From: Alphaproteobacteria bacterium UBA1185
Lineage (GTDB): Bacteria; Pseudomonadota; Alphaproteobacteria; Rs-D84
Direction of reading: 5' to 3'
Length of the DNA: 64,000 nucleotides
Assembly (NCBI GenBank): GCA_002310415.1
Contig: DBYN01000006.1
Span: 219,249 to 283,248 of the forward strand
Program-made: the position numbers and the translations under genes
Notes under the pieces: model-generated
The model's database searches: none
The model's input: the letters and a program-made list of their open reading frames with translations, nothing else
What the model was told of the DNA's origin: nothing
Shown here: positions 1-64,000 of the stretch, in pieces
Position numbering within the stretch: the stretch's first letter is position 1
Layout: each line of letters opens with the position of its first letter

Positions 1-136
1 AGTAAAAACAAATGTTGAAAGTATATCGGACGGAATTCCAGTAGAAATAAAATTGGTGTGGGAACCAATGTGGGATGTGTCCAGAATGTCTGATGTGGCG
101 CGTGCAGAATTAGATTTAACAGAACAGGGGTGGTAG
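1..136 (+). CDS. DUF59/SufT-like Fe-S assembly protein, C-terminal fragment (5' end outside window)
   Basis: Frame 2 reads ...VEIKLVWEPMWDVSRMSDVARAELDLTEQGW and stops at TAG 134-136. The LVWxPxW...MS pattern is typical of DUF59/MIP18 proteins. It lies directly upstream of a sufE-like gene. Confidence 0.55.
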   Translation, partial: VKTNVESISDGIPVEIKLVWEPMWDVSRMSDVARAELDLTEQGW

Positions 137-138
137 TT

Positions 139-501
139 ATGACTTATGATGAAATAAAAAAATCTTTGTCATTAATTTTAAATCCTGCGGATAAATTAGA
201 TATGGTTATGGAATTAGGTAAGAGTTTAACAAAAGCCCCTGATTCTGCTGTATGCACAGAAATTTATGGGTGTACATCGTTTGTGCAAATATGTCGAGAT
301 GGAAGTCGTTTTTATGGCATAGCCGATTCGTTTATGGTACGTGGAATTGTTGCAATTATTTTGGCGATGGTTGACGGTAAAACACCACAACAAATAAAAG
401 CCATGGATATAATGGCAGAGTTTCAAAGTCTGAATTTAAATTTTGGTGCAGCCAGATTAAATGGTATTCAATCTATGATTAGTTTTTTTCATAATTTGTG
501 A
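139..501 (+). CDS. sufE: SufE-like sulfur acceptor protein
   Basis: ATG at 139 is preceded by AGGGG 126-130; the track ORF starts at GTG 130. About 120 aa with a conserved-looking Cys in IYGCTSFVQI and a C-terminal RLNGIQSMI, as in SufE/CsdE. Confidence 0.75.
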   Translation: MTYDEIKKSLSLILNPADKLDMVMELGKSLTKAPDSAVCTEIYGCTSFVQICRDGSRFYGIADSFMVRGIVAIILAMVDGKTPQQIKAMDIMAEFQSLNLNFGAARLNGIQSMISFFHNL

Positions 502-530
502 TAAAATACATAACAAAGGAAGGGATTTCT

Positions 531-821
531 ATGCGAGACGATGAAAAAATGTTTAATCTGGGGTTGTGTATGTTTTTTTGTGTTGTGTGTTTGATTGTGT
601 TTTTGCAGGTGTGTTATCGTGTACAAAACAGTAATCTAGAATATGTTTTAAATGCGTTAGATAATACGAAATACGAAACCGCACTAACAGAGACTAAATA
701 TTCGCATTTATCGTCTGGCGATTCTTTGCGCAGTTCTGTGATTCTTATTTATCCAAATGCAAAGACTGTTTCATACAGCAGGATTGTTCATATAAACGAT
801 ATCCCGATGGTGTCAGAATGA
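531..821 (+). CDS. small bitopic membrane protein, possibly FtsL-like
   Basis: ATG 531 is preceded by AAGGAAGGG (516-524). One N-terminal TM segment (LGLCMFFCVVCLIVFLQV). Its stop overlaps the ftsI start (ATGA at 818-821), which is the usual FtsL position. Confidence 0.4.
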   Translation: MRDDEKMFNLGLCMFFCVVCLIVFLQVCYRVQNSNLEYVLNALDNTKYETALTETKYSHLSSGDSLRSSVILIYPNAKTVSYSRIVHINDIPMVSE

Positions 822-2482
822 AATTTAACATAGGACATGATGTTTTACCGCATGAATACAAAGGTACTGTATATAATCATGACAGTGTCGGGCGTTTGCG
901 TTTTTTGCGTGCGGCGTTTATGTTTGTTTTTGCTGTTTTTATTGTACGGACTTTGCAGTTGGGGTTGCAACATAGTTCTGGTCGATATGTTGGGGTAAAA
1001 AAACAAGAAATTGAACAACGTGCTGATATAGTGGATAGAAACGGTGTGGTGTTGGCAAAAAGTGTTAAATCTGGCAATATTAAATTGTATCCACAAAAAG
1101 TAAAAGAAACCCAAATAAATGATATTGCACGCTTGATTCACGAGATAGTTCCAATGGATTACAGTGTTACAGATGCTGTAAATTTGGTTAACTCTTGGAT
1201 TCGTTCTGGCAAAGAAGGTGTGTATGTAAAGAAAAGTGCCAATGAAGAGCAAATAAAACTTGTCAGAGAAGCAAGATATGACTGTTTAGATGTTGAAACG
1301 TTTACTGTGCGTCGATATCCGCAACGTAATGTATTCGCTCATGTTGTGGGCTTTGCTGGTAAAGACAAGGGACTGGAAGGTGCTGAATCTGTATATGATA
1401 AATATTTGCGTGAAAACAAAGACCCATTAAGGTTGTCCATAGATTCGCGTGTGCAAAATATATTTTATGAGCAATTAAGTATAGCGAAAAACAAATATAA
1501 TGCCAAATCTGCTTTGGGTATGTTGATGAATTCAACTACTGGTGAAATGATTGCTATGGTTCAATTACCAGATTTTGATCCGAATAACATAAAATTATCG
1601 CCACCCATAAATCGTCGATTTAAATTATTACGAGATAATTTTATAATGGGGTCTGTATTCAAAATATTTAATACTGTTTTGGCATATGAAAACGGTTTGC
1701 AGGATAAAGAATATAAAATTAATGAACCATTGATGATTCCGGACAAGTTTGGTCGTCCGGCTATGAAAAAGCCAATTGATGATGTTTCGTCTTTTAAACG
1801 TGATGTGATAAAGAAGAAGGGCATTACTAAATTAACTGCCCCAGATATAATGTTGTATTCTTGTAATGTAGGCAGTGCGAAAATTGCTTTGGAATTACCA
1901 GATAATGCACAACAAGAGTTTTTTCAAAGATTGCATTTTGATAAACCGTTAGAATTGGAATTTGGAAAAACAGAAGGTACGTTAATGCATAAAATTTGGG
2001 GACCTGTGGAGCGTGCAACCGCTGGCTTTGGACATGGAATTGCTGTTACACCAATGCATTTACTGTTGGCGGTTAATGCTGTTACAAATGGTGGTTTTTA
2101 TGTGTATCCGACTTTGTTAAAACGTGGAGTTGGTGCGATACGTGGCGAAAGAGTTGTTGATTCTGATATTTCTGCAAATATTCGTCAAATAATGTTTCAA
2201 ATAGCAGAACAAACAACTGCCAAAAGTGCGCGAGTCAAAGGAATAGAAATCGGTGGTAAAACAGGGACTGCTGAAAAACACATAAATGGGCAAATTGATA
2301 AAAGTAAAAATGTGGCGACTTTTGTGGGAATTTTTCCTGTATCTGCGCCACAATATGTTATCGTTGTTATGTTGGATGAACCTCAGGCAACAAAAGAAAC
2401 TGGTGGGTGGCATTCTTCGGCTTTGAATGCAGTACCAACGGCGGGTGCAATACTTGATGGAATCATGCCATTGCTATTTTAA
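818..2482 (+). CDS. ftsI: peptidoglycan D,D-transpeptidase FtsI (PBP3-type class B PBP)
   Basis: 554 aa with an N-terminal TM anchor. Transpeptidase motifs are SxxK (GSVFKI), SxN (YSCNVG) and KTG (GGKTGTAE). Confidence 0.9.
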   Translation: MKFNIGHDVLPHEYKGTVYNHDSVGRLRFLRAAFMFVFAVFIVRTLQLGLQHSSGRYVGVKKQEIEQRADIVDRNGVVLAKSVKSGNIKLYPQKVKETQINDIARLIHEIVPMDYSVTDAVNLVNSWIRSGKEGVYVKKSANEEQIKLVREARYDCLDVETFTVRRYPQRNVFAHVVGFAGKDKGLEGAESVYDKYLRENKDPLRLSIDSRVQNIFYEQLSIAKNKYNAKSALGMLMNSTTGEMIAMVQLPDFDPNNIKLSPPINRRFKLLRDNFIMGSVFKIFNTVLAYENGLQDKEYKINEPLMIPDKFGRPAMKKPIDDVSSFKRDVIKKKGITKLTAPDIMLYSCNVGSAKIALELPDNAQQEFFQRLHFDKPLELEFGKTEGTLMHKIWGPVERATAGFGHGIAVTPMHLLLAVNAVTNGGFYVYPTLLKRGVGAIRGERVVDSDISANIRQIMFQIAEQTTAKSARVKGIEIGGKTGTAEKHINGQIDKSKNVATFVGIFPVSAPQYVIVVMLDEPQATKETGGWHSSALNAVPTAGAILDGIMPLLF

Positions 2483-2532
2483 TATTTTTAGATTATAATA
2501 GTCCTGATAATAATAAAAAAAGAGAGTTAGGT

Positions 2533-4287
2533 GTGCGAAAGATAGTAGAAAAATCCATGCTTGGTAAGGTGTGGGTTGTGTCAGATGATTATTATAGAAA
2601 TAGTGATTCGGATGATGCCGAAAGTTTGGTCAAAGGCATTTTGAATTCACGTGGTATTATTGGTGATGACAATATAACCAGATTTCTTAACCCGTCTATC
2701 AGGGAATATATGCCAGATCCATTCGTGTTGAAAAATATGGATGTCGCGGTTGCTGTTATTGCTGATGCTGTTTGTGCGCATGACAAGATCGCTATATACG
2801 GTGATTACGATGTTGATGGAATAACGTCTACGGCGGTCTTTGTAAAATATTTGCGGGCATTGGGGTGCGATGTGTCGTGGCATTTGCCAACTCGCGAAGG
2901 TGAAGGATATGGGTTAAATGTTGATGCTGTAACTAAAATTGCAAATGATGGTGTTAAATTATTGATTACTGTGGATTGTGGTATCAGTGGTATAGAAGAG
3001 GTGGCGTGCGCAAAAAATTTAGGCATGAAAGTTGTTGTTACAGACCACCATTCGCCTGATATTGTTTTACCAGATGCAGATGCAATTGTGAATCCAAAAC
3101 AGGCGGATGATACGTCTGGATTGTGTTTTTTGGCGGGGGTCGGTGTTGCGTTTCTGACTTTGGTTGCATTAAATCGTGAATTGAAAAACAGAAATTTTTT
3201 TAATGATGAAAAAAATCAAATAAATTTATTGAATTATATGGATTTGGTTGCGCTGGGTACAATTTGTGATACGATGCCATTGATTGAATTAAATCGTGCT
3301 TTTGTTGCAACTGGATTAAAAGTAATGGGGTTGCAACAAAATCTTGGGTTAAAGACTTTAATGAATTTGGCTGGGATAAAACATCCATCTGTGTATGCAG
3401 CGGGGTTTGCTTTGGGACCACGTTTAAATGCAGCGGGACGGTTGGATTCTGCGGCACCTGCGTTGGAATTATTGTTAACAGATAATCCTTTGATTGCGAA
3501 TGATTTGGCTAATAAATTGCATAAAATGAATCAAGAAAGAATTGATATTCAAAATGCCATTATGATAGATGCAACAGAAAAAGCGGATTGTTATTGCAAA
3601 GATGGTAAATGCAGTTTATTTGTCTGTGGTGATAATTGGCATGGTGGTGTTATGGGGATTATTGCAGGCCGATTAAAAGATAAATATAATTTACCAACAT
3701 GTGTCGCGACACGTTGTGATGGTATGATAAATGGGTCGGGGCGGTCTATACCCGAAATTGATTTAGGTAAGATAATACATGATGGATTGGCTGCTGGAAT
3801 ATTGTCAGAAGGTGGTGGACATGCAGCAGCAGCAGGTTTTACGTTAAGTGCTGATAAAGAGGTTGAGTTTTGTGCTTTTTTGGAACAGGCTGTTAAAGAG
3901 CAATTAAATGGGGCTTGTCCAGTGCCGGAAATATTTGTGGATGCAGAAATGGATGCATCTGGTGCAAATATGCGGTTGGTTGAAAAATTGGCTGATTTGG
4001 CACCTTTTGGTCAATGTAATCCAGAACCTACATTGGTTTTGTATGGGGCAGTGTTAAAATTTGCAACTGTTATGGGTAATGGTATGCATTTGCGGGGGAT
4101 GGTAAAAACCGGTAATGGTACACAATTGTCTTTTGTTGGATTTAATTTGGTTGGAACACCTGTGGGTGATTTTTTACTGGACGAAGCGCATACAAACACT
4201 AAAATAACAATGTTGGGTAAATTAAAGGAAAACGAATATAATGGTCGCGTTAGTGCGCAATTTGTATTAGAAGACATGGTGATATGA
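2533..4287 (+). CDS. recJ: single-stranded-DNA-specific exonuclease RecJ
   Basis: 584 aa. DHH-family motifs are YGDYDVDG, ITVDCG, VVVTDHH and DHHA1 GGGHAAAAGF. GTG start at 2533; an alternative ATG lies at 2557. Confidence 0.9.
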   Translation: MRKIVEKSMLGKVWVVSDDYYRNSDSDDAESLVKGILNSRGIIGDDNITRFLNPSIREYMPDPFVLKNMDVAVAVIADAVCAHDKIAIYGDYDVDGITSTAVFVKYLRALGCDVSWHLPTREGEGYGLNVDAVTKIANDGVKLLITVDCGISGIEEVACAKNLGMKVVVTDHHSPDIVLPDADAIVNPKQADDTSGLCFLAGVGVAFLTLVALNRELKNRNFFNDEKNQINLLNYMDLVALGTICDTMPLIELNRAFVATGLKVMGLQQNLGLKTLMNLAGIKHPSVYAAGFALGPRLNAAGRLDSAAPALELLLTDNPLIANDLANKLHKMNQERIDIQNAIMIDATEKADCYCKDGKCSLFVCGDNWHGGVMGIIAGRLKDKYNLPTCVATRCDGMINGSGRSIPEIDLGKIIHDGLAAGILSEGGGHAAAAGFTLSADKEVEFCAFLEQAVKEQLNGACPVPEIFVDAEMDASGANMRLVEKLADLAPFGQCNPEPTLVLYGAVLKFATVMGNGMHLRGMVKTGNGTQLSFVGFNLVGTPVGDFLLDEAHTNTKITMLGKLKENEYNGRVSAQFVLEDMVI

Positions 4288-5234
4288 ACGAGAAAATAAA
4301 ACTTTTAATAGAAAAAATTACAAACGCTAAATCAATTGCTATATCGGGACATAAAAATCCAGATGGTGATTCTATTTGTTCTGCGTTGGCTTTGATGCGA
4401 TTGATAGAATTGAATTTTGATAAAACCGCAACGGTTATTTATGATGGAAATATTCCACGCGAATTGGATAATATTCCTTTGCGAAAACAGGCTGTGTTTC
4501 ATGGGCATATTCCAGAAGATTCAAAATATGATTTATATATATTGGTTGATTATGGAACTCGTATTCATTTGGGTGGGGTCGAACGTTTTGTAAATGAGGC
4601 TGAATTCGTTATTGAATTTGACCATCATTTTAATGATGATGTTGTTGGGCAATTATGTTTTGATGATCCAGACAAAGCTGCTGCATCCCAAATAATTTAT
4701 GATGTTGCGAAATCTGCGAATTTAACAATAGATGAAGATGTTAGAAATCTTGTTACATTGGCAATTATTACAGATACTGGTAATTTTAAATTTGTTCGTA
4801 ATGGTGATGTGTTGCGTGATGTTGCTGAATTGGTTGATAATGGTGTAAATATGCCGTATTTGGTAAATCTGTTGCGTAATAAAAGTAAAAAAACTGTATT
4901 AGTGGAATCTGAAACTGTCGCAGGTGCTGAATTTTTTATGCGTGGTCGTTTGGCAATTGCGACAATAAAACAGCCTGATTATAAACGATTGGACGGTCGT
5001 GGTGAATTGGTTTTGAGTTTGTTAGGACAGATTCATGGGGTTGAATATGTTGTGTTATTAAAAGAACAAAAAGAAAATCAAATTGGTGTTTCTATTCGCA
5101 GCAGAAACACCCCGATAAATCATATTGCTGAATCATTGGGTGGTGGTGGGCATTTATGTGCCGCTGGTGCTGTCGTTGCAGATAATATTGAATCTGTACA
5201 TGAAAAAATATTGAACGCGTTCAAGGGGATGTAG
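4284..5234 (+). CDS. DHH/DHHA1 phosphoesterase (NrnA-like oligoribonuclease/pAp phosphatase)
   Basis: 316 aa with motifs GHKNPDGDSICSALAL, EFDHHFND and GGGGHLCAAGA. Overlaps the recJ stop by 4 nt. Confidence 0.8.
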   Translation: MNEKIKLLIEKITNAKSIAISGHKNPDGDSICSALALMRLIELNFDKTATVIYDGNIPRELDNIPLRKQAVFHGHIPEDSKYDLYILVDYGTRIHLGGVERFVNEAEFVIEFDHHFNDDVVGQLCFDDPDKAAASQIIYDVAKSANLTIDEDVRNLVTLAIITDTGNFKFVRNGDVLRDVAELVDNGVNMPYLVNLLRNKSKKTVLVESETVAGAEFFMRGRLAIATIKQPDYKRLDGRGELVLSLLGQIHGVEYVVLLKEQKENQIGVSIRSRNTPINHIAESLGGGGHLCAAGAVVADNIESVHEKILNAFKGM

Positions 5235-5235
5235 A

Positions 5236-5850
5236 ATGAAAAAAATATTTATGATTATTTGTGGAATGTTTATATCTTTGACTGCTGATGCCGCTGTGGA
5301 CAAGACTTTGGTGCAGAACGCAGAAAAATATTTGAATTCAATTGGCGGCTTAAAGGGCTCTTTTGTTCAAATGGCAAATGGAAAAACAGAAAGCGGATTG
5401 TTTTCTATGTTGCGCCCGGGTCGTGTTCGTTTAGATTATAAAAATGCACCAATTCAATTAATTTCAGATGGCAAGGATTTGTATTTTTATGATAAATCTT
5501 TGGATCAAATTACAACTGTTCCTTTGACCAGTACGCCTGCGGGAATTTTGGTTCGTAAAAGAATAGATTTACAAAATTCAGATATTAACGTTTCTGAAAC
5601 TTCAAACGATAAAAAAACGTTTACATTAAAAATGAATTTGCGTAATCAGGAAGGTTTGGGATATATGTCTGTGGTATTTAATAAATCGCCGGTGAAATTA
5701 AATTCTTGGTCTGTGGTTGATGCAACTGGAAATCAAACGGATGTGGTATTTAGTAATTTGAAATCTAAAACAGATTTTGGTAAAAATTATTTTCAATTAT
5801 CTCGTCATAAAACTGTTAGCACAAATGGTGGCGATGATTTTTATGATTAA
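5236..5850 (+). CDS. lolA: outer-membrane lipoprotein carrier protein LolA
   Basis: 204 aa with a signal peptide. LKGSFVQ and RPGRVRLDY motifs and length are typical of LolA. Confidence 0.8.
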   Translation: MKKIFMIICGMFISLTADAAVDKTLVQNAEKYLNSIGGLKGSFVQMANGKTESGLFSMLRPGRVRLDYKNAPIQLISDGKDLYFYDKSLDQITTVPLTSTPAGILVRKRIDLQNSDINVSETSNDKKTFTLKMNLRNQEGLGYMSVVFNKSPVKLNSWSVVDATGNQTDVVFSNLKSKTDFGKNYFQLSRHKTVSTNGGDDFYD

Positions 5851-5861
5851 ATTGTAAAGTT

Positions 5862-6149
5862 ATGTTAGGAATCAGTTGGACTGAATTTTTAGTAATAGTG
5901 TTGGTTGCAATTTGTGTTGTGCCTGTTAAAAATTGGCCCGATGTTGCACGTTTTTTTGGGCGTGTGTTTAAATGGGTTCGGAATTTAGTGTGGAAAATCA
6001 CTGATGTTTCAGAACAAATTCAACAACGTATAGATTTAGAAAAGCCCATAGATGATTTAATTGAAAATGCGACAAACGATATGTTTTCTGCTGTAAAGCC
6101 GATAAACAAGAAAAAAACTTTTAAAACAAAAAAGATGCAGAAAAAATGA
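5862..6149 (+). CDS. Sec-independent translocase component, TatA/TatB family (TatB-like)
   Basis: 95 aa. N-terminal TM with a conserved early Glu (GISWTEFLVIVLV) followed by an amphipathic helix. Overlaps the tatC start. Confidence 0.7.
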   Translation: MLGISWTEFLVIVLVAICVVPVKNWPDVARFFGRVFKWVRNLVWKITDVSEQIQQRIDLEKPIDDLIENATNDMFSAVKPINKKKTFKTKKMQKK

Positions 6150-6853
6150 AAATGACGTTAATGCAACATTTGGCGGAATTGCGGCGCAGAATATTGTGGT
6201 GTGTATTGGTGTTTTTATTTGCTTTTGCGTTTGGTTGGATTATTTCGCCATTTGTTGAATCTTTTTTGGTGAATCCGTTGATAAATATATGGCAAGATGC
6301 AACTTTGATTTATACTAAATTGACAGATGGTTTAATGATAAAATTCTCGTTGGCGACATTGGTTGCGTTGATTATCACAATTCCTGTTGTGTTGTGGCAT
6401 ATATGGGCGTATGTTGCGCCGGGTTTGCATAAAAATGAAAAGCAATTATTATTACCAATATTTATACTATCGCCTTTGTTGTTTGTTGTTGGTGCAGCGT
6501 TCGCATTTTATTTTTTGTTTCCTTTTGTGTTCAAATTTTTTTTGGATATCAGTAAAACAAATAATGTTCCTGCGGTTTTGTTGCCCGCAGTAAAGGGATA
6601 CTTGGTTTTTTCTATTGATTTGTTGAAGGTGTTCGGGCTGGCGTTTCAATTACCGCTGATTTTAATAGCGATGAACAAAATAGGGATTTTATCAAAACAG
6701 ACTGCGATTAAGTGTCGCAAATATGTTATAATGTGTATTTTTGTTGCAGCCGCTGTATTGACCCCACCAGATATAGTATCTCAAATTTTATTGGCTATTC
6801 CTATGTTGTTGTTATTTGAAATAAGTTTATTATTTATGCATGATGATGCTTAA
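6146..6853 (+). CDS. tatC: Sec-independent protein translocase TatC
   Basis: 235 aa polytopic membrane protein with N-terminal HLAELRRRIL, typical of TatC. Confidence 0.9.
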   Translation: MKMTLMQHLAELRRRILWCVLVFLFAFAFGWIISPFVESFLVNPLINIWQDATLIYTKLTDGLMIKFSLATLVALIITIPVVLWHIWAYVAPGLHKNEKQLLLPIFILSPLLFVVGAAFAFYFLFPFVFKFFLDISKTNNVPAVLLPAVKGYLVFSIDLLKVFGLAFQLPLILIAMNKIGILSKQTAIKCRKYVIMCIFVAAAVLTPPDIVSQILLAIPMLLLFEISLLFMHDDA

Positions 6854-6892
6854 CATTTTTATTTATATCAATTTTATGATATAATTCTTTGT

Positions 6893-8272
6893 ATGAATAA
6901 AATAAAAAATAGTTTTTTGTTATTGTTGGGTTGTATTGGATTGTTGATTGGTTGTGATTTGCAACCAAAAATTTCATCAATTCCAGATAGTATTGGTGTA
7001 TTTATAGAAAATCGATTTCCTGCATTATTGGCTGACCCAGAAACTCAACCAGAGATATATAATTCTGCGGTGACTGATTATGGTGTATATTCTTCGCCAG
7101 AGTTATATGGTTCATCAAATGTTGATGATTATGTAATGTATTCTAATGTTGATGATTATGTGTTAAAACCTGAACAAAATATGACACCTGTACCAGTTGT
7201 AGACAATAAACAGATTGATGACCAAAAACATGTGGACGATTATATTGTTGTTCCTGTATACAGCAGATTTTCTGAATCAGAAGCAAAATCAGAATTAAAA
7301 AAAGAAAATGTGTCGAATGAAGTTATTGTTGTTGCCAAAGGTGATACATTATATTCTTTGTCTAAAAAATATAATTTGACCGTTGAAGAATTGGCAAAAA
7401 TAAATGATTTAAAATCGCCGTATACATTGTATGTAGGACAAAAATTACAGACAAAAAGTGTCAAAGTAAAACAAGATACGACGATAGACAAAGTTGAAAC
7501 AAAAGAAGTTTCAGAAATTAAAACAGTATCGGATAAAGAGATACGTGTTGTGTTAACAGAAATCGGGGTTGAAAAGGGCGATACATTGTATTCTATATCG
7601 CGGAAATATGAAGTACCTGTTAATGATTTAGCGGTTATTAATAAATTGTCCGCGCCATTTACATTATCTGTTGGACAGAAAATCAGAGTGCCTAAATTAA
7701 ATAAACATTCTGAAACCAGTATTAAACAAACGTCAACAAAACAGCTGGATATAAAGCAAACAAAGGTTGACGATAAATCGACGGTTAAAACAGTAAAACA
7801 ACAAAACCATGTTGCAGAAAAACAAAATGGTACAACAAAGACTAAAATATCATCTGACCCATCAAAACAGTTGCCAAAGATATCTGCGCGTTCCGGAACA
7901 AAATTTTCATGGCCTGTATATGGTAAGATTTTGTCTGCTTATGGGGCTAAAAATAATGGTCTTTTCAATGATGGTATAAATATATCTGCCAAACAAGGAA
8001 CAAATGTCAAAGCAGCGGAAAATGGCGTTGTTGCGTATGCTGGTAATGAAGTCAAAGGAATGGGGAATTTAGTTATAATGCAACACAGTGATGGATGGAT
8101 GACGGTGTATGCGCATTTGGATTCTATGTCTGTTAGACGCGGAAATGCTGTTGGCGTTGGGCAGTCTATTGGTAAAATTGGTATGACTGGCAAAGTTGAT
8201 GAACCACAATTACATTTCGAAATACGCAAAGGAACTAAAGCATATGACCCAGTTGCATATATGAAAAAATAG
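6893..8272 (+). CDS. LysM-domain M23 peptidase lipoprotein (NlpD-like)
   Basis: Lipobox LLIGC. Two LysM repeats (GDTLYSLSKKYNLTVEELAKIN and GDTLYSISRKYEVPVNDLAVIN). The C-terminal M23 motif is GMTGKVDEPQLHFEIRKG. Confidence 0.85.
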   Translation: MNKIKNSFLLLLGCIGLLIGCDLQPKISSIPDSIGVFIENRFPALLADPETQPEIYNSAVTDYGVYSSPELYGSSNVDDYVMYSNVDDYVLKPEQNMTPVPVVDNKQIDDQKHVDDYIVVPVYSRFSESEAKSELKKENVSNEVIVVAKGDTLYSLSKKYNLTVEELAKINDLKSPYTLYVGQKLQTKSVKVKQDTTIDKVETKEVSEIKTVSDKEIRVVLTEIGVEKGDTLYSISRKYEVPVNDLAVINKLSAPFTLSVGQKIRVPKLNKHSETSIKQTSTKQLDIKQTKVDDKSTVKTVKQQNHVAEKQNGTTKTKISSDPSKQLPKISARSGTKFSWPVYGKILSAYGAKNNGLFNDGINISAKQGTNVKAAENGVVAYAGNEVKGMGNLVIMQHSDGWMTVYAHLDSMSVRRGNAVGVGQSIGKIGMTGKVDEPQLHFEIRKGTKAYDPVAYMKK

Positions 8273-8274
8273 GG

Positions 8275-8892
8275 ATGTTTTATATGGTTATGTCAGGTAT
8301 TATTTGTCGTAAATTAAATCCAAAAGATGATTTAAATATTCTGGCTAAAATTGATTTAGAATGCGTTTTGCATAACGATGTCGACTATATGTGTCCAGAG
8401 GTAATATCAGAAAACAATGCCAAGCTTACTAATAAAATTAAAAACAATACAGTAAATATCAAGCAAACCAATATTAAAAAAATGCTGGACTCAATTATAG
8501 TAGCAGAGATAAATGATAAAATAATTGGCTATTCAATTACGCAGACCCCAGATTTATCAGAAAGACAGGTTCCAAACGCTGATTATGAATTGGTCAGAAT
8601 TGCTGTTTTACCAGAATATCAGTCGAAAGGTGTTGCAACCGCTCTGTGGAATGCTGTTATTGCTGAAATGAAACAACAGAACAAATCTGTATTACAATTA
8701 GCTGTTGATATTGCAGGTCCAGAGGACAACAATGGAGTGCGTGGTAAAGGTAATGAAAAAGCCATCAAATTTTATAAGGGCAAAGGTTGTACTTTCTTGA
8801 ACAATACAAGCCAATACAAGTCAAAAACAGGTATTCCACAATCAAAGATATGTGTTCAAGGTTGGATGATTAAAGATATAAACGAAAAATAA
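8275..8892 (+). CDS. GNAT-family N-acetyltransferase
   Basis: 205 aa. Acetyl-CoA motif A-like VRIAVLPEYQSKGVATALWNAV. Confidence 0.65.
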   Translation: MFYMVMSGIICRKLNPKDDLNILAKIDLECVLHNDVDYMCPEVISENNAKLTNKIKNNTVNIKQTNIKKMLDSIIVAEINDKIIGYSITQTPDLSERQVPNADYELVRIAVLPEYQSKGVATALWNAVIAEMKQQNKSVLQLAVDIAGPEDNNGVRGKGNEKAIKFYKGKGCTFLNNTSQYKSKTGIPQSKICVQGWMIKDINEK

Positions 8893-9023
8893 TCGTTAAT
8901 CTTTTGTTTTTCTGCAATGTGTGGTCGCTTATTTTGTTTGTGTAGTTTAAAAAACAAAAAACAGTATAAATGCTTGCTTTTTATGTAAAATAATTTATAA
9001 TCAGCCAAGACTTGTTCAGTTTT

Positions 9024-9099
9024 GGATGCGTAGCTCAGTTGGTAGAGCAACTGACTCTTAATCAGTGGGTCCAGGGTTCGAATCCCTGCGCGTCCACCA
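9024..9099 (+). tRNA. tRNA-Lys (anticodon CTT)
   Basis: 76-nt cloverleaf folded by hand. Acceptor GGATGCG/CGCGTCC, D arm GCTC-AGTTGGTA-GAGC, anticodon arm ACTGA-CTCTTAA-TCAGT, T arm CAGGG-TTCGAAT-CCCTG, encoded CCA. Confidence 0.9.
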
Positions 9100-9105
9100 A
9101 AAATT

Positions 9106-9131
9106 AAAACCACCGTTTTGGTGGTTTTTTT
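9106..9131 (+). terminator. rho-independent terminator after tRNA-Lys
   Basis: Hairpin CCACC-GTTTT-GGTGG (9110-9124) followed by T7. Confidence 0.7.
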
Positions 9132-9135
9132 GCTC

Positions 9136-9164
9136 TTGATGCCACAGATGCTCTATGATACAAT
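9136..9164 (+). promoter_or_regulatory. sigma70-like promoter with extended -10 upstream of the lipoprotein gene
   Basis: TTGATG (9136-9141), 17-nt spacer, TGaTACAAT (9156-9164). A strong RBS AGGAGG lies about 10 nt before ATG 9199. Confidence 0.5.
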
Positions 9165-9198
9165 ATCATTGTGAAAAGAATCAGAAGGAGGAAATATC

Positions 9199-10563
9199 AT
9201 GAAAAAATATCTTGTTTTGACATCTGTGCTGGCTTTAACTGCATGTGGTGGTGGTTCTGGTAGTAGCGGGGCTGGTGCCGATGTAAATACGGTTGTTGTT
9301 CCTGGCGATTTGGCGGGGCGTGTTACTGCAACTGATAATGATGTGATTACAAAAATGAAATCTGAAGTTATTGTGGCATCTAATTCTGATAATCCTTTGT
9401 CACGTAAAGCGACGGTTGAAAAAGATGGTGTAACATTTGCTTCATACAGATTGGAAGATATCCAATTATATGCGGCAGATTTTGCACATACTGATAATGG
9501 TTTTTTACAAATAGGAATGGATGAAAATACTGGACGTATAGAAAATATAACGATGACTGTTGGTGGTACAGGCGCACCTGTTGCACGTGATGGCAATACG
9601 AATCGTTTCTTTGGACCAATTTTTGAATATGTTGAAAATGGCAAAGATCAGGCTGTATACAGAACTGCGAATACGGGGCAAACTGCCGAAGACTTGGCAC
9701 AATTAAAGGCTGATTTGATTGCACAGGGCAAAATACAAGATGGTGGTCATTGGAATATGATAAATGAATATATGGATGTTGTAACGTATGGGCGTGATAT
9801 TGGCAATGGCGAATCGTTGCAATATGCCGATTTTGGACATTTCAATCCTGTATATAAGCAAAAATATAAAAACGTAGATGGTTTATCAAATGACCAAATG
9901 GCTTCGGCGCGTCAAGGTAAAGATTTGGGGCGCGGTTCAGAATTAGATGAAAGAAAAACTGCAGAAGATTTTAATGATGAAATGGCAGCAGAAGATTATC
10001 AATTGTTTGCTGGGGGATATGCAATTAGTGGTGTAAAGTTGGAAAAATCGTTGCAGCCAAATAATAATACTACTTATCGTGGTATGGCAATTGGGCGTTT
10101 GTATACGACTGTGTCTGCGGATGATGGCGTTAATAATGATGTACGTGAAGCAAAAGCGACAGCGGCAGGTTACAGTGCGGATCGTGATATAAACAAAGCC
10201 TTTACAACCAAATCAGCAACAATGACTATTGGGGCAGATGGGACTCAAACACTTTACATGCCGTTTAATACACAAAGTGATAATCCAGACAGCAAGTTTT
10301 ACGATATAACTTTGGTTCAACACAAGGATGGAACACTAGACACCGAATTCACAGGAAATCCAACAGATCCGAAACATAATAAGGGACATGCTTTGGAATA
10401 TATTGTTGAAAATGAAAGTGGTGTTAATTTTGGATATTATGGTGTGAATACGCCATCTGAAGCCGCCGGAACTGCACGTTTGTATTCCGCAGAAGATTTG
10501 GGTGGTGGTGTTCAACGTGAATATGAAGTTCAGGGCGCATACGGTATGAAATTACAACATTAA
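9199..10563 (+). CDS. surface-lipoprotein candidate, TbpB/fHbp/HpuA-like (putative Slam substrate)
   Basis: Lipobox LALTAC followed by a Gly/Ser linker GGGSGSSGAG. The C-terminal region TYRGMAIG...NFGYYGVNTPSEAAGTARLYS...VQGAYGMKLQH resembles the terminal 8-strand barrel signature (GxFYGpxAxExaG...GAFGa) of TbpB-type lipoproteins. Confidence 0.65.
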   Translation: MKKYLVLTSVLALTACGGGSGSSGAGADVNTVVVPGDLAGRVTATDNDVITKMKSEVIVASNSDNPLSRKATVEKDGVTFASYRLEDIQLYAADFAHTDNGFLQIGMDENTGRIENITMTVGGTGAPVARDGNTNRFFGPIFEYVENGKDQAVYRTANTGQTAEDLAQLKADLIAQGKIQDGGHWNMINEYMDVVTYGRDIGNGESLQYADFGHFNPVYKQKYKNVDGLSNDQMASARQGKDLGRGSELDERKTAEDFNDEMAAEDYQLFAGGYAISGVKLEKSLQPNNNTTYRGMAIGRLYTTVSADDGVNNDVREAKATAAGYSADRDINKAFTTKSATMTIGADGTQTLYMPFNTQSDNPDSKFYDITLVQHKDGTLDTEFTGNPTDPKHNKGHALEYIVENESGVNFGYYGVNTPSEAAGTARLYSAEDLGGGVQREYEVQGAYGMKLQH

Positions 10564-10587
10564 TATCCAAGGTGTGTTGTTTTTATT

Positions 10588-10620
10588 AAATTCGGTTCAT
10601 ACTTTTGAACCGAATTTTTA
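10588..10620 (+). terminator. rho-independent terminator
   Basis: AAATTCGGTTC-ATACTTTT-GAACCGAATTT hairpin followed by a T-run. Confidence 0.7.
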
Positions 10621-10694
10621 TATAATTTTATCTTGTTATATCTTGTAAAAATTACTATCATAGGACACAAGTCTTAGTAATGTATGGTATTTTT

Positions 10695-12140
10695 ATGAAA
10701 CGTATGTTTTTATCTTTGTTGTTTGTTATTGTTTCTACGTTTTCTGGTTGGGCGGTCGGATCGGTCAGTGTGCAGAAAACGTCTGATAATTCTGGTGTAA
10801 CGGAAAAAAATGAAAAGCCGGCAAAGCAAGCAAAAAAAACGTCCAAAAAAAACGACAAAAATGGGAAAACAGAAATTACAATGACATCATTAGATGCCGT
10901 TAAATTGGCTGGCAAAATGGTTGAAATGGGTGATTATGAACACGCAACTCAGATTTTAACAAAAATGCCACAAACCAAAAGTTTGCCTGTGGAAATTGAA
11001 CGGTGGTATTTGTTGGCGCAAATGGAACAACGCAAAGGTAATTATGACGAAGCAATCAAAATTTATCGTAAAATATTAGATTCTCAACCAGATTTATCCA
11101 AAATTCGTTATGAATTAGCATTATGTTATATGGCAAAGGAACAATGGTATCGCGCAGATTATCATCTTCGTTTGGCTATGGCTGGAAAAGATATACCTGA
11201 ACCGGTTAAACAACGTATGATGTATTACAGGTATATTGCACGTAAAAACAAAAATTGGAATGTTTGGTTTAATTTTGGCGCTGCACCAGACAATAATATT
11301 AATCAGGCTACGGGCGGTCAAGAATGTATTTTTTATAATGGGTATTTTTATGGATGTGCTGATAACCCTGAACCTGAAAAGGCTGTGGGATATAATTTGT
11401 TGTTGGGCGGAAATTACGAATTTAAATTGTCTGATAATTGGCGTTGGAAGAATGATGCGAATATTTATACTAATGTTTATAATAAACATAAGTATGATGA
11501 TTTGTATTTAGCCGGTTCTACCGGTCCACGTTATGTTTGGGGAAATGGTGATGTTTGGTTGGCTGGTGTTCTAAGTCGGCGTTGGTATGGCTGGGATCGT
11601 TATAATTGGGCGTATGGCGCCAAGATTGATACTAATTATGATTTAACACGTAAATTGTCTTCTGGATTGACTTTGCGTGTAATGAATAATAAGTATGATG
11701 AATATTGGCAATTGTTAAATGGGCAGACATGGACATTTGCACCACGTTTTTCTTATTCCTTTGACGCATCGAAATATGTTGTGTTAAGAGGTGCGATTGA
11801 TCGTGAAACAGCAAAAGCGGATGCATATGCAAATTGGCGATATAATGCTGGATTGGGTTTTGGGGCCGAGTTGTTGTGGGGATTTAGTGTTTATTTAGAG
11901 CCTTCTTTTACATGGGTGAATTATGATGGCGAACGTTATGTTCCAAAAGATGGGGATTTAAAATGGGTTGTTGAAAATGATTTTATTCAACGTTATTCCA
12001 TATCTTTGTCTAATAATAAATTCAGTATTTGGGGTATGGTGCCGACTTTGACGTGTAGTTATACGAAAAAAGATTCTAATATTCACAACCGGCAATATGA
12101 AAAAGCCACTTTGGAATTAACTTTCCAACAAAGATTTTAA
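10695..12140 (+). CDS. Slam-like outer-membrane protein (N-terminal TPR + C-terminal DUF560-type beta-barrel)
   Basis: Signal peptide MKRMFLSLLFVIVSTFSGWA. TPR-like helices (WYLLAQMEQRKGNYDEAIKIYRKILDSQPD, YELALCYMAKEQWYRADYHL). An aromatic/Gly-rich beta-strand region ends SYTKKDSNIHNRQYEKATLELTFQQRF with a terminal Phe. At about 480 aa it matches the size of Neisseria Slam. An alternative start lies at 10680. Confidence 0.7.
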   Translation: MKRMFLSLLFVIVSTFSGWAVGSVSVQKTSDNSGVTEKNEKPAKQAKKTSKKNDKNGKTEITMTSLDAVKLAGKMVEMGDYEHATQILTKMPQTKSLPVEIERWYLLAQMEQRKGNYDEAIKIYRKILDSQPDLSKIRYELALCYMAKEQWYRADYHLRLAMAGKDIPEPVKQRMMYYRYIARKNKNWNVWFNFGAAPDNNINQATGGQECIFYNGYFYGCADNPEPEKAVGYNLLLGGNYEFKLSDNWRWKNDANIYTNVYNKHKYDDLYLAGSTGPRYVWGNGDVWLAGVLSRRWYGWDRYNWAYGAKIDTNYDLTRKLSSGLTLRVMNNKYDEYWQLLNGQTWTFAPRFSYSFDASKYVVLRGAIDRETAKADAYANWRYNAGLGFGAELLWGFSVYLEPSFTWVNYDGERYVPKDGDLKWVVENDFIQRYSISLSNNKFSIWGMVPTLTCSYTKKDSNIHNRQYEKATLELTFQQRF

Positions 12141-12176
12141 TTTGCAAATTTTTATATTTATGCTTAGATTTTATTT

Positions 12177-12872
12177 ATGAAGATAATAGATGCGCATAGC
12201 CATATTGATTATATAACGTATAATCATCAAAAAGATGTTGTTGGTACTATTTGTGCAACAACGACAGAAAATCAATGGATAAAATTAATCAATTTAATGT
12301 GTCAGGATAAAAATATTTATGGCGCTTTTGGGGTGCATCCGTGGTTTGTGGATTCTGTTAGTAGTAATTTTATTCAACAATTAGAATGTTTATTGAATGC
12401 AAATTCGAATTATATGGTTGGTGAAATTGGTTTGGATAAATATAAACCAAACATGGATAAACAAATTGAATGCTTTATCAAACAATTTGATTTAGCCGTT
12501 AAATTAAATCGACCAGTTTTTTTACATTGTGTGGGGGCGTGGGATAAAATTTTGCATGTTTTAAAACAGTACAAAACAAATCAATTACCAATTATTGTTG
12601 CGCATTCTTTTAATGCTGGTCATGACATATTGAAACAATTGTTGCGATATGAAAATATAATGTTTTCATTTTGCAATCTTTGTATGTCGCACAAAAATTG
12701 CTGTATAGAACAAATTCCAATTGAAAGAATTGTAGTTGAATCTGATGGAAAGGAAAATTCTGATTTAGTAAAATGTATTAATGATATAATAAAAAGTAAA
12801 CATAATGATAATGCTGATATAATAATTTATAATAACACGCAAAGGATTATAAAAAATGAACAGATTGCATAG
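12177..12872 (+). CDS. TatD-family metal-dependent hydrolase/DNase
   Basis: IDAHSHIDY, GEIGLDKY, FLHCVGAWD and VVESDG motifs; 231 aa. Confidence 0.85.
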   Translation: MKIIDAHSHIDYITYNHQKDVVGTICATTTENQWIKLINLMCQDKNIYGAFGVHPWFVDSVSSNFIQQLECLLNANSNYMVGEIGLDKYKPNMDKQIECFIKQFDLAVKLNRPVFLHCVGAWDKILHVLKQYKTNQLPIIVAHSFNAGHDILKQLLRYENIMFSFCNLCMSHKNCCIEQIPIERIVVESDGKENSDLVKCINDIIKSKHNDNADIIIYNNTQRIIKNEQIA

Positions 12873-13530
12873 AATAAATTTATTATTAGGCAATGAATCA
12901 ATAGTTAAATTGCAAAAATCAACAGTTATGGTTGTTGGATGCGGTGCAGTTGGTTCTTTTGCTATTGAAGCATTGGCGCGTTCTGGAATAGGGCATTTGA
13001 TTTTAATAGATTGTGATGTTGTTGAAGAATCTAATATAAACCGACAGTTGTTTGCTTTGGATTCTACAATTGGACAACCCAAGGTAGATGTAGCCAAACA
13101 GCGTATATATGATATAAATCCAAATATTATTGTCGATGTATTTAATTTATTCTTTGATGAAGATACTATTATTAATGTTAAACCAGATTTTGTTATAGAT
13201 GCTATAGATACCGTTAAATCCAAAATAGCCCTATATAAATGGTGTTTTGATAATGACATACAATTTGTTTCCAGTATGGGTGCTGCGCGTAAAACAGATG
13301 TTGCAAAAATTAAAATCACTGATATATCCAAGACTTCTGTATGCCCATTGGCATCTAAAATACGTCATTTGGTTCGTGATTTAAAATTGCCTGATTTTCC
13401 GGTTGTGTATTCAACTGAAAATGCAATAAATATGCAAAATGGTGGAAGAGAGTTTGGTTCTATTATAACAGTTACCGGCGTGTTCGGGTTGATATTGGCA
13501 GATTTTGTTATTAAAAAATTAACTTTATAA
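12856..13530 (+). CDS. tcdA: tRNA threonylcarbamoyladenosine dehydratase (TcdA/CsdL, ThiF/E1-like)
   Basis: VVGCGAVGSFAIEALARSG Rossmann motif and ESNINRQL. 224 aa. Overlaps the previous gene by 17 nt. Confidence 0.8.
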   Translation: MNRLHRINLLLGNESIVKLQKSTVMVVGCGAVGSFAIEALARSGIGHLILIDCDVVEESNINRQLFALDSTIGQPKVDVAKQRIYDINPNIIVDVFNLFFDEDTIINVKPDFVIDAIDTVKSKIALYKWCFDNDIQFVSSMGAARKTDVAKIKITDISKTSVCPLASKIRHLVRDLKLPDFPVVYSTENAINMQNGGREFGSIITVTGVFGLILADFVIKKLTL

Positions 13531-13660
13531 ATGTTCTATACAGCATATTTACTGGAGTTTATGATTTATATCCTATGGGGATAAGTGCCTATGTAAATGT
13601 CATATATTGTCTGATAGAATATCAATTGTTGAGATTAATCAGCAACAAAAGGAGAAACTT

Positions 13661-14275
13661 ATGAAAAAAGTTATTGCTACATCGATGGCAGTATTATTGG
13701 CAACACCTGCTTTGGCCGGTGGATACAATTATGAACAACAACCAAGTACAGTCTTGGGTTGGGAAATTTTACCGTATGTTGCAGTGCGTGGCGGTGCAAC
13801 ATATAGTAATTTGAATTATAAAATAAACAATATCAAAGAAGATGTTTCGTTAAACTCTTATCAAGTGCGTGCCGCTTTGGGTTTAACAATGGATGATGCT
13901 GCGCGTTTTGAAATTGAAGGTTCTTTCTTTAACAAAGCGTATAAGACCCAGGATTTTGGCACTATCCAAGGTGTAGATGTGTCTGCAAGAAATATAGAAT
14001 TGATGGCTAATACATATATGAATATCGGTCATTTTAATTATATTCAACCATTTGCAGGTTTGGGCGCAGGTTTAGCATTCATAGATACTGGTGCACGTAT
14101 TGCAGGTGTCAGGGAACATAAAGACTCAACAAAATTCTCTGCTATGGGAACTTTGGGTTTGTCAATGCCGTTTGGTTGTTTTGCAGTTGATGTTGCGGCA
14201 CGTTATAATTATGTTGATGTTGCTTCTGGAATGCATAATTTCAGTGGTGATATTGGTGTACGTTATATGTTCTAA
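13661..14275 (+). CDS. small outer-membrane beta-barrel protein (OMP_b-brl / Omp25-Opa-like)
   Basis: ATG 13661 is preceded by GGAG (13651-13654). Signal peptide ...ATPALA, alternating beta-strand pattern, C-terminal GVRYMF. The track ORF starts earlier at 13607. Confidence 0.75.
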   Translation: MKKVIATSMAVLLATPALAGGYNYEQQPSTVLGWEILPYVAVRGGATYSNLNYKINNIKEDVSLNSYQVRAALGLTMDDAARFEIEGSFFNKAYKTQDFGTIQGVDVSARNIELMANTYMNIGHFNYIQPFAGLGAGLAFIDTGARIAGVREHKDSTKFSAMGTLGLSMPFGCFAVDVAARYNYVDVASGMHNFSGDIGVRYMF

Positions 14276-14299
14276 TATAATCTTGTTCTCATGTTATGC

Positions 14300-14327
14300 A
14301 AATCCCGTTTTTATGCGGGATTTTTTT
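14300..14327 (+). terminator. rho-independent terminator
   Basis: AAATCCCG-TTTTTATG-CGGGATTT followed by a T-run. Confidence 0.7.
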
Positions 14328-14367
14328 ATTGATAGAAAAAATTCCTATGTGCTAGCATGAAATAGTT

Positions 14368-15870
14368 ATGAATAGATTTTTGTGTTTTTCAAGATTTGTA
14401 ATATGTATAACTATTTTGAGTTTATCAAATGGTTATGCCGATGATTATTATGTTTCTCAAAACTCTTTTGAAGAAAATATCAATTTGTCTGATGATATGG
14501 TTATTAAAAATTATGGGAATATTAATAACATATATACAAATGGTTATAATCTGCACATATACAATTATGGTTCCATAGGAATAATTCATAATCCAGAAGG
14601 AATTGCTTATGTTCAACAATGTATTCCAAATAACAATGCTTTGAACAAGATTAATTTGGACGGCGGTAATTTTGGGGTTGAAATTGACAATTTGGATGAA
14701 GTAAGTTTGAACACATTAAAATATATTCTGGACGGTGTAGATGGCGCAATAACTGTTACTAATTCGTCAATTGTCATAGATAATTTTGAAGATTGGCAAA
14801 ATTGGGATGCAAATATTAAATTGGATAATACAGATACTTTGGTTATTCTTAACCCAGATACTGTAACGCCGGGCCAGGCGATTAATCATGTTAATGGTCC
14901 AATCAGAATTATTGTCAAAGATTTAGATAAATATTATAAAACAGAACTATCACAAGAAGTTGGTGCAGTTTTAATAGATGTGATCAGAGAAACAGATTAC
15001 ACCAAAGAATTCAAAGATGAACGTGGCGAATTGTTGGATAAGTTAAGAAGTTATAATCCTAATGATTCTTTGTTAGTTGCGTTAGATAGTGCGACCAGTA
15101 GTGAAGCATTACATTATATCATGGATTCGTCTTATCATTTTAATTCAAATATTTTATTAAAGCCGGTTAAAACTGTAACTAATTTTATGTTGTCGGATAA
15201 TAATATAACTGATGATGTATTGTATGCTGGTATATCTGGTTTTTATATTTTTGCAGATAACACCGATGATTATGGAATACATTTATATATGGGAGGAAAA
15301 TATAATGATTCTTATTTTGGTGCGGGCTTTGATTTACATAGTTTTCATTACAAAGATTTGATTAATGATTTTGGCGGATGGATGTATGGGTTTAACGTAA
15401 ATTCTAAAATGTATTTTGATAATCTATGGATTGATGGATTGTTGGGCATATCTTTTGTTAATTTTAATGTAGACGATGTTTTATACAAAGATACAACAAA
15501 AAATAATCCAATGGGATTTTTGTGGTACGGAACATTTGATATTGGTTATGATTATTCTGTAATATCAGATTTTGTTCTAAGCCCGTTTGTTGGTGTGTTT
15601 GGGACGCAATATTTGGTTTTGAATATCGATGATAAAGATTGTAATATTCGTGGTGGTATGGGTGCAAAATATTCTTTTGTTACAGATAATGTGAAATATG
15701 TATACAGCGGAAAAATTGGCGTTGCAGATAATAAAGATGTTTTTGGCGGATTGTCGGTTGGTTTTATATCGGAAATAGACAAGGCCGGTGTTACTGTGGA
15801 ATGTGATTTTTTAAAAACAGAAAACGAGAAAGGTTATAAAATATCAGTTAACGGACATTTAGCATTTTGA
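14368..15870 (+). CDS. autotransporter-like outer-membrane protein
   Basis: 500 aa with a signal peptide. The N-terminal Asn/Gly/Ile-rich repeats (NYGNINNIYTNGYNLHIYNYGSIGII) suggest a beta-helix passenger. A linker (LDSATSSEALHYIMDSSYHFNS) precedes a C-terminal aromatic-rich barrel ending GHLAF. Confidence 0.55.
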   Translation: MNRFLCFSRFVICITILSLSNGYADDYYVSQNSFEENINLSDDMVIKNYGNINNIYTNGYNLHIYNYGSIGIIHNPEGIAYVQQCIPNNNALNKINLDGGNFGVEIDNLDEVSLNTLKYILDGVDGAITVTNSSIVIDNFEDWQNWDANIKLDNTDTLVILNPDTVTPGQAINHVNGPIRIIVKDLDKYYKTELSQEVGAVLIDVIRETDYTKEFKDERGELLDKLRSYNPNDSLLVALDSATSSEALHYIMDSSYHFNSNILLKPVKTVTNFMLSDNNITDDVLYAGISGFYIFADNTDDYGIHLYMGGKYNDSYFGAGFDLHSFHYKDLINDFGGWMYGFNVNSKMYFDNLWIDGLLGISFVNFNVDDVLYKDTTKNNPMGFLWYGTFDIGYDYSVISDFVLSPFVGVFGTQYLVLNIDDKDCNIRGGMGAKYSFVTDNVKYVYSGKIGVADNKDVFGGLSVGFISEIDKAGVTVECDFLKTENEKGYKISVNGHLAF

Positions 15871-15874
15871 TTTA

Positions 15875-17185
15875 TTATTTAATTAATTCCCCACGCAGAG
15901 ATGCTTTGTTTGCATCTGTTATTTTTATTTTTTGTAATGGTGGAATTTTTGTGTTTGGTTTTTCAACAATACATTGTTGCATATATGGGGTACGAAATAC
16001 CAGATGACGACCGGTTTTGTCCAGACCTTCGCATAAACACATCATTTCTTGTCCTATACAAGATGTATTAAATTCTCGTTGGTTTTCATTTAGTTGAGAA
16101 TCTAGACGTTGTAAACGTACGGTTTTTATTTGTTCGCTAATTTGATTCGACATCATAGCTGCCGCCGTATGCGGACGAGGTGAGTATTTAAAAGAATATG
16201 AATTTATATATTTTATTTTTTTGGCAATATTTAGTGTCTGTTCAAAATCTTCATCTGTTTCATCTGGAAAACCAACAATAAAATCAGATGATATTTGAAT
16301 ATCTGGACGAACAGATTTAAGTTTTTTTACTATATTTTTATAGTTATCTAAATTGTCTGGTCTGTTCATCATTTTTAATATACGTGGTGAACCACTTTGT
16401 ATCGGCATATTTAAAAATGGTAATAATTTTGGCTCAATCCCAAACATTTCAATCAAGTCATCTGTCATTTCTGTTGGATAACTGGATGTAAAGCGTATAC
16501 GGTGTATTTCGGGCAGTTTAGCAGTTTCACGAATCAAATCAGATAATTTATAAAGGTTTCCAGTTTCATCTGTATATTTATATCCATTTACATTTTGACC
16601 AAGGAAACAAATTTCAATTGCACCAGTTTTTGCAGCGTTTATTGTGTCTTGTATAATATCATCAAATGGACGTGATAATTCACGACCACGCGTGTACGGC
16701 ACAATGCAATATGTGCAACAATGGTTGCAACCTTCTTGGATTGGTATATATGCGACGGTCGGAGATTTTGTCATTTGTGGTAATTCATCAAATTTTTCCA
16801 AACCACCCAAATCAATATTTAATAATTTTGTTTCTGGGTTCTTTATGATTTCTGGTAATTTGTGATAACTTTGCGGACCCAAAACAAAATTTAATTCGGG
16901 TATACGCCGAAAAGCGTCACTTCCAGATTCGCGCGCCACACATCCAACAATACCGAGCAGGGCAGATTCTTTTTTTGCGCGCCTTATGCGTCCCAATGCG
17001 GAATAAACTTTGTCTGTTGCTTTTGCACGAACTGCACATGTATTTAATATAATCAAATCTGCATCACTAACGTTTTCTGTTTTAATCCAATTTTGTGATT
17101 CAAGCATATTGGCAATCCGTTGCCCGTCATATACATTCATTTGGCAACCAAACGTTTGAATGAAGAATTTTTGCTGTATAGACAT
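15875..17185 (-). CDS. miaB: tRNA-2-methylthio-N6-dimethylallyladenosine synthase MiaB
   Basis: FGCQMN N-terminal motif, radical-SAM CNHCCTYC and a C-terminal TRAM region; 436 aa. Confidence 0.9.
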   Translation of the reverse strand: MSIQQKFFIQTFGCQMNVYDGQRIANMLESQNWIKTENVSDADLIILNTCAVRAKATDKVYSALGRIRRAKKESALLGIVGCVARESGSDAFRRIPELNFVLGPQSYHKLPEIIKNPETKLLNIDLGGLEKFDELPQMTKSPTVAYIPIQEGCNHCCTYCIVPYTRGRELSRPFDDIIQDTINAAKTGAIEICFLGQNVNGYKYTDETGNLYKLSDLIRETAKLPEIHRIRFTSSYPTEMTDDLIEMFGIEPKLLPFLNMPIQSGSPRILKMMNRPDNLDNYKNIVKKLKSVRPDIQISSDFIVGFPDETDEDFEQTLNIAKKIKYINSYSFKYSPRPHTAAAMMSNQISEQIKTVRLQRLDSQLNENQREFNTSCIGQEMMCLCEGLDKTGRHLVFRTPYMQQCIVEKPNTKIPPLQKIKITDANKASLRGELIK

Positions 17186-17191
17186 ATTTTA

Positions 17192-18718
17192 TTAAACCAA
17201 TTTTTGTTTTAACAAATCACTTACCATGGCGGGATTTGCCTGACCATGTGTCGCTTTCATAACATTCCCGACAAAGAATCCAAGCAAACCGACTTTGCCA
17301 GATTTATATTGTTCGACCTGTGCCGGATTGTTTTTGATAACTTCGTCCACAGCAGATTCAATGGCACCAGTATCGGTGATTTGTTTCATACCATATTTTT
17401 CTGCGATTTCGTGGATCGTTCCATGTTCGCCATCAAGCATTTTGATAAAGATTTCTTTTGCTTGTTTGCCGTTAATTTCGTTTGATGCAATCATGTCAAC
17501 CAATTCAGTAATGTTTTCTGGCGTGATAACGCGCGGTGCATCTGGATCAGAATTTTCACGAATTTCATTTGTAATATCCATATTTTCAGGGTGGGCAAAT
17601 AATTCAGAAATTAACCAATTTGCAACGGGTTTTGCGCGTTCTTTTTTACCGTTTACAGCGGCATCATACCAATGTGAAATATCAACTGTTTCTGTTAAAC
17701 GCGCTGCATCATATTCAGACAAACCGTATTCATTGATATATCTTGCGCGTGTCGCAGACGGTAATTCTGGCATTGTTTTTCTGATACGTTCAATATCTTC
17801 ATCTGTGATTTCTAATTCCAATAAATCTGGGTCCGGGAAATAGCGATAATCCAGTGCATCTTCTTTGCTGCGTAATACAGATGTGGTTCCGTCTTCTTGA
17901 TTATAACGCATAGTATCTTGTGAAATAGTACCACCATTTTCAAGTATTTCTACCTGACGTTTTGCTTCGTATTCAATTGCGGTTTTAATAAATTTAAAAG
18001 AAACCATATTTTTCGTTTCTGTGCGCGTTCCGAAAGTTTTTGAACCAACAGGGCGAACAGAAACATTAACGTCGGCACGCATTGAACCTTCTTCCATATT
18101 TGCCTTTGATACACCGAGTGCTCGTGCAATTTCACGAATTTGACGCAAGTATTTTTCTGCCTCATCTGGTGATGATATATAAGAATTATTTTCTGGATTT
18201 TTTGTGTCCAAGAAAGTAACAATTTCCAGCAACATTACACCAGTTCTGTTAAAATCAACAAAAGATTTTGTTGGGTGCATATCGTGTTTGTTTTTTGCTG
18301 CATCTTGTTCCATGTGCGCGCGTTCAATTAGAATCTTTTTTGGGTTTCCGTCATCACCAATAATTTCAATCCAACCACGACCAACCACAGGCGGTTCATC
18401 TGCGGGTTGAGATATTTGATATCCCTGGGGCAGGTCAGGGTAGAAATATTGTTTACGGGCAAATTTGCTGTGATGCGATATTTCTGCGTTTATACCCAGA
18501 CCAAATTTAATGGCTTGTTCCACACAATGTTTATTTAATACGGGCAACATACCAGGCATAGCGACATCAACCATGCATGCCTGGGTATTTGGGGCAACTG
18601 TTGGATTATAATCGGCAGATGCACCGCTGAAAATCTTACTGTTGGATAAAACCTCTATGTGAGTTTCCAAACCTATAACTACTTCCCAATCTGTTGTTTT
18701 GCCTTTTATTGTAAACAT
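17192..18718 (-). CDS. gatB: Asp/Glu-tRNA amidotransferase subunit B
   Basis: MFTIKGKTTDWEVVIGLETHIEV start; YFYPDLPQGYQISQ motif. The track ORF extends to 18796 only because it reads through the antisense of tRNA-Phe (LYQLSY artefact). Confidence 0.9.
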   Translation of the reverse strand: MFTIKGKTTDWEVVIGLETHIEVLSNSKIFSGASADYNPTVAPNTQACMVDVAMPGMLPVLNKHCVEQAIKFGLGINAEISHHSKFARKQYFYPDLPQGYQISQPADEPPVVGRGWIEIIGDDGNPKKILIERAHMEQDAAKNKHDMHPTKSFVDFNRTGVMLLEIVTFLDTKNPENNSYISSPDEAEKYLRQIREIARALGVSKANMEEGSMRADVNVSVRPVGSKTFGTRTETKNMVSFKFIKTAIEYEAKRQVEILENGGTISQDTMRYNQEDGTTSVLRSKEDALDYRYFPDPDLLELEITDEDIERIRKTMPELPSATRARYINEYGLSEYDAARLTETVDISHWYDAAVNGKKERAKPVANWLISELFAHPENMDITNEIRENSDPDAPRVITPENITELVDMIASNEINGKQAKEIFIKMLDGEHGTIHEIAEKYGMKQITDTGAIESAVDEVIKNNPAQVEQYKSGKVGLLGFFVGNVMKATHGQANPAMVSDLLKQKLV

Positions 18719-18769
18719 TTTATTTTTCCCTTGATTTTTCGTTTGTGATGTCTTAATATGTGCCTCGTT

Positions 18770-18845
18770 GGCTAGATAGCTCAGTTGGTAGAGCAAGGGA
18801 CTGAAAATCCCTGTGTCAGTAGTTCGATTCTACTTCTAGCCACCA
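18770..18845 (+). tRNA. tRNA-Phe (anticodon GAA)
   Basis: 76-nt cloverleaf. Acceptor GGCTAGA/TCTAGCC, D arm GCTC-AGTTGGTA-GAGC, anticodon arm AGGGA-CTGAAAA-TCCCT, T arm AGTAG-TTCGATT-CTACT, encoded CCA. Confidence 0.9.
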
Positions 18846-18857
18846 TTTTTTTATCCT

Positions 18858-20327
18858 TTAATTTCCCATTATCTTTGTTGGACGGTTATCAAATTCAGAT
18901 ATCTCTTCAATATGTTTTGCCAATTGTAACATTTCCATATCTTTGAAACGTGGTGCAACAACTTGCATACCCAATGGTAAACCATTTTGGGTTAAACCGC
19001 ATGGAACAGATACAGCGGGTACACCAGCCAAATTCATGGCAACCGTAAATAAATCCAAAGCATAATATTCCAATGGGGTTAAATCTGAATCCAATGGCAG
19101 GGCGGGGCCACTACTTGATGGACATACGATTAAATCACATTGTTCAAATGCTTTATTGAAAGAATCTGCAATCATACGACGAACACGTGCAGCCTGCATG
19201 AAATAAACATCGTAAGATTCGCTGGATAATACTGCAGTTCCAATCAATAAACGACGTTTGACTTCTTCGCCAAATCCAGCAGCGCGTGTCTTTTTGTATG
19301 TGTCGTTTAAATCTGACCCTTCTACGCGTAACCCATAACGCATACCGTCATAGCGTGCAAGGTTCGAAGATGCTTCTGCTGGTGCGATTATATAATAAGC
19401 CGCCAATGCATCCAAAATATTTGGAATGGACACTTCTACTATTTCTGCACCCATAGATTTCAAATCTGTTACTCGTTTTTCAAACAGTTTTTTCATATCT
19501 TCTGATATTTTAACCGAAGCAAATTCTTTGATAACACCAACACGTAATTTTTTGCCGTTGCCCAAAATTGGTTGCAAATTTCCATCTGTATCAAATTTAG
19601 CATCTGGACTGCTGGTTGAATCTTTTGGGTCATGTCCAGCCATAACAGATAGCAAAAGTGCAGCATCTTCAACTGTTCTTGCAATCGGACCGGGTGTATC
19701 AAGACTTGATGCAAAAGCAACACACCCCCAACGTGAACATAAACCGTATGTTGGTTTTACGCCGACCAATCCGGTAATCGCACAAGGAAAACGAATCGAA
19801 CCACCGGTATCTGTTCCTGTTGCACCAATTGCAAGGCCAGAGGCAACCGCGCTGGTTGAACCACCAGATGACCCACCTGCTGTTAAGCGTTTTTCCAATT
19901 GCCAAGGGCTTACTGGTGCACCAAAGAAACTGGTTTTACTGAATGTTCCCATTGCGAATTCATCCAAATTAGATTTGCCCAAAAGGACTGTTCCTGCATC
20001 AATAAAATGTTGTGATACTGTGGATTCATATTGTGGAACAAAATTTTCAAGCATACGTGATGCCACAGTTGTTCGTATACCACGTGTAGCAAATAAATCT
20101 TTCATAGCAATTGGCATGCCGTCCAATTTTAATGCCGTGCCATTTGCGTATCTTTCATCAGATTTTGATGCGTCACTTAATGCACGTTCTGGTGTTATTG
20201 TGATATAGCAATTCAACTGTTGGCCAAATTTTTCAATGCGTTCCAAATAGCATTTTGTTAATTCTGTGGCAGAAATTGTGTGTTCTTTTAATTTATGAAG
20301 TGCTTCTTTAATTGTTAAATCTATCAT
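18858..20327 (-). CDS. gatA: Glu-tRNA(Gln) amidotransferase subunit A
   Basis: 489 aa. Amidase signature AGGSSGGSTSAVASG with GTDTGGSIR. Confidence 0.92.
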   Translation of the reverse strand: MIDLTIKEALHKLKEHTISATELTKCYLERIEKFGQQLNCYITITPERALSDASKSDERYANGTALKLDGMPIAMKDLFATRGIRTTVASRMLENFVPQYESTVSQHFIDAGTVLLGKSNLDEFAMGTFSKTSFFGAPVSPWQLEKRLTAGGSSGGSTSAVASGLAIGATGTDTGGSIRFPCAITGLVGVKPTYGLCSRWGCVAFASSLDTPGPIARTVEDAALLLSVMAGHDPKDSTSSPDAKFDTDGNLQPILGNGKKLRVGVIKEFASVKISEDMKKLFEKRVTDLKSMGAEIVEVSIPNILDALAAYYIIAPAEASSNLARYDGMRYGLRVEGSDLNDTYKKTRAAGFGEEVKRRLLIGTAVLSSESYDVYFMQAARVRRMIADSFNKAFEQCDLIVCPSSSGPALPLDSDLTPLEYYALDLFTVAMNLAGVPAVSVPCGLTQNGLPLGMQVVAPRFKDMEMLQLAKHIEEISEFDNRPTKIMGN

Positions 20328-20345
20328 TGTATACCACCTGTTGTT

Positions 20346-20639
20346 TTATTCGTCCATAACCTTTGGCACCGCAAAGTAGCCACGTGATACCCCTGTAGTG
20401 TCTGGGTCATTAGCCAATATTTCATTGCGCATATTAGGTTCGGTGACCACGTCTTCACGCAGTGGTAATTTATGTTCTGCGGGGCTTAACATAGGTTTTA
20501 CACCAGTAGTGTCAATTTTTTGTAATTTATCAATCCATTCGACAACAGAATCTATGTTCATTTTGTCCAGTTGTTCGTCAGATACATCAATTTTGATTAA
20601 ATCTGCAAATTTATGTAATTGTTGCTTGCTAAATGCCAT
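20346..20639 (-). CDS. gatC: Asp/Glu-tRNA amidotransferase subunit C
   Basis: 97 aa from ATG 20639 (MAFSKQQLHKFADLIKIDVSDEQL...). Lies upstream of gatA on the same strand. Confidence 0.85.
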   Translation of the reverse strand: MAFSKQQLHKFADLIKIDVSDEQLDKMNIDSVVEWIDKLQKIDTTGVKPMLSPAEHKLPLREDVVTEPNMRNEILANDPDTTGVSRGYFAVPKVMDE

Positions 20640-20677
20640 TTGAAATCCTATTATTTTTACAGTCAAAGGATTATAAC

Positions 20678-21127
20678 ATGATTTTATCAGATTACAAGGA
20701 TTTTCCGCGTATGGGACGCGTTCTGGGACTAGATTGGGGTGCCAGACGGTGTGGGGTTGCGGTATCAGATGAAAAACATGATTTTGTGTTTGTCAGACCG
20801 CAGATAAATATCAAGAATCAGGACGAATTGATAAATATGGTTGTTCAATTGGTTATGAACGAGAAAATTATTGGCATAGTTATTGGATTGCCTTTGCATG
20901 CTGATGGTTCTGATTCAGAAACAACTGTTCAGGTCAAGGCGTTTGCAAATAATTTATCTGAACACACAAATTTACCGATAATTTTTATTGAAGAAAATTT
21001 AACTAGCACGATGGCAGAACAGGAAATGGGGCAGAAATCATGGGTCAAGAAAAAATCAGAAATAGATTCCATGTCCGCTAAAATTATCCTTGAAAACGCA
21101 ATCGCTATATTAAAAAGACTGACATAG
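20678..21127 (+). CDS. ruvX: Holliday-junction resolvase-like nuclease RuvX (YqgF)
   Basis: VLGLDWGARRCGVAVSD N-terminal motif. About 150 aa. RBS AAAGGA precedes ATG 20678. Confidence 0.85.
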   Translation: MILSDYKDFPRMGRVLGLDWGARRCGVAVSDEKHDFVFVRPQINIKNQDELINMVVQLVMNEKIIGIVIGLPLHADGSDSETTVQVKAFANNLSEHTNLPIIFIEENLTSTMAEQEMGQKSWVKKKSEIDSMSAKIILENAIAILKRLT

Positions 21128-21206
21128 GTATAAATATTGTAAAAACTTGATTTATTTAATGTGTTTGTTATACTGGGTTATAATGTGATACAAATAAGGT
21201 TAGAAA

Positions 21207-21557
21207 ATGAAAAAACATTACGAGAGTTATCGTGATTTCTATTTTGCAATTTGTGATGCAAAAACAACAAAAAAAATGCAAAAGGTTATTGATTCCTGTG
21301 AAAATATTGATGTAACAGGTAATAAATATGGTTTTACAGCATTGATGTGTGCGGTTTATTCTGCCAATAGGCAAGTGGCAAAACTACTTCTTGAAAATGG
21401 TGCAAATCCGGAAGCAAAGGATAGTGATGGCCAATCTGTTTTAGTTCTTGCCCCGCAAGGTGAGATTAAAGCGATGGTTTTAAGGGCTATTGTGACAAAA
21501 TATTGGCAAGAAAAACGTTCGGCGCGTATCAATAAATCCCGAGGTTTAGCAAGGTAA
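21207..21557 (+). CDS. ankyrin-repeat protein
   Basis: 116 aa. GFTALMCAVYSANRQVAKLLLENGANPEAKDSDGQSVL matches the ANK consensus (G-TaLh-A...G....v.lLl..GA..n..d). Confidence 0.75.
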   Translation: MKKHYESYRDFYFAICDAKTTKKMQKVIDSCENIDVTGNKYGFTALMCAVYSANRQVAKLLLENGANPEAKDSDGQSVLVLAPQGEIKAMVLRAIVTKYWQEKRSARINKSRGLAR

Positions 21558-21590
21558 TATAAAATACACTATTTGAATTTTAAAAAATTT

Positions 21591-22628
21591 TTAGTCATTT
21601 GTGGCTTCTGCCGGTATATTACCATCTTCTGACAATAACACAGCGATCCAACGGGTAGATTTAAATTGAGCCGTTGTAATATATATGCCAGCCAAAATAG
21701 GGACACTGAAAAACATTCCTGCAATTCCCCAAAGCATACCCCAAAATACTAGGTTAATAAGTATTGCCAATGTTGAGATATTCAGGGTTTTTCCTGTTAA
21801 TTTTGGGTCAAGAATATTGCCAAATACAATTTCAATACCAATTAAAGATGCTGCTGTTAGCAAAGGTAAATGCCAGGTCTCCCCCCCGCTTATAAAAGCG
21901 TATGCAATTGGCATCGCACAGGCAAGAATGGAACCAAGTGTTGGAATATAATTTAATATGAAAATCATAAATGCCCATACACTAGCAAATTCTAATCCGA
22001 TTATTCGTAGTGCAATATACGCAAAGATACCTGTTGCAGCAGAAATAAACGTCTTTGTAAATAGATATTTTTTCATGTGTTCGTCAATGCTGTTTAATAT
22101 ATATCGTAATTTTTTTGACTTTGTTTGAGATGTTGTTAATGAATGTAGTTTGTTGCTAAATGAACTTTGTTCAATGAACATAAAGATTAAATATATCAAT
22201 ACCATGCCAATAGATGTTGCAATACCGGCAAGTGAAGAGGCAACATATGTTGCAATATGTGGTATGTTCGGAATTAAATTTAAATCTAATTTTATACCAA
22301 TTTTAGAAGAAACAAATTCACCAAATGTTAACAGTTTTTGCTGTAATAATGGGGTTGCTTTATATAATTCCCAAAACATAGGTTTTATTTGGGTCGCAAA
22401 TAAAAATATAATTCCGCCAATTGTTGCAAATGATAATATAATAGACAGCCAATTATAAATCTTGGACGGTCTGACATCAGAATCATGATATGGCATAATT
22501 TTTCTGTAATATGTGGCAATTGCATTCAACAAATACCACAAAAATGCTGCAAATAAAATTGGAATAAACAACGAACGTCCTATCCATAAACATAATATCA
22601 AAACGATGCATGTTACAAACTTATTCAT
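21591..22628 (-). CDS. AI-2E family transporter (PerM/YhhT-like permease)
   Basis: 345 aa polytopic membrane protein. The C-terminal region GMLWGIAGMFFSVPILAGIYI is typical of the family. Confidence 0.7.
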   Translation of the reverse strand: MNKFVTCIVLILCLWIGRSLFIPILFAAFLWYLLNAIATYYRKIMPYHDSDVRPSKIYNWLSIILSFATIGGIIFLFATQIKPMFWELYKATPLLQQKLLTFGEFVSSKIGIKLDLNLIPNIPHIATYVASSLAGIATSIGMVLIYLIFMFIEQSSFSNKLHSLTTSQTKSKKLRYILNSIDEHMKKYLFTKTFISAATGIFAYIALRIIGLEFASVWAFMIFILNYIPTLGSILACAMPIAYAFISGGETWHLPLLTAASLIGIEIVFGNILDPKLTGKTLNISTLAILINLVFWGMLWGIAGMFFSVPILAGIYITTAQFKSTRWIAVLLSEDGNIPAEATND

Positions 22629-22631
22629 ATT

Positions 22632-23570
22632 TTATCCTTTGGTTATCATATGGTATAATATGCTGAACACATGATATTTTTGATTAATCACATATATAGT
22701 TAATGCCAACATAATTAAATTAGTGGCTATTGCAATAAAAGCATAACTTTTATGCATTTGTTTTTTGAATTCGTGTTGTTTTGATTGTTTCCAAATTGCA
22801 TATATCAACAGAAGTGATAGTGGAAATAAAAATGTTGCCAAATCATTTGTAAAAAGAATATTAGAAAAGATTATTAAAAATATAAACATAAAGTACGTAT
22901 TTGATTGTGTTTTAAGTGTCCAGTTATTAAACTTGGTGTACCACTTTGATTGAATTTGCAGGTTCGAAGTATGATTTGTTTCATTTGTTAAATAACCCGG
23001 CATCCAAATCATAATGAAAGTGAATGGCATAGATAAAATGATTTTCCATGGTGAAAATCCCATAACCCTGGCGCGCTTATATTTAACACAAATATTAGAT
23101 ATTATAATGCCTAAAACGTACATTGATATTGTTATACGTAATATGGTAAGCATATCAAAAACAAATCGAGATACTAATAAACGTCCTGCTAATGATTTTT
23201 TGAGCAATTCAGGTGCAATATTTGGTACAAACACATCTGATGGAACAAGAAAATTCATAAAGGCACCAGATATTAATAAAAATAATACAGTTAATACTGC
23301 TGTTATTCTATAACCATTAACAATTGCAACAAAATCTTTTTGACTGATATTGTACAAAGGTAAAGATTTTATCAATCTGTACACGCCGAATATAAAAATG
23401 GCAAGCATCGCAAATAACATAGCGTTATTCATGAAAAACGGTTCGTCTAGGGATGGAAATACCACAGGTAACCAGGCAATAGCGACCGCAAGTAACATCC
23501 ATAATGCAAATTTGAGCGGTTTAAAAAACAACCAGGTACTCAATTTTATATTTGTGCTTTCGTTTTTCAT
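22632..23570 (-). CDS. hypothetical polytopic membrane protein
   Basis: 312 aa with about 8 hydrophobic segments. No recognisable motif. Confidence 0.5.
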   Translation of the reverse strand: MKNESTNIKLSTWLFFKPLKFALWMLLAVAIAWLPVVFPSLDEPFFMNNAMLFAMLAIFIFGVYRLIKSLPLYNISQKDFVAIVNGYRITAVLTVLFLLISGAFMNFLVPSDVFVPNIAPELLKKSLAGRLLVSRFVFDMLTILRITISMYVLGIIISNICVKYKRARVMGFSPWKIILSMPFTFIMIWMPGYLTNETNHTSNLQIQSKWYTKFNNWTLKTQSNTYFMFIFLIIFSNILFTNDLATFLFPLSLLLIYAIWKQSKQHEFKKQMHKSYAFIAIATNLIMLALTIYVINQKYHVFSILYHMITKG

Positions 23571-23599
23571 TGTTTTCCCCTTAGTTTAGATAATGCACA

Positions 23600-24277
23600 T
23601 TATACCACAATTTTACCGTTATCCAAAGTGGTTGTTTTGGTTATTCCTAACCTAGATGCAAAATCATCTTGGTGCGATATAAACAAAAATGTAGTATTGG
23701 GCATTTTGTTTATTGTATCAATGATTTGATTTTGTACATCTTTGTCTGCGCCAGAATCTGGTTCATCAAGTATTGCAAATGCGGGTTGTGTCAAAAGTAG
23801 TCTTAGTAACATTATGCGTTTGCGTTCACCCCCAGAAAAACCAACATTTACAGAACGATTTAGCCAATCTTGAGGTATGTGTAGTTGTTCACGTACGGAT
23901 TCCAGTTTTTCAAGAAATCCACCCATGGATAAATCTTTGCCTGTATCATAATGTGTGTGGGCAATCATGGAATGTTTTAAAAAACTTAACAAAGTCAAAC
24001 CATTTATTTCTGGAACATTTTGTGCACCTAAAAAGATTCCACGTAATGCACGATTGGTCGCGTTTTCTTTTGTTATATCCATCCCGTTAAAAATTATATT
24101 ACCAGAATCTATTGTATACATTGGGTTTCCGGCAATTGTGTTTACTAACGTTGATTTTCCAGAACCATTATGTCCGGATAATCTATATCTTGCACCACGT
24201 TCAATGGATATATTTATGTCTTGTAACAATATTTTTTTATCCATAGATACGCAAAGATTTTTTATTTCCAGTATCAT
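23600..24277 (-). CDS. sufC: Fe-S cluster assembly ATPase SufC
   Basis: Walker A GHNGSGKST, signature FSGGERKR, Walker B ILDEPDSG. Lies directly downstream of sufB. Confidence 0.9.
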   Translation of the reverse strand: MILEIKNLCVSMDKKILLQDINISIERGARYRLSGHNGSGKSTLVNTIAGNPMYTIDSGNIIFNGMDITKENATNRALRGIFLGAQNVPEINGLTLLSFLKHSMIAHTHYDTGKDLSMGGFLEKLESVREQLHIPQDWLNRSVNVGFSGGERKRIMLLRLLLTQPAFAILDEPDSGADKDVQNQIIDTINKMPNTTFLFISHQDDFASRLGITKTTTLDNGKIVV

Positions 24278-24281
24278 TTTT

Positions 24282-25622
24282 TTATTCTTTTGTTAAGGCC
24301 ATTTGTATTAATTGTTTTGATTCTACCAAGAATTCCATTGGCAGTCTAGATATTATAGGGGACGCTTGTGAACCAACAATCAGTGCGATGGCTTCATCTG
24401 TACTGATACCACTTTGTTCCAGAAATAACAAAGTTGCCGCATCAATGGCACCCGTTGTCGCTTCGTGTGATTGTTGATTTGTTGCATTCATGTGAATTAC
24501 AGTTGGGATTGTGTTGGCTGTTGCGTTTGTCCCAATAATTCTGGTGTCACATTTGCAAGCATTTATTCCGTTTTTACCGCACATCGAAACAGTGCTGCGG
24601 AATGTTTGACGTGAATTATCAATTGCGATTCCGTATGACACAATATTTGATTTTGTTTCATTTCCAATATGAATCATTTTTGTACCAGTATCCGCCTGTT
24701 GTGTACCACGTGTTATAGTTAATGAATAAAAATCGCTGTGCGATTTATCACCATGCAAAATTGTTGACGGATATTTCCAAGTCATAGCAGAACCAATTTC
24801 AACCTGAGTCCAATCAAGCCCGGCATTTTCATAACATTTTCCACGTTTTGTAACAAAATTTAATATCCCATTTTTATCTGTTGAATTTTTGTTGTGTACA
24901 GCAGAATCTCCTGCATACCAGTTTTGTACAGTAGCATATTTTACATATGCATTATCTTTAACAATTATTTCTACAACTCCACTGTGTAGTTGGTGATTTG
25001 GACGACGTGGAGCACTGCATCCTTCCATATACGATAATGTTGAACCGTTTTCTGCAATAATCAAAGTCCTTTCAAATTGACCTATTTTGGCGGTTTCTAT
25101 TCTGAAATAACTTGCCAAATCAATAGGGCATTTAACGTTATGTGGTATATAGACAAAAGTTCCATCTGAAAATACTGCTGCGTTTAATGCAGCAAAAAAA
25201 TTATCATTATTAGAAACAACAGAACCAAGATATTCTTTGACTAAATCTGGATGTTTTATAACCGCCTCGGACAAAGGTAAAAATATAATTCCTAGTTTAT
25301 TTAATTCTTGGGTGTATGAAGTGTGTACAGATTTGCTGTCTATGACAGTATCTGTTGCCATGCCAAGTAATGCCCGTTGTTCAGATTCAGGTAAACCCAT
25401 TTTTTCATAGGTTGCTTTTAATTCTGAATTATCAATTTGTTGTGGTTCGTTATAATAATTTAATGAATCATAATCAATTTTTGGGTAATCTATTTCTGCC
25501 CAATGTGGCTCTTGCATTTTTTGCCATGTTGTGAACGCATCCAAACGCCACCGTAAAAGCCATTCTGGTTCGTTACGTTGTTTGGATATTTTTCGAATAA
25601 GTTCTGTGTTCAATTTTGTCAT
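24282..25622 (-). CDS. sufB: Fe-S cluster assembly scaffold SufB
   Basis: 446 aa. FERTLIIAENGSTLSYMEGCSAP and the C-terminal beta-helix region are typical of SufB. Confidence 0.9.
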   Translation of the reverse strand: MTKLNTELIRKISKQRNEPEWLLRWRLDAFTTWQKMQEPHWAEIDYPKIDYDSLNYYNEPQQIDNSELKATYEKMGLPESEQRALLGMATDTVIDSKSVHTSYTQELNKLGIIFLPLSEAVIKHPDLVKEYLGSVVSNNDNFFAALNAAVFSDGTFVYIPHNVKCPIDLASYFRIETAKIGQFERTLIIAENGSTLSYMEGCSAPRRPNHQLHSGVVEIIVKDNAYVKYATVQNWYAGDSAVHNKNSTDKNGILNFVTKRGKCYENAGLDWTQVEIGSAMTWKYPSTILHGDKSHSDFYSLTITRGTQQADTGTKMIHIGNETKSNIVSYGIAIDNSRQTFRSTVSMCGKNGINACKCDTRIIGTNATANTIPTVIHMNATNQQSHEATTGAIDAATLLFLEQSGISTDEAIALIVGSQASPIISRLPMEFLVESKQLIQMALTKE

Positions 25623-26159
25623 TTATGAATTAGCTAATGTTTGTGCTTGGGCAAAAAAGGTCAAAGATTGACCCAACAGACCGTCTGTGAATGTGGTTGA
25701 TAAAATACCGTCCGTATCAGTATTTGCCATGTGTTGCAAAAATTGATTTGCACGATTTAAATAATGACTTACATTGTGTGCAATATTCACGTCCAGTTTT
25801 ATTGCACGTCTTAATTTTTCCAAGACAAAAGGATTTTTGGCATATTCGTCCATAATTCCACCCAGTGCGCGCCATAATGGGTGTTCGGATGTATTGCGTG
25901 GCATTATATCAACAGATGCCATAATAGGGATTAAATCCTGTAATAAATCTTGGTAAATTATTTCTGCTTTGTCAGTGGTTTCGTTAACAGAAAATTTGTT
26001 TTTTAACATTTGTTGCATTTTTAGCAAGATGTTATGTTGCAATGTCAGATTTTTAGATAGTATTCGAATTTTATTATTTGTGTTTGTTACTAAAAATACC
26101 GAAACAAGTCCACATATTGTGGTTAGACCGACAAGAATCAAAATTATCAAATTGTCCAT
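25623..26159 (-). CDS. hypothetical membrane-anchored protein
   Basis: 178 aa with a single N-terminal TM (IILILVGLTTICGLVSVFLV). Abuts the sufB start. Confidence 0.5.
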   Translation of the reverse strand: MDNLIILILVGLTTICGLVSVFLVTNTNNKIRILSKNLTLQHNILLKMQQMLKNKFSVNETTDKAEIIYQDLLQDLIPIMASVDIMPRNTSEHPLWRALGGIMDEYAKNPFVLEKLRRAIKLDVNIAHNVSHYLNRANQFLQHMANTDTDGILSTTFTDGLLGQSLTFFAQAQTLANS

Positions 26160-26263
26160 GTTTTTGCCTTGATTTTTGTTTTACAAATCGCAGTATAACA
26201 TGTTTTATCGATTCGTGCGATTTTATCTTGATAATTTTTTTATGAAAATCGTATTTTTAAGTC

Positions 26264-26292
26264 TTGCACAGATTTGGTCAAATTGTTATAAT
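26264..26292 (+). promoter_or_regulatory. near-consensus sigma70-like promoter for the secretin cluster
   Basis: TTGCAC (26264-26269), 17-nt spacer, TATAAT (26287-26292). RBS AGGAAG precedes ATG 26325. Confidence 0.5.
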
Positions 26293-26324
26293 CAAATATA
26301 ATATATCAATAAAAGGAAGAAAAT

Positions 26325-27200
26325 ATGTTCCAAAAAATTTGTTTGTTTGCGACTTTGGCTTGTTTTTCTGGGGTTGCTTTTGGTGTTGAAAAATTGCCTC
26401 AGGTTGTTACATCTGAAGTATTTTATGAATATGAACCTGCACAGTATGCTGTTCAAGAAAAAGAAATTGTTACACAAAATCAGGTTACCCAGGTTCCTGT
26501 ATGGCCACTTGCTGGCTCGGACGCGGATTTTAAGATTGCTTGTGATGATATGGGGTGTGCGGACAATGTCGCACAGCCGGTTGTGGAATATGATTTTAAC
26601 GCAAGTGGTACTGGTTGGTCTGGTGGACCCGATATTGATAACGGTCGTCCTGTTCCGGCTGGGTTTGATAATGAATGTGAAAATAATGCGGAAATGCCAT
26701 TATTAAGACGCGAAATGTTGGAAGATGATGGTGGGGCGGTATTAGCCGTTTCGCGTAGTGCGCGTAAAAAATGTAACAAAAATTCGGATTCGTATGCTGT
26801 ATTTGCGGAACGTGCCGGTTTTGCAGCAGAAAAAACTTGTGATAAATCTGCTGTTGTTGACGAAGCCGAGATAGATGTTATGATTGATACAGATGAAAAG
26901 ATAAGTGAATCTAATGATGAACAGGCACCTGTGAATATTCGTAATCAAGTTCGTTCTTGGGTTGTTGCAAGTGGTCAAACGTTACGTCAGGTTTTACAGT
27001 CTTGGTGCGACAGGGAAGGTTGGGATTTGGTTTGGACTACATCGCGTGAATACCCTATAGAAGCCAGTGCGGTATTCAAAGGTCGCTTTGTGGATGTGGC
27101 ATCTGCGTTGGTTAGAAATTTTGAGCGTGCTACACCAATACCTTATGCGAAATTTTACAAAGGAAATCGTGTAATAGTTGTTTCAACATCGGAAGAATAA
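26325..27200 (+). CDS. TcpQ/PilL-like secretin-associated protein (C-terminal TcpQ-type domain)
   Basis: Signal peptide MFQKICLFATLACFSGVAFG. The C-terminal SWVVASGQTLRQVLQSWCDREGWDLVWTTSREYPIEASAVFKGRFVDVASALVRNF...KFYKGNRVIVV matches my recollection of the TcpQ domain pattern (W-v--G-tL---L--W----GW-lvW ... f-G-f--Av--L ... y-gN-vlvV). Confidence 0.6.
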   Translation: MFQKICLFATLACFSGVAFGVEKLPQVVTSEVFYEYEPAQYAVQEKEIVTQNQVTQVPVWPLAGSDADFKIACDDMGCADNVAQPVVEYDFNASGTGWSGGPDIDNGRPVPAGFDNECENNAEMPLLRREMLEDDGGAVLAVSRSARKKCNKNSDSYAVFAERAGFAAEKTCDKSAVVDEAEIDVMIDTDEKISESNDEQAPVNIRNQVRSWVVASGQTLRQVLQSWCDREGWDLVWTTSREYPIEASAVFKGRFVDVASALVRNFERATPIPYAKFYKGNRVIVVSTSEE

Positions 27201-27223
27201 TTATCATTTGGGACTTGTAGGAG

Positions 27224-28858
27224 ATGAAGATGAAAATGCGTTTGAAAATGTTTTTAACGGGTTTGTTGATGATGGGGGCGTTGGCGGGTTGCACTTTGCA
27301 AGAATCTGCCAAGGTGTCGGCATCTGTTGATCAAAACTTTGTAAAAGCATATGAAGCATTTGAAATGGCGAAAAATCCGCGTGCCAAGGTTGCTAGTGGT
27401 GATACGGTTTCTGTATCAGAAGGTGTTTGGTTGGGTAATAAATCTACGGTTTTGGAACATAAAAATACGTTGCCTGCTAAATTTGAAACTGATACAGGAA
27501 TTACGATTTTATTGAACGAGCCAGTAACGTTACAGGTTTTGGCAAATGATATAAATTCTATTACCGGTATTCCTGTCAAGATAGATAACCAGGTCGATTC
27601 GGAAAAGTTAAGAAAGACAGTTGATGTTGCGTATACTGGAAAGTTATCTGGTCTGTTGTCGCAAATTGCAACTGATTTAGATTTGTTGTGGTATTATGAC
27701 AAAGATGCGATTGTATTTTATGAAACAGAAACGCGGACATATACATTATATGCGCTGGGTACGGATGTATCATATCAATCTTCGGTTCAAACAGACGATG
27801 GAAATCAGGTTTCTTTGGAATCCACATTAAAAGAATGGGATGAAGTTGAATCAACAATAAGTTCAATTGTTAATTCATCTAAAAATTCTCAATTTACTGT
27901 TTCACGTAGTTTAGGAACAATCACAGTAACTGCATCGCCATCTGTGTTAAACAGGGTTGCGGAATATATTGCAAAACAGAACAAACGCTTGTCTCAGTTG
28001 GTAACCATAGATGTCAAAGTGTTACAAGTGTCTTTGTCTAATGAATCTGCATTTGGGTTGAATTTGGCGGCTGCGATTAATTCTGCATCTGGATTGAATA
28101 TAGTTGCAAATCCAAAAAATAATTTAGCGACCACAGAAGCAAGTTCTATGAATGTTGCTGTTTTATCTAATACAGTTTCGGCTTTGACAGGTGCAACACA
28201 TGGTGATGGATTAGAAGGTGCGTATACAAACGATCAAATTATGAATGGTTCTATGGCACGTGTGGCGGGAACAAATGCTTTGATAGAGGCTTTGGCAAAA
28301 CAAGGTAAGGTTTCTTTGGTGACAAATGTTGGTGTTACAACACGTAACAATCGTGTTGCACCCGTAACAAATACCAGAACAACTGGATACATAAAACGGT
28401 TTGAATCGCGTAATTTTACAACTGTTGAATCCAGTACGGTTGACCAAGATAATTTGGAAACAGGTTTTTCAATGCAATTGTTGCCTAACGTTTTGGAAAA
28501 CGGCAAGATTTTATTGTTGTTCAAAATGTCTATTCGTGAATTGTTAAGAATGTCAACTCAGACGATTGGTGATCAAATGAAAGTAACACTGCAATTACCA
28601 GAAGTAGAAGAACGTTCGTTTATGCAAGAAGTTATTATGGAATCTGGTCAAATGTTGGTAGTATCTGGATTTGAAAAGCAAAAGAATAATGATACACGTT
28701 ATGGTTTGGGGGATCCTGATTTTATGGCGTTGTCTGGGTCGCGTGAAACAGCAGCATCACGTGAAGTGTTGGTTGTTATTTTGACGCCTCAGGTTTTGGT
28801 TAGCCCGATGGATGCAGAACGTAATATTCAACAACATTGGGGCGCACCATTAAATTAA
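27224..28858 (+). CDS. lipoprotein secretin, type IVb PilN/TcpC-like
   Basis: Lipobox GALAGC. The secretin C-domain features are VTIDVKVLQVSLSNESAFGLNL, ...QMLVVSGFEKQKNND... and GLGDPDFMALSGSRETAASREVLVVILTPQVL. Confidence 0.75.
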   Translation: MKMKMRLKMFLTGLLMMGALAGCTLQESAKVSASVDQNFVKAYEAFEMAKNPRAKVASGDTVSVSEGVWLGNKSTVLEHKNTLPAKFETDTGITILLNEPVTLQVLANDINSITGIPVKIDNQVDSEKLRKTVDVAYTGKLSGLLSQIATDLDLLWYYDKDAIVFYETETRTYTLYALGTDVSYQSSVQTDDGNQVSLESTLKEWDEVESTISSIVNSSKNSQFTVSRSLGTITVTASPSVLNRVAEYIAKQNKRLSQLVTIDVKVLQVSLSNESAFGLNLAAAINSASGLNIVANPKNNLATTEASSMNVAVLSNTVSALTGATHGDGLEGAYTNDQIMNGSMARVAGTNALIEALAKQGKVSLVTNVGVTTRNNRVAPVTNTRTTGYIKRFESRNFTTVESSTVDQDNLETGFSMQLLPNVLENGKILLLFKMSIRELLRMSTQTIGDQMKVTLQLPEVEERSFMQEVIMESGQMLVVSGFEKQKNNDTRYGLGDPDFMALSGSRETAASREVLVVILTPQVLVSPMDAERNIQQHWGAPLN

Positions 28859-28948
28859 AATATAATTATACAAAAACAAAGATGCGCAAAAATTATGAGT
28901 AGGTATGCAAAAGTACATGAACATGCTGGAAATCGCAGAAACCTATAC

Positions 28949-30316
28949 ATGCAATCAAAGCGTTGTCTGATGGTTTTGGTTTTTGTGATGGGGTTGCATA
29001 ATATCGCTTTGGCTGCAAGTTGGGACTATCCATGTGAAGCAGTTAAATGTGGACCTGGATCGTATTTCTCAAGTAGTGACAATAGATGTAAAAAATGCAC
29101 AGAAGTTAAAGATACAGAGTTACAATCAGTTGGTGTAACAAAGGATATGTTGTGGTGTCCAGGGTATATGAGTGATTGTAATGATAAAAAGAATGGTTTA
29201 CATACGTGTGAGTCTTATATAAGAAATTATGATGACAACTATGAATGGTTTTTGGAAAATAATAACACGGACGAAGGTTGGAAAGAATTTACAACAGAAG
29301 TGGCTTGGTCACCCACAGTACAACAAAACCAGGAAAGAGAGGATTATCGTGATGAGGTTGTTGGTGTCAAATATGTTGCAGATGCCCTTAATGATTACAA
29401 AAAGTGTAAATTAACCGAGGTGCATTGTAAACCAGGGTACTATTTGCCAAAAAACACTGATAAATGTGAATTTTGTTCAAATGAATTCAGGAAATATTGT
29501 CCAGGTGGTTGGTATGAAGTAGAACAATCCAAAGATCAAGGCGTGTATGATTGTGATGCTTCAAAAATAACTGGTAGGTATCATACTGCATGTGTGTCTT
29601 GTCCGGATGGTATGCGAGCCAACTCGAATGAGGACAAGTTTATTTGGTATGATGTTATGATTAATGGTTCAAAGGCGGACTCATCAGATAGAGCGTTACG
29701 AAATATAGCTTGTATCAATAATAATGGATATGGTAAACATTATAAAGTTGAGTGTGGTAATGAGTTATCTAGTGACCCTGATTATAACAAGAAAAATGGT
29801 ATTTGGGGGTTGTGTGAAGAAGAAATTGGAGTGGCATCGTTACCTATCCAAAAGCAACATATTGAGATGGATAGAGTATATTTAAATGACAACTCAATCG
29901 TCGGTATAGAAATAAAAACATTCCCTGGTTCTGTGTACTATAACGGTACATATGTAAAATGTGCGGATTATCCAGAATTTGCAAAGGTGGCCAAAGAAGC
30001 ACGCATGTATTGCCCAGGAAATTGGGTAACAAAGGATGCAAATGGCAATTATCCAACCCCATTACAACAAATGAAACAATGCCCACCCAAAAAAGAGCCG
30101 AATGATGATTTATCCGGTTGTGAATGTATGTGGAAAGATAAGGGAGCCACAGAAACACCTGAGGGTGAGTGTATTCATAAAGAATTAAAATTGGGATATA
30201 AAGATTTATATTACGGACCATTTTGCAAAGATGATCCGACATGTCCATTGTTTAAACAATGTTGGACCAAGTTTAATAACAAAGCAGCATACAGAAAATG
30301 TATGGGCTTTGATTAA
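28949..30316 (+). CDS. secreted cysteine-rich protein with furin/TNFR-like repeats
   Basis: Signal peptide MQSKRCLMVLVFVMGLHNIALA from ATG 28949; the track ORF starts at 28895. I count 28 Cys in the mature part. Repeats are KCGPGSYFSSSDNRCKKC, HCKPGYYLPKNTDKCEFC, YCPGGWY, YCPGNWV and WCPGYMSDC. Confidence 0.6.
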   Translation: MQSKRCLMVLVFVMGLHNIALAASWDYPCEAVKCGPGSYFSSSDNRCKKCTEVKDTELQSVGVTKDMLWCPGYMSDCNDKKNGLHTCESYIRNYDDNYEWFLENNNTDEGWKEFTTEVAWSPTVQQNQEREDYRDEVVGVKYVADALNDYKKCKLTEVHCKPGYYLPKNTDKCEFCSNEFRKYCPGGWYEVEQSKDQGVYDCDASKITGRYHTACVSCPDGMRANSNEDKFIWYDVMINGSKADSSDRALRNIACINNNGYGKHYKVECGNELSSDPDYNKKNGIWGLCEEEIGVASLPIQKQHIEMDRVYLNDNSIVGIEIKTFPGSVYYNGTYVKCADYPEFAKVAKEARMYCPGNWVTKDANGNYPTPLQQMKQCPPKKEPNDDLSGCECMWKDKGATETPEGECIHKELKLGYKDLYYGPFCKDDPTCPLFKQCWTKFNNKAAYRKCMGFD

Positions 30317-30461
30317 TCAAGTGTAAAAATATCTTGCGGTTGTTTCATAGAAACATTGTCACGATAATACACAACAAAAAAACCACCCAATTTTATTACA
30401 CGAAACTTTATCGAAGTGTGACGGGCGGTTTTCTTTGATAAATAAAAGCACAACAACTTAA

Positions 30462-30722
30462 TTATGCGATTTTTGCAATTTTCTTTGCCAGACGAGCAAC
30501 TTTACGTGAAGCGGTTTTCTTTGGCATTGTTTTGCCAGCTGCTTTCATAATTTTGCTTTCTGCATTGCGCGCAGCTGCAATTGCAGCGACTTTGTCACCA
30601 GATTCAATCGCGCTTAATGCTTTTTTGGTTGCAGTTTTAACAGCACTACGACGTGCTGTGTTAATCGCATTTTTCTTTGTTGTTACTAAGATTCTTTTAT
30701 CACATGATTTATGATTTGCCAC
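30462..30722 (-). CDS. rpsT: 30S ribosomal protein S20
   Basis: 86 aa, basic. MANHKSCDKRILVTTKKN...ARRSAVKT is typical of bS20. Confidence 0.9.
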   Translation of the reverse strand: MANHKSCDKRILVTTKKNAINTARRSAVKTATKKALSAIESGDKVAAIAAARNAESKIMKAAGKTMPKKTASRKVARLAKKIAKIA

Positions 30723-30795
30723 TTTATTTTCCTTTTATTTTTATGCTGTTTATGCTATTTTATAGAAAACAAACATAAAATCAAGGAAAAACGAC

Positions 30796-31437
30796 ATGAT
30801 AAATATTTTTTTTAATGCCTATACGATTTCTTTATTAATTGCTTATCTTTTGGGATCAATACCCTTCGGCATTATTGTTGCAAAATTATTTCACAAGGGT
30901 GATTTGCGCAAAATCGGCAGTGGAAACATCGGTGCGACAAATGTTATGCGGGTCGGTGGGTTGCGTTTGGCTGGTTTGGTGTGGGTTTTAGATATGGCCA
31001 AGGCCATGTTAGCAGTTTGGTTGTGTAGTAATGTTGGCTCGGCGACATTTGGGTATGAATATATCCCAAGTGTTGCTTTGGTTTATGGGGCTTGGGGTGG
31101 ATTTATGGCGGTTGTTGGGCATTGTTTTCCAATATGGTTGAAATTTCATGGCGGTAAAGGCGTTTCTTGTTTGTTTGGTGTATTATTGGCGATAAATCCA
31201 ATGTTGTTCGTTGTTTGTGGGGTTGAATGGTTATTGGTTGCTTTGGGATCTGGATATTCATCTTTGGGGGCAGTAGTTACATTTTGTTTTATGCCTTTGT
31301 TTGGTTTCTTTACAGGTTTTGATATGGGAATTGCTTTCTTGGCAATTGCTTTGCTTTGTTTATGGCAGCATCGCGCTAATATTTTACGTTTGATTTCTGG
31401 CAAAGAATCAAAAATAGAATGGAAATGGAAAAAATAA
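30796..31437 (+). CDS. plsY: glycerol-3-phosphate acyltransferase PlsY
   Basis: 213 aa membrane protein with GSIPFG and GSGNIGATNV motifs. Confidence 0.9.
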   Translation: MINIFFNAYTISLLIAYLLGSIPFGIIVAKLFHKGDLRKIGSGNIGATNVMRVGGLRLAGLVWVLDMAKAMLAVWLCSNVGSATFGYEYIPSVALVYGAWGGFMAVVGHCFPIWLKFHGGKGVSCLFGVLLAINPMLFVVCGVEWLLVALGSGYSSLGAVVTFCFMPLFGFFTGFDMGIAFLAIALLCLWQHRANILRLISGKESKIEWKWKK

Positions 31438-31514
31438 CACTTTTTATATCATATAATATTTGTTTTTGTATGTTTTTTGTGATATAATATGTCCAAAGAA
31501 GAGGGATTAACTAG

Positions 31515-32360
31515 ATGAAATTTATAGTGTCTGTGATAGTTGCGACGTTGGTTATATCCGGCGCAAATGCTGCACAAAGTGGACGTCCGGCGATGGCTGG
31601 TACCCGCGTTATATCGTCGCCACGTTATACAGCATCTGTGAATCAATTAAACGGAATGTCTGGTATGCCAAATGCTGTGACGGCCGGAAATCCTGTTGTT
31701 TCTGTAAACAACGTGGTTGAATCTGTTCCGCAGGATACTGTGAAAGAAGAATCAACAGAGGAAAAAGTTACTGTTGATATGCGCGAAGCAGAGCGTAATG
31801 CGTGCATTAATAATAATATTGGTGTTGGCAATACTTTTGTGTGGGCTTCAAAATACAGCAATACAGATGATTATGCCAGCATGGTTGAAGACAGTGAACA
31901 TCCTGAAAATAATGTTTGCTTTGTAAGGGTTGAATTAAAATCTTCTAATGAATCCAGAATCAAGGTGTCTGACATAGAACCAAAGTATTTTATGTGGGGT
32001 GAACCTATTACTTGTGGCAGTTGGGTCAGCAAAAAGGAAATGGAAAAACGTATTTTGGATGCTAAAAAGGGTGTGCGTATTGGTGGTATAGTAGCAAGTA
32101 CTATTGGTGGTATGGGATTGGGTGTCGGTGCGATGGAGTTATTTGGAAACAGGTTGATTGGTGGCAAAGTCGAAGGCCAAAAATCTGCATCCAGTGTAGA
32201 GTTGTACAAGCATAGATTATTAGCATTACAGAAAAGTGATAAAACTTTGTATGATAAATATGTAGCGGATTTGCATACGTTAAGCGATGCGTGTCGCGAG
32301 AATTCTGTACCCAGTGACAATTGTATCACGTACAACGAGCTTTTAAAGGCAATCGAATAA
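31515..32360 (+). CDS. hypothetical secreted/membrane-anchored protein
   Basis: Signal peptide ...VISGANA. The Cys-containing middle domain includes ACINNNIGVGNTFVWASKYSN and NNVCFVRVELKS. A Gly-zipper TM (IGGIVASTIGGMGLGVGAMELFG) precedes a helical C-terminal tail. Confidence 0.5.
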   Translation: MKFIVSVIVATLVISGANAAQSGRPAMAGTRVISSPRYTASVNQLNGMSGMPNAVTAGNPVVSVNNVVESVPQDTVKEESTEEKVTVDMREAERNACINNNIGVGNTFVWASKYSNTDDYASMVEDSEHPENNVCFVRVELKSSNESRIKVSDIEPKYFMWGEPITCGSWVSKKEMEKRILDAKKGVRIGGIVASTIGGMGLGVGAMELFGNRLIGGKVEGQKSASSVELYKHRLLALQKSDKTLYDKYVADLHTLSDACRENSVPSDNCITYNELLKAIE

Positions 32361-32376
32361 ACAAAAAGGTGAAAAA

Positions 32377-32877
32377 ATGAAAAAATATTTATTTGTGTTA
32401 TTTATGTGTTTACCAGTGATGGCTGTGGGTGCTCCGTCTGTAAGGGCGTTGGGCGGTGGTGCTGCGGTCAGTGGTTCAACGGGGGCGATGGCCACGAAAG
32501 TTACGCCTGCAAAAACTGGTTCTGCTGGTGTATCGCGTGTTGGATCGTTACGTGCCAGGGCGGTCACAACTGGGGCATCTGGTGGGGCTATTTCCGGGTC
32601 TTCAACACGTTTCCCGGTTTTGTTGCCAACCAAGTCTTATAACAGTGTTCAAGCACCACGTCCAGTGGCTTCGGGAACAACGAATGTGAATACAACTGAA
32701 ATTAACGAAAATATAACGAATATTACAAATCAAATCACAGAAATAGATGGTCGTATTACAAATATCACAGAATCTTTGAAAGATGATTCAAGATTTGATT
32801 CAATTAGTACATTGCCTTTGTCTGGCAACCCCGGGGAAAATCGTGCGTGGATATGGGTTGAGGATTCGGCTGAATAG
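32377..32877 (+). CDS. hypothetical secreted protein, APSV(R/K)xLG...IW(V/I)E family (paralog of 58851..59402)
   Basis: Signal peptide ending VG|APSVRALGGG, a Gly/Ser/Ala-rich segment, an Asn/Ile heptad-like segment NENITNITNQITEIDGRITNITESL, and a C-terminal RAWIWVEDSAE. Confidence 0.55.
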   Translation: MKKYLFVLFMCLPVMAVGAPSVRALGGGAAVSGSTGAMATKVTPAKTGSAGVSRVGSLRARAVTTGASGGAISGSSTRFPVLLPTKSYNSVQAPRPVASGTTNVNTTEINENITNITNQITEIDGRITNITESLKDDSRFDSISTLPLSGNPGENRAWIWVEDSAE

Positions 32878-32941
32878 TTATTTAGAAATTTAATTTTTTG
32901 CTTTTCAGGGATTGCAGATTTGTTCTACAATCCCTTTTGAT

Positions 32942-33952
32942 ATGAACGATATTTTGCAAAAACTTTTTATTCTAAGAAGTCCAAAAATTGGCCCAGCGAA
33001 ATATAACGCTTTGTTGACCGAATATGGTGATGTTGAATCTGTGGTCGATTCTTTACATTTATCAACAGATTTTATGGATGATGTTAAAAGGGAAATCGAT
33101 AATGCGTATAGTTTGGGAATTGAATACATAGACGATACCGATCTGCGATATCCAAAAAATTTATTAAAAATAAAAAATCATCCAATTGTTATTACTGCGC
33201 GAGGTAATGTTGATACTTTGAATAAAAAAACTGTGGCAATGGTTGGAACGCGACATTCGACTGCGGGTGGTATGGAATTTATGGCAGATATGGCACAGTC
33301 TTTTGCGGAACATAATTTTGCTGTTGTTTCTGGTATGGCAATGGGAACAGATACAGCAGCGCATATTGGTGCTTTGCGGGCTTGTGGAAATACTCAAACT
33401 ATTGCAGTTCTTGCTGGTGGGGTTGATTATATCTGGCCACTGGAAAACGAATCGCTTTATTATGAAATATTAGACAGGGGTGTTGTAATAAGTGAATTAC
33501 CAGTTGGTATGCAACCAACAGCACAAAATTTTGTTTTACGAAATCGTTGGGTTGCTGGTTTGTCTGATTTTTTAATTTTGGGTGAAGCAGATTTAAAATC
33601 AGGCAGTATGACAACGGCGCGATTCGCTTTGGATTATGAACGGCGCGTATTTGCAGTGCCTGGACATCCTTCCGATTCGCGTAGTGTTGGTCCAAATTCA
33701 TTAATAAAAAATGGTGAGGCGACGTTATGTATGTCTGTGAAAGATTTCTTTGATGATGATAAGAAACAAAAAAATAATAAAATTAATAAATATGAAAATG
33801 ATATTTTAGATAAAATAGGAATAATTCCTGTGTCAGAATCTGTATTGGCAAGTCTTGTCAAAAAAAGTGTTTCGGAAATCAAGACTGATTTGGTGGTCTT
33901 GGAATTACAAGGTTTAATAAGGAAACAAGATGGTGGCTATGTTTTAAATTAA
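32942..33952 (+). CDS. dprA: DNA-processing protein DprA (Smf)
   Basis: VAMVGTRHSTAGG, SGMAMGTDTAAH and VLRNRWVAGLS motifs, plus a C-terminal winged-helix-like tail. Confidence 0.85.
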   Translation: MNDILQKLFILRSPKIGPAKYNALLTEYGDVESVVDSLHLSTDFMDDVKREIDNAYSLGIEYIDDTDLRYPKNLLKIKNHPIVITARGNVDTLNKKTVAMVGTRHSTAGGMEFMADMAQSFAEHNFAVVSGMAMGTDTAAHIGALRACGNTQTIAVLAGGVDYIWPLENESLYYEILDRGVVISELPVGMQPTAQNFVLRNRWVAGLSDFLILGEADLKSGSMTTARFALDYERRVFAVPGHPSDSRSVGPNSLIKNGEATLCMSVKDFFDDDKKQKNNKINKYENDILDKIGIIPVSESVLASLVKKSVSEIKTDLVVLELQGLIRKQDGGYVLN

Positions 33953-34246
33953 TTTTTAAAATGTCTATACAGTGTATATACAAAGTGCGAAAATCTAAGA
34001 AAAAAACGAATCGTTGTCAAAAAATAAATGTTTAAAAATGAATTAACATTTGGTTGCAAACAGAAATAAATCTTATAGATTATCTGTTGTATTCAAATGG
34101 TTGATTTAATCAATCACAAAAGCGAGAGAAAAGAGTAGGGCAACGTAAGTGTCAATTATAAATTGATGTTTATGCAGGGGTGTTTTGTACACTTTGAATT
34201 TGCACAGGCAGGAAACTCTTTTAAGAAAGGAAAAGGAGCAAACGAC

Positions 34247-35524
34247 ATGCAAGCAGCAACAAAACAAATTGCAAATATAGAATCAATAAAAATGGCAATT
34301 TCTGCCAGAATAGGTTCTGCGGGTTTTACTTCTTGGATTTTGCCTTTACGATTTGAAGTTGTTGATGATTGTTTGAATTTGGGTGCACATAATCAATTTG
34401 CTGCTGATTATATTAAAAATGTTTATGGTGAAATTCTTTCTGATATTGTTTCTGAATTTTCGTTGAATTTGAATATATATGTTTGTTCATCTGGTAATGT
34501 TGTGAATACCGCAAATGATAATGTTGTTTGTGCATATACACCGGAACCAAAACAAACAGTTGTTAAACATAAAAATGGGTTTAATTATTTTGTATGTTCT
34601 GATGAAAATGCTTTTGCTATGGCTGCATGTAAAAAAATAGCATCTGGTAATGCGCCTTTTTCTCAATTGTTTATATATGGTCCCAGTGGTTGTGGTAAAT
34701 CTTTATTGGCATCTGCGATTTGTAGCGAATCATCGGGTCATGTTGTTATGATGTCTGGGGGACAATTTGTTTTTGAATTTACTCGCAGTTTGCGCGATAA
34801 AACTATATTCGCATTCAAAGATTTTTGTCGTAATTGTGATACTTTTATTTTGGATGATGTGTGTGCGCTGGCGGGCAAGCGTGCGACAACGGATGAATTT
34901 TTACAATTGGTTATGGATTTACATAATATGGGTAAAAGGATTGTTTTGACATCAACTGTTGCACCAAATGCTTTGAATGGTTTTGACAGACGTATACAAT
35001 CTTTGTTTGCATCTGGTTTGGTTGTTGATTTGGTTGCACCAAATGCGTATGTTCGTCGTCAGATGTTGGTTCGGGGCGGTGTTGAAAGTGGTGTGGCTGA
35101 TGAGTTATCTAAACGAATCGCGGCTGATGGTCATTTAGTTGATGGTGTTATAAATAAAATTAAAACATATACTGAATTGATGGGTGAACGTGTTGATATG
35201 GAAGTGGCTGCGAGATTGTTGGGTGATACATTGGCAAAAAATAAAACACCAATTATGATGGTTAAATCTATGTGTGAAAAAATGTGTGTATCGTACGATG
35301 AAATATGTGGTAATTCACGTGCGCGTCGTTTGGTTCGTGCACGTCAAATAATGATGGCTGCTTTGAAAAGTGCGACAAATATGTCTTTGACAGAAATTGG
35401 TACTGTTTGTGGTGGTCGTGATCATGCAACGGTTGTTTATGCATTGAATCAAATTGAAAGTCAAAAAGAATCAGATTTAATATTAAATGCAGAATTGGAT
35501 GACATGATAAAAATTTGTAAATAA
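34247..35524 (+). CDS. dnaA: chromosomal replication initiator DnaA (divergent AAA+ motifs)
   Basis: ATG 34247 is preceded by AAGGAG. The N-terminal domain has FTSWILPL...NQFAADYIKNVY. Walker A-like GPSGCGKSLL and Walker B FILDDV are present. The domain IV HTH reads SRARRLVRARQIMMAALK...LTEIGTVCGGRDHATVVYALNQIE. Confidence 0.8.
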   Translation: MQAATKQIANIESIKMAISARIGSAGFTSWILPLRFEVVDDCLNLGAHNQFAADYIKNVYGEILSDIVSEFSLNLNIYVCSSGNVVNTANDNVVCAYTPEPKQTVVKHKNGFNYFVCSDENAFAMAACKKIASGNAPFSQLFIYGPSGCGKSLLASAICSESSGHVVMMSGGQFVFEFTRSLRDKTIFAFKDFCRNCDTFILDDVCALAGKRATTDEFLQLVMDLHNMGKRIVLTSTVAPNALNGFDRRIQSLFASGLVVDLVAPNAYVRRQMLVRGGVESGVADELSKRIAADGHLVDGVINKIKTYTELMGERVDMEVAARLLGDTLAKNKTPIMMVKSMCEKMCVSYDEICGNSRARRLVRARQIMMAALKSATNMSLTEIGTVCGGRDHATVVYALNQIESQKESDLILNAELDDMIKICK

Positions 35525-35562
35525 TCTGAATATACCAGTTTGCTTTGTGCCAGAAGGGGAAA

Positions 35563-35596
35563 GACCCCACCAAACAAAACGGTGGGTGTTTTTTTA
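35563..35596 (+). terminator. rho-independent terminator after dnaA
   Basis: CCCACC-AAACAAAAC-GGTGGG hairpin followed by TGTTTTTTT. Confidence 0.6.
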
Positions 35597-35672
35597 TTTG
35601 CAATAATGTGCCATATAATCTATACTTGGCATCAAAAGGAAAGCAACGTTTGTAACAAGAGAGAATAAAAAG

Positions 35673-37217
35673 ATGAAAACGCTGGAACCCGCAGAACTCT
35701 ACACACACACACACACACACACACAACTAAAGCGTTGCCTGGCATTTTTATTTTCTGCGGTCTTGTTTGTTTCGTCTGCGTTTAGTACAACTCTTCCATC
35801 TGGTTATACGGAATTAGAATACATTGAATCAACAGGAACGCAATATATTGATACTGATTTTGTATATGATAATAACACCAGGGTTGTTTGGGATATACAA
35901 TTAACAGCACAAATTCCTTCATCTGAAAGTAATAATTCTGGTGTTGGATGGGTTAATAATGATTATGAAAAATTGGGTTTTACAATTAATAAAGATGATT
36001 CAATGTTACGTGTATACAAAGCATTTGCGGCTGAAGCAAATCCCGCTGGAGATACAAGACTTGCCACAATTCAAGTACATAATAATCGTCATGTAATAGA
36101 AATAAATTCACCTATAAACAAAGCATATGTAGATGGTGTTGAATATACATTTGATCCTGCAGTAGGTGATATAAATAATGACTATAATTTAACATTACCT
36201 TTATTTGCTTGGTTAGGCGGGACGGGATATAGACAATATTTTATAGGAAGAATGTATTCTGTAAAAATTTATGACAATGGAACACTAGCAAGAAATATGA
36301 TACCTGCTAAACGCAATTCTGATAATGCTGTAGGTATGTATGATACCATAAATGATGTATTTTATACCAATTCTGGCACAGGAAGTTTTACAGCAGGTCC
36401 AGAAATAACACTTCCAGAATACATACCGTTGGAGTATATTGAAAGCAGTGGAACACAGTATATATGTCTTAATTTTGGTTTTGATAAAACAGACGAAATA
36501 GAAACTGAATTTTCTATTCAAGACACTGATGTTTGTAACAAATATATGGTTGGTACAACAAGCTGGAACACCAATAACAATAGATTTGGAATGGGAGAAC
36601 ATTGTTGGGATTCCACATATAATTTTGCTTATGGTTCTGCTGACAATAGGAATACAAGTTTGTCGCCGCACAGAAGTTTGGACGGACAAATTCATAGATG
36701 GTTTTACAAAGATCTTGTAGTTTCTATTCCAGAACTTTCTACAAGTTTGGATGTTTCGGGTATAACTTTTGGTGGAACCACTACGAACTTGCGGTTGTTT
36801 TACGGCGGGATTAATGGTAGTGTGACAACAGGCAAGATGAAGTATTATAAACATATTAAAAACGGAACAGTTGTGTTTAATGGTATTCCAGCTAAAAGAA
36901 AATCTGATAATGTAGTTGGATTATATGATTTAGTTGGTGATACATTTTATACTAATTCAGGTACAGGTGATTTTATAGCGGGACCTGAAGTAGTAGACAG
37001 TACATGTACAAGTGCAACAGTTATGGGTGAAAATGTCTGTTTAATAGATACAGAACCAAATGGAGATTATATAAATGTCAGATATAATAATGAACAATAT
37101 TATTTAATGCTGGATTCAGAAAATGACTATCCAATACATGTTGGTTCAAGTAATAAATTAAAAATAATAACAAATACCGCTACCTATAACGTTCATGATG
37201 CATCAGTTGTGGAATAA
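35673..37217 (+). CDS. secreted two-module lectin/tail-fibre-like protein, putatively phase-variable
   Basis: 514 aa reading M-K-T-L-E-P-A-E-L-Y-(TH)3-T-Q, then signal peptide LKRCLAFLFSAVLFVSSAFS. Two homologous modules span aa 41-244 and 247-440. Each starts LP..Y..LEYIES(T/S)GTQYI and ends IPAKR.SDN.VG.YD...D.FYTNSGTG.F.AGPE. Confidence 0.7.
   Translation: MKTLEPAELYTHTHTHTQLKRCLAFLFSAVLFVSSAFSTTLPSGYTELEYIESTGTQYIDTDFVYDNNTRVVWDIQLTAQIPSSESNNSGVGWVNNDYEKLGFTINKDDSMLRVYKAFAAEANPAGDTRLATIQVHNNRHVIEINSPINKAYVDGVEYTFDPAVGDINNDYNLTLPLFAWLGGTGYRQYFIGRMYSVKIYDNGTLARNMIPAKRNSDNAVGMYDTINDVFYTNSGTGSFTAGPEITLPEYIPLEYIESSGTQYICLNFGFDKTDEIETEFSIQDTDVCNKYMVGTTSWNTNNNRFGMGEHCWDSTYNFAYGSADNRNTSLSPHRSLDGQIHRWFYKDLVVSIPELSTSLDVSGITFGGTTTNLRLFYGGINGSVTTGKMKYYKHIKNGTVVFNGIPAKRKSDNVVGLYDLVGDTFYTNSGTGDFIAGPEVVDSTCTSATVMGENVCLIDTEPNGDYINVRYNNEQYYLMLDSENDYPIHVGSSNKLKIITNTATYNVHDASVVE
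35701..35724. repeat. perfect (AC)12 dinucleotide microsatellite inside the 5' coding region
   Basis: Read directly: ctct-(ac)12-aactaa. It lies between ATG 35673 and the signal-peptide codons. Confidence 0.98.
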
Positions 37218-37231
37218 GGTTGACGAGTTAT

Positions 37232-38368
37232 TTAAAACCAACCTTTCTTTTCAGATTTGATTCCTGCAAATTCGCTTAATGCTTTCTTTTGTTTTTCGGT
37301 TAATTTTTTGGGTACAATAACACCTGTTTCAATGTACAAGTCCCCAAATCCACCACGTCCATTTGGCATACCATGTGAACGAATTCTTAAACGTTCGCCA
37401 ACCTGGGTTCCAGACGGTATTTTTACAGATAATTTTTTATCATCAATTGTTTCAATTTCTACTTCGCCACCCATTGCCAATGTCGGAAAATCTATATCTA
37501 TGTGCATCAGCAAATCATCGCCAACCCGTTCGAATTTTTTATCTGGTTTAATACGGATGTCTAGATAAAAATCGCCTGCACGACCGCCATTTGGACCCGC
37601 TTCGCCCATGCCAGCCAAACGCAATCTTGCGCCATCTTGGATTCCTGCTGGGATTTTTACATCCAATGTACGTTGTTTGTTAATTGTTCCAATTCCACCA
37701 CATGCGGTACATTTTTTATCAATTTTGCGACCCAAGCCATTACAGTCTGGACAAGGGGTTTCCACAGCAAAAAAGCCCTGACGTGCATGTACATAGCCGG
37801 TTCCGCCACATGTTTTACACGTCGGTGCAGGTTTGCCGTCGGCTGTGCCGTTGCCATTACATTTTTCACATTTCACAGCACTTGAAAATTTTACTGTATG
37901 TGTTGTGCCAAAAAATGCATCTTTTAACTCAATAACAACTTCATCCAATAAATCCCGACCGGATTGTTGTTGTGTGCCGTTACGACGGTCGCCACCAAAA
38001 CCACCGCCAAAACCAAAACCACGCATGGCTTCGCGTAAAATGTCTTCCATTCCGCCCATATCGCCGCCACCCATATTAAAGTGAAAGGCACCATTACCAA
38101 ACGGATTACCACCAAATCCAGCGCCTGCACTTGCGCCATTACCGCCGGCGAATGCCGCATCACCAAATCTGTCATACGCAGCGCGTTTTTGTGGGTCTTT
38201 TAATATATCAAAAGCGTTGTTGACTTCTTTGAATTTTTCTTCGGCAGTTTTATCGCCCGGGTTTTTATCAGGATGATATTTCATAACCAATTTGTGATAC
38301 GCTTTTTTTATATCAACATCGCTAGCATCTTTTGTAACACCCAATATTTCATACGGATTTTTGTTCAT
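37232..38368 (-). CDS. dnaJ: molecular chaperone DnaJ
   Basis: J domain (YEILGV...HPDKNPG), G/F-rich region, and four CxxCxGxG motifs (CEKCNGNG, CKTCGGTG, CPDCNGLG, CTACGGIG). Confidence 0.92.
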   Translation of the reverse strand: MNKNPYEILGVTKDASDVDIKKAYHKLVMKYHPDKNPGDKTAEEKFKEVNNAFDILKDPQKRAAYDRFGDAAFAGGNGASAGAGFGGNPFGNGAFHFNMGGGDMGGMEDILREAMRGFGFGGGFGGDRRNGTQQQSGRDLLDEVVIELKDAFFGTTHTVKFSSAVKCEKCNGNGTADGKPAPTCKTCGGTGYVHARQGFFAVETPCPDCNGLGRKIDKKCTACGGIGTINKQRTLDVKIPAGIQDGARLRLAGMGEAGPNGGRAGDFYLDIRIKPDKKFERVGDDLLMHIDIDFPTLAMGGEVEIETIDDKKLSVKIPSGTQVGERLRIRSHGMPNGRGGFGDLYIETGVIVPKKLTEKQKKALSEFAGIKSEKKGWF

Positions 38369-38518
38369 TTTTTTACCTGTTTAATTCTTTTGTATGAAAT
38401 ATATAGGTTATTTATAATAAAAATCAAGTGTGTTATTGGACTTTTTGCTGTTTTTTTATCGCTTGCACCAATGTCAAAAATGTTCTAATAATATTATGAT
38501 AAAAAAGCGAGAAGTGTA

Positions 38519-40483
38519 ATGAATAAATACGATGCGTCAGATATTCAAGTTCTGGAAGGTTTGGAACCTGTACGTTTACGCCCAGGTATGTATATCGGTG
38601 GAACAGATGAAAAGGCTTGGCATCATTTGCCTGTGGAAATTATGGATAATTCTATTGACGAAGCGGTTGCCGGGTTTGCTAAAAAAATAGTGGTGAATTT
38701 AATTGATTCTAAAACCATAGAAATTACTGATGATGGACGTGGAATACCTGTGGATGAACATCCAAAATATCCGGGAAAATCTGCGCTGGAAGTCATATTA
38801 ACTACGTTACATTCTGGGGGGAAGTTTAACAATAATGTTTATAAAACCAGCGGCGGTTTGCATGGTGTGGGCAGCGCTGTAGTTAATGCTTTGTCATCCG
38901 AGATGATTGTTACTATTTCGCGGGACGGGTATGAATGGCACCAAACTTTTTCTCGTGGTAAAGTAACTTCACCGATTCAACGCGGAGATGTGACGAAAGC
39001 GCATGGAACAAAAATACGTTTTACTTTGGATGATGAAATTTTTGGCGAAAATGCTGTGTTTAAGCCTGTAAAAATCTACCGTATGGCGCGGGCTAAATCT
39101 TTTCTGTCGCGTGGGGTAAAAATTGAATGGCATTGTAATCCGGCGCTTTTGACCGAAGATATGAATATCCCCGCAGACCAGGTGTTGTTTTATCCAAATG
39201 GTGTTGCTGATTTTGTCGCGGAAAAAACAGATTCTAAACCACGTATTTTACCAAAAATTTTTAGCGGTTCTGTTGATTTTCCAGATGATAGTGGTCGTGT
39301 AGAGTGGGCTTTGACTGTGTTAACAGATGAAAATGGTGCTGCATCAGATGACGGATTTTTTGCATCATACTGTAATACAATTGCAACTGTTGATGGTGGC
39401 ACGCATGAAGCAGGATTCAAAGCCGCTATTACAAAAGGGTTAAAGGCATACGGTGAAAAGGTAAACAACAAATCTGCGGTTAGTATTATTGGTGAAGATG
39501 TTTTTGATTCGGTTGCCGCTATTGTTTCCGTTTTTTACAAAACACCACAATTTTTGGGGCAAACCAAAGAAAAACTTTCTAATCCTGAAGTTGCAAGGTA
39601 TACAGAAAATGCTTTGCGTGACCCATGGGAAATGTTTTTGGCATCTGACCCAAAGACTGCGAATGCGTTATTAGATTTTGTTGTAAATTTGGCTAACGCA
39701 CGTATTAAAACAAAACAAGTGAAAGATATTGCGCGTAAAACGCCGACCAAGCGTATTCGTATGCCTGCTAAATTAGCCGATTGTTCCAAACATGGTGTCG
39801 AAGGAACAGAATTGTTTATTGTAGAGGGTGAATCAGCAGGTGGAACCGCTAAGCAGGCACGGGACAGGGCTTTGCAAGCAATCATGCCTTTGCGTGGAAA
39901 GGTTTTAAATGTTTTGTCTAATTCAGATGAGCGGTTTAGTGCAAACAAAGAGTTGAATGATTTAATTGACATTATTGGGGCAGGGACAGCAAAAGATTGG
40001 GACGATTCAAAACTAAGATATGAAAAAATAATCATCATGACAGATGCAGATGTCGACGGCAGTCATATTGCTTCATTGTTAATGGCATTCTTTTACCAAT
40101 ATATGCCACAGTTAATTTACGGGGGGCATTTGTATTTGTCTTGTCCGCCGTTGTATAAATTAACTTGTGGGACAGAATCGGTTTATGTAGATACGGATGA
40201 AGAATTGGAAGAATTGAAAAATGGTAAATACAAAAACAAACGTGTTGAAATATCGCGATTCAAAGGACTTGGTGAAATGATGCCGAATCAGTTGAAAGAA
40301 ACAACTATGTCACCAAAAACACGTCGTTTAATTCGGGTTGATTTGCCACCGAAGACCGAAGATGGTTTGGAAGATACCGAAAAAACAAAAACTTTGGTGT
40401 ATGATTTAATGGGTAAAAAACCTGAATTTCGATTCAAATTTATTACCGAACATGCACAGTTTGTAAAAGATTTGTTTGTATAG
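38519..40483 (+). CDS. parE: DNA topoisomerase IV subunit B (ParE)
   Basis: 654 aa. LEGLEPVRLRPGMYIGGTDE, EGESAGG, PLRGKVLNV and IMTDADVDGSHI motifs. The length and GGTDE variant favour ParE over GyrB. Confidence 0.8.
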   Translation: MNKYDASDIQVLEGLEPVRLRPGMYIGGTDEKAWHHLPVEIMDNSIDEAVAGFAKKIVVNLIDSKTIEITDDGRGIPVDEHPKYPGKSALEVILTTLHSGGKFNNNVYKTSGGLHGVGSAVVNALSSEMIVTISRDGYEWHQTFSRGKVTSPIQRGDVTKAHGTKIRFTLDDEIFGENAVFKPVKIYRMARAKSFLSRGVKIEWHCNPALLTEDMNIPADQVLFYPNGVADFVAEKTDSKPRILPKIFSGSVDFPDDSGRVEWALTVLTDENGAASDDGFFASYCNTIATVDGGTHEAGFKAAITKGLKAYGEKVNNKSAVSIIGEDVFDSVAAIVSVFYKTPQFLGQTKEKLSNPEVARYTENALRDPWEMFLASDPKTANALLDFVVNLANARIKTKQVKDIARKTPTKRIRMPAKLADCSKHGVEGTELFIVEGESAGGTAKQARDRALQAIMPLRGKVLNVLSNSDERFSANKELNDLIDIIGAGTAKDWDDSKLRYEKIIIMTDADVDGSHIASLLMAFFYQYMPQLIYGGHLYLSCPPLYKLTCGTESVYVDTDEELEELKNGKYKNKRVEISRFKGLGEMMPNQLKETTMSPKTRRLIRVDLPPKTEDGLEDTEKTKTLVYDLMGKKPEFRFKFITEHAQFVKDLFV

Positions 40484-40504
40484 TAAAAAAAATATAAACA
40501 AAAG

Positions 40505-40530
40505 AAAATCCGCTGTACAGCGGATTTTTT
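40505..40530. terminator. bidirectional rho-independent terminator (parE / pgsA convergent)
   Basis: AAAA-TCCGCTG-TA-CAGCGGA-TTTTTT. Confidence 0.75.
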
Positions 40531-40544
40531 GATTGGTATTTTGT

Positions 40545-41144
40545 TTATTTTATTTTCTTTAATTTTTGTGCAAATGTAAAGGTGTATTGTACTGCGCTCC
40601 AAATAGAAGACACCAATGCGAACCACAAACAGAATATTCCGACATCTGGCAATGTAGTTATTAAATAAAAGACAAATCTACTTTCTGTGTTTTTGGTGAC
40701 AGAGGCAAAAATTGCAAAGAACAATAGAAATGCAGCAATTGCAATCATTTGGGTTGTTGTTTTAATTTTGCCCATGGACAAGCGCGCTTTGGGTACAGGC
40801 ATTTCAATTTTTTGTGTACCCAGAAATTCACGTAATCCACTTATATACAATTCACGCGCAATCATTATTATTATTGGTATCACAACTGTCCATGTTGGTG
40901 CCATCAATGCCAACATGATGAAAGTGTTGCATACCAGTAATTTATCACCAATATGATCCAAAACACCACCTAACTTAGAACAGCATTTATATTTACGCGC
41001 CAAAAATCCATCAAACCAATCGGATATTGCACCGATAACATATAATGCAAACGCAATCCAGGTCCATTTCACCATAAGTGCCGGTATAATTAAAAATGCG
41101 ATTATTATACGTAAAGATGACAAAAAGTTCACAAATGTTTTCAT
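40545..41144 (-). CDS. pgsA: CDP-diacylglycerol--glycerol-3-phosphate 3-phosphatidyltransferase
   Basis: CDP-alcohol phosphatidyltransferase motif DWFDGFLARKYKCCSKLGGVLDHIGDKLL; 199 aa membrane protein. Confidence 0.85.
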   Translation of the reverse strand: MKTFVNFLSSLRIIIAFLIIPALMVKWTWIAFALYVIGAISDWFDGFLARKYKCCSKLGGVLDHIGDKLLVCNTFIMLALMAPTWTVVIPIIIMIARELYISGLREFLGTQKIEMPVPKARLSMGKIKTTTQMIAIAAFLLFFAIFASVTKNTESRFVFYLITTLPDVGIFCLWFALVSSIWSAVQYTFTFAQKLKKIK

Positions 41145-41171
41145 ATTAATTTCTCCTTTGATAATTGTCTA

Positions 41172-42599
41172 TTATAACAGGTCTGAATGAAAATAGGCAT
41201 AAATTTTTTCTGCAGCAGATTTTCCAAGTTCTGGAACCCGTAGCAAAGATTTTAAATCTGCGTCCATAATTGCGTGTACAGAACCAAAATGTTGTAATAA
41301 TTGTTTTTTGCGAATTGGGCCAATGCCTTCTATTTCGTCCAAACATGATGCTGTTAATTGTTTAGCGCGGACGGAACGATGATACGTTATAACAAATCTG
41401 TGCGCTTCATCACGAACATTACGCAACATTAAAAACAAAGGTGAATCTTTGGCAAGATTATAATTTTCGATTCCATCTGGCATTATAAAATGTTCATCAC
41501 CATTTCTGACTTCACCTTTGGTTACACCCAATACTGGTATTTTATTTTGTGTCACTTTATTAGCAATGTTCCATTGGGCAGGACCACCGTCTACTATTAT
41601 CAAATCTAATTTTGGACCGTTTTCTATTGCACGTGTAACAAATTCTTCCATCATTGCAATATCGTTTCCTGCACGTTTTGTGTCGCGTAATTTAAAATGA
41701 CGATATGCGGATTTTATAAAACCATCATGACCAAAAGCAATCATTGCACCGACTGGATTTTTACCAAATAAATGTGAATTATCAAAAACGCCGACGCAAT
41801 CTAATTTTAACCCTAACCATTTTTCTAATTCGGTTACATTTGTATCCCATTGTAAATTTGATATATATGTGGATTTCTGCTGTATACCACGATTTACAGT
41901 TGTTGTTAATGCAGTGATTTTATCGCGTATAATCGCAGCATTTTCATAATCCATTTTATCTGATAAATCTTTCATTAATTTTGTTAAATCTGCAATTATT
42001 GGTTCGCTGTCCCCAGTTAAAATTCTACGTGCTAATTGAACATTTTTATCATAATTTGTTTGAGACAAACAACATGGTGCGCTGCAACGACCAATTTGAT
42101 ATAATAAACATGGTCTTGAACGATTTTTCATAAATGTATCGTTACATGTTCTTAGTTGACATACTCGTTGCAAGGTTTTTATTGTGTCGTTTAATGCATA
42201 TACTGATGGATATGGACCATAAACGTCTTTGCGCTGAGATATTTTGCCACGAAATTTTAATAAACGTGGAAATTCGTGTTTGGTCAATGCCAACATGGGA
42301 TACATTTTGCCGTCTGTTAGCATAATATTATATTTTGGTTTTAATGTCTTGATTAATTTTTGTTCTAAAATCAGGGCATCCGCTTCTGTTTTAGTTGTTT
42401 CCCAATCTATACGTTTTACCAAAGACCGCATAATTTGTTTGTGGGTTTCCAATTTAGATATATCAACATATTGGCGTAAGCGATGTAAAATATTTTTTGC
42501 TTTGCCGACATACAATAAAATTCCGTCCCCATCAAACATCTTGTAAATTCCTGGGGACATAGGTGCATTTTCTATTAAATCTCTAAATTGAAAATTCAT
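41172..42599 (-). CDS. uvrC: excinuclease ABC subunit C (short form)
   Basis: GIY-YIG (PGIYKMFDGDGILLYVGKAKNILHRLRQY), UVR-like helix (YENAAIIRDKITAL), RNase H-like endonuclease region (VFDNSHLFGKNPVGAMIAF) and C-terminal HhH (IEGIGPIRKKQLL). 475 aa from ATG 42599. Confidence 0.85.
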   Translation of the reverse strand: MNFQFRDLIENAPMSPGIYKMFDGDGILLYVGKAKNILHRLRQYVDISKLETHKQIMRSLVKRIDWETTKTEADALILEQKLIKTLKPKYNIMLTDGKMYPMLALTKHEFPRLLKFRGKISQRKDVYGPYPSVYALNDTIKTLQRVCQLRTCNDTFMKNRSRPCLLYQIGRCSAPCCLSQTNYDKNVQLARRILTGDSEPIIADLTKLMKDLSDKMDYENAAIIRDKITALTTTVNRGIQQKSTYISNLQWDTNVTELEKWLGLKLDCVGVFDNSHLFGKNPVGAMIAFGHDGFIKSAYRHFKLRDTKRAGNDIAMMEEFVTRAIENGPKLDLIIVDGGPAQWNIANKVTQNKIPVLGVTKGEVRNGDEHFIMPDGIENYNLAKDSPLFLMLRNVRDEAHRFVITYHRSVRAKQLTASCLDEIEGIGPIRKKQLLQHFGSVHAIMDADLKSLLRVPELGKSAAEKIYAYFHSDLL

Positions 42600-42647
42600 A
42601 ATAGATATGATACAATACAAATTGTAAAAATCAAATAGAGGTGTGAT

Positions 42648-43109
42648 ATGAAACAAGAATCTGGACGTTCAATGATAGAAATGATAGGTGTATTGGCCAT
42701 TATGGCTGTTATAACAGCGGGTGCATTTGTGCTTATTTCTACGGCTTTTCATACCCAGAAACGCAGTCGTGTAACTGATGATGTGGCAAGCATTGTGTCG
42801 GGTGTGCGTAGTTTGTTGGGCGAATATGATGATTTTTCTAATATAGATAATTCTACTATTTTTGGTGCAATAGCAGTTAGCAATAAAAATCCATATGGTG
42901 GCACGTATGAATTGGCTGTTGATACCGCCAATCCTCGTCAGTTTATTGTTAGTATAAATGGTTTATCTAAATCTGATTGTGAGGGTTTGATTACCAAAGC
43001 ATGGACTGATTCGGTTGGTTATACAACATCTAATCGTAAAGAAAGTGGTGCGACTGGTAAATGTTTGGACGGCAATAATAATATTGTGTCTATTACGTAT
43101 GGCGAATAA
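42648..43109 (+). CDS. type IV pilin-like protein (prepilin-type N-terminus)
   Basis: MKQESG|RSMIEMIGVLAIMAVITAGAFVLI has a short basic leader, Gly at -1, Glu at +5 and a hydrophobic helix. A C-terminal Cys pair (SDCEGL...GKCLDG) is present; 153 aa. Confidence 0.7.
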   Translation: MKQESGRSMIEMIGVLAIMAVITAGAFVLISTAFHTQKRSRVTDDVASIVSGVRSLLGEYDDFSNIDNSTIFGAIAVSNKNPYGGTYELAVDTANPRQFIVSINGLSKSDCEGLITKAWTDSVGYTTSNRKESGATGKCLDGNNNIVSITYGE

Positions 43110-43112
43110 TGT

Positions 43113-44075
43113 ATGGCTGAATTTATCAAGATTTCCGAAGTTGAAGCAGGAACACGTTTGTTGCGGTGGTTTTTAAGGCATTATCCGGCTATGCCCCAGA
43201 GGGAGTTTTATAAACTATGTCGTGGTGGGCAAATCAGGGTAAATTCTTCGCGATGCAAAGGTATGGAGATTTTATCTGCGGGTGATGTGATTCGGATTCC
43301 ACCAACATTACGTTCTTTTCAGACAGTATCAAAAGTAGAAACAGGTGTTAAATTTTCATTATCTGATTTAGAGAGTTTACGAAAATGTATTCTATACAAC
43401 GATGCAGATATTGTTGTTTTTAATAAGCCTGCGGGGTTGGCAGTTCAGGGTGGAACGGGTATAAAAAAATCTATTGATAAAATGGTGACGGCTTTGTTCC
43501 CTTATGATAAACCTTCTTTGGTTCATCGTTTAGATAAAGAAACCAGTGGATTATTGGTTGTTGCAAAAAATCAACGTGCTGCACAAGATTTATCAAAACA
43601 GTTTCAAAATAAAACTGCACACAAAGATTATCTTGCTTTGTTACAGGGAACAATTGCTGATAAATCTGGTGTCATAGATAATTATGTTGTCAAAGGTCGG
43701 GTGTTTGAAAATATTTCTGATGCCCCAAAAGATTTGCATCCACAGCGTGCAATTACAGAATACAAAGTATTAGGTGAAGCATCAGGTTTATTATCATGGG
43801 TTTTGTTTTCACCAAAAACGGGACGCACACATCAATTAAGATTGCACAGTGCTTATTCTTTACATGCCCCGATTGTTGGTGATGATTTATATGGTGAAAC
43901 TCGCGGGGAATTAAATACTGTTTTGGGTGCGATGTTAAAAACACAGAAATTATTTTTGTTTGCATATAAAATAACTTTCAGACATCCTAGCACAGGTAAA
44001 ACAATTATGTTACGTGCAACTTTGCCTGATTTTATGCAATCAGTAGTTCAATTTTTAGAATTTAAAATTCCATAG
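43113..44075 (+). CDS. RluA-family 23S rRNA pseudouridine synthase (RluC/RluD-like) with S4 domain
   Basis: HRLDKETSGLLVVAKN catalytic motif, TGRTHQLRLH, and an N-terminal S4-like region. Confidence 0.85.
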   Translation: MAEFIKISEVEAGTRLLRWFLRHYPAMPQREFYKLCRGGQIRVNSSRCKGMEILSAGDVIRIPPTLRSFQTVSKVETGVKFSLSDLESLRKCILYNDADIVVFNKPAGLAVQGGTGIKKSIDKMVTALFPYDKPSLVHRLDKETSGLLVVAKNQRAAQDLSKQFQNKTAHKDYLALLQGTIADKSGVIDNYVVKGRVFENISDAPKDLHPQRAITEYKVLGEASGLLSWVLFSPKTGRTHQLRLHSAYSLHAPIVGDDLYGETRGELNTVLGAMLKTQKLFLFAYKITFRHPSTGKTIMLRATLPDFMQSVVQFLEFKIP

Positions 44076-44083
44076 GTGAAAAA

Positions 44084-46168
44084 ATGTTCTTATATGTTTT
44101 TTATAAACGAAATCTTGGTTTATTACGAGGCATATTTATTTTTATTATGGGGCTTTGTGTTGCTTTTGCAATTGCGTTGCATCAAATAAATCTTGAAACA
44201 CTACGTGGTAATATTCTGTCTGTGTTACGTGATGTTACAAATATGCCTGTGGAAATAGATGGTGGTATATCGTGGAAATTTTCTTTGCGACCCCAAATAG
44301 AATTGAATGATGTACGTATTCCAAATGCAGATTGGGCAAAGCAAAAAAATTTGTTTTCTGCAAATAAAATAAATGTGCGTTTAGATTTGATATCGTTGTT
44401 TAGTTCGAAACCAGCAATCAGATATATACGAGTGTATGATGCAAAAATAGCATTGGAAAAAAATTCTGTTGGGAATAATTCAATTGTGTATAATGATTCA
44501 CAAACAGTAGAAAATCAGCCGGATACAACAGAAAATATTGTACAAAAATATCCTGTAGATGCGTTGCCTTTCGGTGGTTTGACGATAAATAAAATATCTG
44601 CGAATATATATGGTGAAAAATATAAACTAAAAAGTTTTAGTTTACGTAATCACAGTCGGCATTCACGAATGGAATACAGCGGTTGGGTAAATCCAGAAAA
44701 TACTAATTTACCATTCGTTGTGAATTTTTCTGAATATAATGTGGAAAGAAAGGTTTATCCTGTGAAAATTGCGTTTGCTACTGGTGCCGATGCGTTAATA
44801 GCAGATATTGCTTTGGAAGGCGCAAGTAAACTGCCCATAGATTTTATTGTTCGTGGGGATATATTGAATATCAAAGAATTTGGAAATTGGTTTAATGTTG
44901 ATGTTATGCATTTGCCTAAAATCAAAGTAAATATAGCAGGCGGCTTTGACAGAAGAAAATTAAGTTTCAGAAAATCGTCTGTTGTGGTGGGGAATTCTGC
45001 ACTTGATTTTTCTGGTTTTTATGATTGGTCAAATAAGATTCCATACATAGATGCAAAAATATCGTCAAATGATATAAATATATATAAATCTTTTCCAGAA
45101 TGGTTTGGTGTTGGTCAAGAATGGGTACATCCAAATCGAGATTTAAATATATTTCATGATATGCCTTTGTTTGGGCAGTATTTGTATGGTATAAAAGCAA
45201 ATGTAGAGATAAATTTAAAGAAGTTCATTCCATATCGTAAATTGTTGTTATCTGATTTAAGTATCAAAGCAAATGTTCAAAATCACAAATTACGTGCTGA
45301 TGCGAATTTAAAAATGGCATCTGGAAATATGTTGGTCGCTTTGGATGCAGATATAAGCGAACAGGGGGTGTATACAGTAAAAGCGGCTGCGGATTGTGAA
45401 AAGTTATACATTGGTGAAATTTTAAATCAGGTAAATGTTCATAATATAATTTCTGGTTTGCCTGTGAATATTGATTTGTATGTGGAAGCGCGTGGTTCAA
45501 ATATGTCTGAAATTATGCAAACGATAACGGGGCCAGTGTTATTATATTCTGTTGATAAAGGCTATGCACATGCTGATTTGGTTGAATATATGTATGGCGG
45601 TGATTTTTTGACATCTTTGCGTCATAATGTTTCAGATTTATTCAGTGCAGATAAAAAACATGATATGATTGAAATAGGTGGTGCCATTGCAAATGTTAAA
45701 TTGCGTAACGGTTTAATTGAAACGCAAAATGGGGTTGCGGTTGAAACCAAGGCAATAAATGTTCGGTTGGCGGGTAATTTGGATTTAGGCAAAGAAACAA
45801 TACAAATGTCTTTGGCAACGGTGCCTGTGCGTGGGTTAAAATTATCTTTGTCGGGTAATTTGGTAAACGCATTACAAATAACTGGTAATTTGGCAGAACC
45901 TGATTTTAAAATCAGTGGTGGTGCATTGGTCGGCAAAGTGGGTTCTGCGGTTGGCTTGGGATTATTGTTGGCGCCTTTGACGGGGGGATTAAGTTTGGCT
46001 GGCGGATTTGTAGCCGGGTTGTTAGCCGGTGATTTAATAGAAAATTGGTTGGCAGATGACCATCCGTATAAAACAGCGATGAACAAAGGCGCACCCAAAA
46101 AACGTCATGACCCAGATTGGTTTGATATACCGGTTAAAAATCTGGCAGATGGTGTGTTCGGGCGATAA
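44084..46168 (+). CDS. AsmA-family outer-membrane biogenesis protein
   Basis: 694 aa with an N-terminal TM anchor. The rest is a long beta-rich periplasmic region, with LRNGLIETQNGVAVETKAINVRLAGNLDLGKETI near the C-terminus as in AsmA-like proteins. Confidence 0.65.
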   Translation: MFLYVFYKRNLGLLRGIFIFIMGLCVAFAIALHQINLETLRGNILSVLRDVTNMPVEIDGGISWKFSLRPQIELNDVRIPNADWAKQKNLFSANKINVRLDLISLFSSKPAIRYIRVYDAKIALEKNSVGNNSIVYNDSQTVENQPDTTENIVQKYPVDALPFGGLTINKISANIYGEKYKLKSFSLRNHSRHSRMEYSGWVNPENTNLPFVVNFSEYNVERKVYPVKIAFATGADALIADIALEGASKLPIDFIVRGDILNIKEFGNWFNVDVMHLPKIKVNIAGGFDRRKLSFRKSSVVVGNSALDFSGFYDWSNKIPYIDAKISSNDINIYKSFPEWFGVGQEWVHPNRDLNIFHDMPLFGQYLYGIKANVEINLKKFIPYRKLLLSDLSIKANVQNHKLRADANLKMASGNMLVALDADISEQGVYTVKAAADCEKLYIGEILNQVNVHNIISGLPVNIDLYVEARGSNMSEIMQTITGPVLLYSVDKGYAHADLVEYMYGGDFLTSLRHNVSDLFSADKKHDMIEIGGAIANVKLRNGLIETQNGVAVETKAINVRLAGNLDLGKETIQMSLATVPVRGLKLSLSGNLVNALQITGNLAEPDFKISGGALVGKVGSAVGLGLLLAPLTGGLSLAGGFVAGLLAGDLIENWLADDHPYKTAMNKGAPKKRHDPDWFDIPVKNLADGVFGR

Positions 46169-46200
46169 TTCAATTATTTGTTTTCCAAAATAAAAAATAA

Positions 46201-46220
46201 GAACGCCCATTTGGGCGTTC
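46201..46220. terminator. hairpin terminator shared by convergent genes
   Basis: GAACGCCC-ATTT-GGGCGTTC. An A/T-run lies on the upstream side (TTATTTTTTA when read on the minus strand). Confidence 0.6.
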
Positions 46221-46233
46221 GTTGTGATGTTTA

Positions 46234-47553
46234 TTAATGTTGTTTTGTCCAAAGCATACTTTGTGCCATATTCCACTTTTGTTTTTTGGTTTTGTTATAC
46301 AAAGATGCAGATGGGTCATGCCTTATGCAATTATCATTGTCGGTTGCACTGGGGGCAATTTCCGCATCAATAAATAAGTAAGACTTTGGATTGTATAAGC
46401 AACTTTCTGTATTATTAAGATGAACTTGTAAAGTCATATTATTCAAAACAATGTCCATATATGTTGTATATGTATCATTTTCAATATCATGACTTCGTTC
46501 TATGTAAGTGATTCTGTATGGTGTTTCTATCCAGTTTAATTTTCCATGTCCAAACAAAAATTCAATCACATTTTCAAACCAAATTTTATCATTTATTGTT
46601 ATGGAACATGTATCAGCAATTGTTGTGCCGTCATCATTCGTTTCGGTATTTGGTGTATAAACAGAATTCGGCATTTTTTTGCATAATTCGGCATTTTGTT
46701 GCTGAATCATTTCAATGTCGTTATTTGTAATTATATTTTTGGTAAATTTTGGTTTAAAATTCTTAGTTTCTGGGTACAAAAAAACGTATCTGGAATTTGG
46801 TGGTGATGAATAAAACTTTATAATATTGGCGCTATAATCCCCTAAAAGGTCAAGAGTGTTATTTACTTTTTGATAACTAGATTCGAAAATCATGTTTTTT
46901 ATTTTTATGTCCGACATAACTTGAAATTGCATGTTTTGGTCAAAAATGCTAGCATCAAGTTTACCAACCATATTGATAATTTTATGTGGTGTATTTAAAT
47001 CCAAACGTGCCAGATAAAACAAATGTGGTGCGAGGTCTGGTTTCTGTACTTCTTCATCAATGGTTGTAATACATGTGTCAACAAATGATATGTTGCCGTT
47101 TGGGGTAACTTCTTTGACACCCGGTACAAAGGAAGAATTCGGTAATCTTGCACAAATTACATTGTTTTGGTTTTGGATTTTATCGGCTTCGTCCGCCGGT
47201 ACTTCGTCTTCACCAGTGATATTTTGTTGGTCATCATCGTTAACGTTATCGTTGTCGTCGTTTGTTTGATTATCATCAGGTTCGGTTTTATTATCCGGAT
47301 TATCCGATGGATTATTATCGTCGTTTAATTCATTGTTGTGTTCAGAATCATTTGATGGTTTATTATCGTTTTGTTCGTCTTTTTGGTCGGAATCAACAAA
47401 TGGGTCATCTTCGATATTTGTATCTGTGTCCGTTACGGTGTTTTGATCTGTATCAACCCGTTTGATGTCGGATTCACAGCCAGTATTCAAAGCAAGCCCA
47501 GTAACCAAAGTTGCGCCAGCTGCCAATTTTTTTAATTTTTCTGTTACTGACAT
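46234..47553 (-). CDS. hypothetical lipoprotein with acidic Asp/Asn-rich linker and duplicated Cys-containing module
   Basis: Lipobox LALNTGC followed by about 100 aa of D/N/E-rich low complexity. Two related modules follow (CARLPNSSFVPG...NGNISFVDTCITTIDEEV and CKKMPNSVYTPN...DGTTIADTCSITINDKI). Confidence 0.55.
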   Translation of the reverse strand: MSVTEKLKKLAAGATLVTGLALNTGCESDIKRVDTDQNTVTDTDTNIEDDPFVDSDQKDEQNDNKPSNDSEHNNELNDDNNPSDNPDNKTEPDDNQTNDDNDNVNDDDQQNITGEDEVPADEADKIQNQNNVICARLPNSSFVPGVKEVTPNGNISFVDTCITTIDEEVQKPDLAPHLFYLARLDLNTPHKIINMVGKLDASIFDQNMQFQVMSDIKIKNMIFESSYQKVNNTLDLLGDYSANIIKFYSSPPNSRYVFLYPETKNFKPKFTKNIITNNDIEMIQQQNAELCKKMPNSVYTPNTETNDDGTTIADTCSITINDKIWFENVIEFLFGHGKLNWIETPYRITYIERSHDIENDTYTTYMDIVLNNMTLQVHLNNTESCLYNPKSYLFIDAEIAPSATDNDNCIRHDPSASLYNKTKKQKWNMAQSMLWTKQH

Positions 47554-47730
47554 TTTTATTTCCTTTTGTTGTGTTTGTTTTACACTTTTATACTAATACA
47601 TTTTGTAATATTTTGTCAAGTTTTTTGTAGGGTAACAAATATGTGTTATTTGCTCTTGCACCGAATCGGTGTTTTTTGATAAAATTTGATTAAATAATAA
47701 GAAAAACAAAAAAAGAACAGGAGAAATATT

Positions 47731-48843
47731 ATGGAATTTTCAGTGTTTCGTCAGGATTTAATTCGGGCTTTGGGGCATATGCAATCGATTGTTGAAAAAC
47801 GTGCTACGTTGCCGATTTTGATGAATGTAAAGATAGAAGTTGCAGACGATTTAATTTTGTCTGCCACGAATGTGGATTTGGAATTGGTTGAACATGTTGT
47901 TGCTGATGTTACATTGTCTGGAAAAACAACTGTGCCGGTTCAGATGTTGTATGATATCGTTCGCAAATTACCTGATGATGCGGAAATAAGTTTTAAGCAA
48001 GCGGGGGATAAACTTGTGGTATCCAGCGGACGTGCTGTTTTTCATTTGCCTGCATTGCCGGCGGAAAATTTCCCTGCGATGGCTGGTGGAAACCTTAGTA
48101 CTAAATTCCAAATGACGACTGGTGATTTGGCGCATCTTATAAATCAGACCAAGTTTGCAATTCCAACAGATGATGTTCGTTATCATTTAGGGGGAATTTA
48201 TTTCCATATATCCGAAGATACTGGCAAATTAACTGCTGTTGCTACGGATGCTCAACGTATGGCTTTGTGTGCTATGGCTGCGCCAAATGGTAGTAATGGT
48301 ATGCCGTCTGTGATTTTGCCCAGACGTGTTATTGGTGAATTGTCTAAATTACTGGAAGATGCAACTGTGGATGATGTTGTTATCGAATTATCTGATACCA
48401 AGGCGCGGTTTACTGTGGGGTCTGCCATTTTGACCAGCAAATTGGTTGATGCACAATATCCAAATTATCGTGTTGTTATTCCAAAAGGTAATGACAAGAT
48501 TGCTATCTTGGACAGAAAACAATTTATAAATGCTGTGGATTTGGTATCTGTCGCCAGTGTTGATAAAACAAAATCTGTCCAATTGTCTTTTTCTATGAAT
48601 AAATTGGTTATCAATGCATCAAGCCCTGATGCAGGAACTGCAACTCAAGAATTGGATATAGAATATAATGGTGATGCAACATTTACGATTAATTTCAATG
48701 TGAAATTCTTGTTGGATGTTGCAGGTCAGGTCGAAGGTGATAAATTCCAAATGGAAATGCAGGAATCTTTGTCCCCAACAATTATTAAATCTACTGATAA
48801 AAATACAGACGCTTTGTTCGTACTGATGCCGATGCGGATGTAA
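47731..48843 (+). CDS. dnaN: DNA polymerase III beta sliding clamp
   Basis: 370 aa with an N-terminus typical of DnaN (L..AL..V..IVEKRATLPIL.NV) and a three-domain length. Confidence 0.9.
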   Translation: MEFSVFRQDLIRALGHMQSIVEKRATLPILMNVKIEVADDLILSATNVDLELVEHVVADVTLSGKTTVPVQMLYDIVRKLPDDAEISFKQAGDKLVVSSGRAVFHLPALPAENFPAMAGGNLSTKFQMTTGDLAHLINQTKFAIPTDDVRYHLGGIYFHISEDTGKLTAVATDAQRMALCAMAAPNGSNGMPSVILPRRVIGELSKLLEDATVDDVVIELSDTKARFTVGSAILTSKLVDAQYPNYRVVIPKGNDKIAILDRKQFINAVDLVSVASVDKTKSVQLSFSMNKLVINASSPDAGTATQELDIEYNGDATFTINFNVKFLLDVAGQVEGDKFQMEMQESLSPTIIKSTDKNTDALFVLMPMRM

Positions 48844-48853
48844 AAACAAAGTT

Positions 48854-48882
48854 AAAAAATCCGCTAAACAAGCGGATTTTTT
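48854..48882 (+). terminator. rho-independent terminator after dnaN
   Basis: ATCCGCT-AAACA-AGCGGAT followed by a T-run. Confidence 0.75.
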
Positions 48883-48893
48883 ACTGAAATAAA

Positions 48894-49433
48894 ATGGAAA
48901 TCAAAATGAATTTTAAAAATATTTTGCCTGGCAAAGAACCACCAAAATTAATGAATGCTATTATAGAAATTCCAGAAAATAGTGTTGTTAAATATGAATT
49001 TTGTGAAGATATGGACTTATTAAAGGTGTCTCGTATTATGCAGACACCAATGGCATATCCTGCAAATTATGGTTTTTTCCCAGAAACACTAAGTGAGGAT
49101 GGTGACCCATTAGATTGTCTGGTTTTATGTAGTGCGCCATTGGCTGTAGGGGTATTGATTGAGGTGCGTCCAATTGGTGTTTTGGCTGTGGAAGATCAGT
49201 CTGGGGGTGATAAAAAGGTGATATGTGTTCCGTTGGAAAAAATAGATGCAAATTACAAAAATATTAAATCTTTAGATGATTTATCAGATGTTACAAGAGC
49301 AAAAATAGAATATTTTTTCCAACGTTATAAGGATTTACAGTCCGAATCTTGGGTTAAGGTTATTGGGTGGGAAAATAAACAAGATGCAGAAAAGTGTATA
49401 CTTGAAGCGATTAATAGATATAAACAGCAATAA
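48894..49433 (+). CDS. ppa: inorganic pyrophosphatase (family I)
   Basis: IEIPENSVVKYEF and YPANYGFFPETLSEDGDPLDCLVL motifs. An alternative start lies at 48906. Confidence 0.9.
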   Translation: MEIKMNFKNILPGKEPPKLMNAIIEIPENSVVKYEFCEDMDLLKVSRIMQTPMAYPANYGFFPETLSEDGDPLDCLVLCSAPLAVGVLIEVRPIGVLAVEDQSGGDKKVICVPLEKIDANYKNIKSLDDLSDVTRAKIEYFFQRYKDLQSESWVKVIGWENKQDAEKCILEAINRYKQQ

Positions 49434-49501
49434 AATTGTTGCGAATGCAAAAAGTTTGTTGTATTCTTCTGTGCGTTAAGTCATAAACAAAAGGTAAAAA
49501 A

Positions 49502-50071
49502 ATGGCATCTTATATTGCTAATGATATGCGTGTTGGTTGGGTTATTTCCCATAACGGCAAACGTTATTCTGTGACTTCGATTACAAAGGTAAAGCCGGGT
49601 AAGGGCGGTGCTTTTGTTCAGGCTGACTTGCGTGATATTGATTCAGGCAACAAAGGTGGTGATCGCTGGCGTGCAGAAGATAAAGTTGAAAAATTAATGG
49701 TTGAAGATTTGGATTGTCAATATTTGTATTCTGATGGAACGGACGCTTTCTTTATGAATTTGTCTGATTACGAACAATTTACAATGCCAAATGAGTCTTT
49801 GGGTGAACAAATGAAATTCTTGGCACCTGAAATGGTGGTCAAGGCTAACTTTGTAGAAGGACATCCTGTGTCTATAACATTACCAAAGACGGTTGTTGCG
49901 ACGGTTGAAGAAACTGAACCTGCGTTAAAAGGACAAACAGCAACTGGTAGTGGTGGAAAACCCGCAATTTTGGATAATGGTGTTCGTGTTCAGGTTCCTG
50001 TATTTATTGAACAAGGCGAAAAGATTGTTGTTAATACAGAAACACTTGAATATGTTGAACGTGCAAAATAA
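49502..50071 (+). CDS. efp: translation elongation factor P
   Basis: 189 aa with a KPGKGGAFVQ loop and a C-terminal ...YVERAK. Confidence 0.92.
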   Translation: MASYIANDMRVGWVISHNGKRYSVTSITKVKPGKGGAFVQADLRDIDSGNKGGDRWRAEDKVEKLMVEDLDCQYLYSDGTDAFFMNLSDYEQFTMPNESLGEQMKFLAPEMVVKANFVEGHPVSITLPKTVVATVEETEPALKGQTATGSGGKPAILDNGVRVQVPVFIEQGEKIVVNTETLEYVERAK

Positions 50072-50076
50072 ATTAT

Positions 50077-50102
50077 AACGGTGCGTTTGCACCGTTTTTT
50101 TT
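50077..50102. terminator. bidirectional terminator (efp / aldolase convergent)
   Basis: AACGGTGC-GTTT-GCACCGTT followed by T8. Overlaps the stop codon of the minus-strand gene. Confidence 0.7.
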
Positions 50103-51042
50103 ACGCTTTGTTTGATGAACCCATAATATTTTTTATTTCATCTATACAATTTTGAGTCATTGCGTTCATTGCAGTCGTTAAATATTCTCGTGGGTTGATA
50201 ATGTTGGGGTACTTTGCCAGAGTTTCCCGAATACTTGATGTAAAAGCAAGTCGCGAATCGCTGTCTATGTTTATTTTTGTTATATGTAAAGTAATTGCTT
50301 GACGTAATTGGGCAGGGCTTATTCCGCGCGCAAAACTTATATCCCCCCCGAATTTATTTATTTTGGTTATGAATTTTTGTGGTATAGTAGATGCTCCATG
50401 TAAAACCAATGGAATTTTAGGAATATTTGTTGCGATTTGTTTTAGAATATCAAAGCGTAATTTTTCGTTTTCGTTTTTTCTTTTATAAAGACCATGCGAT
50501 GTTCCAATTGCGATAGCCAACGAATCGGTTTGTGTTTGTTTAACAAAATCGGCAACGATTTCTGGGTTAGTATAAGATTGTTTTTTGGTAAAAGTGCGTT
50601 CGTCTTCGATTCCAGCCAATACGCCAAGTTCTGTTTCCACAGACACGTTGAATTTGTGTGCATAATCTGTGATTTTTTTTGAAAGTTTTATATTTTCAGA
50701 TAAATGTAACGCGCTGCCGTCAAACATAACAGATGAAAACCCCGAATCTATGGCATGTTTACAAGATTCAAAACTATGCCCATGGTCCAAGTGTAGCGCA
50801 ACTTGATTTTTTTTGTATTTTGCGCCCCTAATCATACCCATTAAAATATCTGGTGTCATATATTCCAGTGCCGATTCGGACACTGCTAAAATAACTGGGC
50901 TATTTGTTTGTTCTGCGGCATTTAATATCGCGTTTAACGTTTCCATATTATAAAAATTAAAGGCAGGAACGGCATACCCGTTGTTTAATGCCCGTGTCAA
51001 TAAGTGCTTTGTATTTGTTAAACCAAAATCAGAATAGTGCAT
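50101..51042 (-). CDS. class II ketose-bisphosphate aldolase (fructose/tagatose-bisphosphate aldolase family)
   Basis: 313 aa with VPAFNFYN, LHLDHGHS and VLHGAS motifs. Confidence 0.85.
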   Translation of the reverse strand: MHYSDFGLTNTKHLLTRALNNGYAVPAFNFYNMETLNAILNAAEQTNSPVILAVSESALEYMTPDILMGMIRGAKYKKNQVALHLDHGHSFESCKHAIDSGFSSVMFDGSALHLSENIKLSKKITDYAHKFNVSVETELGVLAGIEDERTFTKKQSYTNPEIVADFVKQTQTDSLAIAIGTSHGLYKRKNENEKLRFDILKQIATNIPKIPLVLHGASTIPQKFITKINKFGGDISFARGISPAQLRQAITLHITKINIDSDSRLAFTSSIRETLAKYPNIINPREYLTTAMNAMTQNCIDEIKNIMGSSNKA

Positions 51043-51193
51043 TTTATTGTTTCCTTTCAGTATCTTGCTTTATTATATCATAAACATAGGTATGTTTGTG
51101 TTTTTTTGTATAACATCTTGACAATTGACTTATTTATGCAACAATTTTAGCAGCGAATCGGGATTTGTGAGAGAAACAACAAAGGAAAAACAA

Positions 51194-51577
51194 ATGAAAA
51201 AAGTATCTTTGGCTGTATTAAGTTTGGGTTTGTTGGCCGCTTGTACAGGTTATGATTATTACAAAACAGATGTTCGTTATTATCAAGATGGCGAAGATTG
51301 TATTTATTATTCTAATGAACGTGGTAAAAGATTTGATTCTGATATCCGCGCATTACGCGACGGTAATCGTATTGTGTATCGCAATACTCGTTGCGCTGAT
51401 TTGTACAAGAAAGATACGTTTGGTTATTCGGAACGTAATGACAGACGTGCTATTGTTCCAACATCTACAATAGAAGAAACGTCGACACCAAGTTGTGGTT
51501 GTGCGTCCAGTTGTGGTTGTTCGAAATGTGGTAAAAAAACATTTTTGAAGAATAAATACATAATTATACCTGCTTAA
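51194..51577 (+). CDS. hypothetical small lipoprotein with Cys-rich C-terminus
   Basis: ATG 51194 is preceded by AAAGGA. Lipobox LLAAC. The C-terminal sequence is PSCGCASSCGCSKCGKK. Confidence 0.6.
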   Translation: MKKVSLAVLSLGLLAACTGYDYYKTDVRYYQDGEDCIYYSNERGKRFDSDIRALRDGNRIVYRNTRCADLYKKDTFGYSERNDRRAIVPTSTIEETSTPSCGCASSCGCSKCGKKTFLKNKYIIIPA

Positions 51578-51692
51578 CAGGCAATTTTGTAAATTGTATC
51601 TGGTGTCATCAAAATCGTTTTTTGATGGCACTTTTTTTGTTGTTTATTTGTTTATTGTGTGATAGAATACAAGGAAAGAAAAGGGGTTTAAA

Positions 51693-52052
51693 ATGAAAAA
51701 AATTATGAATAAAGTTAATTTTGCCATTGTTGCGATGCTGGTTAATTTGTCTGCGTTTGCTGATGATTTTAAGGTCAATCCAAACAGTGATGCTTTGTGC
51801 AAGATAATAGATCAATTGCACAATGTTTTCACGTTGTTACGTACTTTGGCTTTTGTTGGTGCTGCATTCTTGATTGCTGAGTGGGCATGGGGCTTTATCA
51901 AAGGTGGTGAAGTTAAAGATGGCGAATTAAAAAAGAAAGGAACCGGTTTGTTGGTCGGTTTTGGTTTATTGTTTGCTGTTGGTATGTTATTGAGTTTTGT
52001 AACTTCTACATTTGGTCAAGAAAAGTTGGGTTGCGGATTGCCAGACTGGTAG
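51693..52052 (+). CDS. TrbC/VirB2-like type IV secretion pilin candidate
   Basis: 119 aa with signal peptide ...LSAFA. A Cys lies before helix 1 (ALCKIIDQL). Two hydrophobic helices (LAFVGAAFLIAEWAWGFI and GLLVGFGLLFAVGMLLSFV) are separated by a charged loop, as in VirB2. Confidence 0.45.
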   Translation: MKKIMNKVNFAIVAMLVNLSAFADDFKVNPNSDALCKIIDQLHNVFTLLRTLAFVGAAFLIAEWAWGFIKGGEVKDGELKKKGTGLLVGFGLLFAVGMLLSFVTSTFGQEKLGCGLPDW

Positions 52053-52070
52053 AGATAAATGTTGTGATTT

Positions 52071-52096
52071 AAAAACCGTTCGGTTGAACGGTTTTT
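52071..52096. terminator. bidirectional rho-independent terminator
   Basis: AAAA-ACCGTTC-GGTT-GAACGGT-TTTT. Confidence 0.7.
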
Positions 52097-52976
52097 ATTT
52101 TTGATTTAAAGATTTTTTGTAAAATTGTAACCAGAAATTTCTGCGTGCGTTTTCAATATTTCGAACCGAGTTTTTGAAATTTAACTGAGTCAAAAAATAT
52201 TCCGGTATATGGTTAGTGTATTTTATAAATAAATCATGTGCACGTTTTGCACTTTGGCGACACTGTTGTGCAATTTCTTCAATGGTTAACACAGTATGTG
52301 GGTCGACCCAATTAATAATATCTTGTAATAAATAATACACGTATATCCATTGATCTGGTAACATGTGTGTAGTTGGAGAATTTGTGATACTATATCTGTC
52401 TTTTAAAATTTGTAAATTCTTGGTTTGGAAAAATTCAAGCCAGATAGTATTCCATATATAGTCAGCCGAACAATTTGGGTCATAATCAGTTGTTTTGCTG
52501 ATTAACATTCCTGATAATACTTTGGCGCTGGTTTGAATTTTTTTAGCAATTCGGTAAAGGCTTATTTCGTCCGAATGTTTAATTAATTCTGACGAGGTTG
52601 CGTTTGGAAACAAAAAATATGCTTGTGAAAATTCTGTGTTGTATAATTTTTGAAAAAAATATTCGCATCCAAGACGGGTCATTTGTTGATCACAAATATT
52701 GTCTAAGTTTGCATTGTCTGTGCATATAGTTTTGACATGAATCGGTTTTGGGAAAACATGGTCTAGTTCTGGACAGGTTTTAGAGATGTTTTTATACAAG
52801 GTTGTATGAAAATAATCAACATCAATTAACCGACTAGAATCTAACATATTTGCGTGTATTGTCGCAATATCCGAATGTAACCAAAATTCGGTTTTATCTG
52901 ATTTGGTTTGTTTAGTTTGATTCAAAGCGTACTGTAATTCTTCGGCATATTTTAATTGAGAATCGGTTGTAGTCAT
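52095..52976 (-). CDS. hypothetical protein (293 aa), partner of the RHH gene
   Basis: Long ORF 2 nt downstream of the RHH gene on the same strand. No motif recognised; predicted soluble. Confidence 0.55.
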   Translation of the reverse strand: MTTTDSQLKYAEELQYALNQTKQTKSDKTEFWLHSDIATIHANMLDSSRLIDVDYFHTTLYKNISKTCPELDHVFPKPIHVKTICTDNANLDNICDQQMTRLGCEYFFQKLYNTEFSQAYFLFPNATSSELIKHSDEISLYRIAKKIQTSAKVLSGMLISKTTDYDPNCSADYIWNTIWLEFFQTKNLQILKDRYSITNSPTTHMLPDQWIYVYYLLQDIINWVDPHTVLTIEEIAQQCRQSAKRAHDLFIKYTNHIPEYFLTQLNFKNSVRNIENARRNFWLQFYKKSLNQK

Positions 52977-52978
52977 TT

Positions 52979-53209
52979 TTACACCTTTTTTGTTTCGTCT
53001 ATGTTGGCCAGTGAAAATAATACAGAAGATATTAATGATTGATAGGGTACGTGTTGTGTTTCAGCCAGTTCTTTGATTTTATCCAAAATTGGCTTTGGAA
53101 TACGCATGTTTATGACGCAGTCTGATTTGTTAAATGCACGATATGCAGCATATTCTCGCAGCAAAGATTCAATATTCATAACAAACAATTGTTGCATTAC
53201 ATTTGGCAT
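52979..53209 (-). CDS. ribbon-helix-helix protein, BrnA/CopG antitoxin-like
   Basis: 76 aa. INMRIPKPILDKIKELAETQHVPYQSLISSVLFSLA matches the RHH antitoxin pattern (beta strand, helix, then G/PYQtLIn--L). RBS AGGAG precedes the start. Confidence 0.6.
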   Translation of the reverse strand: MPNVMQQLFVMNIESLLREYAAYRAFNKSDCVINMRIPKPILDKIKELAETQHVPYQSLISSVLFSLANIDETKKV

Positions 53210-53242
53210 ACACTAACTCCTATACACCGGTCTTTACAAATG

Positions 53243-53270
53243 ACTATAACATTGTATTTACAATTGTCAA
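53243..53270 (-). promoter_or_regulatory. near-consensus promoter with overlapping palindrome (candidate RHH operator)
   Basis: On the minus strand: TTGACA (53270-53265), 16-nt spacer, TATAGT (53248-53243). The perfect palindrome ACAATTGT (53260-53267) overlaps the -35. Flanking inverted repeats are TACAAATG (53235-53242) and CATTTGTg (53273-53280). Confidence 0.5.
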
Positions 53271-53410
53271 TACATTTGTGTATATGTGTGTAATGACCGG
53301 AATATAGGCGTTTGTGTTGATGTATGTGTTGTTTGTGTTTTTTAATTTTTATAGTTGCGTGAAAAAAATGTTGCATTATTATATTTGTATCAAAGGGAAA
53401 GGATTTATAT

Positions 53411-54727
53411 ATGAAAAAGATTTTATGCGCTTTGTTTTTTTCTGTTGTCGGTACGTTTGCATCTTTTGCGGAATTGCATGTTGATATTGTTGCTGGTGGT
53501 ACAGAACCAATAGCAATTGCTGTTCAAAAATTTGAAGTTATTGGTAATGTGCCATCTGCTGATGCCAAGATGTTACGTGAAGTTGTTGAAAATGATTTAA
53601 GTAAAACTGGATTATTTCGAATTATAAATCATGATGCTTTTCCACAATTTGTTAAGATGAATGATATGCCTAATTTTACAAGTTGGGTGGCTATTAAAAC
53701 GCAAGCTTTGGTTCAAGCCAGTATCAAGCCAGATGGTAAAGATGGTTATAAATTAGAATTTTATTTATGGGATGTTAATGGCAAAGAACAAATAGAAGCA
53801 CAAAGTTTAATCGCTTCGAAAAAGTCGATAAGACGGTTGGGGCATATTATGGCGGATGCTATTTATGAAAGATTAACGGGAGAATTGGGGTATTTTGATA
53901 CACAAATAGTTTTTATTGCAGAAACAGGACCTGTGAATAATCGTGTAAAGCGTATGGCAATAATGGACCAAGATGGGTTTGGAATGCGGTATTTGTCCGA
54001 TAAAAAGACTTTTGTTATGTCGCCACATTTTTCACCCAATATGGCAACGATTGTATTTTTATCATATCGTAATGATGACCCAATGGTTTGGGCTTTGGAT
54101 TTAGATACTGGTGATCAGACTAAGTTAGGCAATTTTGGTGGTATGAATTTTGCACCACGTTTTTCGCCAGATGGAAATCGAGTTGCTTTGTCTTTAGTCA
54201 AAGATGGGGTAACAAATATATATGAATATAACATGATTGATAAAACTTTGCGTCAATTGACGTTCGGAAATCATATTGATACCAGCCCGTCTTATTCGCC
54301 TGATGGTAAATATATGGCTTTTAATTCAGATAGGTCTGGTTCGCAACAAATTCATGTTTTGGATTTGGTCAAAGGTACGCAAAAACGTATTACTTTTGGG
54401 GCAGGGCGTTATGCTACACCTGCTTGGTCGCCTGATGGGCAATTTATCGCATTTACAAAAATTGCTGATGATACTTTCTTTATCGGTATTATGAATCCAG
54501 AAGGCAGACACGAAAAAATTTTGGCTGGTGGTTGGTATATGGAAGCGCCGTCTTGGGCGCCTGGTTCAAGAAGATTGGTATATTATGAAACAGAACGTTC
54601 AGAAGATGATCAGGACCGTATAAGTCATATTCGCAGTGTAGATATTACAGGGCGTAATTTATATGATATTGATTTAAAAGATGATATAAACGGAACAGAG
54701 CCTACGTGGTCACCAAAACTGCCGTAA
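53411..54727 (+). CDS. tolB: Tol-Pal system beta-propeller protein TolB
   Basis: 438 aa with a signal peptide. Repeated PRFSPDGNRVAL, PSYSPDGKYMAF and PAWSPDGQFIAF blades. Confidence 0.9.
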   Translation: MKKILCALFFSVVGTFASFAELHVDIVAGGTEPIAIAVQKFEVIGNVPSADAKMLREVVENDLSKTGLFRIINHDAFPQFVKMNDMPNFTSWVAIKTQALVQASIKPDGKDGYKLEFYLWDVNGKEQIEAQSLIASKKSIRRLGHIMADAIYERLTGELGYFDTQIVFIAETGPVNNRVKRMAIMDQDGFGMRYLSDKKTFVMSPHFSPNMATIVFLSYRNDDPMVWALDLDTGDQTKLGNFGGMNFAPRFSPDGNRVALSLVKDGVTNIYEYNMIDKTLRQLTFGNHIDTSPSYSPDGKYMAFNSDRSGSQQIHVLDLVKGTQKRITFGAGRYATPAWSPDGQFIAFTKIADDTFFIGIMNPEGRHEKILAGGWYMEAPSWAPGSRRLVYYETERSEDDQDRISHIRSVDITGRNLYDIDLKDDINGTEPTWSPKLP

Positions 54728-54728
54728 A

Positions 54729-55142
54729 ATGAAAAAAGTTATATGTAGTGTTTTATTTGGCTTGATATGTTATACGGCTGCTGCGACACCGGTCATGGTA
54801 ACTCGTATTATTGATGGTGATACATTCAAAGCAACTGTGCTGTTGGCTGATGGAATAGAGATTATGTCTGTTATGGTACGTTTACGTAATGTTGATACCC
54901 CCGAGATACATGGTCAATGTGATGATGAAATCACGCGTGCCGAATTGGCAAAACAACGTTTGTCGGAATTGATTCCTGTGGGTTCTGTTATCGAAATTTC
55001 TAATGTTAAAAATGATAAGTATCCAGGGCGCATAGATGCAAATGTTTTTGATGAACATAATCGCGATGTTGGATTAGTTTTAATACGAGAAGGTTACGGT
55101 CGATCGTATTCTGGGGGTAAAAGACAATCGTGGTGCGATTAG
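54729..55142 (+). CDS. secreted thermonuclease (SNase-like)
   Basis: Signal peptide, then RIIDGDTF and VRLRNVDTPE motifs typical of staphylococcal-nuclease homologues; 137 aa. Confidence 0.75.
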   Translation: MKKVICSVLFGLICYTAAATPVMVTRIIDGDTFKATVLLADGIEIMSVMVRLRNVDTPEIHGQCDDEITRAELAKQRLSELIPVGSVIEISNVKNDKYPGRIDANVFDEHNRDVGLVLIREGYGRSYSGGKRQSWCD

Positions 55143-55846
55143 CAACTGTGACGATTTATCGCAGTCCTTATTTCTTCCAGAGTAGCAGATGATGGTAATT
55201 CTGGTTCAAAATATATATTTGCAGTGCCCGCTTTTATTCTGCCACGTTTAGGCCAATATAAACCAGTATCTACCCCAACAGGCATAATCGGAAGTTTTAA
55301 ATTTTCTGCCAAAAATAATAATCCGCGTTTTAATGGAATATTTTGATTTGGCGATACACGTGTACCTTCGGGAAATATTATAAGTGTCATACCATTCATT
55401 ATGGTTTTGGTTACGCGGTCAGATAATCGCTTCATATTTGTTGCACCACGTTTTCTGTTTACGCCAATCAGACCGATGCGCCAAAAAGCCCAACCATAAA
55501 TTGGAAGCCAGAGTAATTCGCGTTTTATAATAAAAAATGAATTTGGTATGTGGGTTACAAGAATTGCGACTTCTAATACAGACATGTGTTTAGATGCTAT
55601 GATTGCGCGCCCATCCAGACGAGTGTTTATATTGTGTTGAAAAGGTATACCATTTTCGGCAACAGGTGGGTAATGTATTTTATATTTTATACCGCCAATA
55701 ATACGCGCAATAAATAAAACACCCCATGCATCTGATAATATAAACATATGCTCTAGTTTTGAAGATATTAAACCAATTATCAAAAGTGGTGTCCATAAAA
55801 CAAACCATGATAATAATATAAATTTAAATATAATGGTTTTTAACAT
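55139..55846 (-). CDS. plsC: 1-acyl-sn-glycerol-3-phosphate acyltransferase (PlsC family)
   Basis: N-terminal TM. The HX4D-like box is KHMSVLE (Glu in place of Asp). FPEGTRV motif present. Confidence 0.75.
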   Translation of the reverse strand: MLKTIIFKFILLSWFVLWTPLLIIGLISSKLEHMFILSDAWGVLFIARIIGGIKYKIHYPPVAENGIPFQHNINTRLDGRAIIASKHMSVLEVAILVTHIPNSFFIIKRELLWLPIYGWAFWRIGLIGVNRKRGATNMKRLSDRVTKTIMNGMTLIIFPEGTRVSPNQNIPLKRGLLFLAENLKLPIMPVGVDTGLYWPKRGRIKAGTANIYFEPELPSSATLEEIRTAINRHSC

Positions 55847-55848
55847 AT

Positions 55849-56355
55849 TTAACCTTCCTTTATTCCAAACAAAGTAACAATATATTTTATATATTCAATT
55901 GTCCAGCGTTTAACGCGAGTCGGGGTTGGCATACCAGACAGTGAAGCAGGGCATGCAATTATATCTGTATTTGGCAATTCATTTCGTAATAAATACAAAG
56001 AACGATTCATGTGGTCTTCGGTAGTTACGATAACAATTCTGTCCAAGTTTTGTTGTTGTATAATGCTTTTTATAGCCAAAGCATTTTGGTATGTTGATTT
56101 AGATTTTGATTCAATAAAAATGTGTCGTCTGTTCGGAATATTTGTTATGCCTGCGCCAATAATGTATAAATTACCATAATATAATTCGTCCAATTTGCGT
56201 AAAGCATAAGGTATCCGACGTGCATCGCCAGTTAATACAAAAATATTGTCGTTTTCCAGCAAAGCCCCACATCTTGGCGGCGTAACAGATTTAAACATTA
56301 ATCCACCCAAAACAAAGCAAAATAATAATATTAAAGATAATGGGATATATTTCAT
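55849..56355 (-). CDS. DUF218/YdcF-ElyC family protein
   Basis: N-terminal TM. NIFVLTGDARRI and IVIVTTEDHMNRS motifs are typical of DUF218. Confidence 0.65.
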   Translation of the reverse strand: MKYIPLSLILLFCFVLGGLMFKSVTPPRCGALLENDNIFVLTGDARRIPYALRKLDELYYGNLYIIGAGITNIPNRRHIFIESKSKSTYQNALAIKSIIQQQNLDRIVIVTTEDHMNRSLYLLRNELPNTDIIACPASLSGMPTPTRVKRWTIEYIKYIVTLFGIKEG

Positions 56356-57194
56356 TATTTACCAGATAATATTTTCAGTGTAGTCTTTTTAGTAATATAG
56401 ACAGAAAAAACAATTATAGCAATTGTTAATAAAAATAATGCCAGCCATGAATTACCGGATAAATATAGAGTTGCAAGTAATCCAACACGTGCAGAATGCG
56501 CAGTTGACATTATCAACATCAAAATCGGGCAAGCAACCAACAGACCAATAAAACAAGCAAGTGTACTGATTTTTGCAACGATAATTTGCATTTGTTTAGC
56601 AATAAAATTATCTGTGGCACCGACTTGATTTAATATTTCTAATTCGTGTTTGTGTAACATCGCTATGTTTCTGGATATATAAGATATGCAAACACATATA
56701 GATAGTAAAAGTAATATCAAAACGAATGATGTTATTGTTACCAATTTCCAGCCAGCGGACATAGATGGGGTTAATGCTGATGTGTGCGTTAAAAATTTTG
56801 CTTTGGTTGTAATTTGTTGTTTTAACGTTTCAATATCTTTTGAATCTTTGACTCGTATTTCAAACATTTCAGGTAAATAATTGCTTAAATTAGCATTACT
56901 TGAAATCCATGGTTGTATTATATGTTCCATTTCAGATTTGGTTATTTCACGAACTGATTCAATTTTATCAACATTAGAATCTAAAACCTTTTTTATAAAT
57001 TTCGTATTGTCAGAGTTCGTAATTTGAATTGTTGCGTATTTGTCCCATTGACTATTCCAACTTGTGACCCCATTTTTGATGGATAAAGCGATACCAAAAG
57101 CCAATATTGCCAAGAATGTTAGTATAGATATAACAACTGTCATAAATATTGACTGTTCGCGTATCAGTGAAAATACCAGTGTTTTTTTCTTCAT
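56355..57194 (-). CDS. ftsX: cell-division ABC transporter permease FtsX
   Basis: 279 aa with 4 TM segments and a large loop between TM1 and TM2. Overlaps the ftsE stop. Confidence 0.75.
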   Translation of the reverse strand: MKKKTLVFSLIREQSIFMTVVISILTFLAILAFGIALSIKNGVTSWNSQWDKYATIQITNSDNTKFIKKVLDSNVDKIESVREITKSEMEHIIQPWISSNANLSNYLPEMFEIRVKDSKDIETLKQQITTKAKFLTHTSALTPSMSAGWKLVTITSFVLILLLLSICVCISYISRNIAMLHKHELEILNQVGATDNFIAKQMQIIVAKISTLACFIGLLVACPILMLIMSTAHSARVGLLATLYLSGNSWLALFLLTIAIIVFSVYITKKTTLKILSGK

Positions 57195-57982
57195 TATGAA
57201 TTTCCAATATCTTTGAATTTTTCAGAAACATGTGAAAAATAGTTTTGTGGTTGTGGCCCCTTCCATTTTCGTGTAGTTTCAGAATTTAATTGTGTTTCGC
57301 CACCCGTACCAGAAAAAGCAACATGATGATTTTCTACACGTATCACAGGAAATTTATATGTTTCCAGTAATTTCTGATTATGAGTTGCCAAAATGATTGT
57401 TGTTCCAAACATTTTGTTCATTTGAATAAATAATTCCATCAATCTTGATGCGTTTTCATCATCCAGATTTCCGGTTGGTTCGTCTGCTAGTAAAATTGAT
57501 GGTTGAATAATAATAGCACGCGCAACAGATACCCGTTGTTGTTGACCTCCACTTAATTCTTTGGGGTATGCATCCGCGTATTTACCCAATCCAACCCATT
57601 CCAATGTTTTTGTTACCAATTTTTTTATTTTATCACCAGGAAATCCGCGAACACGTAAAGGTAACGCAACGTTTTCAAAAACATTCATATGCGAAATCAA
57701 AGAATATTCTTGAAAAACAATTGCCATTTTGTGTCTTAATAACGATATATCATTACGTGATAAAGACTCACAGTCTTGACCAAATAATTTTATTTGACCG
57801 GTTGATGGTTTGTGCAGTTGGTAAATTAATCGCAAAAGTGTTGTCTTGCCGGCGCCACTTGCACCTGTTAGAAAATAAAAAGCACCATTGCTTATGTTGA
57901 AAGATACGTCCAGCAGCACGTCATTGCCGTTTTCGTAATTCGCAGATACATTTGCAAAAGATATTACTGTTTTACCTTCCAT
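57194..57982 (-). CDS. ftsE: cell-division ATP-binding protein FtsE
   Basis: ATG 57982 (MEGKTVISF...). Walker A GASGAGKTT, signature LSGGQQQR, Walker B LLADEPTGNLD. It carries a C-terminal tail of about 40 aa that I do not recall being usual for FtsE. Confidence 0.85.
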   Translation of the reverse strand: MEGKTVISFANVSANYENGNDVLLDVSFNISNGAFYFLTGASGAGKTTLLRLIYQLHKPSTGQIKLFGQDCESLSRNDISLLRHKMAIVFQEYSLISHMNVFENVALPLRVRGFPGDKIKKLVTKTLEWVGLGKYADAYPKELSGGQQQRVSVARAIIIQPSILLADEPTGNLDDENASRLMELFIQMNKMFGTTIILATHNQKLLETYKFPVIRVENHHVAFSGTGGETQLNSETTRKWKGPQPQNYFSHVSEKFKDIGNS

Positions 57983-58125
57983 TATAAGTCGCATCATAGT
58001 AAAAAAAATATCAAAGGGCAAGATTTTATTGTTATTAAAAATATTGTAAATAAAAAAAAATAATATTTGGATTTGTTATATTTATGTGATACAATTCACA
58101 CAAAAGGTATTTGGAGAATTTTATC

Positions 58126-58839
58126 ATGAAATCATTATTAAAAACTGTATTGTTTATTGGGTGTATGGCACCTTGGGCCGCATTTTCTGCTTCGAACGGC
58201 AGTTATTCTGTCGTTACAAAGTATGGTGATGAAACCAGTATAAATTATCGTCGTACTTCGGAACCCATGAAAATGTATCTGGATGTTCGTGCAGATTTGT
58301 CTTTCCTTAGTTGGACAAATGAATACACACCGAATCAGTATGGTGATGATGATTTTGATTTTAAATCTGTTATTGGTGCAGATATTGCTTTGGGATGCAG
58401 GTTTAATAAGCATTGGCGCGCTGATGTAGAATTAGGATATATGGGTCGTTATTCTGAACAAGAAACTGAATATTATCCTGGATTCCCAACGGAAAAAACA
58501 GATTTTAGTTTAACTGTTATGAATGCAACAGTGAATGGTTATTACAATATTTGGGCGGGTATGTATTCTGGTGTATATATGGGATTGGGGGCTGGTGCTG
58601 CAATTTCAGAAATTTCTTTGAATCATACCGTGTTTGCCAAGGAAGCAAAGAAAAGTGTTTCGCCAATGGGTGCTGTTATGTTGGGCTGGACAAACAAATT
58701 AAACGAAAAAATCGATTTAAATTTACGTTATAAATTTGCAGCGTTTTCTGGTGCGACACTTGATTATAATGGTGTTTCAACCAAGATTGGTTTAATAACT
58801 GATAACTCTGTATCGGTTGGTATTCGTTATGAATTTTAA
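58126..58839 (+). CDS. small outer-membrane beta-barrel protein (OMP_b-brl / Omp25-Opa-like)
   Basis: ATG 58126 is preceded by an RBS. Signal peptide ...PWAAFS, G.GAGAA strand motif, C-terminal VGIRYEF. Confidence 0.75.
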   Translation: MKSLLKTVLFIGCMAPWAAFSASNGSYSVVTKYGDETSINYRRTSEPMKMYLDVRADLSFLSWTNEYTPNQYGDDDFDFKSVIGADIALGCRFNKHWRADVELGYMGRYSEQETEYYPGFPTEKTDFSLTVMNATVNGYYNIWAGMYSGVYMGLGAGAAISEISLNHTVFAKEAKKSVSPMGAVMLGWTNKLNEKIDLNLRYKFAAFSGATLDYNGVSTKIGLITDNSVSVGIRYEF

Positions 58840-58850
58840 ACAAATAAACA

Positions 58851-59402
58851 ATGGGACAAAAAATGTTTAGATTAAAAATATTATCAATTGTATCTGTGTT
58901 TATATTGGGGCTGATGTCACCTGCGTGGTCTGCGCCATCAGTTAAGATGTTAGGCTCATCGGGGGCGCAACAGGCAAGTGCTGGTATCGTTCCAACAAAA
59001 TCTGTGTCTGTTAATGCACAGCGTCCTGGTTCTGTACGTTCGGTTAAATCTTTGGCAGATAAAAGTATGAAATCAAATAAAACTGTAAGTGGTAGAGGAA
59101 ATGCAGCACGTTTATCTGTGGGTAAATATTTGCATGATTCTGGTAAAAGTGTTGGCACGATAAAGCCGGTTAGTGTGGTGGAACCTGCTTCTGTAAAAAC
59201 AGTTAATAATTATGTAACTGAATCTGTAAATATTGTAGATGATGAAATTGATACAGACAAAGCCATAACGAAAATAGAAGTTGGTGAAGATGGTAAGACA
59301 TTGAATATTCAACGTTCTAATGTAAAGATACCTGTGGGTTCAGAGAATGCTTTGCCGGTGGCAAGTATTTGGATTGAAGAATTAAATAACAGTGATGATT
59401 AA
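58851..59402 (+). CDS. hypothetical secreted protein, APSV(R/K)xLG...IW(V/I)E family (paralog of 32377..32877)
   Basis: Signal peptide ending AWS|APSVKMLGSSG, RPGSVRSVKS (compare RVGSLRARAV in the paralog), and C-terminal ASIWIEELNNSDD. Confidence 0.55.
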   Translation: MGQKMFRLKILSIVSVFILGLMSPAWSAPSVKMLGSSGAQQASAGIVPTKSVSVNAQRPGSVRSVKSLADKSMKSNKTVSGRGNAARLSVGKYLHDSGKSVGTIKPVSVVEPASVKTVNNYVTESVNIVDDEIDTDKAITKIEVGEDGKTLNIQRSNVKIPVGSENALPVASIWIEELNNSDD

Positions 59403-59954
59403 TAATCCAAGCAACGCAAATATTATTGCACCAATTGTTAATTCCAATGAGTATTTTTTTACAATGGTGTTTGCTTGTTCTTGAAAACGCCATAATAAAT
59501 ATCCAATGATTGCAAAGCGTCCAGTTCTAAACAGTGCGGATACGCCAAGAAATACAAGAACTGGGTAATACAGAAATCCTGCACATAATGCCAACAATTT
59601 ATATGGAATTGGGGTAACTGCGGTCAAAATTATAATCATTATGCCGTATTTATTGAACATGGTTTTTGTTAATTCAAATTTTTCTTGACTCGCAAAATTA
59701 TCAATCAACCATGTTCCTACACTATCAAACAACCATAAACCAATTAGATAAGTAATCAGACCACCAACCAAAGATCCCAATGCAGCGGCAAATGTAACAG
59801 GAATTGCGCGTTTTTTATCTGATACTATGGCAGGGGTCATAAAAATTTCTGGTGGAATAAATAAAAACACAGATTCAAATACGGTCATAATAAACACGAC
59901 CCATGTATACCATGGTTTTGAAGATTGTTCAAGAATCCGGGATATTAATTTCAT
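59382..59954 (-). CDS. YqaA/DedA-family membrane protein
   Basis: 190 aa. FESVFLFIPPEIFMTP and LGSLVGGLITYLIG motifs resemble the SNARE-associated/DedA family. Confidence 0.7.
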   Translation of the reverse strand: MKLISRILEQSSKPWYTWVVFIMTVFESVFLFIPPEIFMTPAIVSDKKRAIPVTFAAALGSLVGGLITYLIGLWLFDSVGTWLIDNFASQEKFELTKTMFNKYGIMIIILTAVTPIPYKLLALCAGFLYYPVLVFLGVSALFRTGRFAIIGYLLWRFQEQANTIVKKYSLELTIGAIIFALLGLLIITVI

Positions 59955-60071
59955 ATCGTCGTATAATAAAATATTCTTATAGGACGTGCAAGTATAATAA
60001 ATAATTTACTTGTCTTTTTATATATACATGTGTATCATTGCCGCATAGTAGATTTATTTAAAGGCTTTATA

Positions 60072-60419
60072 ATGGACAGAAATACAGATTCAAATCGCAG
60101 TGAAAAAATTTCAAGCAAAGTGCAAACTTTGGTTGCGGAAATCTTGCAACGTGAATTTGCAGATGATGATTTGATAAATAGTGTTTCTTTGGTTGGGGCC
60201 AAGGCTCGGGGTGGTATGCAATTTGTTAAATTGTTTTTTTATACTCGCCATAATCCAGAAATTGTTCAAAAACGTTTGGATGATATAACCAAAATGGTTC
60301 GGTTTTCTTTGGCACAAAAAATTAACCAAAAATATGTTCCTGAAATAAGGTTTGTTTATGATGATACATTGGAACGTGCGGATAGAATAGAATATCTTTT
60401 GAATAATATTAACAAATAA
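60072..60419 (+). CDS. rbfA: ribosome-binding factor A
   Basis: About 115 aa from ATG 60072. [17 protein letters not shown] and [21 protein letters not shown] are typical of RbfA. Confidence 0.85.
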
Positions 60420-60423
60420 AAGT

Positions 60424-62226
60424 GTGAAAAGAATGAAGCAAAGTCATATAAGAAATTTTTCTATTGTTGCACATATTGACCATGGAAAATCGACACTTTC
60501 TGACAGGTTGATTGAATATACAGGTGGTTTAGAATCTCGTGAAATGAAAGCGCAAGTTTTAGATTCTATGGATATAGAACGTGAACGTGGGATAACAATC
60601 AAAGCACAGACGGTGCGTTTGAATTATACCGCTAAAAACGGTGAAACATATCAATTGAATTTGATGGATACACCGGGACACGTAGATTTTTCGTATGAAG
60701 TTTCCCGCAGTTTGGCTGCGTGTGAGGGCGCAATTGTTCTGGTTGATGCAACCCAGGGGGTTCAGGCGCAAACTTTGGCAAATGCTTACTTGGCTTTGGA
60801 TAATGATTTAGAAATGCTGCCTGTGTTAAATAAAATAGATTTACCGTCCAGTGATGTTAATGCGACACGTGAGCAAATTGCAGATGTTATTGGTATGGAT
60901 GCATCAAATGCTTTGTGTGTTTCAGGAAAAACGGGGGCAGGTGTTCCCGAATTACTGGAAGAAATTGTAAACAAATTACCTGCGCCAAGTGGTGATGAAA
61001 ATGCATCGACGCGTGCTTTGTTGGTCGATTCGTGGTACGATTCTTATTTGGGTGTAGTAGTCCTTGTTCGTGTTGTTGATGGTGAATTAAAACGTGGTCA
61101 AAAGATTAAATTTATTGCAACAGGTGCAGAATATGTTGTCGAAAAAGTTGGTTATTTTACACCAAAAATGGAAAATGTTGATTCATTAACAACTGGTGAA
61201 ATAGGATTTATTATTACTGGCATGAAAACAATTCATGATTGCAAAGTTGGGGATACAATTTGCGATGCAAAAAGTAATGTTGAAGCATTGCCTGGTTTTA
61301 AACCGTCTGTGCCTGTTGTGTTTTCAAGTTTTTTTCCAGTAGAGGCTAATGATTATCCTGATTTGAAAGAGGGGGCAGAAAAATTAGCTTTGAATGATGC
61401 ATCGTTTGTTTTTACAACCGAAAAATCTTCTGCATTGGGCTTTGGATTGCGTTGTGGTTTTCTGGGATTATTACACATGGAAATTATCAGCGAAAGATTA
61501 AATCGTGAATTTAATCTCAGTTTGATAAATACTGTGCCCAGTGTGTTATATAAAATTCATTTACGTGATGGTTCAATTATGGACTTGGAAAATCCCGCAG
61601 ATATGCCGGATATAACCAGAATAGAATCAATTGAAGAACCATGGGTACGTGCAACAATAATGATGCCAGATAAATATCTTGGGGCGATAATGGAATTATG
61701 TGCATCACGACGTGGTGTTCAAGAAAATATTTCTTATGTTGGTAATCGTGCTGTATTGGTTTATCAATTACCATTATCAGAAATAGTTTTTGATTTTTAT
61801 GACAGGGTAAAATCTTTGTCTTCGGGTTATGCATCTTTTGATTATGCTTTGTATGATTATCGCGTATCTGATTTGGTAAAGGTTTCTATATTGGTAAATG
61901 ATGAAAACGTTGAACCTTTGTCATTTTTATGTCATCGGTCTGTTGCAGAAAAACGTGGTCGTCAGATTGTAGAAAAATTAAAAGATTTAATACCCAGACA
62001 TCAATTCAAGATTCCTTTGCAGGCCGCTATTGGTGGAAAAATTATCGCACGTGAAACAATTGCTGCATATCGCAAAGATGTTACTGCAAAATGTTATGGT
62101 GGCGATATTACCCGCAAAAGAAAATTGCTTGAAAAACAAAAAGAAGGAAAGAAACGTTTGCGGACTTTCGGTAATGTAGAAATACCGCAGACGGCATTTA
62201 TAAACGCTTTAAAAGTTGGAGATTAA
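60424..62226 (+). CDS. lepA: elongation factor 4 (LepA)
   Basis: [25 protein letters not shown] and NKID G-motifs. 600 aa with a LepA-type C-terminus. GTG 60424, or ATG 60433. Confidence 0.92.
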
Positions 62227-62229
62227 AAA

Positions 62230-62742
62230 ATGAATATTAGACAAGATGCAAGTGTGTTTTTAAAAAAATATCTTCAGGCATGTGCCATAAAAAAAGATAT
62301 GAATAAATTTCGTAATAATCATGCCGAAGAATGTTCAATATCAAATTATTGGGAAAATTATATAAAAACTCTTGGTTTCAAAGATAAAATTCAAACCGCT
62401 AAATTTGATGAATATGGTAAATATGGTGATGAAGCATTGGAACATCGTTCTACATCATGTTTTTATGTTGGTCCAGAAAAGCAATTTAAATTGCAACAAT
62501 GTGTAAATGTTCAAAATGATGGTATTATTATCAGAAATTGTTGTTCTAATTGCCCGCATTTTAAAACAATTCAAGAATATTCTGTGACAGCTAAGAAGTT
62601 ATCAGATGCAAAAAAAGAGCAAAAAAATATAATAGATGGTTATATCATGTCTGTTGTGGACTTTAATACGAGAACATGTAGAAAAGTTTTAAAGAAAATA
62701 AATGATTTGATTTCATATTTTTATAAAGAAAACACTAAATAG
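62230..62742 (+). CDS. hypothetical protein with CCxxC motif
   Basis: 170 aa with no signal peptide. Contains RNCCSNCPHF. Precedes the integrase-like ORF. Confidence 0.45.
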   Translation: MNIRQDASVFLKKYLQACAIKKDMNKFRNNHAEECSISNYWENYIKTLGFKDKIQTAKFDEYGKYGDEALEHRSTSCFYVGPEKQFKLQQCVNVQNDGIIIRNCCSNCPHFKTIQEYSVTAKKLSDAKKEQKNIIDGYIMSVVDFNTRTCRKVLKKINDLISYFYKENTK

Positions 62743-62751
62743 GATTTAGTT

Positions 62752-64000: not shown

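Follow-up and report, generated by a model that had tools for sequence, protein, structure and literature searches.

An (AC)12 tract as a probable phase-variation switch ahead of a predicted lectin-fold protein in an uncultured rumen and gut alphaproteobacterial lineage

Gene X, its leader and its tract

The window, which is the whole 64-kb stretch of DNA that was analysed, carries a gene for a secreted protein (X) next to dnaA. A terminator-like hairpin of dnaA (35566..35595, forward strand; CCCACC, a 9-nt loop, GGTGGG and a T-run) was read directly from the sequence and stands between the two genes. It had been missed by the automated scan because the loop limit of that scan was 8 nt. The start of dnaA chosen by the gene callers was ATG 34172, which differs from the start supported by a ribosome-binding site; an exact look-up of DnaA succeeded with the former start and gave nothing with the latter. 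A promoter-like site (TTGCAA-17-TATACT; 35598..35626, forward strand) is located 47 nt 5' of the start codon of X and was called from its match to the consensus, which shuffled sequences gave equally often. The ribosome-binding site 5' of ATG 35673 is weak (AGAGAGA), and this counts against the locus being a switch.

ATG 35673 opens a 28-nt leader (35673..35700, forward strand; MKTLEPAEL-), which was defined from the sequence and from a comparison of cassette copies. The final 12 nt of the leader, CCGCAGAACTCT (35689-35700), are kept across all of these copies. The tract ACACACACACACACACACACACACA follows (35701..35725, forward strand); read from the letters, it consists of (AC)12 and a terminal A, is 25 nt long and 100% perfect, and varies in length at homologous loci. 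It is the sole dinucleotide repeat of at least five units in the window, where the longest homopolymer is 9 nt, and 0 matches to the 16-nt (AC)8 pattern were expected from 100 dinucleotide-preserving shuffles. The sequence and the shuffles confirmed what the earlier note had claimed, namely a perfect (AC)12 placed 28 nt past the start codon and improbable by chance. As at known contingency loci, a perfect in-frame simple sequence repeat lies 5' of the functional part of the gene. A role of the tract as a promoter spacer was ruled out, since it lies 3' of the start codon. Read from ATG 35673, the N-terminus is MKTLEPAELY-THTHTHT-Q-LKRCLAFLFSAVLFVSSAFS-TTLPSGY…, so that THTHTHT is translated ahead of the signal peptide, as had been proposed.

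The reading frame of X was followed in silico for different numbers of AC units (n), and the gene was open solely when n was divisible by 3. The gain of one unit gives …CAC AAC TAA, with a stop of the TAA 35728 type; the same OFF reading is literally present in the leader of a paralogue (L003/L004). The loss of one unit gives …TKALPGIFIFCGLVCFVCV*, with a stop about 19 codons on. The slippage outcomes worked out by hand in the earlier note (a stop at once for the gain, a stop about 20 codons later for the loss) were correct. Downstream initiation was ruled out, as had also been argued there: on the way from the tract to the hydrophobic core, the window sequence offers neither ATG nor GTG in frame, and the single alternative in-frame start, TTG 35763-35765, sits within that core. 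Within 200 nt upstream, no start other than ATG 35673 is open into the tract in any frame. At gene X, a unit change shifts the frame and no start bypasses the tract, which is the behaviour of a contingency locus.

The Sec-type signal peptide LKRCLAFLFSAVLFVSSAFS (35727..35786, forward strand) is probably cleaved after AFS. It was assigned from the translation, from a helix at residues 17-35 in the AF2 model of X that corresponds to this region, and from comparison with the L003 paralogue, in which 61 nt of the region are identical. The mature protein, stop codon included, spans 35787..37217 on the forward strand and was characterized by translation, AF2 and Foldseek. In the AF2 model (pLDDT 76; domain cores 80-95), two LamG/ConA-like beta-sandwich domains are predicted at about aa 45-245 and 250-440, and X has a conserved C-terminal module of ~75 aa. 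The top Foldseek matches in the PDB were laminin LG4-5 (E = 2.6e-6, probability 1.0) and neurexin LNS (probability 1.0), and phage ConA-like proteins were matched in BFVD with E values down to 2.8e-12; these matches share 10-14% identity with X and have low whole-chain TM-scores. No family match was obtained in Pfam (including LamG), NCBIfam, PHROG or PDB-sequence searches, and no Hop or beta-barrel similarity was found with Pfam or Foldseek. An exact record of X was not found in the look-up, and the protein-pattern scan of GTDB representative genomes gave no relative. By comparison of its predicted structure, X matches the LamG/ConA-like jelly-roll fold, and it lacks membership by sequence profile: it resembles laminin LG4-5, neurexin LNS, sialidase lectin domains and phage ConA-like proteins in the predicted fold of its two main domains, but differs from them at the level of sequence profiles.

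X is predicted to be a tandem LamG/ConA-like lectin-fold protein. Its role is probably that of an adhesin or of a protein that binds a ligand, and it would be encountered by the host immune system, phages or partner cells. The protein would be secreted or located at the surface, and the signal peptide and the two LamG/ConA-like domains fit a surface role. The secreted lectin-like product of the earlier note is backed by the same two features.

The module at other loci

The arrangement at gene X recurs as a module composed of a short leader ending in CGCAGAACTCT, an (AC)n tract and a QL[K/R]RCLAF… signal peptide. At least four unrelated genes for secreted proteins begin with this module, and every cassette copy examined leads into a signal peptide. 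Its carriers are rumen and gut MAGs labelled "Alphaproteobacteria bacterium" and one MAG of Candidatus Enterousia, a member of the order Rs-D84 with genomes of <1 Mb. The organism of the window is an uncultured rumen alphaproteobacterium that has MAGs with this label as its relatives and may itself belong to Rs-D84; contrary to the earlier suggestion, it is not Rickettsiales- or Holosporales-like. Several loci with the same repeat occur per genome in secreted or surface genes, with at least six copies in the goat MAG RGIG2753 and two loci in the sister species described below; the 64-kb window holds one live cassette and one probable relic. In 233 kb of related DNA, all dinucleotide repeats of at least five units were cassette tracts except one (AT)5. 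The cassette pattern was absent from the viral contigs of IMG/VR, so that, judged by this collection, phages do not carry the module. A profile search with the alignment of leader and signal peptide (45 aa) against 5.8 billion proteins gave nothing at E<=1, the query being short for a database of this size.

The copies differ in n and in expression state. Those with n=12 (L008/L009) and with n=15 between dnaA and dnaJ (L010) are ON, and those with n=14 after pgk (L003/L004) and with n=10 (L018) are OFF. The copy in the Candidatus Enterousia MAG (L021, n=13) is ON via a start in another frame, and the state of a further copy with n=15 (L006/L007) is complicated by two candidate starts in different frames, which are a property of the L003/L006-type leader. 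In the OFF alleles, the tracts are perfect over as much as 41 nt and the ORFs that follow are intact (154-480 aa); from their sequences, these alleles look switchable rather than decayed.

The same observations can be set against a slower process, in which the tract is a tolerated low-complexity leader whose length drifts between lineages and the out-of-frame copies are genes being lost. Gene loss does occur in genome-reduced lineages, and n was equal in the contig pairs from two samples at three loci (L003/L004, L006/L007 and L008/L009), although the samples of a pair may not be independent. Moreover, a decayed and locked copy is present in the window: the probable relic cassette GCTGGAAATCGCAGAAACCT-ATACATGCA-ATCAAAGCGTTGTCTG (28925..28969, forward strand), recognized by comparison with live cassettes, has a tract shrunk to 9 nt. 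The decayed tract holds an in-frame ATG (28948), which locks the gene of the relic ON. This gene is a Cys-rich secreted ORF (28895-30316) in the slot that follows TcpQ and secretin and precedes plsY, and in the sister species a live cassette (Locus A) occupies that slot. Neutral decay, however, would not yield live tracts that are uninterrupted even when OFF at 39-41 nt with ORFs intact, and slow drift is improbable in view of this and of the population data given below.

A second alternative is that the module is mainly recombinational, a patch of shared homology or Z-DNA-prone sequence by which 5' modules and gene bodies are swapped, with frame changes as a by-product. One module does stand ahead of at least four unrelated mature proteins, and a 106-nt segment is 97% identical within otherwise diverged paralogues. 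The left flank of the cassette is conserved in nucleotides though it is read in two frames, and the leader in the window resembles the Locus A leader of the sister species, yet it occupies the Locus B slot. A recombinant junction at a tract was not observed, and near-identical contigs differ by pure gain or loss of units between identical flanks. As the whole explanation, recombination is even less probable than slow drift; as a role of the module, it is compatible with switching and does not exclude it.

Repeat number within populations

Alleles were compared in a sister species with 80-83% nucleotide identity, in which the orthologue of X likewise lies between dnaA and dnaJ (Locus B) and a second live cassette is found 6 kb away (Locus A). 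The n values were 10, 11, 11, 15, 16, 16 and 16 at Locus B and 12, 18, 19, 19, 20, 20, 20 and 20 at Locus A. The contigs came from different samples and were 99.7-100% identical, with 0-8 substitutions per 5.7-8.3 kb, and all indels among them were confined to the two tracts. One pair (L022 and L019) had 0 mismatches in 6249 nt and tracts one unit apart. The combinations of Locus A and Locus B varied independently, with (19,11), (20,16), (20,15) and (18,11) observed. Localised hypermutation was thus found at the orthologous Locus B and at the paralogous Locus A. The comparison of tract lengths in relatives, which the earlier note had proposed as a check, came out in favour of variation, since n differs between contigs that are otherwise 99.7-100% identical. 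The slow drift considered above is opposed by alleles that differ at 0-8 substitutions per 6-8 kb, by the pair one unit apart with zero substitutions, and by the independent variation of two loci separated by 6 kb. At Locus B, the allele with n=11 can be read from a GTG far upstream, the start that the gene callers chose (P0152). Because of this GTG and of the two starts in L003/L006-type leaders, the rule that one repeat number in three is ON may not hold strictly at those loci.

Assembly error has to be weighed for any such repeat, and the tract or its length differences could come from PCR stutter, which is known for dinucleotide repeats, or from repeat mis-assembly. Six contigs (L001, L002, L016, L017, L019 and L020) do end at the cassette, and assemblies of these genomes break at such loci because of the cassette tracts. 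Nevertheless, the tract recurs in assemblies from NCBI, Logan, JGI and ENA, for which different assemblers were used, and differences of 4-8 units far exceed stutter. The haplotypes (19,11) and (20,16) were each found twice in different samples, the former with 100% identity. An artefact is the least credible of the explanations considered and is very improbable.

For the strain of the window, the Logan assembly of SRR5324858 (L011), which was made independently, has n=12 as well, so the tract is not an artefact of one assembly. This was the sole allele seen in the two assemblies, a result that slow drift would also accommodate. In the Logan assembly (k=31), the left contig covers the entire n=12 tract and ends 5 nt into the right flank, and the right contigs begin with 17 nt of the tract. 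The left contig runs beyond the point where abundant alleles with n>=13 or n<=11 would branch, and hence one allele dominates the population in the SRR5324858 sample. The contig ends are suggestive but ambiguous and were rejected as proof of heterogeneity within the sample, since neither a simple bubble from a minor allele nor any known paralogue would give such branches.

Proposed switch and its significance

With a probability of about 0.85, (AC)12 acts as the hypermutable part of a contingency switch that phase-varies X at the level of translation. This reading, already put forward in the earlier note, is backed by the conserved module, the length variation, and the ON and OFF alleles with intact ORFs. 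Transcription would begin past the dnaA terminator, and ribosomes starting at ATG 35673 would traverse the 28-nt leader and the tract before they reach the signal peptide in frame. Strand slippage during replication would add or remove AC units. When n is divisible by 3 (12, 15, 18…), pre-protein X would be made and exported by the Sec pathway, with the leader and the signal peptide cut off; with any other n, translation would stop at the TAA right past the tract or ~19 codons on, and X would not be made. A clonal population would then always be a mixture of X-positive and X-negative cells, and the placement of the module before several unrelated secreted-protein genes would give combinatorial variation of the surface. 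For the window tract itself, we infer that it switches reversibly and that the variation is selected.

Repeat-driven contingency loci are textbook in Haemophilus, Neisseria, Helicobacter, Campylobacter and Mycoplasma, a few cultured pathogens. The closest analogues of the X switch are oipA and hopZ of Helicobacter pylori and opa of Neisseria. The H. pylori genes hopZ, sabA and sabB belong to the Hop family and are switched by CT repeats. In oipA (hopH), the CT repeats lie within the signal-peptide-coding region, and their number varies among isolates (PMC10564699). The Hop genes are similar to the present locus in that a dinucleotide repeat soon after the start, in or before the signal peptide, sets ON or OFF through the frame, and in that one repeat type is found in several paralogous surface-protein genes of a genome. 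They differ in their unit (CT there, AC here), in their phylum (Campylobacterota versus Alphaproteobacteria) and in their products, which are Hop beta-barrels rather than lectin-fold and other secreted proteins. Furthermore, the present tract precedes the charged n-region of the signal peptide instead of lying inside it, the module is common to unrelated families, and the tracts are longer (10-20 units). Gene X is an analogue and not a member of the Hop CT-repeat switches.

In the opa genes of Neisseria, which number about 11 paralogues, the repeat is the pentamer CTCTT and lies where the leader peptide is encoded. Opa proteins undergo phase variation (PMC11868660). Multiple copies, a repeat in the signal- or leader-coding region and independent switching that leads to combinatorial surface variation are common to both systems, whereas opa has a pentanucleotide unit, comprises one family (the Opa beta-barrels) and occurs in human pathogens. 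The contingency loci of Haemophilus influenzae and Campylobacter jejuni have tetranucleotide and poly-G tracts. They share with the present locus the localised hypermutation of an in-frame simple repeat and differ in repeat type; moreover, switching rates were measured and reversibility was demonstrated for them, whereas here we infer both. The 'phasome', the concept of numerous contingency loci in one small genome (PMC11868660; PMC8437040), is a further point in common.

No earlier account of such switches in this lineage was found in the literature on Enterousia, Rs-D84 or contingency loci in Alphaproteobacteria. A known mechanism is now placed in an uncultured rumen and gut alphaproteobacterial lineage with population-level allele evidence, and Candidatus Enterousia, whose biology is barely known, shares the module. 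The cassette flags specific genes as interaction factors, and its sequence is usable for counting phase states in existing ruminant metagenomes. The finding implies that, in these small-genome organisms, lectin-like proteins that are secreted or at the surface are under selection that is strong and fluctuates. The IgA of the host, phages or adhesion to partner cells could be its source. More tentatively, and with the odds against it, leader-(AC)n-signal-peptide may be a portable phase-variation cassette that spreads by recombination to unrelated genes in the Rs-D84/Enterousia-like, genome-reduced gut Alphaproteobacteria. Two observations hint at this, namely the left flank conserved in two frames and the leaders with two differently framed starts. 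If the proposal is true, both would reflect selection on the cassette itself and not on any single protein, and the two-start leaders could make two of the three repeat classes productive. For organisms of <1 Mb with few regulators, such a cassette would provide combinatorial and largely regulator-free surface variation.

The AC tract at the 5' end of gene X

The 5' end of gene X (window 35673–37217, + strand), which encodes a secreted protein of 514 aa, was evaluated by sequence reading, repeat search and translation. The segment at 35701–35725 was ACACACACACACACACACACACACA, a 100% match to (AC)12 plus a terminal A. The perfect 24-nt (AC)12 repeat that the earlier note had placed 28 nt after ATG 35673 was hence borne out, with a length of 25 nt when the terminal A was included. 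It was the only dinucleotide repeat of at least five units in the 64-kb window, in which the G+C content was 35.5% and the longest homopolymer was 9 nt; the number of matches expected for a 16-nt (AC)8 was 0 in 100 dinucleotide-preserving shuffles. The translated N-terminus was MKTLEPAELY-THTHTHT-Q-LKRCLAFLFSAVLFVSSAFS-TTLPSGYTELEYIESTGTQYIDT…. In the in-silico frames, the gain of one unit gave …CAC AAC TAA and the loss of one unit gave …TKALPGIFIFCGLVCFVCV*, and the hand translations of both events in the earlier note were correct. Its statement that no downstream start exists also held, as ATG and GTG were absent from the tract to the hydrophobic core and the sole in-frame TTG was within the core. 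ATG 35673 was the only start, in any frame, open into the tract within 200 nt upstream. The RBS of X was weak.

It is very probable (about 85%) that X is controlled by a slipped-strand frame switch. Slipped-strand mispairing would alter the number of AC units (n), and the signal peptide would be in frame with ATG 35673 only at values of n divisible by 3; populations would then be mixtures of X-ON and X-OFF cells, and several such loci per genome would generate combinatorial surface variation. In bacteria, slippage is frequent in (CA)n tracts this long.

X was flanked upstream by dnaA (RBS-supported start 34247, stop 35524), after which a hairpin with a T-run was located at 35566–35595, and downstream by dnaJ (37232–38368, − strand); dprA and a type IIA topoisomerase B gene were found farther out on the upstream and downstream sides, respectively. 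GC skew was positive throughout window 1–64000 (G 13271 vs C 9428) with no sign change at dnaA, and the replication origin does not appear to adjoin dnaA. The dnaA–dnaJ slot (35524–37232) was an island of variable content in close relatives, with X in the window and an X orthologue in the related contig L010; it was empty in L005 (6137–6207; DnaJ identity of at least 90%), where dnaJ directly adjoined dnaA, and in L012 (3443–4711) it contained a repeat-free gene for an unrelated secreted protein of 262 aa. Gene X is accessory. The DnaJ and topoisomerase of the window fell into clusters with proteins from MAGs that carry the name "Alphaproteobacteria bacterium", and the relatives bearing the same 5' module (short leader, AC tract and signal-peptide coding sequence, termed the cassette) were ruminant-gut MAGs and one Candidatus Enterousia MAG; the "Rickettsiales/Holosporales-like" label of the earlier note was unsupported by these relatives. 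Enterousia is a member of the uncultured order Rs-D84, with genomes mostly below 1 Mb and without the TCA cycle and respiration (PMC12306168). We infer that the organism of the window belongs to Rs-D84.

Repeat-number variation in close relatives

The tract length in relatives, a check proposed earlier, was explored in a sister species with 80–83% nucleotide identity to the window, and n varied between near-identical contigs. These contigs, from different samples, had 0–8 substitutions per 5.7–8.3 kb, and all alignment gaps were within two tracts. At Locus A (TcpQ / secretin / A / … plsY), where the ATG was 28 nt before the tract, n was 12, 18, 19, 19, 20, 20, 20 and 20, with 12 and 18 in frame. 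At Locus B (dnaA / B / dnaJ, the slot of X), where a GTG was 19 nt before the tract, n was 10, 11, 11, 15, 16, 16 and 16, with only 15 in frame. Contig L022 and a contig of MAG RGIG2753 had 0 substitutions in 6249 nt and were one AC unit apart. The two loci were independent in n, as the (A, B) combinations (19,11), (20,16), (20,15) and (18,11) occurred. No tract was interrupted, even at the greatest length of 41 nt, and OFF tracts were followed by intact ORFs. PCR stutter was considered as the source of the length differences and was excluded by gaps of 4–8 units and by the occurrence of the same haplotypes in different samples. Protein clusters at 90% identity contained identical mature parts with differing N-termini, as frame changes predict. 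The X orthologue cluster included MEAAELY(TH)4T… (n=15), an ORF that ran through the leader in a different frame (n=11) and calls whose starts fell within or downstream of the signal peptide; the paralogue cluster included MKTLKPAELY(TH)3T… (n=12), (TH)5T… (n=18) and truncated calls on twelve contigs. The contingency-locus architecture suggested in the earlier note was thus present at the sequence level in its anatomy, its frame logic, the conservation of the module and the variation of n with both ON and OFF alleles in the sister species. The variation at Loci A and B is localised hypermutation, in the sense in which the term is used for contingency loci (PMC11868660).

Switching is presumed in the window's own strain, as are its rate, its reversibility and a selective agent. 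The Logan assemblies SRR5324858 and SRR094926 matched the window at 100% identity across 8.7 and 2.7 kb; SRR094926 is a run of study SRP004875, which we take to be the 2011 cow-rumen metagenome. All 25 nt of the tract were present on the dnaA-side contig of SRR5324858, an independent confirmation of n=12, and n=12 was clearly the dominant allele in that population. The k=31 contigs broke asymmetrically at the tract (L001 8644–8660, L002 2693–2709 and L011 4529–4559, corresponding to window 35700–35739): the left, dnaA-side contig (L011) contained all 25 nt of the tract and 5 nt of the right flank before ending, and the right-side contigs of two samples both began with 17 nt of the tract. Neither a simple minor-allele bubble nor a known paralogue fitted this break pattern.

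The 5' module at other loci

When a degenerate DNA pattern encoding the signal peptide was run against the JGI metagenomes, two contigs (L003 and L004) were retrieved. They carried a different gene in another context (after pgk), sharing with the window the left flank …GCCGCAGAACTCT, a tract, here (AC)14A, and 61 identical nt of signal-peptide coding sequence. This gene was out of frame, since the homologous ATG led to a TAA directly 3' of the tract and the signal-peptide frame had an upstream TGA; the 298-aa ORF beyond the tract was still intact. Protein homologues of X gave more than 3,900 matches (best identity 47%), and several of the top 120 had a (Thr-His)n leader ahead of the same signal peptide. 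Among the fetched contigs, L008/L009 (n=12) were ON and L006/L007 (n=15) were open from a far-upstream ATG only, all in contexts different from that of the window; L010 (n=15) was ON with the window's synteny, dprA-dnaA-X-dnaJ. Two genomes matched when GTDB species representatives were scanned with the cassette pattern. Six copies on five contigs were present in MAG RGIG2753 (goat omasum, "Alphaproteobacteria bacterium", JAFRSF01), four of them at contig ends (L016, L017, L019 and L020), with the genes annotated as 'partial' by NCBI. In these MAGs, assemblies break and gene calls are truncated systematically because of the cassette. The allele in the Candidatus Enterousia sp. MAG (n=13) was ON via a start in a different frame, which shows that initiation at the ATG in L003-type leaders is feasible.

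The module preceded no fewer than four mature proteins unrelated to one another: the X family (LamG-type), a family of ~155 aa (…FAVDACVPND…), an Enterousia protein of 319 aa and, behind a relic cassette in the window, a Cys-rich protein of 473 aa. In 233 kb of fetched DNA, the dinucleotide repeats of at least five units were all cassette tracts save one (AT)5. Viral contigs of IMG/VR gave no match to the cassette pattern.

The left flank CGCAGAA(C/A)(T/C)CT (window 35689–35700) was conserved at the nucleotide level at all cassette loci (L003, L006, L008, L010, L018, L021 and L022–L029), and it was read in two frames, from starts 19/22/28 nt or 32 nt upstream. Such conservation across two frames is not explained by constraint on the leader as a protein. 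One leader variant (L003 9200–9305, L006 3992–4097) had two candidate starts in different frames, ATG 32 nt and ATG 97 nt before the tract, so two of the three repeat classes could yield a full-length pre-protein; L006/L007 were open from the distal ATG (97 nt). In some leader variants, the 1-in-3 rule is less clear-cut owing to two starts in different frames or an ORF that begins far upstream. Poly-C (8) runs occurred ~100 nt upstream of the cassette gene (L006 3888–3895, L007 2712–2719) and a poly-G (9) run near another (L020 535–543); given a genomic G+C content of ~35%, such runs may be further slippage tracts. In the window, C7 runs (21881–21887 and 50343–50349) were within ORFs.

In the window, the Locus A slot was occupied by the Cys-rich secreted ORF (28895–30316; no Pfam match), flanked by TcpQ (26325–27200), secretin (27224–28858) and plsY (30796–31437). 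Its 5' end was GCTGGAAATCGCAGAAACCT-ATACATGCA-ATCAAAGCGTTGTCTG (28925–28969), with flanks that fitted the cassette, most closely the Enterousia variant CGCAGAAACCT. The tract was 9 nt (ATACATGCA) with an in-frame ATG, followed by the normal signal peptide MQSKRCLMVLVFVMGLHNIALA. The same TcpQ / secretin / _ / plsY slot carried a live (AC)12–20 locus in the sister species. This segment is probably a relic cassette, locked ON after decay of the AC tract. Synteny is the stronger argument, as the matching pattern was designed after both sequences had been seen and its zero chance expectation is optimistic.

Protein X and relation to known switches

Searches of X against Pfam, NCBIfam, PHROG and PDB sequences gave no match. 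The AlphaFold2 model from 48 homologues (mean pLDDT 76, domain cores 80–95) contained a signal-peptide helix, two beta-sandwich domains (about 45–245 and 250–440) and a less confident C-terminal part. Foldseek matched it in the PDB to laminin LG4-5, neurexin LNS domains and sialidase lectin domains (E down to 2.6e-6, probability 1.0) and in BFVD to ConA-like and uncharacterised phage proteins (E down to 2.8e-12); whole-chain TM-scores were low, as expected for a two-domain query. Together with the signal peptide, the model and these matches support, at the fold level, the secreted lectin-like product proposed earlier. A ~75-aa C-terminal module (…RYNNEQYYLMLDSENDYPIH…NVHDASVVE) was common to X, the Locus A product and the L003 gene, and a 106-nt stretch was 97% identical between X (36888–36992) and the otherwise diverged L003 gene (9900–10004) at a different locus. 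These shared segments suggest mosaic exchange or gene conversion within the X family.

The repeat unit of Neisseria opa is CTCTT, and the X switch works alike. It also resembles that of H. pylori oipA and related Hop genes, in which CT repeats lie in the signal-peptide-coding region (PMC10564699). It belongs to neither family, as it differs from both in repeat unit, proteins and phylum. Literature searches found no description of contingency loci of this kind in this lineage. An unusual twist is that one 5' module is common to unrelated genes, with its left flank kept in two reading frames. A portable cassette is a tentative and rather doubtful reading of this module; if it were confirmed, the finding would be more novel than a contingency locus in a new lineage.
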